Positions 1 through 64,000 of a DNA stretch of 64,000 bases are shown piece by piece. Under the pieces are notes generated by a model, which was given only the letters and a program-made list of their open reading frames with translations, did no database searches and had not been told where the DNA came from. Source of the stretch: Octopus vulgaris. Taxonomy: Eukaryota. The stretch lies in assembly GCA_951406725.2 (NCBI GenBank), contig OX597822.1, forward strand, positions 80,662,001 to 80,726,000, read 5' to 3'. The translations under genes and the position numbers were made by a program. Each line of letters begins with the position of its first letter. Position 1 is the first letter of the stretch.

Positions 1-30
1 CTTCTTCTTCTTCGTTTCTTCTCATCATCA

Positions 31-116
<86 letters not shown>

Positions 117-317
117 TTGTTGATGTTGTTATTATTATTATTACTATTGCTATTATTATCATTATTATTATTAATTCTCTCATCATCATCTTGATCATCA
201 TTATCGTCATTATCACCATCCTAGTTATCATTGGTACTGATGGTTGTTGTTGGTAGTGGTACTACCAACAGCAGCAGTAGTAGTAGCAGTGGTAGTGGTG
301 GTGGTGGTGGTGGCGGC

Positions 318-375
<58 letters not shown>

Positions 376-380
376 TTGCA
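1..380. repeat. Compound trinucleotide microsatellite (ATT/ATC/GGT/AGT)n
   Basis: Directly visible tandem triplets; explains the poly-L/T/S ORFs. Confidence 0.97.
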
Positions 381-472
381 ATGGTAAAATGTATCATTGC
401 AAATCTCCGCACTCACGGAAACAAGTATATAATTGACTCTAAAATATGTATATTTTTATGTATGAGTGTGTG

Positions 473-510
<38 letters not shown>

Positions 511-574
511 TGCATATTTATATATGTATACATAATCTCATATATGTACAAATATATGAATATATATGTATTCT

Positions 575-629
<55 letters not shown>

Positions 630-633
630 TGAG

Positions 634-670
<37 letters not shown>

Positions 671-1308
671 CATACTTAGATAGATAAATTGATATATAGA
701 TAGATATATACGTACATAGACAGAGATGCATAGATAGATCGATAGTCAGATAGATAGATAAATAGATAGCTATCGTTTGCGTATGTCTGTGTGCGTGTGA
801 GTGTATGTTGTATGTACACACACACACATATATATAGATATTTATATATATATGTAAATATCTGTATACATACATCTGTGAGCGTATGTGTATGTACATA
901 GCCACACACACACGCATATATACTTATATATCTACGTACAAAAAGAGGAAAAAAAGAGAATGTTAGTGCGGCAGAGAGGGAGAAAAAAATTTGGGAGATG
1001 AGTAATTTTTCCAGTATGCAATACTAATATGAACGAACATAATAATAGGAATCAATTTGTCGTCTATTTTAAGAACGCTATAAGATGATTTTGTCCTTTC
1101 CATATGCGAAATTCTAGAGCTTTCACGGGGAACAAAAGCGTGAATAAATGAAATGCTATATACATTCATCGGAACGAAAATATCCCAACACAACTTATAT
1201 AAAAGCATACACACTCACCAACTCAGTCACAAACACATATACACACACCTACACATAAATATATACGTATATACATATGTGTAGATATTATACACACACA
1301 CACAAAAC

Positions 1309-1358
<50 letters not shown>

Positions 1359-1374
1359 ATATGTTATTTTATGC

Positions 1375-1530
1375 TTTTATTTCTTTCAGTCATTTGACTG
1401 CAGCCACCACGTATTCTTTCTAAGCCTAGTACTTACTCTGTCGGTCTCTTTTGCCAAACCAGAAAATTACGGCGACGAAAACACATCACCATCGATTGTC
1501 AAGCGATGGTGAGGGGACAAACACACACAC
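1375..1530 (-). mobile_element. Composite tRNA-SINE (family S1), 3' module
   Basis: Matches, with deletions, the 3' module of the full minus-strand copy at 33661-33860 (tttcagtcatttgactgc…tcggtctcttttgcc…ggggacaaacac). Confidence 0.85.
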
Positions 1531-1544
1531 AATACATATATATG

Positions 1545-1615
<71 letters not shown>

Positions 1616-1870
1616 TATAAAATTTATAAATGCGGGTGAAAAACTTGATATCAGTTTAATAATACCATCAATTTAACATCAAGTGGCTTAGCACATAAAA
1701 ACCAATGGAAAATACAAATTTATACATAAATATTAGAGAGTGACCACTATGTGGTTCACTCTAGTGCTAAAAATAGCTCCGCTAATGGTATAGCCACTAA
1801 AAGTTGTTTCCAAGAAGAAATACCACTACATTTAACGTAAGGTAAGTGAAACACAACGAAAAAATAGATT

Positions 1871-1948
1871 AACCCTGAACAATTGTTTCATTATCAATGT
1901 AATATGCAATTTTACTTACATAACATCCATAAATCTTCAGCAGAAGTT
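1871..1948 (-). ncRNA. Type I minimal hammerhead ribozyme candidate
   Basis: Minus strand: TTCTG-CTGAAGA-TTTAT…ATAAT-GAAAC-AATT-GTT-CAGGG; palindromic loop 3; GUU triplet. Confidence 0.6.
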
Positions 1949-2291
1949 TGTCTTAAATACAATTTATTAAGTCGCTCGAGCGTCAAATACACGTGCGGTT
2001 TAATCGATTGTATTCGTAGTTATGATTCAAATTTCCCCGCCAAAAGATCGATAAGACTTACTGGAAACGAGTACTGCATAAAATATTTACTGCAGTATAA
2101 TTAAATTTATAAATTTTATATAAATTTTATAAATTTAATTATACTGCAGTAAATATTTGATGCAGTACTCGTTTCCAGTAAGTCTTATCGATCTTTTGGC
2201 GGGGAAATTTGAATCATAACTACGAATACAATCGATTAAACCGCACGTGTATTTGACGCTCGCTGCGACTTCATAAATTGTATTTAAGACA

Positions 2292-2369
2292 AACCTCTGC
2301 TGAAGATTTATGGATGTTATGTACGTAAACTTGCATATTACATTAATAATGAAACAAATGTTCAGGGTT
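2292..2369 (+). ncRNA. Type I minimal hammerhead ribozyme candidate (mirror copy)
   Basis: AACC(T)CTG-CTGAAGA-TTTAT…ATAAT-GAAAC-AAAT-GTT-CAGGGTT; stem I of 7 bp with one bulge. Confidence 0.6.
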
Positions 2370-2399
2370 AATCTATTTTTTCGTTGTGTTTCACTTACA

Positions 2400-2582
2400 G
2401 AAGAAAGAGTGGGAGAAAGAGTGGTGAAAGAGTACAGCAGGGTTCACCATCCCCTGCCGGAACCTCGTGGAGCTTCTAGGTGTTTTCGCTCAATAAACAC
2501 TCACAACGCCCGGTCTGGGAATCGAAAGCGCGATCCAGCGACCGCGAGTCCGCTGCCCTAACCACTAGGCCATTGCGCCTCC
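2400..2582 (-). mobile_element. tRNA-derived SINE (Arg-like head), partial
   Basis: Minus strand GGAGGCGCAATGGCCTAGTGGTTAGGGCAGCGGACTCGCGGTCG…TTCGATTCCC has A/B boxes and continues into a non-tRNA body. Confidence 0.8.
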
Positions 2583-2796
2583 AAATATATATATATATAT
2601 ATATATATACGAGAAAGAAGCAACAAGAATGGATTAATCCATTCTTGTTGCTTCTTTCTCGTTTATAATCACCCCACATTACTGTATGGTTAACACCATA
2701 TAGTTTTCTGGTGCATCTAAGTTAAGTACCACATTCAAGTAAGTTCATTGGAATTGACTTGAATCTTAATTGCTTTTATATATATATATATATATG

Positions 2797-2845
<49 letters not shown>

Positions 2846-2948
2846 GTATGTATATATATATATATGTATGTATATATATATATACATACATATATATACA
2901 TATATATATATATACATATATATATATACATACATATATATATATATA

Positions 2949-3035
2949 TGACAGGTTTCTCTCAGTTTCCGTCTACCAAATCCACTCACAGAAGACATTT
3001 GCCCAAGGCATGATGCAGTGGGTCTGAACCCGGAA
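2949..3035 (-). mobile_element. SINE S1, 5' module fragment
   Basis: cagtttccgtctaccaaatccactcaca…gcccaagg…gcagtggg…gaacccgg matches 33920-34020. Confidence 0.85.
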
Positions 3036-3256
3036 TATAAGCACCCACAAAATATGAATAAACATCGTGGAAAGTGATTGGCACTCCGAAAGAAGGTAAG
3101 GCAAGGAAATGCAAATTAAGGCTTTGAGATGATTAATTTGTCAAAGTAGAATAAGAATGAATATAGACGTAAGGAAGAAAAGAAACGAAAATCATTTGAA
3201 GAACGTATGTCCTTTTCCTATATACTGTTGAGGATGCTTATACATACACACATACG

Positions 3257-3257
<1 letters not shown>

Positions 3258-3337
<80 letters not shown>

Positions 3338-3342
3338 CTCTC

Positions 3343-3387
<45 letters not shown>

Positions 3388-3640
3388 TTACCTATCTATC
3401 TATCTACCTAGCCACCTACCTAGCTACCTCCCTATCTACCTACCTACCTACTTACCTACCCACCTACCTACCTGCCCTCCTTCCTACCTACCTACCTACC
3501 TACCTACCTACCTACCTATCTATCTACCTACCTACCTACCTACCTACCTACCTATCTATCTACCTACCTATCTACCTACCTACCTACCTACATACATACA
3601 AACATACATACCTTCCCACCTATCTATTTATCTATCTATC
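3258..3640. repeat. (TATC)n/(TACC)n tetranucleotide microsatellite
   Basis: Direct; source of the YLSI/YLPT ORF. Confidence 0.97.
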
Positions 3641-5001
3641 TGTCATCTCTTTACCTACGTCTGTAAGTCTGTCAGTCTACGTCACTGTTTATTTGATAAT
3701 TATGCATATACGTATGTATGCATATATGTATATATTCATGTATGTATGCATGCATGTATGTATGTATGTCATCATTGAGTATATTTTAGATTCTTAACAA
3801 TAGAGAAAGAATCGGTTTATAATCTAGATCCAAGACGCCTTCATTGGAATTTCAACATCAACAAGGGGGTATTTTTGTTTGTTTGTATGTATGTATGTAT
3901 GTGTGTATGTATGTATAGCATATTTTTTTTCAACTAGTATAGCTTACTGGCGTCATTATTTCTCTGAAAAATTTGAGAATATTAGGTATTTGTTTTGTCA
4001 ATATTCTTATGTTACTTCACGTAGCTTATCGATGGATCTTATCTAGTCATTCTATGGAACTGATATAACTCTTGGTTCAGTTTGAATATCCACTGAAACT
4101 ACTCTCTAGACTTCTCCGATCTGAGATCATAGCATCTGGTATGTATTAAGTATGTATTAATTTGTATGTATTAATTTAATTGCTGAAATAATGTTGTTTC
4201 TTTGCATTTAATGAAAGAAGCTAAACAGTTCTTTTATTAGGTTTTGTATTAATGGCAAAAATTATGCGGAAGACCTAAACACCTTTTATGCGAACCTCTC
4301 TGTATTCTATGCCATGTTTATGATGATGATGGCTTTAACATTCACCTAAAAAATTTCTGGATGCTGTTTATAGTTTAGACGCCCACCAATATGCTGGTAT
4401 ATATTTTATTAACGATATAGCGCCAACGTCAACAGTGCCGAAGCCTAAATCACCTAACGTAGATGGAGGATACTAAGTACACCATTAACGAAATAGTAAT
4501 CTATGACTGCTACCAGTAGAGATAAAATCATGTTGCAGACTTATCGCAGTGATCAAGGAATAAAATAAAAACGTTTGAGACACGGGCATAGCTTTGAAAA
4601 CAAACTACAAAACAGATTAGCGTTCGAAAAGCAGATAAATTTGTGTACTGTGAATAAAATTTCGTTCTGACATTTCAGACAAAAATGTCACAACAGAGAA
4701 CTCACTAAACACTAAGTCGTCTCTATGATGTATGAACTTAAACTGCAAGATGAGAAGGAGTCTGTAGGCGGTCGTTTGATATTGTAGAAATAGTAGACAA
4801 ATGGACACCGTATCACATATTGTTCTTTCAAAGAAGAAAGATATAAAAAGATGGTAGGTCCACTGTTGGAAATCATTTGAACACAAGTTTGCCCGATAGA
4901 TTTTAACATACTTGTATCCAACAATAAAGAAAAAAGTTGAGAGGAATATAATATGTATAATAATTCCTGTGTCTTCCTATTTCATGAATGTGTGTACTGC
5001 T

Positions 5002-5049
5002 TTGTGTGCATTTATGTAAAAACACACAACAGACTGCTTGATAAATAGA

Positions 5050-5106
<57 letters not shown>

Positions 5107-5365
5107 AGCTGTCTATGTATGAAGCAGTCTGTTGTGTGTTTTCATATAAATATGCACACAAGATGAAGACACCGCCTGGTAAATTAATTTTGTTTACTAA
5201 AATAAGTCAGAAACCATGGTTCAGGAAGAAGATGGCATATGTTTTTATTTTCATTCCCTTCGAGAATTTATCTCTAATTAGTGATTTGAAATTCAGCTGT
5301 TCTTTCTACCGTAAAGGATTCCTATGATAGAAACCTCTTAATGTGTTTAAATGTACACTGTATTT
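5002..5365 (+). mobile_element. Family B fragment with partial HHR, preceded by inverted arms around (TA)n
   Basis: 5200-5357 is the reverse complement of ~34490-34655 (AGTCAGAAACCATGGT…); 5002-5052 and 5109-5161 are inverted repeats. Confidence 0.75.
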
Positions 5366-5383
5366 TATACGTATGTATATATG

Positions 5384-5446
<63 letters not shown>

Positions 5447-5556
5447 GTATATATATGTATATGTATATATATATATATGTATGTATGTATATATATATAT
5501 ATATGTATGGATGTATATATGTATATATATAAATATATATAGAGAGAGAGATATAG

Positions 5557-5602
<46 letters not shown>

Positions 5603-6483
5603 GTAGATAGATAGATAGATAGATAGATTGATAGATAACCCAAGAACAAAGACAAACAAGAAAACACCGAAAATTTCCCGGACGTACTCAGTGAATCTGA
5701 AGTGGTATCAAAGGTTACCAAGACTAATTACGTTTGATAAAAAGTAACTTATTTTCGGGGATGACACTCGTGACAGGTAACGGCAGACGAAATACCGCTA
5801 AGAATTACGCCCGGCCTGCTAACGTTTCTGCCAGCTCGCCGCCTTCTAAGATCAAAGAGCTGACAGAAAGGTGGCTTTAAATGGTGCAACGTGATGGCCT
5901 TTACTTTGAATTCTCTTATTGTAAAATGCTGTAGAAAGCAAATAAGCTGTCAAAACATTGCAAAACATTTGATTCAATAACATATCGTCTGCAAAATATG
6001 TACATTCGTTGACAATTCACTTTTGGAGAAAGTCTTACTCGAAATATTCTTGGGTTTAATGACCATCGACAACAGCGACATAAGCAATATATATGTTTTC
6101 TCTTTTCTGTGTCAGCCCTATCCTTTCTCTAACCCACAAAAGTATCTACACACATGAAGATCTACATAAAATTCGTAAGAGCTAACATGCTCGTGTGCAC
6201 CAAGAAAAAGGTGGGTTAAGCATTGCCAGGCAGAAACATCGGCGATGAAGTCACTTGGAATATAACGTCATTTTAAGTCATAATGTACATTGAATTTTCT
6301 TGACCTTTTCTCAGTTGATCTATCTTTCTCTCAACATATTGTGTACATATAAATATGTGCGTCCACACGTGTTTGTGTATGTATGTATGTATGTATGTAT
6401 GTATGTATGTATGTATGTATGTATGCATGCATGTATGTATGTATGTATGTATGTATGTATGTATGTATGTATGTATGTATGTA

Positions 6484-6518
<35 letters not shown>

Positions 6519-6730
6519 ATGTGTGTGTATGTATGTATGTATGTATGTATGTATGTATGTATGTATGTATGTATGTATGTATGTATGCGTGTGTGCGTAT
6601 CTCACTCATTTTAAATATTTTCCTCTATTTGTCTACTTTTTCGTTCTTGTCGAAACACTGAATACAATTATAACTCCAACATGCTTAATATAAACATTTT
6701 ACTGGTACAAACACACCCACACGCTCCCCC

Positions 6731-6762
<32 letters not shown>

Positions 6763-7446
6763 TATTTATTTATTTATTTATGTATAGCTGTATATTAGTG
6801 TGCTTAATGACTACAAGAATGTTGCTATCAGTGAAATATACAAAAACAAGTTACAACAATTAGAGCAGGTGCGTCGAAAATAAGAGAAGCCTCCGCAGCA
6901 GCAGCAGCAGCCGCCAGCGTCACCACTACCAACAAGAACACCAACACCATCAAGTGTACCAATGACATGAAAATTAAAATGTGTGAGATGTACTCAATTT
7001 GGCCAGAGAAACTTCCTTATAAACGGTGTAGAGTGACATTATAAGGTGGGGTCCAAAAATAGGTTCACAGTTATTCACGAAGGCACTTTAAAGTTTCTCA
7101 TAAAACCTGTTATTACACTTAAATTTCTATCGTACGATTAACTAAAGTAGTATAGAATAATGGTTTCATATATATTTTTATAATTAAGATTTAAAATATT
7201 CCAGTTTATAAATAGAGGTATAGATACATTCATACGTACATATATACATACATACATGCATGCATACATACATACATACATACATACATACATACATACA
7301 TACATACATACGTACATGTATGCATATGTATATATATATATATATATATATAAATATATGTGTGTGTGTGCATGTATGTATGTATGCATATATATATATA
7401 ATATATATACGTGTGTGTGAGTGCATATATATTTATGTATATATAT

Positions 7447-7985
7447 ATGACTCCCCTTCACAAATACTGACAGGACACAGATAGTGTGTCTATAGCCAAC
7501 TGGAGGAGATATCTTCCTGGGGCTACAAACTACAGTAGCATCCACCCTTATGGGTTAGCCATATTCAAATGGCAAATATGCAACACGATGTGTTACCGCT
7601 ACTGTTTATAACTCGCTCTGAGATTTATCATTGTTTGATTTCACTTTTTCATTATCAGTGTCAAATCGACACTGGAAAAAGTATATGTATTTGTGAAGGG
7701 ATCTGACTTCTCGTCGACAACCATAATTGTCACACGCTGATGAAAGGTAAACACCTTGAAACTCGGGTACGTGTGTATCATGTGTTGAAGACGGGGAGGA
7801 TGACTCCCCTTCACAAATACTGACAGGACACAGATAGTGTGTCTATAGCCAACTGGAGGAGATATCTTCCTGGGGCTACAAACTACAGTAGCATCCACCC
7901 TTATGGGTTAGCCATATTCAAATGGCAAATATGCAACACGATGTGTTACCGCTACTGTTTATAACTCGCTCTGAGATTTATCATT
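7447..7985 (+). mobile_element. Retrozyme-like element (family A): ~1.5 tandem copies of a 353-nt non-coding monomer with a hammerhead
   Basis: 186-bp direct repeats at 7447-7632 and 7800-7985 appear identical; the HHR lies between them; (TA)n on both flanks; no credible ORF. Confidence 0.85.
7731..7775 (+). ncRNA. Type I minimal hammerhead ribozyme
   Basis: CACACG-CTGATGA-AAGGT(AAAC)ACCTT-GAAAC-TCGG-GTA-CGTGTG: intact core, 6-bp stem I, 5-bp stem II, minimal stem III, GUA cleavage triplet. Confidence 0.93.
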
Positions 7986-8053
7986 ATATATATATATTTA
8001 TATATAAATATATACATACATACACACACACGCATGCACACACACACACACAT

Positions 8054-8109
<56 letters not shown>

Positions 8110-8742
8110 ATATGCATACATGTATGTATGTATGTATGTACGTATTAATGTATCTATACCTGTACTGGAAACCCGTTATTTTCTCCAAGTAGAAGTGAAT
8201 CTTTATTTCCTTCAACAGAAAAGATCGTGTCAACAATCTAAAATGGCTATTTATGAGTGCATGTTGTGCAACAACTCAACATCCCTGATTACCCGAATAC
8301 ATTGTGCAAACAACCCTCAACTTAGATGTGAGCATCTCTTTGACTTCTTGTGAGAACTGTCTGCCTCAGGATTTTTAACGGTGCAGTGCAAAAGCTGGGT
8401 TGAGAGTCACCTAATTGAATTGGGCAGTCGTGGGATGTGTGGGAGACTTACTCATGAAATCTTTCCCTGACGTTGGAATCCCTGTTGAAGCGGCAGAATG
8501 CACGTTCCATAATTGAAACCATAGGGAATGCTACATGATGCCTTTCACTTAAATTCATAAGCAGTTAGGTATTGGTGTAGATTTGGAACCCGCAAATTAA
8601 TGATACTCGAATAGAAGATAGTGAGAATCTCGAAATCTCAGCAATGCCACTTAAATGATTGTATGTATTGCAGGGTATCTAATAGCTGCATCAGGCAACC
8701 TATACATGTATACGGGCGTACACATTCGTAAGCTCACACGTG

Positions 8743-8775
<33 letters not shown>

Positions 8776-8778
8776 AAG

Positions 8779-8836
<58 letters not shown>

Positions 8837-8843
8837 TATATGT

Positions 8844-8887
<44 letters not shown>

Positions 8888-9494
8888 GTAAGCTATATTA
8901 TATATATACACACACACACATATATATATATATTGTAATATTACGTCTTTATTTTATTTATCTTTATACATACGTACAGTCATACATACATCCATGCATA
9001 TATATGTATATATATATGTGTGTGTGTATGTATGTATGTATGTACGTATGTATGTATGTATGCATGTATGTACGTACATATGTATGTATGTATGTATGTA
9101 TTATGTATGTATGTACGTACGTTTGCATGCATGTATGTAGAAAGATAACAAATAAACAATGACTTTATCTTTCCGCTTTCTCAGACACAACTGAATTCGA
9201 TGCAAAATAAACCCGCTTCTTTGCCACATCTATGCATTGTCTTTTCAAGAATATTTGCAGTGATTTTATCTTTGACAGAAAACTAGATAGAATGGACGGT
9301 GGCGGGTATTTGTCTTCTTATAACTTTTGTTCTTTACTCCTGCGGCGAAATTGGTCGGAATTTGGAGGGGAATCGCACTAGAAACATTACTTCTTTATAT
9401 AACAAAGAATTGTGTTTAATGCTGTTCTACATGTATCTGAGTGAAAGTCTGTAAAGTCACATGTTTGAAGTTTGTGATTATATGTTTGTGTGAA

Positions 9495-9652
9495 GGCGCG
9501 AGCGTGGCTGTGTGGTAAGAATCTTGCGTACCGAACACACGGTTCCGGGTTCAGTCCTACTGCGTGCCACATTCGGCAAGTGTTTTCTACTATAACCTCA
9601 GGGGCATCAAAGCCTTTTCAGTGGATTTGATTTAACGGAAACTGAAAGGATC

Positions 9653-9691
<39 letters not shown>

Positions 9692-10088
9692 CGTGTGTGT
9701 GATTGTGTTTGTGCCTCCTATCAATGCTTGACATCAGCTGTTGGTAGGTTTACGTCCCTGTAACTAAGTGGTTCTGCAAACGATACTGATGGAATAAATA
9801 ACAGTCTTAAAATAATGAAGTATAAGGTTGATTTATTCGACTGAAAGTTCTTCAATGCGGTTCCCCAGCATGGCCGTTGCGTAATGATTGTAAAAATAGA
9901 CAGAGGGTATATTTTGTGTCTGTGTTTGTCTCCACCCCTGCCATCGCTCGGCACCGATGTTGGTGTGTTTACGTCCACGAAACTTAACGGTTCGCCAAAC
10001 GGACCGATATAAGTACTAGGCTTACAAAGAATAAGGTGGTGCTCCAGCATGGCCGCGGTCAAATGACTGAAACAAGTTAAAGAATAAA
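9495..10088 (+). mobile_element. SINE S1, diverged, with duplicated 3' module
   Basis: ggcgcgagcgtggctgtgtggtaag head, internal (TG)n, two cagcatggccg tails. Confidence 0.85.
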
Positions 10089-10105
10089 AAAATATGCATA
10101 TACAT

Positions 10106-10268
10106 GACAGGCTTTCTTATAGTTTCTTCCTACTAAATCCACTTATAAATCTTTAGTCTGCACGAGTCTATAACAGAAGGCACTCCACCAAGGATACACG
10201 CAATGGGACTGAACCCGGAACCTTGTGGCTGGGAAAGAAACTTCTTACTACATAACTTCGCCTGCGCC
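10106..10268 (-). mobile_element. SINE S1, 5' module
   Basis: Reverse complement of the S1 head (gggactgaacccggaacc…cctgcgcc). Confidence 0.8.
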
Positions 10269-11779
10269 AGTGGAAATAGTTTCTTTATAAACAATTGCTG
10301 CAGAGAAGTTTAGCGAATTATCTTACACCGTGAAATTGGGATCGTATTTTGGAGGAAACTATTTGGTAGAGTTTCATGGCACCTTTTATCCAATTGGCGA
10401 TGTTACTTGCTGTATCTTTTACCTCGCTTCTTCGCCCACTCAAATAATATCAATAAAAACGAGGAAGTTTACAAATTATTTGTCAGCTGAAAATTTATTT
10501 CGCTTTGCTCTGATTTCGTTATAAAACGAATCTCTGAATAGACAACGATAAAATATTCTTCAATGATAGTCGATGTGATAGCAGATTTCACACAAGTCAA
10601 CAGACAAATGTTTTATACGTTGCTTTCGAAATTAAAATTATGAGAGTGAAGTCTTTTGATGATTGCCGATAGAAAATAGGTGACAACTCTGATAAAGGAA
10701 TCATTCAACGAAAATAACCTTATGTTGGATGATTGCTGGTGTCACAGATATGGTAATAGTAGAAATATTTCAGCTAGGTAGAATGGTGCAAAAATGTGTC
10801 TTAATGAAAACACGATCGTTACCTTCTTATCATGTAGATGTCTCTATTGAGGATGTGCTGCTCAGAATAAGAAGAATGCTGTATCGAAGCAATTACTATT
10901 TTCAGAAAGCTTGGCAACACTTCTATCATACCCTATCGTCGAAAAGAAAAGCAAATTTTTCTGATGCCCACAGACTCACAGTGACTGCGTTCCATGTCAA
11001 CTATTTGGAGGTCAGTAACTACTGATACTGTTTAATCATTAATATCAAATGTCTTTGGTTTCAATTTCAACCCACTGGTGTTTCTGAAATTTAATCTGAA
11101 TGGAATCACTGATTACGAATGACTTTAGAGTAGCGATGTCGTTCTTTCAGACCTCTGCTCGTTCTCAACTATCCGGTTCAATGTTGTCGTTTCTCCCGTT
11201 AACATCGGTATCATTTTATTATAGAGGACTGAAATAGTCAACACCGAAATGTGCGCCGAAGCTCTGCAAATATCGCAAGGTCTGTTTTGCACAATTGTAT
11301 AGAATCAAAATACGTAAATACATGTGGAAATCGTAATGAAACTATAAAAGAAAGCAAACTAGTTTTTAATGTGTTCCGGTTGTGAGATAAAAAGAAAAAC
11401 TGGAAATGGGGTATTTACTAAAATATTCAAGCTGAAAAAATAATTCCCAATTTTTATGTATCACACCGTAATCTTATCACGATTTCTGCATCGACAGCTT
11501 CAGTAGACTGTCAATTCAGTTTTGTTTAACTCATAAAATACTTCGATTCAAAATGTAATACGAACTCAGTCTAAATATCGGCAATTTGAAAAAAGGTTTG
11601 GTTGTTATTTCTTGTACAACAAGTGAACACGTGATAGCTACCACATCGGCTCAAGCTGGTGGAGATCTAAACAGCAGGGTGCCTGAAGAAATGTTTCCGT
11701 ACTTAGTTACGACCACTTATGTTCTGAGAGCGGCAGAACAATTTCTTCAAAAATAACACAGATTACCTTAATCGTAAAA

Positions 11780-13100
11780 TAACGAAAATTGAGAGGACGA
11801 AAGGAGAACTAAGAGATACGTATGATCGAAAATCAGACAAATGAGTGGTAATATATTGTATCTATTGGAAAATGAGAGCGGGGGCGAGTATAATAGGGAA
11901 TTTTAAAGTAAAGCGTGTGAAAGGGAGAAAATGCAGAGTTCTGTGAAGAGAATAAAATCAAGGCCAAATGTTAGAAAAGGAAAATTGAAAATGTCGGTAG
12001 AGGCTTATTGTCCAAAGGATGGTAAAGAACTCGGAAAATCCACAGAATGGAGATAACTGTAGTGAGAACGTAGTGAAGTACACGGAAGAGAAAGAGATTT
12101 ATCGAAAAGGTTTAAAGGTGGAACTGGCAACACTGAAGTAATAATGATTTTTAGCACTCATGTGATATAAAAATATGACGGAGTGGAGATAAAAGTAATT
12201 TCTATGAAAAAATAGTGCAGACAGAAAAGAGGCAAGTAAAAGGGGGGGGGGGGTAATTCGTATGGGTGCACGTGAGTGTCAATAAAGAGGGAGTGAAAAG
12301 GGGAGAGGGTCGTAAGGAAGCGGTGATACACAAACCTGTCGACCAAAAGAGGAGGGGAAGATATATGAATGTATGGGGCGGGTATCGTAGAAGATTTTGT
12401 GTATGTAGTAACAATATGTGTTGGTTTTAAGGGTGTGCGCGTAGCTTTGAAGTTGGTGAGGATTGTGAAGAAGATAGAGGGGGTGATGTGAGTGGATGCT
12501 CCGAAGCACTGTGGATGAAGGCTGAGCAGGTAGCAGAGATGGGTATAACTGAAACAGTAGGGGAGAAAATACAAGCTAGATGAATTGGAGTGGTGAATTC
12601 AAGCCGAATGGGATGTAAGTTGGCGAGAGAAAATAAGCTACTACTGCATCCGGAAGAGGATGGTGGGGCCTCGGATTTGAAAGTCAACTCGTAAACCGAA
12701 AAAATATTAGGTGTTGCGGTTGCGAGAGTAGAAATGTTGATACGCGAAATGTTGCCAAGTCCAATGTCTCTGAGGTTCTCCAAGAACCTGTCGAATTGTC
12801 TGCAGTCAGTTTTCCCGATATTGATTAAATTACAGAGGAAACATCGAAAGAAATATATTTTGTTGGAGGTGCCTGGAAAAGAGTTTCTAAAGTGGAAGTT
12901 AGGGTTACTGGTCCGGTAAATGTGGTAATGGGAAAAGGAAAAAAAATGCAGGAGTAACAATCGAATATCAAAAATAACATGTTCAGGTGAGGAGTTACAA
13001 AAGTGAATAAATTACGATGCGATTGGTTGTCTTCCCTGCAAAACATTGAGAAAACTAAAGAACGTACCTTGTTCTCACTCACTCGAACTCCAGACACGAA
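11780..13100 (-). mobile_element. Penelope-like retroelement remnant (Cys-linker + GIY-YIG endonuclease, Neptune-like), frameshifted; left boundary approximate
   Basis: Frames join as CYSC…TTFTGP / FHFRNSF.GTSNKIYFFRCFLCNLINIGKTD.RQFDRFLENLRDI, matching the PLE pattern FTCxSxNVIYxIxCxxCxxxYIGET.R.L.DRF.EH; followed by a pyrimidine-rich 3' region. Confidence 0.8.
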
Positions 13101-13599
13101 CAACATCGCTCAGAAACCATACCTCAACAATCCATCTCCACGTGGTTGTACGCAGTTGCTGGCGATGGTAATTGATATGAAGGCAACTAATCGATCAATG
13201 AGAATAAAAGCTGTTCCCAATTTCAAACTAGCCATAGAATTGAGTATGGAATCACACAACTTTACCATAAAAAGAGAAAGAAATTAAAGCAGAACCAAAA
13301 ATGTAAAATTTGATATCGACTGCTAAATCAGAGAGTTAGACCAGAAGCTCCGAGGCAAATACCTAGGAAACTGATGAAACACAATACACGGAACTAAATG
13401 GTGTAGAAAATATAGAACGAAAAGTTAATCTATTTTTACAAACTAAAACCAAGATTATAGTAGCTATAAATACACACATATCCAAGATATAAATAACAGC
13501 TTCGACATAATTTATTAGAGGCTAAGTGTATTTTTGAGCTGAGACACAAAAAATATAGTAAATATCTAACAGCGTTCTAAATTCCGTGCCCCAAATTTG

Positions 13600-14160
13600 G
13601 TATTAATAGAAAACACGTGTCTCATACATGTAACAATCTACTACAAAATAACAACAGTAAAGCTAAAGAAATACTTTGAATTAAACAACGATAAGCTGGT
13701 AAGTGCAATGAAGGTACACGAAAAAATATTCCCTATATTCATACAAACGATGTTATTCAAACTGGAGAAACTAGCTTGAAATAAAACATTTTAATAGAAA
13801 ATAAACTGAAAATATTATGAAAGAAATAAAGACAAAATTGTTATGCGAATTCAGAATATATAGAAGGAAACACAGCGAGTGAAAACATCCGAGTATCAAT
13901 ATATTGTAAGGCTTGACAGAGCGGAATTAAATCAGTGAACCAGAGTGAAAATATGCTTTGTCTCAAAGAAGAGACTGCCAAAATACTTGTATATCTCGAA
14001 ATCGAAATAAACAGGATGTGGGACATGAAAAGGCATGAAGGTAGAAGCTATATCAATAATAATTGAAGCATTAAGTTTGATAAAATATGAACAAAGACAT
14101 ACGATGCATAGCAGCTTTCACATTGTAACACATTGTTGCTCTACTAGGTAGAGCCACCAC
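13600..14160 (+). mobile_element. Highly decayed Dong/R4-type LINE 3' fragment
   Basis: Residual KYLYLEIEINRMWDMK…IIIEALSLI resembles the RLE C-terminus of ORF 16494-17174. Confidence 0.55.
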
Positions 14161-14758
14161 TACGTAAGCCTTTGTACAAAATCCCCAATCTGTAGAATAA
14201 TCTGCCAATAAAATAACACAACCTAACAAATACTACATATGGGTAACATCCAATATCATTATACAACACAAACCTAAAACAGTAACCCGCGATCCTACAT
14301 TAACAACTCATGTAATTTCTATTCTACGCAGCTCCAACTCATTTATGCTACGCCAGCTATAGAACATATTCGTTACATAATCATCGCGTGATACCGAGGC
14401 TTGGATAACACCTTGTATAACAGCACTTGAAACGTATTCAGTTTTCAATGAAATTATAAGATGTACTTTGCACATATCTTATACAATGAATGAGACGCTA
14501 AACTAACATCGGAAAAAGCCAAACCAGAACAACAACGCAAAATGGATGCTATAAATTAATGTGTTTGCATCTCAGAATATGTTTCCATCTTAGGAAGGGA
14601 AATCTGGAAGAAGATGGTATAGCCAGGGATGCAGGAAGTCGCATCAACCTGTCAAAAACACAATAAAGATAGGAACGGTAATAACAGTTGAAGCAACATC
14701 AAAAATAAGAGCAACTAAAACATAAATAAAAAACACTATTATTATTGTTATTATTATT

Positions 14759-15272
14759 GAGTGAGAGAGCAGTTCATGCCATCAAAGTAACACTGGGATA
14801 AAATATACGAAGCCCAATATACCCATCATGACTACCCGTCTGATAAGGGTACACCAGGCACATGCATCACAACCATATGTGCGCGACATGGTGATCTCAT
14901 ATCAAGATAAACAGCACATGACCTTGCAGGTGGGGCCCAGTTAGAATTTTCTTCAGGTTGAGTAGCCCATCCCGCTCAAAAGGTCCCTGAATAAGGGTTG
15001 TTTAAAGATGTTGAAAGAGCCACCCATGTTTCCAGAGGTGAATTATTCAAACCCCAAAGAATCCCTCTCAACACATGGCTATGATGCTCACCCACTACTT
15101 CTGCTCGTGATCAGAGATGCACATATCGTCAGCCACTAAGGGACATGCTCAACTGGTTAAGGTCAAACAACTGACAAGCAAATCTGTGGTATTGAGCAGA
15201 ATATTTGCAGTAGCACATCTTTTATACCAAGACAAAACAATGTACATGATAACACTTCCAATCAGTTAAGAT
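14759..15272 (-). mobile_element. ~510-bp non-coding retroposed repeat (family U) in (TAA)n
   Basis: Near-identical to 51094-51569; related to 46861-47690 and 16118-16243; fixed left end next to (ATT)n, variable right end. Confidence 0.85.
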
Positions 15273-15301
15273 TATTAGTATTATTATTATTATTGTTGTT
15301 G

Positions 15302-15362
<61 letters not shown>

Positions 15363-15374
15363 CATTATTATAGG

Positions 15375-15630
15375 AGAAGCACGCCGAGCGTAATGCTTAG
15401 CTGCATTTCGTCCATCTTAACGCTCTGAGTTCAAATTCCGCCCTAGTCGACGTTGCTTTTCCTCGTTTCTGATCGATAAAACCAGTTGTGTACTGGAGTC
15501 GATGTAACCGACTTCAACCGCCTCCGAGAATGGTGACCTTGTGTCAAATGGCTTCGCCTTTCATCCTTTAAGGGTCGATAAATTAAGTACCGTTGAAACA
15601 CTGAGGTCGATGTAATCGACTAGTCTACCC
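15375..15630 (+). mobile_element. tRNA-SINE family S2 (Meta/MESC-like core), core duplicated
   Basis: ctgagttcaaattccgcc B box plus gcctttcatcctttagggtcgataaattaagtac core; superfamily name from memory. Confidence 0.8.
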
Positions 15631-15645
15631 CAATCAAAAAACAAT

Positions 15646-16065
15646 TCAGTCCTTTTGCCCATAGTAGAAAGATTTTACTAGCTTTCTTGACTTCCTGTCT
15701 AGGCTTTGAACTACTGTAAGATTCCAGATAATGATGTTAAAACTATATTGGACAACTGGAAATACCAGGGTGTTAATGGCTTCGATGCGATTTTTCGAGT
15801 TGAGTTCAGTTATTTGTATGAGTCTTATTCTTCTGTAATACTTCTTTCGTATTTTTTCCTTCATTGTAGCATGTTGTATACCATCAGCTTCGTTTATCCT
15901 CTAGAATTTATAGCTTTCTTACAGGTCAAGCTCCTTGATAGCAGTGTCGGTATCTAATTTCACGGAAACTGTTTGCTTGAGCTTGCCTCTTACAAAAGTT
16001 GCTTTAACACACTTATCAAGGCTAAAATCCATCCCGATATTATTGCTGAACTCTTTAACAGTTAA
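15646..16065 (-). mobile_element. Dong/R4-type LINE RT/thumb fragment
   Basis: MKEKIRKKYYRRIRLI..TELNSKNRIEAINTLVFPVVQYSFNII.W…LDRKSRKL. Confidence 0.85.
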
Positions 16066-16271
16066 ATAATTGAATAATTACCTATACAAACAACTGCCAA
16101 TTGCATCCATGTGCACGTGGTATTGAGGAGAATATTTGCTGTAGCCCATCTTTTAGACCGAGACAAGACAATGTACATGATAACACTTCCAATTACTTAA
16201 GATCAGAAGATAGGTGAGCTAGTGCCTGGCGCTGCATCAGGACTATTATAATTATTATTATTATTATTATT

Positions 16272-17250
16272 CTATGTTTGACTTTTGCTTTATATTAGTA
16301 CAAGTTGGCTCCAAGTCTCACCCAGAGACCTCAAGAGACAACAGGGTTGGAAGTTCATGTTGTTGTTATGCCTAGTGTGCCATATATTTGGGGGGTGGGG
16401 ATGTTGTACTAATGAATGTCTAAAAAGAAAAAAAAAAGGGTTTTTTTTTTTTTTTTTTTAAACCGAAAATTATGTTTGTTTTAAACCTTGAGATTACATA
16501 GAGAGTATTTTGCGTAGGATATGAGCAGTTCCCATGAGCACTATCTTTTGAACTTCTGCCATTTTTGGGTTTCCTGGTATCTGAGTTAGGTAGCTATCAG
16601 CCCCTTTTGCTATCATTCCCAGGGCACCTATGACAACAGGTATTGTTTTAGTCTTCAGCTTCCACATTTTGCTGATTTCTATTTCAAGATCTTTATATTT
16701 GCTCAGTTTTTGGTAGGTCTTGACAGATACATTTATATCGATTGGGACAGTCATATCAATGAGGAGGCATGTTCTTTGTTTGAAGTTTTTCGATATGATG
16801 TCTGGCCTATTTGCATCTATCTTCCTGTCAGTTTGAATGGTGAAGTTCCAGAGGAGTGAGATGTGGTCATTTTCAAGCACTGGGGGTGGTTTGTGTTCCC
16901 ACCAGTTTTTTTCATGGGGCAAATCCAGGTTTTTACAGATTACCCAGTGAATATATTGTGCAGCTCTATCGTGCCTGTTGAGATACTCTGTAGGCGCTAG
17001 AAGACTGCACTTGGAGACCACATGGTCAATGGTTTCATTTTGTTGCTTGCATACACGACACGTTGGACTGCTTCTGATCTTTAATATGTTGGCCTGGTAG
17101 TTTCTTGTTGGTAGGCATTGATCTTGAGCTGCTATGATAAACCCCTCTGTTTCAGATTTTAAGCCAGAGGCCATTAGCCATTGATGGGTCAGGGCTTTGT
17201 CGATATCTGCATTATTCGCTCTCTTTGGGTATTTGCCATAGAGAGGTTTT
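16272..17250 (-). mobile_element. Dong/R4-type non-LTR retrotransposon 3' end (CCHC + restriction-like endonuclease + 3' UTR)
   Basis: ORF 16494-17174: ETEGFIIAAQDQ, CRVC…ETIDHVVSKC, RHD, NRPDI…LIDM, KYKDL; (TAA)n on both flanks. Confidence 0.93.
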
Positions 17251-17276
17251 TCTTGCCATTTATTATTCAGAATATC

Positions 17277-17349
<73 letters not shown>

Positions 17350-17353
<4 letters not shown>

Positions 17354-18520
17354 TAGTTTTATTTTTATATCGTACTTTCACTTCACTACCGAGCGCAGTT
17401 CTGTGTGCCTTGGGTATGTGCTGTGATTTGTCGTGATGCTCTGATGGTTACTGTATTGAAAGTTTTTTGCGTAGGACGTGTGCATTGCCCAGTAGTGCAA
17501 TTTTCTGTATTTTATATATATTTGTAAGTCCTGCTGTTTTTGTTATGTATTTGTCTGAATATTTTTTATCATACCTAATGCGCCTACTATGATAAGAATT
17601 GTTTCTGTTTTTAAATTCCAGATTCGATTTACCTCTGTTTCCAGGTCTTTGTATTTTGAAAGTTTCTCCATTTCTTTTAGAAAAATGTTGTCATCTGCTG
17701 GTATTGATCCATCAATTAGAAAGAATTTTTTTCTTCATGATCTCTGACAACTATATCAGACCTATTGGCCTTAATTTCTTTATCTGTGTGTATTGGCATA
17801 TCCCAGAGTATGGTTGCTTTCTCGTTTTCTGTGACCTTTTCAGGTGTGTGACTATACCATCTTTTTTCTGTTGTTATTCCATAGTGTTGGCATAGTTTCC
17901 AGTGTATGTAGGTCCCAACTCTGTCGTGTCTGTGAATGTATTCCTTAGCTATGACTGGGCAGCCAGAGATAATATGATTTATTGTTTGTTGTCCATCTCC
18001 ACATATTCTGCAGTTACTTGTTATGTTTCTTTTCATTATATGTTTTTGGTAATTTCTGGTGGAGAGGCTTTGGTCTTGTGCTGCAATTAAAAATCCCTCA
18101 GTCTCTGCTTTCAGTCCTGAGCATCTCAACCATTGCTGGGATTTTTCTCTGTCTATTTCTTTTGCATTTAGTTTAGCCCAGTATTTGCCATGAAGTAGCT
18201 TTTCTTGCTATCGTTTTATCATGGTCCGTTGCTGTTCTAGTTTTAGTTTGGATTTCATTTGTTTTATAGCTTTTGTTGTTTCTTCTTCTTCTTCATATTT
18301 GTTACGTATTATGATTTCTTGTTTGTATTTGTCAGCTTCCTTAAATACCGAAAACAATTTTTTGTTTTGCTCGTGTTTTGTGGCTATTTGTATTAGTTTT
18401 CTTTGCTTCAGAAGTAGGTATCTATGCAGTCCTATGGTGGTTATTTTATAATAGTTTTCCGGTTTCCGGTGTGTGGTCGGGTGATCACACTCGATCATTG
18501 CATCCCACAGGATTTTGCTA
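17350..18520 (-). mobile_element. Dong/R4-type LINE 3' portion, frameshifted
   Basis: ETEGFLIAAQDQ, CRICG…HIISGC, RHDRV, NRSDIVV. Confidence 0.9.
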
Positions 18521-18547
18521 TTCTTCTTCTTCTTCTTCTTCTTCTTC

Positions 18548-18589
<42 letters not shown>

Positions 18590-19050
18590 GAAAACTCTCA
18601 GCTTCTTTTGCTGGGTATGATGGAAAGTGTCAGCTGTCCACATCCAATAGACTAAGGTGACACTTGTTAACTGGTCATGCTTTTCAAGAACACTGCGAAG
18701 AATTATTGCAGTTCCAAGCAATGCTGATTTTTGTTGGTGTTCTACCTTCACACTTGCACCAATCTTTTTCAGTCATGCTGGTAGTTGAATGCTGATATTT
18801 CCAAGTGCACCAATTACTATTGGCATCACATCCACTCTCTTCATTGACCACGAACTTCGTATTTCCCACTTCAAACCGTCATAGTTCTTTATTTTTCCTT
18901 CTTCTTTCACATTGATCCTGTTGTCACCGGGGCACGCTATGTCGATTATCATGCATGCTCTTTCTTTTTTATTCACCGCAACAATGTCCGGTTTCCGGTG
19001 TCTGGTCGGGTGATCATACTCGATCATTGCATCCCACAGGCTTTTGCTGT
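18590..19050 (-). mobile_element. Dong/R4-type LINE 3' end (third subfamily)
   Basis: HRKPDIVAVNK…IIDIACPGD…VMPIVIGALG. Confidence 0.9.
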
Positions 19051-19058
19051 TTTGCAAT

Positions 19059-19215
<157 letters not shown>

Positions 19216-19419
19216 AATGCAATTGTTTTTTTTCCTCATTTTATGCAACTGTTACAATTATTGATCGATCCCTTGAAAAGGCCTTAAGTGGCTTCTCAAA
19301 TAGCCACACTTCAAACCCTGTCACACACACTGTTTCTTAAATAAACCTCCTTGACTGATAACACAAATGTGATCCAAAATCACAGATGCTTCACTGATTG
19401 CTCTACCTACCATACATAC

Positions 19420-19477
<58 letters not shown>

Positions 19478-19506
19478 GTATAAATATATATATATATATG
19501 TATATA

Positions 19507-19563
<57 letters not shown>

Positions 19564-20096
19564 ACGTATGCATGTATGTGTGTATGTAGTGCAGTGTTCC
19601 TAGACAACCAAACAGTAACTAGTTGCGCGTTTCCCGAGCAACGAGTAAACCAACCGCTTAACATCGCTATTCTTTTATTCTTTTATTTCTCAAAACAACT
19701 TCAAATACATCTGACTCACAAACAAAATAATGGAATAATTAAATAGCAACGACAATCCTATGGCAACTCCTTGCTAAAAGTACTGAAACCTCTCTGCAAT
19801 AGTGCTTTTCTCTCTGTTATATTTCATAACACAATAGAATGAAGTAAAATGAAAAGAAGAAATAATAGAAACGTGCTAAAAACATCTATATATGTTGAAA
19901 TAAAAATAAAATGAATATAAAATTACAATACGGTTTTAGTATAAGTTTTCAACGTAGCAAAAATTATGCTGCCTTGCTGCTACTGTTGCTACTGCTGCTG
20001 CTGATATTTATAAGAACAATAATAGTGAAAAGTAAAAATAATAATTATAATAAAACAATACTGTTACTACTACTACTACTGCTACTACTACTGATG

Positions 20097-20147
<51 letters not shown>

Positions 20148-20332
20148 TAAAGACAATACTAACAGCAATATTTCATATAATGACAATGCCAATAAGAATG
20201 ACGATGATGATGAGGAGGAGGTAGTGGAAGAGGAGGAGGAAGAAGATTATGATGGTGAGGATGATAGTAATATTAATATTAATGATGATGATAATGATGA
20301 TATTCTCATGAACGTTAATAACAACAACAAAC

Positions 20333-20372
<40 letters not shown>

Positions 20373-21114
20373 TAACAACAATAACAATAACGATGATGAG
20401 GATGATGACGATGATGCTGATGATGACAATGACGTCAACGATGATGATGATGACGACAACGATGATGATGATGATGCATTATGTTACCGTCATCATCAAT
20501 ACGTTTGTTGTTTTTCTCAATTGTGTTTTACATTTGAACATTCTGGAATTACGCTGCATTCGACTTCTCCAGAATTTCCAATTAATTCACAATCCTGCTG
20601 AATATTGAATAACTATTCGTTCCTTCTCGTTTTAGGAATGTCTTTTTTTATGTTTGTTTATGAATAACTAATTTTTAATGGAGTGGATTGAATTAAAAGC
20701 TGCTGTAATAACTGTTTTTCGAGAGGACATTAAACAATGACACACTTAAATACGCAAAGTAAAAGAAAGAAAATAAGATCTGTGTGGGTTTTGATTGTGC
20801 GAATAAAAGTGAGCATAGAGAAGATATTCTTTGTAAATGAAAACACAGACGCAATCAGTTATTCGCACAAATACAGTCTATGTCTTTTTGGAGAGACACA
20901 AAGAGAAAAGGATTGAACGAAAATGAGATAGGAGTGTTTGTGAGAGTTAAGGAGAGATAGCTAAAATGATGATCATGGTAGTTCGGGAGACTAGTTTTAG
21001 CATATGTATTGCTTGTTATCTTGTTCAATACGACATGTGTTTCAATTATACTTGCATTAATTTTAAAATATAATATTCAGCAATGATTAATTATGCTTTT
21101 ATACCTAGACGTAA

Positions 21115-21152
21115 TCTTTATATATATAAAACTGAGAATGTGTCTGTATGTA

Positions 21153-21183
<31 letters not shown>

Positions 21184-21330
21184 GTGTTTCCCTAAAACTT
21201 GAGAACTACACAACCAATTTCATTCAAATTTTACATATGACTTACTTAGGGTCCGGGGAGTGTCATCGGCAAAAAAATTTAAACCTTTTGCCTAGGGCAG
21301 CCCACAGCAATAACATATCTTCTCCACTAC
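21115..21330 (+). mobile_element. Non-autonomous Helitron-like 5' end
   Basis: A|TCTTTATATATATAAAACTG matches the 5' end at 61638; followed by (TCTG)n. Confidence 0.6.
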
Positions 21331-21364
21331 GATTTCCAAACAACAATATCCGGGGTGTTATGTT

Positions 21365-21740
21365 TACATTTGACAGAAGCTTTGATGAGAATATTCCTCC
21401 AGTATTCCTTGAGCTAGTGTTTATGAATGTATTCCATACCAGGGATTTTCTAAGTATATTTCCGGACAGTCTTTTTTGAGGATGGCATTGTAAATTGTTT
21501 TAGCAACAACATCGTGCCGCATAGAGAGGTAGTACCTTGACGACATTTTAGAACAGCTGCTAATCACATGCGTGATGTCTTCCACAGAAACATGACGTAG
21601 CCTACATATGCGGTTATACCTTGGGATTACAAGAGTGTCACTGTCTCTCTTGTTCACCAGGTACTTTGTAACAATCTCCCGTTCCTGGATTGCAAACGCG
21701 TAATCTTCAAAGTGTGATGTGATATAGATATGTCCAAGAC
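21365..21740 (-). mobile_element. RLE-type LINE fragment (zinc-knuckle region)
   Basis: FAIQEREI…CRLRH…EDITHVISSC…MRHDVVAK. Confidence 0.8.
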
Positions 21741-21979
21741 GGGTTACGCGTCGTGTCGATTCTACCGTCTTCTTTAAGCTCCCGGGCAACATATCCATGC
21801 ATTGTCTTTTTTTGTTTTGTACTCTGAGTGCTTTCCATCCAGCTCTTCTCAGAGGTAAGAGATCACACTGGTTTGGGGGCTGTATATATTTCTTTATTAC
21901 CCACAAGAGGCTAAACATAGAGGGGACAAACAAGGACAGACAAAGGGATTAAATCAATTACATCGATCCCAGTGCATAA

Positions 21980-22200
21980 TAGAACAAAAAAAATGACAAA
22001 AACATTTTTGAAAAAAAATATTACAAAAAAATATTGCAAAAAAATATTACAAACAAATATTACAAAAAAAAATATTACAAAAAATATTACAAAAAATATT
22101 AAAACAAAAATATTACAAACAAATTATTACAAAAAATATTAAAAAGAGAATATTATAAACAAATATTAAAAAAATTATTAAAAAACAATATTTAAAAAAA
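21980..22200. repeat. A-rich minisatellite (~AAAAAATATTAC)n
   Basis: Degenerate 11-14-nt units repeated in tandem. Confidence 0.85.
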
Positions 22201-22465
22201 TATGCATGTAGGTATGTGCATGTATGTATGTATGCATGTGTATGTATGTACGTGTGTGTATATATGTACGTTTGTGTGGAACGTATGTATGTGTATGTCG
22301 GTGTATGTATGTATGTATGTATGTATGTATATGTATGTATGCCTGTATGTATGTATGTCTATATGTATGTAGGTCCGTTTCTGTATGTGTATCTCTATGT
22401 GTATCTCTATGTGTGTGTATCACTATGTATCACTGACACAGAAACATACTTGCACACACACACAC

Positions 22466-22525
<60 letters not shown>

Positions 22526-22526
<1 letters not shown>

Positions 22527-22667
22527 CGACCGGCTTCTCTCAGTATCCGTCTACCAAATCCACTCACAAGGCGTTGGTCGGCCCGAGGCTATAGTAGAAG
22601 ACACTTGCCCAAGGTACCACACAGTGGGACTGAACCCGGAACCATGTGGTTCGTAATGAAGCTGCTT
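22526..22667 (-). mobile_element. SINE S1, 5' module
   Basis: Matches 33905-34045. Confidence 0.9.
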
Positions 22668-24123
22668 ATATTTATATATATAGATATAAATATAAAGTAC
22701 TAATAGAAGGAATATGTAAAAACCAGAATAGAAAATACATGCCTTAGGCATAAAATATGAGAAAAGAGGAGATATTAAGGTGTTATATTCTTGAACCCTA
22801 CTATGTGTGTGTATGTGTGCGTGCATGCATGTATGTATGTGTATGTATGTGTGTATGCATGTGTATGTGCATATATGTATGTGTATGTCTGTATGTATGT
22901 GTATGTATGTGCATGTCTGTACGTATGTAATGTATGTATGTATTTGTATGTGCATGTATATATGTGCATGTGTGTGTATGTATGTATGTGTATAAAAGTG
23001 TGTGCATGGCTGAATGTATGTGCATGGCTGAATGTGTATGTCTGTATGTATGTATGTTTATGTATCTACATGTATGTATGTAAGTATGTGCCTGTAATTA
23101 TGTGTATGTATGCATATGTGTGTATGTACGTATGTGCATGTATGCATGTAAGTATGTGTATGTGTGTATGTATGTATGTATATGTCTGTATTATATATGT
23201 ATGTGTAAATATGTATGTATATCTATGTATGTGCATGTATGTAGGCATGTGTATGTATGTAAGCGTATGTGTGTGTGTATATGTATGTGTGTGTATGTAT
23301 GTATGTTTGTGTATGTATGTTTGTGTATGTATGTATGTATGTATGTGTATGTGTATGTATATGTGTGCATGTATGTAAGTGTATGTATGTAAGCGTATGT
23401 GTTTGTGTGTATATGCATGTGTGTATGAATATGTATATATGTGTATGCATGTATGTACAATCTCACGTACACATGCAGCAGCGTCTTAGGCAACGAAAAT
23501 ATGAAATAGGATTACATCGAAGACGAACTTGTTTTGCGAACGACGAAAGCAACAGGTGTAAAAACAAGACAAGCAACATAAAACCATATGTGTGTGTGTG
23601 TATATGTGTATCTTTTTATGTATGTGTATGTATATATGTATGTGTATGCAACGTAGAGAAAAAAGATTTGAACACATGGAGGAAAGCACCTTCGAAAAGT
23701 GTCTTGGTGCGACTATGAAAGATATCTAATCAGAGGCGGTAAATTCGCCACAATAGAAGCAAGTTTCGAGTCAACGGAGCGTGCAAGGGAGTACTCGACT
23801 CGAACTTGCAAAGTGGAAATATTTTATTTTTACCTTTATATCTGGGACGTAGGACGTCCCAGAAAAAAATTTAAATGCCCCCCCCCCCCTAGAAGTAGGG
23901 GTAGGCTGGATTGTAGCCACACTTCTATACAAGAGGGAGGACAAGATACAATTGATCGAAATTACAAGAGAGAGGCTAACAATTCCAGTCTGTTATATAT
24001 TTTGAGTATTGTTATCACTAGCGATATCAAGATATAACCTTGTATTTTGTATTTTATGTGTAGATGTATATATATAGATGTACTTGTAATATGTACGCAT
24101 ATATATACACATAATATATATGC

Positions 24124-24165
24124 ACTAGCACTATGACCCAGCAACGACGGGTCTTTAATGCTAGT
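24124..24165. mobile_element. Helitron-like 3' terminus (hairpin + CTAG|T)
   Basis: GACCC-AGCAACGAC-GGGTC…CTAGT; compare CCCGAGCAACGCCGGG…CTAGT at 62127-62155. Confidence 0.6.
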
Positions 24166-24294
24166 TTTGTATATAGTTAGCTTTTCAATAATCTCAGCAT
24201 TAAATATATTAAAATTAACTTAAATGCTAGTTTTCGTCCAGTTGGAGTGTCTGAATTATTCGCTGAAGAATTATATTTTCCGAAGTTATCCACA

Positions 24295-24770
24295 TAAAAA
24301 CATCCAGTCAACATCATGACGTTTGGCGAGATCACCAGTGATGGCGATATTTTACCTTCCCACACGGCCTCACACTCAACACGGAGGTCAACATCAAGTG
24401 CCTGGAGGAGGTAGTGCTACCCTGGGTCAAGAGGGTGGCTGGTGGAAGACCCTATTTCTGGCAACAGGACTCTGCACCATGCTACACAAGCAGGAGAACC
24501 AAGTCATGGCTGTCAGACAATTTCTGCAACCACATCACCCTTAACATCTGGCCACCTAACTCCCCAGACTGTAACCCCCTTGATTATTATGTGTGGGGCA
24601 CAGTTGAGTGAGAGAACAACAAAGCTCTTTGTAACACAAAAGACGAACTGAAGGGAACAACTATGGCAACATTCACCAGCTTAAAGAAGGAGACCGTCCA
24701 GAAGAGGTGCTGGAGATGCTGAAGTCGTCCGGAGCCCTTGTTTGAATTCAATGACGATTTTATTGAATAA
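24295..24770 (+). mobile_element. Tc1/mariner-superfamily (maT/DD37D-like) transposase C-terminal remnant
   Basis: WQQDSAPCYTS…WPPNSPDCNPLDYYVWG. Confidence 0.9.
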
Positions 24771-24809
24771 AGTTACTCTTTAGTATATCAAGAATTTTCA
24801 ATGTAATTA

Positions 24810-24949
24810 AGGAGTGGCTGTGTGGTAAGTAGCTTGCTAACCAACCACATCGTTTCGGGTTCAGTCCCGCTGCGTGGCATCTTGGGCAAGTGTCTATAGA
24901 GTGGATTTGGTAGACAGAAACTGAAGGAAGCCTGTCGTATATATGTATG

Positions 24950-24980
<31 letters not shown>

Positions 24981-25190
24981 TTGTGTGTCTGTGTTTGTCC
25001 CCCTTGCATTGCTTGACAACCGATGCTGGTGTGTTTACGTCCCCGTCACTTAGCGGTTCGGCCAAAGAGACCGATAGAATAAGTACTGGGCTTACAAAGA
25101 ATAAGTCCCGGGGTCGATTTGCTCGACTAAATGCGGTGCTCCAGCATGGCCGCAGTCGGATGACTGAAACAAGTAAAAGAGTAAAAGAGT
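24810..25190 (+). mobile_element. SINE S1, near full length
   Basis: Head, internal (TA)/(TG)n and 3' module as in 32627-33038, with an internal deletion. Confidence 0.92.
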
Positions 25191-25814
25191 ATATCTGTTA
25201 CAATGAGATGTCAGTGTTCTTCCCCTTTCCGCGTAATTTAGACGACAGTTTATTCACCGCTGTCTCTACTGAATCAGAATCAGTGTGACACCCTATGTAT
25301 TGAGGGTAGAGTGTCTGCAGTATCAGCTCAGTCTCTCCGAAGGGTAGCTCACTGATTTCCTGAACCAAAATTATATTCCTTAGCCATGGGAGGGAGGGTC
25401 ATTTCTAGGTTTATGATAAAATGCCCACTACTAAGTATAACGCTGTTGTAGTGTGCACATGTGGGTTTATTGCATGTGTGTGTGCTGTGTGTGTGTGTGT
25501 GTGCGTGTGTTTGTGTGTGTGTGCAAACGAGTGTGTGTGTGCAAACGAGTGTGTGTGTGTGCAAACGAGTGTGTGTGTAATTATAGGATCCCAGGATTTA
25601 AGCATAGGAAGTTTCTAAGCTTCGACCAGTCCGTGGTAGGTTTAAAACAACTTTCATGAACGATAATAATTTATTGACGTCGACGTTTGTAGGTGTTTCG
25701 TATTTCCAACTTCGGAAAGCTCAAAACATTTTTCATAGCTCACGGTTAGCAACTTGAGTTGCTCATGAGTGGGGATTGATTGTTACATAACTGGTCCAGT
25801 GTCGCTTAGGACGA

Positions 25815-26095
25815 CTAGTATTCCAGTTGATCCAATCAACAGAACAGCCTGCTCATAAAATTCACATACAAGTGGCTGAGCACACCGCACGGACTCGTAC
25901 CTTTAACGAAGTTCTCAGCGAGATTCAGTGCCATAGAGATTGTGTAACGCTTGCGACAATGCCTTTCAATTACAAGCACTATGCCTTTTTGGCCAGCTGA
26001 GTGGACAGTAGCAAGGTGGAATAAAGTCTTTGGCCACGGGGAATCGAACTCCGGACATTACGATCGTGAGCTGAATGTCCTAACTACTTAAACAC
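25815..26095 (-). mobile_element. tRNA-SINE family S3
   Basis: B box on the minus strand (gagttcgattcc); body shared with 30752-30872 and 41208-41490. Confidence 0.75.
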
Positions 26096-26263
26096 ACTTC
26101 TAGATAATGTGCGCTCACACACATATCTAAATTCATATGAATACACACGCAAACCCCTGTATATCAATACATAGACATACATATATGCATCCATCTCTCT
26201 CTATCTCTCTCTTTCCTTCTCCCTCTCTGTATATATATATATACATATATGCATATATACTCT

Positions 26264-26317
<54 letters not shown>

Positions 26318-26900
26318 CATACATATATGTATATAAATACACATACACGCACACATATATATGTATATAAATACACATACACGCACACATAACATATATA
26401 TGTATACATACACACACATGCATATATATATATATATGTATGCATATATATATATATATATATATGCAGTAATACTAATGTAACTGTATTTGCATATATG
26501 TATGTCTACGTTTGTATGCATCTGCATAAATATGATAGCCGGATATAATCGACGCCCACAGAATAATGTTTATGGAATATTCACCCTCCGCATGACTGGC
26601 TTCAAATCAAGTCCATTATATGAATATTACTTACAATATATATCGTTACCTGATATGGAAGATTGATGATACATTTGCTAAATATATTTCATGTTCCTTT
26701 TCTATTCAGATCTTTATCTCTCTGCTTTTATCTATTAAAACTTTTTTTCCGTTGTATCTTTTTAGCCTTTTTATTGTTATTACCATTGTTCTCTTCATCC
26801 GGCAGAAGAATTTTGTCTCCTCTAATAATGATGGTCTTCTTGCTGTTAATCATGGAAGTAGGCGGAGTGGGCAATAGAGTGGTTGGTGCCGAAGGTGTCA

Positions 26901-26941
<41 letters not shown>

Positions 26942-27229
26942 ATCGTGAAGGTAGGGTGATGGTGGTGAAGGAGGGCGAGGTTTGGTGGAGGTTGTCATGG
27001 ATGTACTTTCTTCCGTTTTCTTCCGTGCTGGTACAAAATCATTAGCGTTAACTGAAAAGAGAAAGTTAGATGCATGATGATTTCTGAAGATATAAGTTTT
27101 ACACGCGCGCGCGCGCACACACTCATATGTATATATATATATATGTACGTATGCCCTTATACATGCATGCACGTATATATTTGTATATATATATATATAT
27201 ATATATATGTCTTCATGAACGTATGTAGA

Positions 27230-27262
<33 letters not shown>

Positions 27263-27342
27263 TTATAAATATACATATATATATACATATATATATATAT
27301 ATAATATATATATATATATAATATATACATATATATATATAT

Positions 27343-27388
<46 letters not shown>

Positions 27389-27470
27389 CATGTATACATA
27401 TATATATATATATATATATCTGTGTGGGTGTAGAAACATAACCAGGACAAGACGATATATGTATGCATGA

Positions 27471-27531
<61 letters not shown>

Positions 27532-28051
27532 TGTATATCTATGTGTATAGATATGAGTAGATATGTGTATACATACACACACAAATACACACACACACAC
27601 ACTTATGTACAAAGTGATCAGCTTTGTTGCTTTCCGTCGAACCGGCCAAACCACGCGAGCATGGAAAATGGGACGCTAAATAATAACAACGCTACTCCTA
27701 CTGATGATGGTGATGATGATGATGATGATGATGAGGAGGAGGAGGAGGAGGAGGAGGAGGAGTAGGGGGGAGGATATACGTCTTCAGGCATTAGGAATAT
27801 ATTTATAGGAAGAGACGTGAATACAATTTCCATGATGTAATTAGTTCTTCTCTTTACAGCTGCTTCCAGTAGCCATTCTATGACTTGGTGATACACCAAT
27901 AAATATGATGCAACCAGGTGCAACACCTGGACAATAGATATACGTGTACATAAAATCAAGGTGAAGTATAACGCAGAATGGATTTTGACATTTTTGTGAG
28001 GTAGCGTCACGGCAATTCTCTTCAGAAGGGGAATTACCAATGTGTTATAGG

Positions 28052-28196
28052 GGTGCTTCTCAATCCCATAATTTCGGGTTCAGTCGTACTACGTGGCACC
28101 TTTGGTAAGTCTGTTCAACGATAGCTTGGGGCCGACCATGAGGATTTGGTAGACGGAAACTGAAAGAAGCTCATATTTTCTATCTATAGCTGTCTG

Positions 28197-28255
<59 letters not shown>

Positions 28256-28256
28256 G

Positions 28257-28349
<93 letters not shown>

Positions 28350-28600
28350 CAATCTATACACACACACACACGCAGAAATATATATTCAAGTGTGTGTGTT
28401 TGTACCTGTCTTTGTCATCCCACCACTTCACAACCGGTGCTGGTGTGTTTACGTCGCTGTCCGGCAAAAGACACCGATGGCATAAGTATCAGGCTCAAAA
28501 TAAAATACGTACTGGGGTCGATTCATTTGAGTACAAATTCTTCAAATCGATGCTTCAGCATGGCCGCAGTCTATTGACTGAAACAAGTAAAAGATAAAAG
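28052..28600 (+). mobile_element. SINE S1, diverged, with expanded internal microsatellite
   Basis: 5' module to ~28170, (TCTA)n/(TC)n/(TA)n, 3' module 28395-28600. Confidence 0.85.
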
Positions 28601-29334
28601 TGCATGCGAGTATTTTTCCTGTGAAAGCGTGTATGTGCGTGTTTGTGTGCGTGTGTATGTATCTGTGTGTGTGTATGTTTGTGTGTGTGTGTATGTGTGT
28701 GTGTGTGTGTGTGTATGCTTGAATTTATGTCTCACTGTATCTTAGATATTTGAAAACCATAGAGTGTGATAGGCTTGATAGAGCTATTCTTATCAGGTCC
28801 ATGCAATCAATTGTAAACTGAACCCATTAATCTCTGGCAGAAGCAGACCACTACAATAAACCAGTGTTGCTGTTACAATTAAATTTGTGATATTATTTAG
28901 TGACTGTTAGCTGTGTGTTTAAACGTGCCGTTTATGTCGTTTTATAACAATTTCCTATAACAATGTTACCATGCGTATTCGTTGACAATTTGCAATGAAA
29001 TATTTCATGGAAATATTTTTCGAAGTTACTTTGTTCCATTCTAATGTTATATATCATCAATTTATGCTGGTCTCTTTAGTTGCCTATTATTTTCAATTTA
29101 ATGTCTAACTAGTGAGATTTCTTCCTTGATAAACAACTACTTTGATCAGAACGCCATATAAATTATAGAATACAAAAACGAAGCCTGTAAATCAAAATGG
29201 TTGCCATTAATGGTTTGCTATAGCATTATTGACTGATATCTAATTTCCGTCTCCTACAACGAGGTTACTATCAAATTTCTTCTCTCCAGTTAGATAGCAT
29301 CACATATAATTTCACTCTATTACATACATTAAAA

Positions 29335-29960
29335 GGGGATGAGCTTGGCAGAAACGGTAGCACGTCGGACGAAATACTCCGCGTAATTTCTTCCGATTAT
29401 TTACGTTCTCATTTCAATTCCCGCCGACATCGACTTTGCCTCTTATCATTTCAGGGTCGATGAAAAATGTACCACTTGAGCACAGAAGTCAATACAGTAC
29501 AGTCGCTCCTTGAGCTAAATTTTAGTCCCGTTATTATTAAAGTGGAGTCAAAGTAGAATTATTAGACAAACCACTTCTTCCGGCCTTTGTCTCTCATCAT
29601 TTCAAGGTCGATGAAAGATGCACAACTTGAGCACTGAAGTCAATAAACTCACCCTTTTCTCCTTGAGCCAAAATTTAAACTCGTTATCACTAACGTGGCG
29701 AGCTGGCAGAATCGCTATCGCGCCGGTAAAAATGCCCAGCGACATTTCGCCAGTCCTAACGTTCTGAGTTCAAACTCCGCCGAGGTCGACCTTGTCTTTC
29801 ATCATTTCTGGGTCGATGAAATAAGTGCCAGTTACGACCCCAAATTTCAGGCTTTGTGCCTATAGTAGAAAGAATTATTGATGGGGTGTGCGGGAGGATT
29901 CTTAGTTTTTGGGATAAAATGTTTAGTGGCGTTTCTTCTGGTTCTCTACATTCTCAATTC
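29335..29960 (+). mobile_element. Head-to-tail cluster of S2 SINE copies
   Basis: Repeated gagc(t)tggcagaa heads and tcatttc..ggtcgatgaaa cores. Confidence 0.8.
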
Positions 29961-30065
29961 CGCTCTCACCAAAGTAAAATTTTCAACACATGGAGATGGA
30001 TAAATAAAGCAAGGGCATTTCTCCTTGGTACGAAAATGAAGTAAGGCGAGAATGAGTAATAAAGA

Positions 30066-30132
<67 letters not shown>

Positions 30133-30680
30133 GGTTGAATGTATAATCGTCCTTTAATTTTTGGAGGTTTCCAAAAAATGATTTCTATTGTTGATTCTTA
30201 ATATTTTATATTTTATAGGCGTCAATTTGCGAATATGGAAATAATACTGCTATATGACGTGGGTTGAAGTTATGGAAAGAAATCCAATAACACTCATCAA
30301 CTTAGTTGAAAATGGAGAAGACAAGTTGTTAAAATATATAAGGAAAATTTAATTCATGCAGACAATCGTTTCGTTCAGACATAAAAATAATGCAAATTCA
30401 CAATAAAATTGAATTAGATTAAATTGATTATTTATATATATCAATGTCTCTTCAGTGCAGGAAGTATAATCAAAATTTACGATGAACTTGAGAAAGGAAA
30501 TAGCAGAAGTACAGAATCTAGGAGATTCATATTTACTCTTATGAGAAAGAGATGTGAGTCCAGTTAGGTATTAACTATAAATTCTATGTATTTTAACAAC
30601 TTGACTCTCCATTTTCAACTAAATTGATGAGTTTCATGGGATTTCTTTCCATAAATTTACCACAAATCATATACAAGTAT

Positions 30681-30746
<66 letters not shown>

Positions 30747-30751
30747 CATAC

Positions 30752-30872
30752 GTAGTATTCCATCGGTTGCGACGACAATGGTTCTAGCTGATCAAATCAA
30801 CGGAACAGCCTGCGCGTGATATTAACGTGCAAGTGGCTGAGCACTCCACAGATACGTGTACCCTTAACGTGA
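30752..30872 (-). mobile_element. SINE S3 3' fragment
   Basis: tcaacggaacagcctgc…gtgcaagtggctgagcactccacag. Confidence 0.75.
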
Positions 30873-31432
30873 CGTATCAGGATTTCCTGACCGCCCTTCA
30901 CAATTTATTTGCTTATACTGATCAAATTAATGCCCTGTACAATAGCTCACTCCCTCCATCGTTGCCTGAATATATATCTATAGAGAGAGGTATATTTGTA
31001 ACTAAATGAGGAAGCAGATGTTAATTTATAGACATCTTTAGCGTATTCTTATTTTAACATGACGAAACTTGTCCATCAAGTGCATTCGCTGAGTAAGTAG
31101 TTAATTAATTGAATTAATTCATTAATACTGCACCACAAATTATTTTGGGACGATTTTAAGCTGTAATGTGATGGAAACCTTTTTGACATAGATACGATTT
31201 TTTGCCAGAAACTAAATCTGAGTAGTTAGTATGCAGGTTCAATAAATACTGCAGCAACAACCAGAATCTTGAGAACAGCCAAAAATCCGTTATTTCCACT
31301 GCTGTGGTAAAGGCTACTGAAAAATCCATCAAATTCTACATAAAATCACACGAGATAAGGGCACATTTGAAAATTAAATTCATGGAATATCTTTAATAGA
31401 AATCGGGCAATAAAATGTGTATTTAATCACAA

Positions 31433-31489
<57 letters not shown>

Positions 31490-31490
<1 letters not shown>

Positions 31491-31935
31491 TAACAATATA
31501 GGATGAAGTCCCTTTCTCTACAGAAAAGGATTCCATCAAAAAGCGTGGAAGTATATTAAAAAAAACATTTTCGGTTGAAGTATAAACATCTTATAATTAA
31601 GGGCTAAAGAAGGTTATTCTATAGCCAATACACTGATTTATCCACTTATAATCCACTTGTTACAGGAAAATTGAACTGATAGCGGGCAACTAACCTTTAG
31701 AAAATTTAAATTTCCTTATCTCTATATTGAATCAATTTCTGAATTAATCCCTATAAAGGATATATTCTTCTTCAGTAGAGCTTACGAGGGAATATAAATA
31801 AAATACTCACATGGGATCATGGAAAAAGCAGAAGCTAAAAACACAACTACATTTAAGTACATCATTTATATCTATAAGTGGATAAATCAGTGTATTGGCT
31901 ATAGAATAACCTTCTTTAGCCCTTAATTATAAGAT
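31490..31935 (-). mobile_element. Hammerhead-bearing non-coding element with 63-bp perfect inverted repeat
   Basis: 31588-31650 and 31873-31935 are reverse complements; HHR between them; (TA)n on both flanks. Confidence 0.75.
31720..31780 (-). ncRNA. Type I hammerhead ribozyme candidate
   Basis: Minus: CTCTA-CTGAAGA-AGAAT(ATATCCTTTATAGGGATTA)ATTCA-GAAA-TTGATTCA-ATA-TAGAG; stem I CTCTA/TAGAG; AUA triplet. Confidence 0.7.
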
Positions 31936-31954
31936 ATATATGTATATATATAGG

Positions 31955-32180
31955 CATTATTAAATCTCAGAGCGAGATGTAAACAGTAACTGCTCGACAA
32001 TGTAAAGTATAAAAGCCATCTCAATATGGCTAACCACAAAGTGAGGGTGTTACTGTAGCTTTTATACTTTACATGAGATGGCTTTTATACTTTACATTGA
32101 TGATCTCCTGGGGCTAAAAAGCTACAGTAACACCCCCCACTTTGTGGTTAGCCATACTGAGATGGCTTTTATACTTTACA
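31955..32180. mobile_element. Family A fragment, inverted copy plus direct copy
   Basis: The reverse complement of 31955-32062 aligns to 7883-7985 (…ggttagccatatt…tactgttta…ctcgctctgagattta); 32105-32180 is a forward copy. Confidence 0.8.
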
Positions 32181-32519
32181 CACACACATATATATATATA
32201 TATATATGGAATAAAGGCGGGAAAACATCATGGTTAGAGAACCTGCTTGTATGGTTTTGTCCTTTGGAAGGTGATCGCATGGAAAAACTAAGTAACGACA
32301 ATTTTGGCAGGAATATAAGCCACATTCAGGCCACCGATAATTTAACACACGCTAAATCTCATCTTCATCATCATCATCACTATCATCCTCTGTTTCGCCA
32401 ACAGTTTAGCTCACAAATACGCACATTCGTATGCATCGTCCCTGTGTATGCGTGTGTGTATGTCTGTGTGTATGTATGCATGTACGTATGCATGCACATA
32501 TCTATATCCATATATCTAT

Positions 32520-33038
<519 letters not shown>

Positions 33039-33040
33039 AA

Positions 33041-33076
<36 letters not shown>

Positions 33077-33600
33077 CATAAAGCTAGGGTGTATGATAAA
33101 TTTTGAGCGTTCAAGTCTCGTACCTTCATCAGAAGTCTTGTACCATGTTTTGTTTTTTTCGAGCGCTCAAGAATTTTTATACACCACTCGTAGGGTCTCA
33201 ATTTTAAATTTTAAATTAAATTTTATGTATATTTTTTTCAGATGTTGCCGCTTAAAACCAGTTAATGTTTACGTACCGCAACCTATCTGTTCGACAAATG
33301 TAATTTCCTAAAATATTCAGCAAAATTTTAAAATAATTACTGGAATGGAAATGCTCTCTTGAAGTCAGTGCCGTAGCGTAAACACAACCTAATAACAAGT
33401 CATTAACGAAAGGAATATGTATACAATGCGCATTCTAATGAGTTCATTTATAATAACAGAATTGCAACAGTTACCTTATATTGATATAAATGCTCGAAGG
33501 ATCTGTGTATTTAGTTACACCCTGACTACCACTAAGTCTTTACATACGTAGATACATACATACATGCATGCATAAATATATACATATACATATATATATA

Positions 33601-33658
<58 letters not shown>

Positions 33659-33660
33659 AT

Positions 33661-34064
33661 ACTCTTTTACTTGTTTCAGTCATTTGACTGCGGCCATGCT
33701 GGAGCACCGCCTTTAGTCGATCAAATCGACCCCGGGACTTATTCTTTGTAAGCCCAGTACTTATTCTATCGGTCTCTTTTGCCGAACCGCTAAGTGACGG
33801 CGACGTAAACACACCAGCATCGGTTGTCAAGCAAAGCTAGGGGGACAAACACAGACACAAAAACACACACACGCATATATATATATATATTATATACATA
33901 TATACGACGGGCTTCTTTTCAGTTTCCGTCTACCAAATCCACTCACAAGGCTTTGGTCGGCCCGAGGCTATAGTAGAAATCACTTGCCCAAGGTGCCACG
34001 CAGTGGGACTGAACCCGGAACCATGTGGTTGGTAAGCAAGCTACTTACCACACAGCCACTCCTG
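33661..34064 (-). mobile_element. SINE S1, full-length young copy
   Basis: Reverse complement of 32627-33038 with few differences. Confidence 0.95.
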
Positions 34065-34079
34065 TATATATATATATAT

Positions 34080-34278
34080 AACGGGAAGGTTTACAAATAT
34101 AAACAAAAGACGAAGGCAGGTGGAGTACAAACAAACAATTGTATTAGTATGGCGCTCAGGAATAGAAATAAAACAAGTCTTTCACATTTCGAGCCTACGC
34201 TCTTTGACAGAAAGATACACAGAAAAGAAACAAGGAGAGAAAAAAATGCGTGCAGGAGCTAACGATTCAACATGGCGT
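34080..34278 (-). mobile_element. PLE-type short terminal fragment (family C) with degenerate HHR
   Basis: Minus: CTGTCAAAGAGCGTAGGCTCGAAATGTG…TTCCTGAGCG, homologous to 45350-45410. Confidence 0.65.
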
Positions 34279-34342
34279 TCTCTCTCTCTCTCTCTGTATA
34301 TATAAATATATATATACATATAAATATGTATATATATATATG

Positions 34343-34390
<48 letters not shown>

Positions 34391-34394
<4 letters not shown>

Positions 34395-34968
34395 GGTAAT
34401 AAGAATTATAGAAATTATTATTACCAGTGGCCTAGCACAACAAAGAAAAAAATAGTCAATATACTATATATTATTCACATAAAAATATCGTGTACATTAA
34501 AACACATTAAGAGGTTTCCATCATAGGAAAGCTTTGTGCTAGAAAGAGCAGTAGAAATCTCAAACCACTAATTAGGGATAAATTCTCGAAAAGATTGAAA
34601 ATTAAAAACATTTACCATCTAATTTAGTTCCTAGACCATGGTTTCTGACTAATTTCAGTAAAAACATATTTACTGAGGCCAGTCGTCATCAGTAGGTAGC
34701 CTTTAGATTTTAAATATTCACACAACGAGATCCGCATGTAAACTCGCTGCCTGTATATTCTAACTTTTCAAATCCACTGTGCAGATGCAGTTTATTTCCG
34801 GCGACAGAGAGGATGCCGGTAAACTTCGAACAAATTTATCACAAGTTATTTAAACATAATAAATAATATTAGGGTAATAAGAATTATAGTGATTATTATT
34901 ACCAGTGGCCTTGCACAAAAAAAGACTGGCCTCAATAAATATTATTTTACTGAAATTAGTCAGAAACT
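34391..34968 (-). mobile_element. Retrozyme-like element (family B): 478-nt monomer with 50-bp terminal redundancy and a short inverted tail
   Basis: 34391-34440 is repeated at 34869-34918 (3 mismatches); HHR inside; 34924-34967 is an inverted copy of HHR stem II. Confidence 0.8.
34630..34696 (-). ncRNA. Type I minimal hammerhead ribozyme
   Basis: Minus: CCTA-CTGATGA-CGACT…(CAGTAAA/TTTACTG)…AGTCA-GAAAC-CATG-GTC-TAGG; palindromic loop 3; GUC triplet. Confidence 0.85.
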
Positions 34969-35817
34969 GAATTGGAGGACTGAAGGGTATGTGAATATTT
35001 GTGGACACTTGCTTACAATCGATATGATGTCCCACATATCCCTCGTATCATGAAACTCAGTTCCCACAAATTGTGATGGTCTTTGAATGTGTCACCAGTG
35101 AGGGTGTCGTCATGCCACCCACATCTTTGAACAGTGTCTTTGGCTCAATTTAGACGCCTATGTGAAGCTGTTGGTGACAGGTCAAAACCTTGGTTGGATG
35201 GGCGTTGCTGATGTGAGGTCTGGTAACTAAATTAGATAGTAAATGTCCTACTCATAGTCATCCATGGGCTTCCAACTGCGGCATGGTAAAGCCGTAGAAA
35301 TTTGTCAACAACCACTTCTAACACTTCCGGAGGTATGACAAAGACGTCACACATATGACCTCACATCAGCAACGCCCATCCAACCAAGGTTTTGACCTGT
35401 CGCCAACAGCTTCACATAGGCGTTTAAATTTAGCCAAATACACTGTTCAGAGATGTGGGTGGCATGACGACACCCTCACTGGTGACTCATTCAAAGACCA
35501 TCACAATTTGTGGGAACTGAGTTTCATGATACGAGGGATATGTGGGACATCATATCGATTGTAGGCAAGTGTCCACAGATAATTCAATTGCAGTAATGGC
35601 GTCGGAATTTTGATATCCGACGCAAATCATTTATAATACAAGAAAATCTTTTCCAGTATTCACATACGCTTCAGTCCTACAATTCAGCTAATCTTTTCTC
35701 AATTACAACATTTATTTTTATGATCTCCAAAGCCGCTGACGGTTCACCAATACATCAAGATGTTCTTGATAAAACGAGACGTAAAATATCCTCACATTTC
35801 TTCTCGAACGCCCTGTA
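34965..35817. mobile_element. Rearranged Tc1/mariner remnant with 221-bp internal inverted duplication
   Basis: Arms 35000-35220 and 35357-35577 contain transposase-like sequence related to 24300-24450; right end CCCTG+TA looks like a TIR end with TA target. Confidence 0.75.
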
Positions 35818-35974
35818 TATATAGTACATATAGGTAAGCATGTATACATACATACACACACACAAATATATATATATATTTGTGTGTGTGTTTAAAATAC
35901 ACCACTGTAAGATCTTACATTCATATATATATATATGTATGTATATGTATATCTTTCACATCATGTGATTATGT

Positions 35975-36212
35975 AATCAACCAGAGTATCGGACGTTGTA
36001 ATACATCGCCGGTCACAATGCGTTTGGCGTCGTTTTAGCTTTCGTATTATGTCAGCGCGCTAGCTAGGCTATCAGGCCAGCATCCCGCCCCCATTGGACG
36101 GTTAATCCGTTGCAGAGTGAGTGGACAGAAGCAACATAAAATGTAGTTTTGGGGAGAGTTTTGCTACAGGACACAAAGCACCGCTCGGTCCGGGAAACGA
36201 ACCCACGATCAC
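35975..36212 (-). mobile_element. Diverged tRNA-SINE
   Basis: Minus: gatcgtgggttcgtttcccggaccg…gtgtcctgtagcaa. Confidence 0.6.
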
Positions 36213-36544
36213 TTTGAAGTCTGCATTGGATGTTCCAAGTGCAATTGGATGTTTAACCCAAAACGGATCATCAGGAAACTCTTTATTGTATTATATTACA
36301 GACGTCATGTGTCTGTAGTTGGACAGATGACAAAACATTTTATAAATTGTTTGAAAGGGAAGTAGAAAAATGTAAGAGAAGATAGAGGAAGAGAGAGAGG
36401 GGTGAAGAAATAAGCGGAAAATGTTATTGTATTTCTTCAATACTGAAGGATTTATCGAAGCGAAATCAATTGTATGCTTCTCAGGCATCTTCCACATAAA
36501 ATTGGTTTCAAATTTTGGCACCAGATCAACAGTTTCTAGAAATG

Positions 36545-36715
36545 GTAAAGTCGAGAAGATAGAACCCAGTACTTGACTGATACTTAATTTATCGGCCCCG
36601 AAAGGATGAAAGGCAAAGTCGACATTGGCGGAATTTGAATTCTGAACGTAAAGTCGGACGAAATACCGCTAAGCATTTTGTCCGACGTGTTAACCACTCT
36701 GTCGGCTCACTGCCT
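36545..36715 (-). mobile_element. SINE S2
   Basis: tacttaatttatcggccccgaaaggatgaaaggcaaagtcgac…ggcggaatttgaa. Confidence 0.9.
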
Positions 36716-36801
36716 GTGTTATCTAGTTTATAATGACACTGCATTTATAACGCATTGCGTACTTAAAAATGAAGAAAAATGAAACTGATCTGTCTGTCTA
36801 A

Positions 36802-36907
<106 letters not shown>

Positions 36908-37908
36908 ATGTGTGTGTGTATGTGTATATATGAATGTATGTATGTATAAATGTATACACAAATACATATTAATATATATGTACGCATAATATACATTTAT
37001 ATTTGCGAATGCATACTTATAACTCACTTATTCCATGTGTGTGTGTGAATGTTTGTGTATGTGTGTGTGTGTGTGTGTCTTTCTCTGTGTGTATGCGTTT
37101 GTGTGTTGTGTGAAACAGAGTGGTGGAGAGCGAGTGAGACAGACGGACACAGGTAATACAATAACTAGAGCAGAACAGCACAGATTTGAAACGTAAAAAT
37201 GAAAAAATAAATATATAAATAAATAAAATTTAAGAAAAACAATATCAGAAATGGAAAAGGAAAAAAAAAACTAACAATAACAATAAATCGTAGGAAAGTA
37301 ATGTTATCAAACGAAACCTGCAACAGACAAACAAACAAACAGAACCGAAATGATACAATAGAAAAACGAGAGTAAATATGTTAGAAGCATAGCTAATACA
37401 TACAGAATAATAGAATAACTGATTTACTGAATTACAGATTGAGAGGATAATAAAATAGGGAAACAAAGCACTTAGGTAACTATGGCAAGATAAACAGAAT
37501 ATGAGAACTGTGGAATATAAGAATATAATGACTGATTATATGGAAATAATGGAAGTCTTTGGCGTTTTTTATTTACATTTGTCTTTGTTTATCTCTCTTA
37601 TCGCAATGTTTGATGTAATATCTCATATATCTATTGAGATATACACGAACGCACATGCATAAATTGAAATATATACATCTATTTATCATTCTCCTTCTCT
37701 GTCCCTCTAATCTCTTGTCTCTACATTTATTCAAGTGTTTATATTCCTACATGCATACATACAAAAACCTGATCACACACGCATACATATGAATACACAC
37801 ACGAACAAACACAGACACACAGACACACACACACATACATACATACATACATACATACATACATACATACATACATACATACATACATACATACATACAC
37901 AGCCACAG

Positions 37909-38300
37909 AGCGGCTGTGTGGTAAGAAGTTTGCTTCCCAATCACGTGGTTCCGGGTTCAGTCCTAATTCGTGGCACTATTTTTTACTGCCTCGGCCCGGA
38001 CAAACTTTTGTGAGTGCATTTCATAGACGGAAACTGATCGAATCCCATTGTAAATATACATATGAGTGTGTGTGTGTATGTGTGTGTGTGACTTTTTGTT
38101 TGCGTGTGCCAGCCTCACACAGCTTGACAAACGGTTTTGGCGAGTTTACGCTTCCGTTACGTAGCGGTTCGGCAAAAGTGCCTAATAAAACAAGTACCGG
38201 ACTTAAATATTTCTGGAGCCGATTCGTTTGACCAAAAGTCATCTAGGCGGTGTCGCAGTATGGCGGTAGTCTAATTAGCGAAGCAAGTAAAAGATACAAA
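37909..38300 (+). mobile_element. SINE S1, diverged
   Basis: Head, (TG)n and 3' module recognisable. Confidence 0.85.
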
Positions 38301-38434
38301 CGGATACAGCAAGTTACGTAGTCTCTTTCTCTCCCCCATTCTCCCTCTCTCTTTCTTACACACACATACACACACACACATTCACACACGCACTTACACA
38401 AGCACACACACAGGCACCCACGAGCACGTACATG

Positions 38435-38473
<39 letters not shown>

Positions 38474-38587
38474 GAGTGGAGGAGGAAGTGCTACAAAGAA
38501 GGAGAAGGAAATGCAACAGGATAAAATTTGGCATGTATGTATGTATGAATGTATGTACATATATATGTATGTATGAATGTATGTATG

Positions 38588-38620
<33 letters not shown>

Positions 38621-40064
38621 ATATATGCGTGTGTGCGTATGTGTGCGTGCGTGTGAGTGAGTGTGTGAGTGTGTGTGTTCTATTTTTAAACACTTAAGTT
38701 CTTCTACTGAAGAAGGAGCTGGTTTCTAACAAAAATACTAAGCTCCATCGTTGGAATAAATGTATGTGCATATGTTTATATATGTAGATGCGTGTGCGTA
38801 TGTATGTGTGTGCGCGTATGTGTGAGTGGATGTGTAAGTGGATGTGTGTATTAGGGTATGTGTATATACACACACACACACACACATATATGCCTTCATA
38901 AATATACAGAGAAAGAAAAACACACAGAAACAAACAAACACACATATGTGTGTGCGTGTGATCTTTAATGACTAAAACGAATGGAGACTTGAAGGTAGAT
39001 CAATTGATTTATGCATATATATATATATATATATATATATTAGTATTTGTGTGTATTTTATATATCAATATGTGTGCGTGTTTTATATAGCAATATGTTT
39101 GTCTGTGTCTGTGTTGTGTCCGCGTAAACGTTCATCCGTTTTTGCATATATACATGTTACATAGATAAATATGTATGCTTTTGGAATATGCATCGTTCAT
39201 ATTTCCATTCCTCCCAAGTGTACCGTTAATCATTTCAAACCTGACATTGTTTCTGCTTATCCTTGTGTCAATTCCTTTTCAGAATGAAAAGCGTCTTGAA
39301 GCATATTCTTTTTACGTTGTTTTCCGCCATTTTATTTTATGCTTTTTAACAATATCCGACTTTAAAGGAACACCATTCTTTCTAGACTAAATGGCACTGA
39401 TCACACGCCACTACTCATTGTTTTCTTCTATTGTTTTCACAAACTATTAATAATTTTTCCTGTTCGGGAAGAAAACGATGAGATGAAGACCTTCAGTATT
39501 TATTCTTTTCACTGTTTAAATCCTGTTTGGGGGTTGCAGCAACGCAGCAGAACTGCTCAATTTTTCGGTTCTTTTCGCTTTATTCGACAATTTATTTCGA
39601 CTATCACATCAGTTAACTTTAAGAATATAAACTATATTTATGTACGTAAACATAATCGTTCCCAACGGGGGTTTTCACACTTAAATAGCTAATTATAAAT
39701 TGATTTTGTCTTTTCTTTTTACAGCCTGCAGACATTAGCTGTCATTTCTATTGTTACATTTTTCTATGCTGAAACTTCCTACATCATTTGTGTTAAGGTA
39801 ATAACTTAAAATTTAACCATTCCTTCTTTCTTTCCTCCCTTCTTTTCTTCCTTCTTTCCTTTATTTATATATTTTTCGACAGAATATTAAAATTCTTCGT
39901 TCTGAAAGAGAATGTTCAACAATTATGATTGTTAAAATTTTGTTTCGTTTTTAGCTGTTTTACAAAGTGCACCATATTTCCTAATTCTGCACTGTTTCTT
40001 GATTGCGTCTGGTATCTCTTTCTTTCTCTGTTCCACTTCTCTTATAAACAATGTCGAATATTAC

Positions 40065-40280
40065 ACGGTGTGCTGGCAGAATCGTTAGCACGTCGTACAA
40101 AAAGCTTAGCGTAATTTCGTCTCCCGTTACGTTCTGAGTTCAAATTCGGCCGAGGTCGACTTTGCGTTTCATCATTTCGCGGGCGATAATATAAATATCA
40201 GTAAAGCACTGCAGTCGATATAATCAATTTATCCCGTCTCCTGGAATTGCCGGCCTTGTGTAATAATTTGAAACCAATAT
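40065..40280 (+). mobile_element. SINE S2
   Basis: gctggcagaatcgttagcacg…gagttcaaattcggccgaggtcgactttgc. Confidence 0.9.
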
Positions 40281-40352
40281 TACACTTTTCTACAGTCATA
40301 CTAAATTATTTTTTATATATTTTAATAACTACATATTTTGACAAACACTAGA

Positions 40353-40700
40353 TTGGAGTAAAGATTGTTTGCCAACATAACATGGCAGTCCTGGTTTGGG
40401 AAGAATGTTGCTGTAATTTAGCCCCACGAGACATCGTCTCCAGCTTGCTATACGACACAATCTGTGTCTTTATATTTTCGAACAAGTGAATCTAGCCTCC
40501 CCACTCAGCTCAAAAGTATATCTGTTCGAAAATATAAGACCACAGATCGTGTCGTATAGCCTGCTGGAGACGATGTCTCCTGGGCCTAAATTACAGCAGG
40601 ATTCGTCCTAAAACCAGGACTGGCATGTTATGTTGGCAAACAATCTTTACTCCAAAGTACTGTTGCTGAATATCTCTCGTTGTAAGATTTAAAAAATAGT
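40353..40700. mobile_element. Family A (diverged subfamily) fold-back: ~132-bp inverted arms with 38-bp spacer
   Basis: 40353-40484 versus 40523-40655; the right arm aligns with 7815-7890. Confidence 0.8.
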
Positions 40701-40934
40701 AATTTTCAAACACTGGATTGTTTTGGACATGTTATTTGAAGAAGGAAAAAAGAGCCCACCACATACCACTATATTTACCCCTACATTGTTGATCCTATTT
40801 TTTCTCCTTATCTCACTATTTTATCATGATTGTCATTTCCCCATCAAATCCATTCAGTTACATTTCATCACTAAATAAGACCCTCTTTTTTTTGCTCATA
40901 TACACTTATTATTATTCTTTTCTATGCTAAACCC

Positions 40935-41065
40935 GGAATTTTTGGGGAGGGTGCAGTCGATTAGATCGACCCAAGCACGCAACTGGTATTTAATTTATCG
41001 ACCCCAAAAGGATAAAAGGCACATCCACCGCGCCGGAATTTGAACTCAGAACGTAAAGACTGGCA
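40935..41065 (-). mobile_element. SINE S2
   Basis: Reverse complement of the S2 core and B box. Confidence 0.85.
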
Positions 41066-41207
41066 AACTCTTGTTATTATTGTTACTAAGTTTGTGTGAG
41101 CAACAGCAAAATGGGTTGTCGTATTTGTTTCAACTTTTTAATACCAAGTTCAAATTCTACCTAAGTTAACTTTACATTTCACTCTTTCAGGGTCAAAAAT
41201 TAACCAT

Positions 41208-41490
41208 TGGTACTCCATCGGTTACGACATCGACCGTTCCGACTGACCGGATCAACGAAACGGCTCGCACGTGAAATTGCCGTGCAGGTGGCCGAGCAAT
41301 CCGCAGACACACACACACACACTTATCTTAGGTCTTAGGGAGATTCACGGGACATATAATGTGACAAGGCTGCCCTTTTGAAATACGAGTACTATTCATT
41401 CATACTTGCTGAATGAACTGGAGCAGAATCGAACGCACGACCTTACGATCAAGAGCCAAATAATCAAACCACTAAACCACGCACCTACAC
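41208..41490 (-). mobile_element. SINE S3
   Basis: Colinear with 25815-26095. Confidence 0.75.
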
Positions 41491-42034
41491 CCCGAAAAAT
41501 ATAGAACCAGTCTAGTAACGGAAATGATACAGCCAAATATTTATTTCGTTTTTGTCAAAGTTCGCGTTTTGGAACCAAATTAGACCTTATTGAACGATGA
41601 TGAATCGATAGTAAAATCGACAGTGTTCGAATGAAAATGCCTTCGGTATTAATTCCGGCTCTTTAAAATCTGAGTTCAAATCCCGCTGTGTACAACAACT
41701 TTGACTTGTATTCTTAAGTCATTGATGGATTACTCTGACAGTCAAGTATTCTGATCAATGATATATAGACCTTCCACTCCCTTCAAAATTGCTGGTCTTC
41801 TAATTGTGTTGGGAACCCTTATTTGCGTAGTTGTCGTTGCAGTTGTTTTTGTTGTAATTATTCAGTTATTAAGGCGGTGAGTTGGGCAGAATTGTTACTA
41901 CACCCATCAAAATGCTTAGCAGCATTTCATCCGTCTTTAAGTTCTGATGTCAAATTATGCCGATCTCGAGTTTGTCTTTAATCCCTCGTTTGTCCCTATA
42001 GTAAAAAGGATTATTATTATTATTATTATTATTC

Positions 42035-43965
42035 CTTCGTAACACAGTGTAGGTAAAAATGTACCGGAGTCTTTAGTCATCTGTCAAGTCACAACACAAC
42101 AATCAGACAGATAATACTTTCGTTAAGATGTGTGCTCTGCCCAATAAGGCTGCTTTTTTAAAGACATCAGTCTTGAATGGGATTTCCAGTTGCCTTAAGA
42201 AGTTTTGAAGTTTCGGTGGAATTGAACCCAACGCTCTGATCACCACTGGTTTCACTTTTACATTTCCCTCCCACATTCCATACAGTCTTGCCATTTCCAC
42301 TTTCAATTTGGAGTAATTAGTGATTTTTTTTTCAACCTCTTTACTCACAACATTTATCACATTTGGTATAGCTACATCAATGATCTGACAGTACTTGTCT
42401 CTCTTATTTAATATGACAATATCCGGCCGACGGTGTTCGATTACACAATCCGTCTGAAAATCACAGTCCCAGAGTATCGTTACTTTTCCATCCTCCTGCA
42501 TAACTTTACTAGGTACATGCTCACACCAGTTCTCTGTTACTTCATATTGGTATGTACGGCATAAGAGCCAATGAAGATACATGCACACTTTATCGTGGTA
42601 TTCTTTTTGTGCAAGGCTCTCACATCCACTTACCAAGTGGACCACATTGCCTACACTATTTCCACCGAGTCTGTATTTCTGGGTGTCAGAGTTTTTATAG
42701 ATGTTATACTTCACTGACTTGATAGCGAGAGCCTGGTCTTGTGCAGCAATGATCAGGCTTGCGGTGGTACACTTCAAATCACATCACTCAAGCCATACCC
42801 ACGATGCTGTATAATCATCAACGTCCTGTGATTTCCGTTCAAACTGTCCATGCATTCAAATTTCAAGATCTTCTTTTCTCTTCTCCTCAGATCTTTGGTT
42901 AAACTGTTCCTTGCCCATCATTTCATCTGCATTTACACCCATATCTTTCACGGCATGTTGCAGCAGGTATTCATCACTATTTATCAAATACTCAGCAAGT
43001 GTTCTCCTTTGACTCCTCATACAATGGTCTATAGTAATTAATCCTCTTCCACCATCCTTTCTTTTCATATACAGTCTGTTTACGTTTTCTTTAGGGTGTA
43101 GCGCTCCATGCAGCGTCATCGACGTTCGCGTCCTCCTATCCAAAGTTGATATTTCCTCCATACACCATTTCAGGATGGATGCACCATATCTCACCACCGC
43201 AACTGCGCAGATATTCATTGCAGTAATCAAATGTTTAGCATTCAAGTTGGGTTTCAACAGCATCTTCACCCTGTTTTGATACGCCTCGCTGACCTTGACT
43301 GTCATTTTTCTGAATAGAATGTCATCCAACTCCCAAATCCCTAAATATCTATGCCTACTACAGTCGGGTTCACTAATGGTCTCTCCTGATGGTAATCGCA
43401 ATCGTCTGCAGGATGCTTTCTTCGCTCTTTTCCTTATTAAGTACTGAGCATTTGGTAATCTCAAATCTCATACGATGTCCTTACCACACTTCTGGACTGT
43501 TTTGGTTAAGGAATCTATCTGTTTTTCAGATTTCCCAAACAATTTCAGATCATCCATAAACAGAAGATGCTTCAATGATGGGCCTTTCTTCCCACATCGG
43601 TAAGCCATTATAACTCCTCTGACTGTCGTTGTTATGTGTATTAGTGCAATTACAAATAGTAGCGGAGAAAACGAGTCACCTTGGAAGCTTCCCCTTTTAA
43701 AATTCATTTCTCCAAGGAATACATTACTTGAGTACGATTCGGCTTTCCATTCTTTCATGCTATGTACCAGAAAATTTGTGATATTGTCAGCAACACCAAG
43801 CATCTGCAGGCATTCGATGATCCAAGAATGAGGCATCATATCATATGCCTTCTTAAATACAATCCAATCCATAGACATGTTTGTATGTTTTTTAGAATGC
43901 CTCAAAACTGTTTTATCAATGACCAAGTGTTTCTCGTTATCCTGAGAACTCTTCCTACCATTGTG
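42035..43965 (-). mobile_element. Dong/R4-type LINE, 5'-truncated, broken RT + RLE
   Basis: FKKAYD..PHSWI, FQGDSFSPLLF, LFMDDLKL, YLG, IIAAQDQ, HRRPDIV…IIDVAIP; (TAA)n tail. Confidence 0.93.
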
Positions 43966-44403
43966 TCTTCCTATCTTTCATTCGAGTATGTTTACTGTTC
44001 AGAATCAAGTTTTCTCTCTTCAGGGGATTGCTTTAGTACATTTTTCTAATTCAACAGTAGTTTTTGGAGTTGTTCAGTTGCTATATACAACTTCAGTTCT
44101 TCCATATATAAAATACGGTGAATTGTCTTATCATAGAAAACGTAACCAAACTCAGCCCCGTTTATCATTTTGCTTCAAAGGAATGGTGAGTAAAAAATGC
44201 ACTGGAAATTCTGTATACTTGAATTACATGTATTTTGTAAGCGTACATTTATTCTGTCGAATAGTAATTTCGAGTGAATTTTATAGATTACAGGTAGTCA
44301 ATTATTAAGATGTAAAAGTCAGATGAGTGGTCTTTTCTAGAATAACATTGTCGACCTACCTGTAAAACAAAATGCGGACATTTATTCCCGTGTGTTGCAC
44401 TAG

Positions 44404-44617
44404 ATCAAAAGACAACTAGCAGAAATGTTGAATGTTATAAAACACCAGATTTTACAAAATCAAAAGCAGTTTGAAACAAACCAAAAGTCAGATAGTATAA
44501 TGCTTCAGGGAGGTGAGGTTTTCATTTTCTATTGCTGCTACATATTCACCTAACAAAATATTGATTTTGTTATATTTAGCTTCAGTTTCAAAAACTGAGT
44601 CTCCAAAGTGTTGCTAA
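44404..44617 (+). CDS. Candidate last two exons (44404-44512, 44580-44617) of a Rab-like protein ending -CC
   Basis: 67-nt GT-AG intron with CTAAC branch point; spliced frame IKRQLAEMLNVIKHQILQNQKQFETNQKSDSIMLQGASVSKTESPKCC*; no GTPase G-box exons found; 5' boundary uncertain. Confidence 0.4.
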
Positions 44618-45274
44618 TGTTTCATTAGTGACTATCTTGCCAATAGAAAACTTTGCAGGTTGTGTTTCGCTAATGCTATACCATCTCATAGTAGTTTTTT
44701 TTGTTTAATGGATATTTGTGTTTGTTTTCTTTTTGGTATTCTAGTATTTACTGTTTCTTGTTTCTTGTTTGTTTTGCATTTAATCATGTAAAAAGGACCC
44801 ATGCTAGTTATTTTATCTACAAGTATTGTATTCTTTAAACTGGCTTATTTTATTAACTTCAATGCGGAAGCAATCTCTTCTATATTTGAATTTACTCATC
44901 TAGTTTCCTATCGTATGTTGACAAATGTTTTCTACAACGATGCTGTGTTTGTTTGATAGTGTTTTGTCTGTCGCTAAACTAATAACAGTTTTATGTATTA
45001 CAATGCTTTGCTAAGCTTTCTTTAATTCTGAACAATTGATAGCATCCCTCGCATCTATGTTGTTCTATGAGAAAATAATTCGTTAACGTAAGGCTACATT
45101 TGATGGGTGCCATCCGAGCATGCTATTAATACATATATCCTGGTTTGTTTAGTTCGCCTTGTACAGAACTAGATTTTTATCACTGAAGAAATGCAGCGCG
45201 TATATTATTAGCGTAGCTATCTCCTAAGATAACAATGATGTAGTGTTTTTAGATATTTGTGAATATTTCAATAT

Positions 45275-45477
45275 GTGACCGTGTGTGTATCGTTGGCGAT
45301 TTTCTTTCTCCGTTTTCCCTTCCTTGGACTTTTCCTTTTTTCTATATTTCTGACGAAGAGCTCCGCTCGAAACGTTAAAACCTCCTTCTTTCTTTCCTTT
45401 CCTGAGCGTCCAATAACACTATACTTGTTCCACATCCTCGCGTTGTTGTGTTTTCTCTTTGTTCATGTTTGGATTAA

Positions 45478-45480
<3 letters not shown>
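45275..45480 (+). mobile_element. PLE-type short terminal fragment (family C) ending in (TA)n
   Basis: Pyrimidine-rich with a central HHR-like core; homologous to 34080-34278. Confidence 0.7.
45347..45379 (+). ncRNA. Ultra-minimal hammerhead-like motif (no loop 3)
   Basis: TTT-CTGACGA-AGAGC(TCC)GCTC-GAAAC-GTT-AAA; AACGTT palindrome; weak stem I. Confidence 0.55.
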
Positions 45481-45519
<39 letters not shown>

Positions 45520-45523
45520 TTGT

Positions 45524-46163
45524 TCAGAATCACGCCGGACGAGGAGGAGTAGATAAGATAGTAAATCAGTGAAGGAGAAGTAGTGAGAGTAATAGACCTG
45601 ACTGAGAGGGAGTCAGAGAAAGTAATAGCAATGAGAGAAAGGAATGGATGATAGATGAATAAGGAAGAGAGCAGTGAAATAAATCAGCGTATGAACTCTG
45701 TGTGAGTATATGTGTGTATGTGTGTGCGTATACAAGGGCAGTATTTGAATGTTTGTGTGTGTGATTATTACGTACCTTGTTTTGTACCTTATTTATATAT
45801 CAAATACTACAATTCGCCGTCATTAGTGACGGTACGTGGTCAGCTAGTATAATAACGAACGTAGTCTTTTATATCTTTGTGTGTATATATGTATGCATGT
45901 GTGTGTGTATGTTTATGTGTGTGTGTGTGTGTGTCCAGAATCATGCCGGACGCGGAGCAGGAGAGAAAATTGTAATTCAGTGGAGAAGTGGTGAAGATAA
46001 TAGCCCTGACTGAGAGGGAGTGAGAGAAAGCAATAGCAATGGGAGTAAGGAAAGTGGGATAAAGGAATAAGGAAGGAAGCGGTGAAAACTCTGTGTGAGT
46101 ATTTGTGAATATATATGTTCGTGTACAATTAGCCGTCATTATTGACGGCACGTGATCAGCTAG
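45524..46163 (+). mobile_element. Two tandem diverged non-autonomous Helitron-like units
   Basis: Units 45524-45847 and 45934-46163 each end GCCGTCA(N4)TGACGGY-N10-CTAG|T. Confidence 0.75.
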
Positions 46164-46399
46164 TTGTAAGGATATTTGTAGTAACTTTAATATTACTATA
46201 GTGATTCACATAATTAATACTTTTGTTCCTGGTATCACTGCCATCATTTCATCTGTTTATTCAAGCTGCAATACTTACTGCTTACAGCCTCAATTTCTGT
46301 AATCCTCAATCAATCTTTGTATCAATCTGCAGAGTGGTCCCAAAGTAGGTTTAGAGCTATTCAATTATCTCTTTCGCATTCGTATATTAACAGTTTAAA

Positions 46400-46565
46400 T
46401 TACTATTTGTAAATCTCACAACGAGAGATATTCAGCAACAGTAATTTGGAGTAAAGAATTTTGCCAACATAACATGTTGCTGTAATTTAGCCCGAGGAAT
46501 CATCGTCTTCAGCTGGCTCTACGACACGATCTGTGTCCTTATGTTTTCGAGCAAGAAGATGCTAG
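46400..46565 (-). mobile_element. Family A subfamily copy
   Basis: Reverse complement of 40523-40700 with an internal deletion. Confidence 0.8.
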
Positions 46566-46860
46566 ATTTTTCAGTAACTTTGCAAACACACACACAGACA
46601 GATAAAGCCCAGTGCCTACAATACCCTGCTCTCGCTTACGTGTGCAGAGTAATCAATTAATTAATTAAAACGAAATTAAAATAAATTATCAATGATTATA
46701 ATTTTTAAGGCACCGAACAAAATAAAATGTGAGATTTAGTTTACAGATCTTAATATTCTGAGATTAAATACAGCTGAGGTCATATTTTCAGGTTAATTGG
46801 CATCAACCCCACCGAGTCATTAAATTTGTGTATTTGAGACTAAATTAGAAACAAATTATT

Positions 46861-47690
46861 GAGTGAAAGAGCAGTGCCTGCCATCAAAGTGTAATTGGGG
46901 TAAAATAAACAAAGCCCAGTATACCCATCATGACTACCCGTCTGATAAGGGTATACCAGGCATATGCATCGCAACCATATATGCATATGTTACATCGCAC
47001 GTTCGGATGACCTCTACTCAACACTGACGTCTAGACTTCTCCCTCTATATCTACGTATTGGGCTAGATTACTTCATCGTCTGGGGGCGTCCACACAACAG
47101 CGTAACATGGTAGTCTCATATCAAGATTAAGAATGCATGACCTTGCAGGCGGAGACGCAGTAAGAATTTTCTTCAGGTCAAGTAGCGCGTCACACCACTC
47201 AAAATATTTTTAAAGTTGTTTAAGGATGTTGAACGAAACACCCATGTTTCCAGTGGCGAATTATTCAAACCTGCATCGTGGCGAATTATTCAAACCAGCC
47301 ATATCGAGATAAACTGCGCATGACCTTGCATGCAGGGCCCAGTTAGAATTGTTTTCTGGTTGAGTAAGCGCATCCCACCCAAAAGGTCCTTGAATAAGAG
47401 TTAAGGATGGTGAACAAAACACGTTCCCCGAGGCGAATTATTCAAAACCCAAAGAATTCCTCTCAACACATGGCTATGATGCTCCCCCACTACATTTGGT
47501 CGTGATCAGAGATGGAAATATCACCAACAACCAAGATATACGATCAACTAGTTAAGAGCGAACAACTGACCAGCAAATCTGTGGTATTGAGGAGAATATT
47601 TACTGGAACCCATGTTTTGCACCAATACAAAACCTGTACATAACACTTCGAAACAGTTAAAATCAGAGGGCATGGGATCTATTGCCTGGT
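46861..47690 (-). mobile_element. Family U, older copy with internal duplication and 120-bp insertion
   Basis: Colinear with 14759-15272; the catgaccttgca…attattcaaac segment is present twice. Confidence 0.85.
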
Positions 47691-48380
47691 GAAACAAATT
47701 ATCGTTATCTTCATTATCATTATTACCAGCATCATCATCATCAACATCATCAACAACATCATCATCATTATCATCATCTTGCTCATCATCGTGAACATCA
47801 TCATCATTACTATTATTTAATTGCTATTGTTTGTGGTGTAAATATTTATCTTTTTCTTCTATTTGGACAGTTTGAAACTTTCAAAGTGACGCCAGTAATT
47901 TTATTTTATTTATTATTACTTTACTGTTTTGTATGTCACAAACAATCATATATATCAACCCCCACCCTCAAAACAAAACCAGAAAAATATAATAAAAACA
48001 AATCTCTGTGTGTTTGTGTATATTGCTATTTCCTATGTTCTTTATAATTGTCGATGCAGTCGACATAATATATAAATAATATATAGGCTTCTCTCTGATA
48101 TACTTGGTTCCATTAAAGCTCTTTAATACGACATAATATAATGGAGCTGATGTTTATATTTCATGAATTATTTTAACTGGAAATCTAAATCTCAGCTAGA
48201 TATTGATCAGCATTTCCCTCCTCTGTATTTGGTCGCTTATGTATTAGTGTAAAACATATTACACCTGAACAAAGCTGGCGGGGAGAAATCTGCACAGGAT
48301 CCGCTCGCCAGACAGAAAAGAACAGAACTGAACTGCACTGGTTTATATTTATGCGTGTGTGTATGTGTAGGGGTATGTGT

Positions 48381-48417
<37 letters not shown>

Positions 48418-48478
48418 ACCATATAATGATATGAATAAAATATATATATACACATATATACATACATAGATGTATGTA

Positions 48479-48524
<46 letters not shown>

Positions 48525-48536
48525 GAGAGAGAGAGA

Positions 48537-48766
48537 GTGGCTGTATACTGTCAACATAACGTGACAGTCCCGTAAGGGAATTACATCACCGCTGTTTAGC
48601 CCTAGGAAGCATCGACGCTTCCTGTCGGCTTTGACACATTTCCCGTGTCCTTATATTTGCAAAGGGAAGGCAAGCACCCCCACCAGCTAGGAATCCTAGG
48701 TGGTGGGGGTGCTTGCCTCCCCTTCGCAAATATAAGGGCACAGGAAATGTGTCAAATGTGTCAAAT
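48537..48766 (-). mobile_element. Family A (third subfamily) with fold-back hairpin 48630-48756
   Basis: cccttcgcaaatataagggcacaggaaatgtgtc resembles 7807-7843; palindrome centred on ctaggaatcctag. Confidence 0.75.
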
Positions 48767-48769
48767 GTT

Positions 48770-49110
48770 TCTTGAATAAGTTGCATCCAGATATAGGTGG
48801 CTTATATAGTATTCCTTGAAGAAATTTGTCCAGATTCCGATTAAAGGTGATAGGATCCTTTTTGCCTTTGATCTGTTTTGGGACAATGTTAAATAGGGCA
48901 GGGCCTGTTGAGGAAAAGAAATTGTGTTGCAATGCATTTATGGGTTGTGATCTTGAAACGGGTAGGGGACGTATGCCCCGAGGTCTAGACTTAGTTGAAT
49001 TTGAAACTTATGTTGAGGTCGTTTCTGCAATTCTGATGGTATATTCGTATATTCTCCACATTGTGCAAATGATGTATCACTCACGTCGGCGCTGGAGAGA
49101 ATACACTTTC
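48770..49110 (-). mobile_element. CR1-group LINE C-terminal fragment
   Basis: YSLQRRRE…[13 protein letters not shown]…LDKFLQGI, homologous to 57030-57330. Confidence 0.8.
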
Positions 49111-49121
49111 AATACATACAG

Positions 49122-49201
<80 letters not shown>

Positions 49202-49596
49202 ATACATATATGTGTGTGTATGCGTATGTATATATATACACACGCATGTATGTGTATGTGTCTGTGTATCTGTGTGTTTTGCCTGTGTCAGTGAGTGCTT
49301 GAAACGATTCTAACTTCTGTTCCCGTGGTTCTAAAGTTGTCCTTCGTTGAAACTCTACTTCTCACAAATTTAAACTAGATTAGAGGTTCTTTGTTTCAGA
49401 ATTTATGTCTCAGAGTTTATGGCGGTTTTCTTGTCCATGTCACACTCATTCAATGATACTTCATTCTTGCTCTTGGTAGGGATCATAATTCTTGTAAGGG
49501 TAATAATTCTTGTTTTATAGGTTCTTAGTTTGTAGAGGTTTTGTCGCAGGTTATGCGTGTGTGCGTTTGTGTTATGTATATTACGTTTATACATAC

Positions 49597-49649
<53 letters not shown>

Positions 49650-49702
49650 TATTATGTATTATATATATATAAATACACACACATATATACAGAAATAAAA
49701 CG

Positions 49703-49745
<43 letters not shown>

Positions 49746-50189
49746 TATATGTATGTATATGTATTATTTGTATATATTTGCGTGTGCATGCGAGTTTGTG
49801 TGAATAAATGAATAAATTGATATGCCTGTCTCTTTGTAAGTTTATGTATGCATATGGGCTTTTGCGTGCATACGCTATGTGAGCTGCTATTTCAACACTT
49901 CTATATACTTAAAATTCGCATTTCAATTCATCATCAAAGGAATAAATATATATATCCATCCAACAGTTATAGCGAGCGAACTTTCTGTAATAAACACGCT
50001 ATGTTTCTTATGGGTTCTGATATCTTCTCAATCTTTCTACTCTGTACATCAGAAAATTTATTTTATCATGCGATATGTTGCAATATGCCGTTTCGGTATC
50101 ATATTCCAATTACTTTTTGCACTCACCTCAAAAACACATCATATGCGAATTTTTTTTACTGTTCCTCCCATTAGCATATTACAAACACG

Positions 50190-50333
50190 CCGTGGCTTTC
50201 AGGTTACGAAGCAATGTGGTTTCAGCTCACTCGTACGGTCTGGTTTCTTCGGCAAGAGTCTTCTATTACAGCTCCGGGTTGACAGATCTATATCTTGTGA
50301 GTTAAGGTAGCTGAAACTGTGTGAAAGCCCGTC

Positions 50334-50335
<2 letters not shown>
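50190..50335 (+). mobile_element. SINE S1 5' module, diverged
   Basis: ggcaagagtcttctattacagc…gaaactg…aagcccgtcg+(TA)n. Confidence 0.65.
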
Positions 50336-50365
<30 letters not shown>

Positions 50366-50369
50366 CAAG

Positions 50370-50620
50370 CGATTGGCTATAAGGCTCTCTACGCGATAAG
50401 GGAGAAAGAAAACTCGAGAGATAGCAAAAATCTCGAAAAGTACGTGTAACAAATAAGGGCTGAAATAAGGATGGAGCACTTGCAAAAAACACCACTGCTT
50501 GGAACCGCTCGAATACTCCGGAAGGTGCTCAGAAAACAAGGGTAGTACTTTAGTTCACTGGTAATGAAGAGCTGAGACCGTAATACATGTCCAGCGTTAG
50601 AAGCTGCGCACAGGGAATAA
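50370..50620 (+). mobile_element. Dong/R4-type LINE extreme 3' end
   Basis: EHLQKTPLLGTARILRKVL followed by a short UTR and (TAA)n. Confidence 0.8.
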
Positions 50621-50629
50621 TAATAAGAA

Positions 50630-50816
50630 TGACATCGAAGAAATACCTTAGGAATGAGAACCCAGGTTCAAAATTTACCCACGACACCTGATGAATGCTG
50701 AAGGGTACATCTACTGAAACGTTGTCTTAACAACAAACAAGATGAGGACAAACATCCGTCAAATGTAAATAATGTAAATAATGTATATAATTCCTCATCT
50801 CAGAAATATAGAACTG
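50630..50816 (+). mobile_element. Short element with degenerate hammerhead (50683-50726)
   Basis: GACAC-CTGATGA-ATGCTG…TACT-GAAAC-GTT-GTC; stem II decayed. Confidence 0.55.
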
Positions 50817-51093
50817 TCGAATATGTTCAGCTTGAGCAAGTCATTATCGCACCGGAAAATGCTCAGAGGCATTTCTTAACTTTATATATTCTGAGTTCAA
50901 ATTTTCCGCCGCAGTCAATTTCCCTTTCATTATTTCGAGGTCGGTAAATAAGTACCTCGTCGATGTAATTGCTTAGAGACTCCGCTAAAAATCCCAGCTC
51001 TTGTGATTATAGTACAAAGGAATATTAATATTATTATTATTATTATTATATAATATTACTATTACTATTATTATTATCATTATCATTATTATT

Positions 51094-51568
51094 GAATGAG
51101 AGAGCAGTTCATGCCATCAAAGTGACACTGGGGTCAAATATACGAAGCCCAATATATCCATCATGACTACTCGTCTGATAAGGGTACACCAGGCACATGC
51201 ATCACAACCATATGTGCGCGACATGGTGATCTCATATCAAGATAAACAGTACATGACCTTGCAGGTGGGGCCCAGTTAGAATTTTCTTCTGGTCGAGTAA
51301 CCCATCCCGCTCAAAAGGTCCCTGAATAAGGGTTGTTTAAGGATGTTGAAAGAACCACCCATGTTTCCAGAGGTGAATTATTCAAACCCAAAGAATCCCT
51401 CTCAACACATGGCTATGATGCTCCCCCACTACTTCTGCTCGTGATCAGAGATGCACATATCGTCAGCCACTAAGGGACATGCTCAACTGGTTAAAGTCAA
51501 ACAACTGACAAGCAAATCTGTAGTATTGAGCAGAATATTTGCTGTAGCCCATCTTTTATACCAAGACA

Positions 51569-51569
<1 letters not shown>
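51094..51569 (-). mobile_element. Family U copy in (TAA)n
   Basis: Near-identical to 14759-15235. Confidence 0.88.
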
Positions 51570-51609
<40 letters not shown>

Positions 51610-51648
51610 AATTATTATTACAATTATTATTATTATTATTATTATTAT

Positions 51649-51712
<64 letters not shown>

Positions 51713-52180
51713 TAAAGTTTCCTGTTAGCATTTCAAGACAATTTAAAATAAGTACCAGTTAAACACTGGGGGACGATGTAATCGACTTTCTCCTCCTGGC
51801 ACCTTGATCAGAGACCATTATTAATCTTCTATATTACATACATTTTCTCTGTTGATGTAATTAGGTGTTTGTAGAATACAGTCTCCTTAAGAAATTGATT
51901 TTTATCTTAAATGGATCTTGTACATACAGTTTCGACTTTTAGATATTCAGAATAATTTGAAATGAGAAATTAATGCGACCAGAAAGTTTTTAAGTTGCCA
52001 AAATCTGGCAATTCCGTGTATTTGGCCTGTGATACTCTGTGACAAAATTTGACATATTGAATAACATTTGTTCTTCATATTTGGAAATAACATTTGTAAA
52101 TTATTCAAAAACAGCGTTCGCTTATTGCAGAATGGTGTGTGTGTGGACATATATATATAAAGACATACACACAGACACAA

Positions 52181-52221
<41 letters not shown>

Positions 52222-52240
52222 GTATATAATATATATATAC

Positions 52241-52272
<32 letters not shown>

Positions 52273-52309
52273 GTATACATAAACACATACATATATACAT
52301 ATATCTATG

Positions 52310-52356
<47 letters not shown>

Positions 52357-52505
52357 GTATACATAAACACATACATATATACATATATCTATGTATATAT
52401 ATATATACATAACATATATATATGTATATATGCATGCACTCCGACACACACATACACACACGTATTTATATGTATATATAGAGAGATATATACATACACA
52501 CATAA

Positions 52506-52562
<57 letters not shown>

Positions 52563-54127
52563 CATACATAGATATATTTACATATACATATATGTGTGTG
52601 CGCATATATGAACAAGAGGAAGGAACACCTAGTACAATAGAGCAGATTTTTAACAACTTCCCCTTTATACCGAATCAGTCAGCATTTTGAGTGGAACGGA
52701 ATTTTTTTTTAGACGAACAATAAATTTTAAAATACCGGATTCTGAATCTAACATATAAATTATTGATGACTTCAGATAACACACACGCTCACAGGCATTC
52801 ATACACACAGACACACAGACTTATATGTAGAGCCGAGTATGTACATAGAGATGAACATAATACTTATCGTGAAGTTTCGAAAAGTGTCTAAACTGTCAGC
52901 ACTTAATAGTTTTGAGTATACACACAAACACACGGACGCACATACACATAGACACGTACTCGCGCGCATGCACGCACACACGCGCACACACATGCAAACA
53001 TACACACACGCTTATCTGATTTAAACAAAGATAAACTCAGAGAAATATCTCAGAGCATCCAGTACTGGTAAAAATTTGAACATACATACATAGATTTGAA
53101 CACAAATACAGAAATATCTAGCACCATGCAGCATCAATTCTTGATTTATTCAATTTATCTCCGCCTCCAGTTGGCGTGTCTCAATTCCGAAACAGTAACT
53201 CAGACAAACTTTACATGTAAGGGGGAGATTATTTCAAGACTCAAACCTTCTCTGAAATTGAATTGTCATTAAGAAAAAGGACAAGTTTATTGTTTGAAGA
53301 TAATGGAACAGACTCAATAGCCATTGACAAATTCAACAATCGTCTCCACTTATCACCAGTAACCAAGAGCCTTATATGAATTCAATAAGACTTGCTCATA
53401 TTTATGGCCTTAGCCCGTCCTAATAAAATGTGTTTTGATATTGCTTTCTATTATGTAAGTTATTGCAAATAAATTTATTCACGAATCCATTGCAAAAATA
53501 CCCGGGCTTTGAAAAAAGACACCATTAGCAGAACGGGCAATATGGTCTTCATTCAGCCACTTACAGAGACAAACCCGGCATGTTTCGATCCTATTAGACA
53601 TCTTTATAGAGGTAGAGAGTTTAACATATTCGCCGAGTTAGAAGGATGAATCATTAAGCAGTTGTACAATAAATACTATGCGCGAATATGTGTGACTAGT
53701 TAGCATATTATAAAAATTAAATCACTGAGATTAATTACAGGAATACTTTGAAAGAAACTCATTAATTAAAGACAATAAGTATTCGGAAAATATTAGTTAA
53801 TTTAATATTAAAATATGCTATGTAATGGGAACAAAAATATAAATCAATTGAAATAATTAAAAGTTTAGAAAAGAGATTAGCTCATTAATCATTTTTGTAA
53901 GTATGGGTGACAATCCTAGATACGTTTCAGTTTCATAATACCTCATTAGTGAGGCTTGGACTTAACAAAGTAATGACGAGTGTCGAAATTAATATACAAA
54001 ATTGCAGACGTGTATTTTTGGCAAATTATAGAATTTATAAAAAGAAAATCGATGACATTTTACTACTTTGACACGCCAGTCTCAAAGTAGTAAATGGAAA
54101 GAATAACAACATATACTGAAATACATA

Positions 54128-54276
54128 GGCAAATGAATGGCTGTGCGGTGAGAGGCCTGCTTTGCAGCTACATGGTTATGGTTTCAGTCTCTTTGGAAAG
54201 TGCTTTCTAATGTAGCCTCTGGCCGACCAAGTCCGTATGAGTGGATTTGGTACCAGGAAACTGAAAGAAACCCGTC

Positions 54277-54278
<2 letters not shown>
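54128..54278 (+). mobile_element. SINE S1 5' module
   Basis: tggctgtgcggtgag…gagtggatttggta…gaaactgaaagaaacccgtcg. Confidence 0.85.
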
Positions 54279-54324
<46 letters not shown>

Positions 54325-54327
<3 letters not shown>

Positions 54328-54570
54328 TAAATTTTAGGGTAGCAAAAAATTCTAGAAAAATTCTCCGCTATCAGCGGTCAAGTGAGAAAGAAAAACTAGC
54401 CAATAGACTATACATTCAAACATATAAGGGATGACCATAATAGGACATCCGACTCACTAGAAAGAGCAGCCAAACTCCAAATCGCTAATAGTTGTAATTC
54501 TGAAATGGAAAGAGAAATAAAAACGTTTACCCTCTCCTTTCTCGACTATGCATAGTTTCGGCAATCTTTT
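54325..54570 (-). mobile_element. Family B fragment with the 3' half of an HHR
   Basis: ttagggta, ctagaaagagcag and taaaaacgtttacc motifs shared with 34391-34620; minus strand CCGAAAC-TATGCATA-GTC. Confidence 0.7.
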
Positions 54571-54583
54571 GTAAATAAAATAA

Positions 54584-57490
<2,907 letters not shown>

Positions 57491-57495
57491 ATATA

Positions 57496-57555
<60 letters not shown>

Positions 57556-57568
57556 TATATATATATAT

Positions 57569-57763
57569 GCGTGTCTCTCTTTGCGACTGTCACCCACGAG
57601 GGCCTGATTACAAGTGCTGGTATATTTACGTCCCCATAGCTTAGCTTTTCGACAAAAGAGAATAAGTCTTGGAGCCGTTTTGTTCCACTAAAATCACTTT
57701 AAGGCGGTGCCCCAGCATGGCCGCTGTCAAATGTCTAAAGCAAATAGAAATAAAGATAAAAGA
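57569..57763 (+). mobile_element. SINE S1 3' module
   Basis: tgctggtatatttacgtcccc…aaggcggtgccccagcatggccgc. Confidence 0.8.
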
Positions 57764-57772
57764 TATACGCAT

Positions 57773-57980
57773 AGGCGCGGCCGTGACGTTAGAAAGATTG
57801 CGTCGCTGCCATATGGCTTCAGGTGCAGTCCCACTGAGTGGTAATTCGATTTAGAGCTTCTTTCAGTTTCCGTCCTATAAATCCAATCACAAGGCATTGG
57901 TTGGTTCGCGCTTTCGCAGCAGACAGTTGCCCAAAGTGCCACTCAGTGGGATTGAACCTGGAACTATTTGGTTGGGAAAT
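57773..57980. mobile_element. Two convergent S1 head fragments (+ then -)
   Basis: cagtcccactgagtgg (+) and ccactcagtgggattgaacc (-). Confidence 0.7.
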
Positions 57981-58772
57981 TCATATGCAGATTTAGTAGT
58001 TTATATTTCAGAGCGAGCTTCAAGTTTATTGTTTGTGATCAGCGAATGTAAACGCATGTAAGGATCTACTTTCTGCTTGTGGTGCACTTCATTTTTTTTC
58101 TTCAAAATTGTCATCGCTCGTTTTTAGACCAACAACATAGCAATGTTTAATTTCAGTTTATGATAAAACTGTTTGAAAGCTTTTCCATCATTATTAAGAA
58201 GTTATAGAAAATATTCTTTTCGTTAGGTTTTTTATGAGATGTACTGACAAAATAAAGTTTTATTAGATCTACAAGAGCATATGGAATAACATTTTCGAAA
58301 TATGACCAAAAAAGAAAAAAAAAAACAGTGATAATTTCTGGGGAGCCAGTTTTTGCGTTTCTCCTGTTTAACATGGCATATGTCAGTTCTTCTCTCTCCA
58401 AGGATAGAAAATATCGGAAAATTTTATAACCAGCTTCAAGTATGAGTGACGCAATCTTCCGTGGTTTCTTTAAAGAATCAATAAAAAATATTCCCAAATA
58501 TCTTCTATGCACGTGATTCCATTCTCTTCCATATAGTTGTAGTGTGCTTGTCATAAACGGTAGAACAGCTAAATCGGTAGATCGCTGCACATAAATGTTT
58601 TGCATTATTTATTTTACGTTTATTTTATGACGCTTTAGCTACTGATTTCAAATTCCGATTGGATCGAATTTCCTTTCATTGTTTTGGGCTACCGATAAAG
58701 CAACAATTGAAAATGTAAGATCAGGTCTTGTGCCATTAGCAGGAATTATTGTTTCTAATAAATAAATGTTAC

Positions 58773-58925
58773 GGGCGTCACTGTGTGGTTAATAGCGTGC
58801 TTCCCAACCACATAGTTCCGAGTTCAGTTCCACTGAATGGTACATTGCGCGAGTGTCTTCTACTATAGCCGTGGGTCGACCAAAATCTTGTGAGGGGATT
58901 TGGTAGACGGAAACTGAAAGAAGCC

Positions 58926-58930
<5 letters not shown>
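58773..58930 (+). mobile_element. SINE S1 5' module (3' module pieces at 59385-59475 minus and 59590-59655 plus)
   Basis: Matches 32627-32790. Confidence 0.88.
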
Positions 58931-58965
<35 letters not shown>

Positions 58966-58969
<4 letters not shown>

Positions 58970-59304
58970 TATTACATTATATAAAAGGGCTTAGTAAAAT
59001 AAATTACTTTGCCGCATACTGAACTTATTAGAAATAGCAGCTAAAAAACATTTTTAAAACTATTTCTAATACTTAAAGAAAATCTCTCTCATATATGAGA
59101 GAGATTTTCTTTAAGTATTAGAAATAGTTTTAAAAAAGTTTTTTAGCTGCTATTTCTAATAAGTTCAGTATGCGGCAAAGTAATTTATTTTACTAAGCCC
59201 TTTTATATAATGTAATAATTTGAATTCGCCTTAAATGGTCCCTTTGCATACTGAACACTTGGTGAAATTGATTAATAATTAATTAATTTTACCCTCAATT
59301 GTTG

Positions 59305-59305
<1 letters not shown>
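58966..59305 (+). mobile_element. Family B-like element with a 256-bp spacerless palindrome (58966-59221)
   Basis: 128-bp arms with one mismatch, centre ATATAT; GCTGCTATTTCTAA motif and TTACCC end; (TA)n on both flanks. Confidence 0.8.
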
Positions 59306-59349
<44 letters not shown>

Positions 59350-59659
59350 GTACGTATGTATGTATTTGTATGTCTGTGTTTATCGGATCCTTTTTGCCGA
59401 ACCGTTAACTTACGGGGACAAAACACAACATCGGTTTCCAAGCGATGGTGGGGGAACATTGACACAAACACACAAATATATATATGTGTGTGTGTATGTG
59501 TGTGTGTGTGTCTGTGTGTGTATCTGTGTCTGTGTGTGTGTGTGTGTGTGTCTGTGTGTGTATCTGTGTCTGTGTGCGTGTGTGTGTGTGTGTCTGTGTT
59601 TGTTCCCCCACCATCGATTGACAACTGATGCTGTTGCGTTATGTCCCCGTAACGTGTGT

Positions 59660-61006
59660 ATCTTTGCCGATTTTTTTGCCTCTATCAACCTTTTTCTCTT
59701 GAACTTTCCTCTGTCACCTGTTTCCATTTATTTTTACGTGTCTGAATTTTCTAATTTTGGAGTCGATTTTTGGTTGTGCTAAGAGCTCTTTAGGATTTTT
59801 AGCGTTTGTTACTCGTAAATTTGTTCCGCAGTTTGAACTCTTGCGACCAATTCTTTTGCAACTGTAACATTTTTAATTTTTAAATGGACAGTCTTTTCTG
59901 AAATGCCCCCACAGTCATAACATATATTAAGACGTGGCGATCTCTTTTGGTTGTACTTTTCCGGTCGGTATATCTATATTTTTGAGGAATCCTTTTCCTG
60001 AATTTTTTCTCCATCGTGTTTCAGATTTACCATCCTTCGGCATTCTTCTGCCACGGACTGTAAGGTTAGATCTTGATTCGCTTGTTTCAATTTAAAAAGA
60101 ATTTTTGCCCGAATTTCTATATCTTCGCTTACTGTAAGGTCTTGTACGAAAATAAGACGCTTCAACATCTCAGGTGTAAGTTCTTTCAGTTTGAAACTTT
60201 CACACATTTTGTTGACTGTTCCTCCATACGTAATAAACTCATCCTCCTCGTTTTTAGTTAAATTCTAACACTCCATTCGAGTGTTAAATTGAGAAGTTTA
60301 ATCACCGAATATGTTAGACAGTAATTCAATTGTTTCTTTAAAACAAATTTCATTGGGTTTTGTGGGCAATATGTAATTACAGTAACGTTCATGCAAGAGC
60401 TAACTTTTCCAATAACAATCTCACTTTTTCTTCGTCCGACAATGATTTACAATCTTGCTTAAAAATTCTTCCTACCTTCTGTAAGACGAAGCAAAGTTAT
60501 ACGCTCCTCTGGGTTTTAACGGAATGCATTAATCGAGTTTGAAACGCCGTCTGGCGAAAACTAACATGCCTCGTTTTTGGATTTCTTTGAATATAGCTCC
60601 AATAATTGTTGTTATTATTGTTGCTGTAATAGCTGCTTCTGCGACCTTTGTTTCTGCTCTTGCTATTGCTTTTGCAACTGTACTATGGAAACAAATAGGT
60701 CTTTCATTATTTAACAAGTTGTATCACGAACAAATTGTTAAATACTCTATGTAAGCTTCGAATCCCTTGTCGCCAGGTGTTGTAACATGATTTGTTACGT
60801 AGAATGAATAAGATAACCAGACATCAGTAATATAACGTTACGAAGTAACAAATCTCTCTGCGAATCAACAATCAATATACCTTCTGAACTAACCAACGAC
60901 CTCCCAGTGAACTAACATGAACTCTGAAGTCATTCGGGTCGTTATTATTTACACTTTACTCAGACCAGTCTATCTCTCCCAAAGGGACGTCATAAATCTC
61001 ATCACA
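59660..61006 (-). mobile_element. Ty3/Gypsy (Mag-like) LTR retrotransposon 5' part: LTR 60778-61006, PBS, decayed gag
   Basis: Minus: TGTGATG…TGTTACAACA then TGGCGACAAGGGA PBS (60763-60775); gag LKRLIFVQDL…EIRAKIL…LTLQSVAEEC and CxxC knuckle remnants; no pol seen. Confidence 0.8.
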
Positions 61007-61010
61007 ATAA

Positions 61011-61064
<54 letters not shown>

Positions 61065-61637
61065 GGAGTGTGCTTCTGTGTGTGTGTATGTAAAATTAGT
61101 AAAGGAGGGTGAAAAATAACACCTACAATTGCTAGAAATGAGAGCCAAATTTTAACTCGGACAGCCACACGGAAGCACTAAACTCGTGAAATACCTCGGA
61201 CTGCAAGCAGGAAGCCACAATATCTTTCTTTGGTGAGATACACTCAGAGAATGAAATAGTTTGATAGACCTTATAACGTGTGTTCGAAACTTGATCAATA
61301 TGGTCTTTCCCGTCAGAGGTTTCCTCAATTATTCCGAGTTAAAGGAGATAGCCGGCCTCCTATTCGTTCCTGAGAAGAAAAAAAACTTGAATTGCAAGCG
61401 CTAAAATTCAAAACGGTTAAGGTGTACATAAACATACAATAAAAAATTATAATAATATATTAATGTATTAAGATATATTAAATACATTTCGTGAAGTTGG
61501 TGCTTTTGTCTGTCAGTCCTAGTTAAATTTTTACTCTTTCATCTCTAGCAGTTGTAGGAGGTATTTTCCACCTTCATTTATTAATTTTACCTTTTCGTTT
61601 TCATTGCTATAACTACCTACACACATATACACACATA

Positions 61638-62154
61638 TCTATATATATAAAACTGTAGTTGTGTGAGTGTCTGTCCCCTTCGATTTAGATTCCTAACTCC
61701 TCCCACATTTTGCGGTGCAGTTTAACCAAATTCGAGTATCTTATAGTCGTGATTAATATCGAGCCCGTCTGGCTATTAGCGCGCGTCTACGATGAGTCTA
61801 CGATTTAAAAAATAATTTAACATCATTTTTTATTCCATTTTAATGCATAATTTTTCGTGTGTCGATGGCGGCGGAGTTGGCGTCCACGCTCAAACACCTG
61901 CACCTGTGTTTGCTTTTCCCCCTTCTTCCCTCCCTCGTGAAGCTGTGGGGAAGGGAGTGTAAAGAAATTAACGTCGTAAAGCGTTGTCAAGGAGACCAGC
62001 GTTCTTTTAGAACAACGACTTCATGGCTTGAAGACACCAAAACAGAAATGGCTAAGAAAGCCTAAATTGGCATCTATAAGGGAAGTAACTCTCTAAAAAT
62101 GCTTATATAGTTATTTCCCTTACAAACCCGAGCAACGCCGGGCGATACTGCTAG
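61638..62154 (+). mobile_element. Complete 517-bp non-autonomous Helitron
   Basis: A|TC 5' end, subterminal CCCG…CGGG hairpin, CTAG|T 3' end, no TSD. Confidence 0.85.
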
Positions 62155-62177
62155 TATATATATATATAATATGATAT

Positions 62178-62214
<37 letters not shown>

Positions 62215-62626
62215 CGTGTATTCCATTAGGAACGTAGTACAGTACAAAGCAGAGCTCGTTCAACCTTAGAATTACCAAATAGCCGGAAGGAGTACGGTAT
62301 ACTTCGAAGTCTAAGTTTAGGCATTCATCGTGTGTGAAAGTAAAAATTGAATAGAGGCAACAGGAAGGAGTACGTTTAGACAGCTTTTTAATAAACACTA
62401 CAAATGTTTCCGTACAACATAGATCCACATATACACAGGATTTAAAGTAAGCAACGGTTTACCAGTTTGATGGGATCCAGTTGCATCTACTCAGGTGATA
62501 TTTAATTGTTGCCCCGTTAGTAAACATTTGACACGTTTAACTCGCAACATGTGTAGTATTTATTAAATTGCTGTCGAACCGTACTCTTTCTTGTTGACTC
62601 TATGTTTTCAATTACATTTATATTTA

Positions 62627-62657
<31 letters not shown>

Positions 62658-63087
62658 ATAAATACCCACACACCACGAACTCATGTACATATAATACTTT
62701 CATTTTTTTCATTTTTCACTTCGTGTTTCACTGATTGCCCCAACCATTTCACGTCTTCAAGTAAGATACATCCGTGTTGTAATTTCTGTAATAATCTCAT
62801 CAAACATTGCCCGGATATATAAATGCGTCTGCATGTTTCGTTCGCTGGCATTGCATGCAGAAGTTATTGTTCGTTGTGAGAATGTTACGTGAATATAGCG
62901 TACAGGTGTTGTGAAGGTTGCATGTACGGATCTGGAAAGTCAATAAAAGACAGACGTGTGTGAGTGTGTGAGTGTGTCTGTGAGTGTGAGTCCATAAGAG
63001 TTTAATGGCTCCAAGGAAAACACCTTGAACTCTCTCGAAAGAAGAAACCAGTTCCTTACACTTATTGATATTGCATGAATAGAGGAT

Positions 63088-63123
<36 letters not shown>

Positions 63124-63444
63124 GAGGGAGAGAAAGAGAGGGTAGAGAAGGGGAGAGTTTTCATTTTGCTATTTTCTTTTCTTCGATTTGAAGAGATAAT
63201 AAGAGACGCAATCGACTGGGTTAAATGCGTACACATTTTCATTCAGCTACTTGCTGTTCGGTTGTGGTAGTGGTATCATCATCATCATCATCAGTATTGT
63301 AATTGTGGTTGTTGTTGTTACTACTATTATTGTTGTTGTTTTTGTTACCCCATATCTGTTTTACTCCTGGATATATGTGTGTCTGTGTATGTCCCTATGC
63401 ATGTATGTATATATGTAGTGATATTAATTCGAATGTATATATGC

Positions 63445-63482
<38 letters not shown>

Positions 63483-64000
63483 GTATAAATATATATACAT
63501 ATGTGAATGCATGTGTGTGCATGTATGTATATATATAAGTATATATATATGTGTGTATATATATATATATATGTATGTATGTATTATATATATATGCGCA
63601 TTTATTTGAAAAACTATAAGCGCGCGTACGCACACAGATGAGTACATACGTGGTTACAGACAAATGCGTGCATGTGTATACGTATGTGTGCGCATGCGTG
63701 TACGTGCGAGTGCGCGTTCGTCTCAATGTCAATTCCTCTCCTTTCTGAATACATGAAGGTCATAATTTCCATTCAATGTGCTTCTCGAAGAATACGGAAT
63801 GGAACAATAAAGATTTTTCTGCGTCGTTTCTAACCATTCATACAGTGCAGACCCTATTAAGTTTCTTTCATTGACAGCCATTCATATTATACTCTATTAC
63901 TTTATTTCTTCATAAAATTATTGTTTCTTTCCACATACGCATATATAGAAATATATATATATATATACATTTTATGTTGCTTCTATATGAAATTAGGTGA

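Follow-up and report, generated by a model that had tools for sequence, protein, structure and literature searches.

A young retrozyme copy in the Octopus vulgaris genome, likely inserted by a Penelope-like element, and a LINE that targets its family

The 64-kb stretch of Octopus vulgaris DNA analysed here in its entirety (the window) contains at 7447-7985 a short non-coding insertion with a hammerhead ribozyme motif, and the question raised by this locus is what kind of element it represents, which enzyme placed it there, and from what template. We find it to belong to a non-coding retrozyme family with more than 1,500 copies in the genome, and we consider it probable that this young, 5′-truncated copy was written into (TA)n by the reverse transcriptase (RT) and endonuclease (EN) of a Penelope-like element (PLE) moving around a 353-nt RNA that is predicted to be self-cleaved and is likely circular.

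The insertion, its ribozyme and its family

The insertion (Table 1) starts at a random 5′ end with a 2-nt AT microhomology and terminates at the fixed “long” 3′ site described below. It is bordered on both sides by (TA)n-type microsatellite, as a first-pass annotation of this DNA had noted, and no target-site duplication (TSD) is discernible at its junctions with the microsatellite flanks. The same annotation had reported two identical 186-bp direct repeats with a period of 353 and no credible ORF, and both observations hold: the repeats agree at every position with a spacing of 353, and the longest ATG-initiated ORF in a concatemer of units is 45-46 aa. Repeat identity had been taken to imply a recent event, and we likewise read it as youth of this copy. 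Since the 186-nt duplicate contains no locus-private variant, it shows youth only; the further suggestion that the 1.5-mer is the footprint of an RT running around a circular template does not follow from this copy alone. Having one hammerhead, the copy would not itself release unit-length RNA. Its flanks (7199-7446 and 7986-8171) resemble each other in inverted orientation, with roughly 80% identity over 169 nt, and have a short non-repetitive stretch in common, which places the insert close to the middle of an imperfect palindrome.

Table 1. Coordinates of the features discussed, in window positions
Feature	Positions	Strand	Remarks
Left microsatellite flank	7219..7446	.	(TA)n at junction
Whole insertion	7447..7985	+	single-armed 1.53-mer: unit positions 1-353, then 1-186
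One 353-nt unit	7447..7799	+	42% GC, no ORF >46 aa, strongly self-paired
Direct repeat, copy 1	7447..7632	+	unit 1-186; from sequence comparison
PSE-like hexamer ATCAGT	7654..7659	+	unit 208; 59 nt upstream of predicted start at ~7713 (unit near 267)
Rod, 5′ arm	7687..7700	+	compensatory changes between subfamilies
Empty LINE target	7711..7730	+	unit 265-284, just upstream of hammerhead; duplicated as TSD in occupied copies
Canonical type I hammerhead	7723..7781	+	distal helix I, internal loop, core, helix II, GAAA, short near-palindromic helix III
Direct repeat, copy 2	7800..7985	+	100% identical to copy 1
Rod, 3′ arm	7807..7820	+	pairs with 7687-7700; fold and covariation
PLE-type “tail”, 43 nt	7943..7985	+	between fixed ends; unit 143 = 7942, unit 186 = 7985; 189 in other copies
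Right microsatellite flank	7986..8140	.	(TA)n at junction

The elements of the type I hammerhead lie where they had been annotated, at 7731-7775: helix I is formed by 7731-7736 and 7770-7775, with a distal helix I further out (7723-7727 and 7777-7781), followed by the core CUGAUGA (7737-7743), helix II (7744-7757), GAAA (7758-7761) and the cleavage triplet GUA, which ends at 7769. The motif and its covariation predict self-cleavage after 7769, that is, after unit position 323. The label “minimal” did not survive, however: with 6 bp in helix I plus the distal helix, 4-5 bp in helix II, and a 2-bp helix III with a near-palindromic tetraloop, the ribozyme fits the “canonical” metazoan type I as defined in PMC4209133, and not the minimal, PLE-type form with a 4-5-bp helix I, a 7-8-bp helix II and helix III absent. 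A structural hammerhead descriptor matched the 64-kb window at 7737 and at one weak site near 31775 on the minus strand, and gave no match of any kind in 100 shuffled windows. Rfam yielded no hammerhead at the gathering score in the window and none at E<=10 in 7300-8100; microsatellite-driven matches to Rfam miRNA models in the window were disregarded. The weak descriptor match lies inside a MITE-like element at ~31582-31941, which has 69-bp inverted repeats at 97%, and is probably due to chance. Alignment and variant counts show that the present copy has an A at 7725 in place of the G found in nearly all other copies, which introduces a mismatch into distal helix I.

That the hammerhead caps a long rod was confirmed by folding: both annotated arms pair, the fold of 7680-7830 has a z-score of -5.7 (reached by 0/200 shuffles), and the monomer folded as a circle has a z-score of -8.4 (0/100 shuffles). 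In an alignment of 22 subfamily A and 14 subfamily B sequences, which are ~80% identical, the proposed structure is paired in 94.6% of cells, versus 37-52% for slid controls. Nine base pairs are changed on both sides, five of them in many sequences, each of these five recurrent double changes probably being one inherited event. A shuffle control of the pairing, which ignores relatedness, reached the observed value in 40/500 trials for pairs and 0/500 for cells.

The genome (2.8 Gb in 227 contigs) was searched with the unit, giving 2,659 first-look candidates of which 40 were scored, and with short patterns, of which one from the tail, 30 nt long, had 1,557 exact matches and one from the hammerhead 835, with none for the reversed controls. 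A 35-mer characteristic of the GUA subfamily to which the present copy belongs has 119 exact matches, again with none for its reversed control. The annotation had allowed for a unique local duplication; what we found instead is a family of more than 1,500 dispersed copies, the short ones scattered over nearly all large contigs. Identity is about 95-100% within subfamily A, about 86% for C, 80% for B, and 61-79% for further relatives; copies range from 0.1- to 5-mers, with arms of up to five head-to-tail units. The genome-wide counts, together with the end analysis below, uphold the earlier reading of a dispersed, multimeric, young non-LTR retrozyme with a (TA)n target.

The family has every testable feature of the metazoan non-LTR retrozymes as set out by Cervera and de la Pena (2020; PMC7229834), namely a short, non-coding, self-paired unit that has GC below 45%, occurs in tandem copies and contains a single canonical type I hammerhead, the helix III of which is 2 bp long. 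The octopus unit of 353 nt (within 150-450 nt) has 42% GC and ORFs below 47 aa, and forms tandem copies; its single hammerhead, which Rfam models do not match, has a conserved core and helices; and the dispersed, mobile, multicopy family lacks LTR organisation, its repeats being the overlap of the tandem period with variable 5′ ends. Examples given in PMC7229834 are the 350-390-bp repeats of mussel and the 350-bp axolotl repeat with HHR_Amex2; mobilisation of circles by PLEs is proposed there, and expression and circles are reported for mussel, coral and axolotl. What the octopus family, known here from genome sequence, shows beyond that description is that its 3′ ends are fixed at two sites, that insertions can consist of two inverted arms and lie in (TA)n, that the unit contains a PSE-like motif, and that a LINE is dedicated to it. 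The retrozyme class and its proposed PLE link are already in print (PMC7229834; bioRxiv 10.64898/2026.07.22.740005). The annotation knew of no description of this family, and our literature search, which left Repbase, Dfam, most subscription journals and supplements aside, likewise turned up neither an octopod retrozyme family nor an analysis of insertion ends, nor any LINE that targets a retrozyme.

Assembled contigs from presumed RNA runs (X1, X2, X14) and from unlabelled runs (X15, X16, X19) cover the unit; they show neither ends, strand nor circles, and the head-to-tail joint seen in them also exists in the genome. Three of these runs (X14, X16, X19) are labelled with three other organisms and cover at least 90% of the unit, which suggests that the family is probably common to related species. 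Elsewhere in the window, 31961-32166 is a two-armed inverted remnant of a diverged (73-80%) retrozyme relative, with a long-site end next to (TA)n and the hammerhead gone.

Insertion ends and the search for a mobilising partner

The ends were analysed in 110 family-A loci, comprising the 27 best unit matches and 83 more after removal of 10 duplicates. Although BLAST-defined ends are ragged by a few bases, 170 of 177 outer 3′ ends fall into two classes of 85 each: a short class at 133-149, with 63 ends exactly at 143, and a long class at 178-195, with 40 at 186 and 21 at 189; the other 7 lie elsewhere. Two inverted arms are present at 67 loci, of which 59 combine a short with a long end, one has two long ends, none has two short ends, and seven have an unclassified end, so that 59/60 classifiable loci are paired short with long (p = 1e-16). 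The remaining 43 loci, including the one described here, are single-armed. Of the outer 3′ ends, 151/177 have (TA)4 within 30 nt. The 5′ ends, in contrast to the 3′ ends, vary, with 127 different ones in 182 arms, and subfamilies B and C share the same two 3′ ends. The annotation had expected multimers and permuted insertions: multimers and varied 5′ ends are indeed found, but the 3′ ends are fixed at two positions and free permutation is not observed.

Two fixed 3′ ends with paired arms are, by analogy, the two-start-site “tail” signature of PLEs. An inverted repeat with a 30-40-bp tail is part of PLE anatomy (PMC8557442, PMC3846280), and the in vitro work of PMC11167929 shows that the tail reaches from one internal RT start site to a second one, with both DNA strands cut and extended by the PLE. 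Positions 143 and 186/189 would accordingly correspond to two reverse-transcription start sites. EN-containing PLEs (Neptune, Naiad and Poseidon PAc; PMC8557442, PMC11167929, PMC3846280) have in common with the octopus family an inverted 5′-truncated arm, a tail at one end, two RT starts and a bias for (TA)n, or more generally for a microsatellite or AT-rich target, and non-autonomous Chlamys elements such as MRC1 share its head-to-tail copies. The family differs from them in having no ORF, a canonical rather than minimal hammerhead, and a tail of 43-46 nt, which exceeds the published 30-40 bp and is a point against a PLE. On the strength of the two-site 3′ ends, the paired arms and the (TA)n target, a Penelope-like RT, as the annotation had supposed, is the most likely mover.

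These end statistics also bear on spread at the DNA level, by unequal crossing-over or extrachromosomal DNA circles, in the manner of newt satellite 2. Tandem units within arrays are more alike than units of different loci, as such a process would predict, but the dispersal of copies, the two fixed ends, the asymmetric arms, the (TA)n target and the ragged 5′ ends are marks of retrotransposition that largely refute it, and we regard it as highly improbable.

Autonomous elements with RT, GIY-YIG and a Neptune-type Cys linker are present in the genome, including a young 781-aa family, and they end in (TA)n, with their two ends 35-40 nt apart. Could the insertion be an ordinary 5′-truncated pseudo-LTR plus tail of such an element, with a partial tandem of 353-nt period by chance? 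Its fixed 3′ ends, inverted arms and tail reproduce PLE anatomy exactly, and PLE pLTRs carry hammerheads (PMC4209133). However, the unit has no RT and GIY-YIG ORF of its own, and none was found joined to it in 110 + 30 + 19 retrozyme loci. Of the pseudo-LTR hallmarks named in the annotation, fixed ends and a flanking PLE ORF, the former is therefore present but the latter was not found. Among 50 GIY-YIG loci (6,136 first-look candidates, 150 scored, a set to which 3′ ends of N-terminal-EN (Naiad) elements do not belong), no PLE itself includes sequence similar to the unit. A unit match is found at a single one of these loci (L072, 79% near its ORF), where it is a separate insertion of an older retrozyme subfamily, and 30 loci of that subfamily have no upstream ORF. 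Arms of up to five head-to-tail units also speak against a pseudo-LTR, as does the fact that, of sequences other than the unit, only an APE-type LINE recurs next to it, and this LINE has a TSD of its own; a pseudo-LTR origin thus appears very unlikely. In this respect the octopus family departs from MRC1-type elements, which resemble the 3′ end of their partner, no such partner having been found for it in the 50 GIY-YIG loci. Li, Clavereau and Pollet (2026; bioRxiv 10.64898/2026.07.22.740005) likewise conclude that the retrozymes of animals derive from PLEs and are not autonomous, on the evidence of co-occurrence and pLTR homology in Xenopus; their main text analyses neither molluscs nor tails nor target sites. 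Our evidence is the insertion footprint, and pLTR homology was not found in the 50 GIY-YIG loci.

Some PLEs of this genome have hammerhead-like sequences of their own. The 781-aa Neptune-type PLE and its relatives (L061-L070, L038-L057) contain a hammerhead-like motif with a palindromic helix III at 70-130 nt from the 3′ end, in which U3 and A8 replace C3 and G8; the same swap occurs in the diverged retrozyme L258. Such a replacement can keep hammerhead activity. At L083 and L085, subfamily-B copies adjoin pieces of a further PLE family, which has a hammerhead of minimal type.

Circular or linear template

Measured from the cleavage site, the fixed 3′ ends are 173 and 216-219 nt further downstream, and arms longer than that necessarily cross the site. 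Such crossings are free of indels in 158/159 cases. Longer arrays were compared in 19 subfamily-C loci, selected for several pattern matches, with arms of up to 1,790 nt. Divergence in this subfamily is 0.8% between tandem units (114/14,031 positions), 1.25% between arms (126/10,078) and 1.9% between loci. Of 20 rare locus-shared variants, 14 occur in every covering unit, several of them across both arms (four of the 14 come from L277 and L278, apparently one duplicated locus); examples are L267, with 5/5 units twice, and L280, with 7/7 and 6/6 across both arms. The other 6/20 are present in some units only, and the order of some is shared by the two arms, a pattern suggesting that the template was multimeric at those loci. 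The locus-private variants found in all units of subfamily-C 2- to 5-mers favour one template copied round and round, likely a circle.

Subfamily A gives a weak one-template signal: divergence is 1.7% both between tandem units and between arms, these differences are often no smaller than those to the nearest other locus, and 10 private variants are shared versus 146 unshared. The possibility of two templates per insertion was considered and rejected, as arms and tandem units of subfamily A diverge alike (p = 0.61). A>G changes make up 7/21 shared rare variants, with no T>C, versus 23/242 unshared ones (p = 0.005); at a stricter threshold they make up 3/10 (p = 0.14), two of the seven represent one site, and in subfamily C the 20 shared variants include 5 A>G and 2 T>C. 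This may be taken, post hoc, as a weak hint of an A-to-I editing imprint.

The main competitor is PLE-driven insertion from a linear uncleaved multimer, or by template jumping on cleaved monomers, with the hammerhead dispensable and no circle involved. In vitro, the anole PLE inserted without any need for hammerhead cleavage and used mainly uncleaved RNA as its substrate (PMC11167929); moreover, 8/9 Xenopus dimers did not cleave (bioRxiv 10.64898/2026.07.22.740005). The weak signal in subfamily A and ordered unit differences in L272, L274 and L280 also agree with a linear template. Nevertheless, the variants private to a long array occur throughout its units and in either arm, so that a linear template would need every source to be a homogenised array; jumping probably would not give junctions as exact as those observed; and hammerhead and rod are kept with compensatory changes. 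A linear template strikes us as a rather unlikely competitor to the circle.

With a circular template, the cycle could run as follows. An snRNA-type promoter in each unit would transcribe source copies with two or more hammerheads, cleavage after position 323 would release unit-length RNA, and a host ligase would close the circle. The PLE protein would then nick both (TA)n strands and start cDNA at 143 and 186/189, sites at which the footprint is seen directly and the enzyme is presumed; priming at two fixed sites would give either one arm or two inverted arms, and synthesis would cross the cleavage junction precisely and stop at random, giving 0.1- to 5-mers. For the copy at 7447-7985, 539 nt would have been synthesised from site 186. 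Until now the circle-to-PLE route for animal retrozymes has been a proposal based on co-occurrence and homology. The octopus family supplies footprints: initiation at two fixed positions, arms that come in pairs, junctions crossed exactly and private variants that extend over whole arrays. These name RNA positions and a DNA target and make the PLE-and-circle route directly testable in vitro, the genome itself providing intact 781-aa PLE ORFs for the purpose.

A LINE that inserts at the predicted retrozyme start site

Foreign sequence interrupts the unit at position 265 in 6 of the 110 loci, each time the same LINE. It is about 5.3 kb long, with a CCHC zinc knuckle in ORF1 and APE, RT and zf-RVT domains in ORF2, and the closest named homologue of its protein is from Argonauta (63%), the homologues bearing no clade name. 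Domains and target habit are like those of L1/Tx1 elements, and the LINE may belong to the Tx1 clade. The 3′ ends of the 21 closest copies adjoin unit position 265 in 20 cases, one of them via a tandem LINE, and the remaining copy lies off target with its own 13-bp TSD. Thirteen copies have retrozyme sequence up to about 284 on their 5′ side, that is, a TSD of 19-20 bp; the remaining close copies are truncated, rearranged or without upstream retrozyme. Of ten distant copies fetched, nine occupy the equivalent site of retrozyme relatives with 61-79% identity, six of them with a TSD of 14-17 bp whose sequence is that of the host variant. With target specificity taken as more than 20% of flanks in one sequence, with TSD, the LINE is target-specific (20/21 and 9/9 flanks), and it inserts site-specifically at the predicted retrozyme start site. 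The tenth distant copy belongs with five others to a third group that sits elsewhere, in clustered targets (L259, L263-L266, L296; contigs C27, C2, C17); Rfam detected no RNA gene around the sites of this group or the off-target copy.

The position of the unit next to so many LINE copies (20/21), the truncated LINEs without upstream retrozyme in L229 and L233, and L228, with a LINE in both arms, might suggest that the LINE is the autonomous partner and the unit its 3′ region. However, thirteen copies are flanked by retrozyme at either end, with a TSD, the TSD also lies between tandem LINEs, the TSDs of sister LINEs follow each host variant, and the off-target copy has a TSD of its own. There are, furthermore, about 21 close LINE copies versus more than 1,500 LINE-free retrozyme copies with PLE-type ends, so that a LINE partner is scarcely credible. 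The LINE is instead best regarded as a guest of the retrozyme. At L235, the host is of subfamily A but the 5′ flank is of subfamily C, as would result from co-transfer of upstream RNA, and at least 200 nt of the upstream unit are kept in 12/13 LINE-bearing copies versus 9/63 ordinary arms (p = 1e-7).

Why this site? The PSE lies about 60 bp upstream of the snRNA start (PMC4494074). In the octopus genome, ATCAG(T/C) is found at -57 to -61 in 23/24 U1/U2 loci, and at -58/-59 from the LINE junction in 6/6 diverged retrozyme targets examined. The hexamer at 7654 is at -59 from unit 267, and the chance probability for the placement of the motif is about 0.004; the hexamer also lies in a conserved hairpin, and an 18-nt U1/U2 matrix does not single it out (117/300 shuffles score as high). 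Since the full matrix is not significant, we can but infer the promoter, in which the hexamer may act; newt satellite 2 has a promoter of snRNA type. Insertion at the start site would then likely represent borrowing of the retrozyme promoter by the LINE. The 24th U1/U2 locus has a LINE-like 3′ end at +1 of its U2 gene (L305:1400-1512; 1/12 U2 loci, judged by eye).

Tx1-clade LINEs, as described in PMC4494074 (Tx1L in Tx1D, Keno in U2, Tx1-Mar in Mariner-N4), similarly combine APE and RT with insertion at one site in another repeat, a TSD and tandem insertions. The guest LINE differs in that its target is a retrozyme, the sequence of which varies while its distance from the PSE-like motif is constant. 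Within the literature searched, this target class was not found and no paper mentions both “retrozyme” and “Tx1”; it offers a natural test of promoter-tethered integration. A broader scheme, which we put forward tentatively and with less than even confidence, would have three tiers of parasites: promoter-bearing retrozyme circles, a dimeric PLE RT that copies them round from two start sites into both (TA)n strands with occasional A-to-I edits being fixed, and a long-tracking LINE that locates its site by the position of the promoter complex and not by sequence.

The LINE-retrozyme chimeras L228, L229 and L233 may have moved as a unit by the PLE route. Judging from translations, the window contains other LINE fragments at 16494-18207, 42103-43977 and 55124-57256, the last with a 710-aa RT-like open frame.
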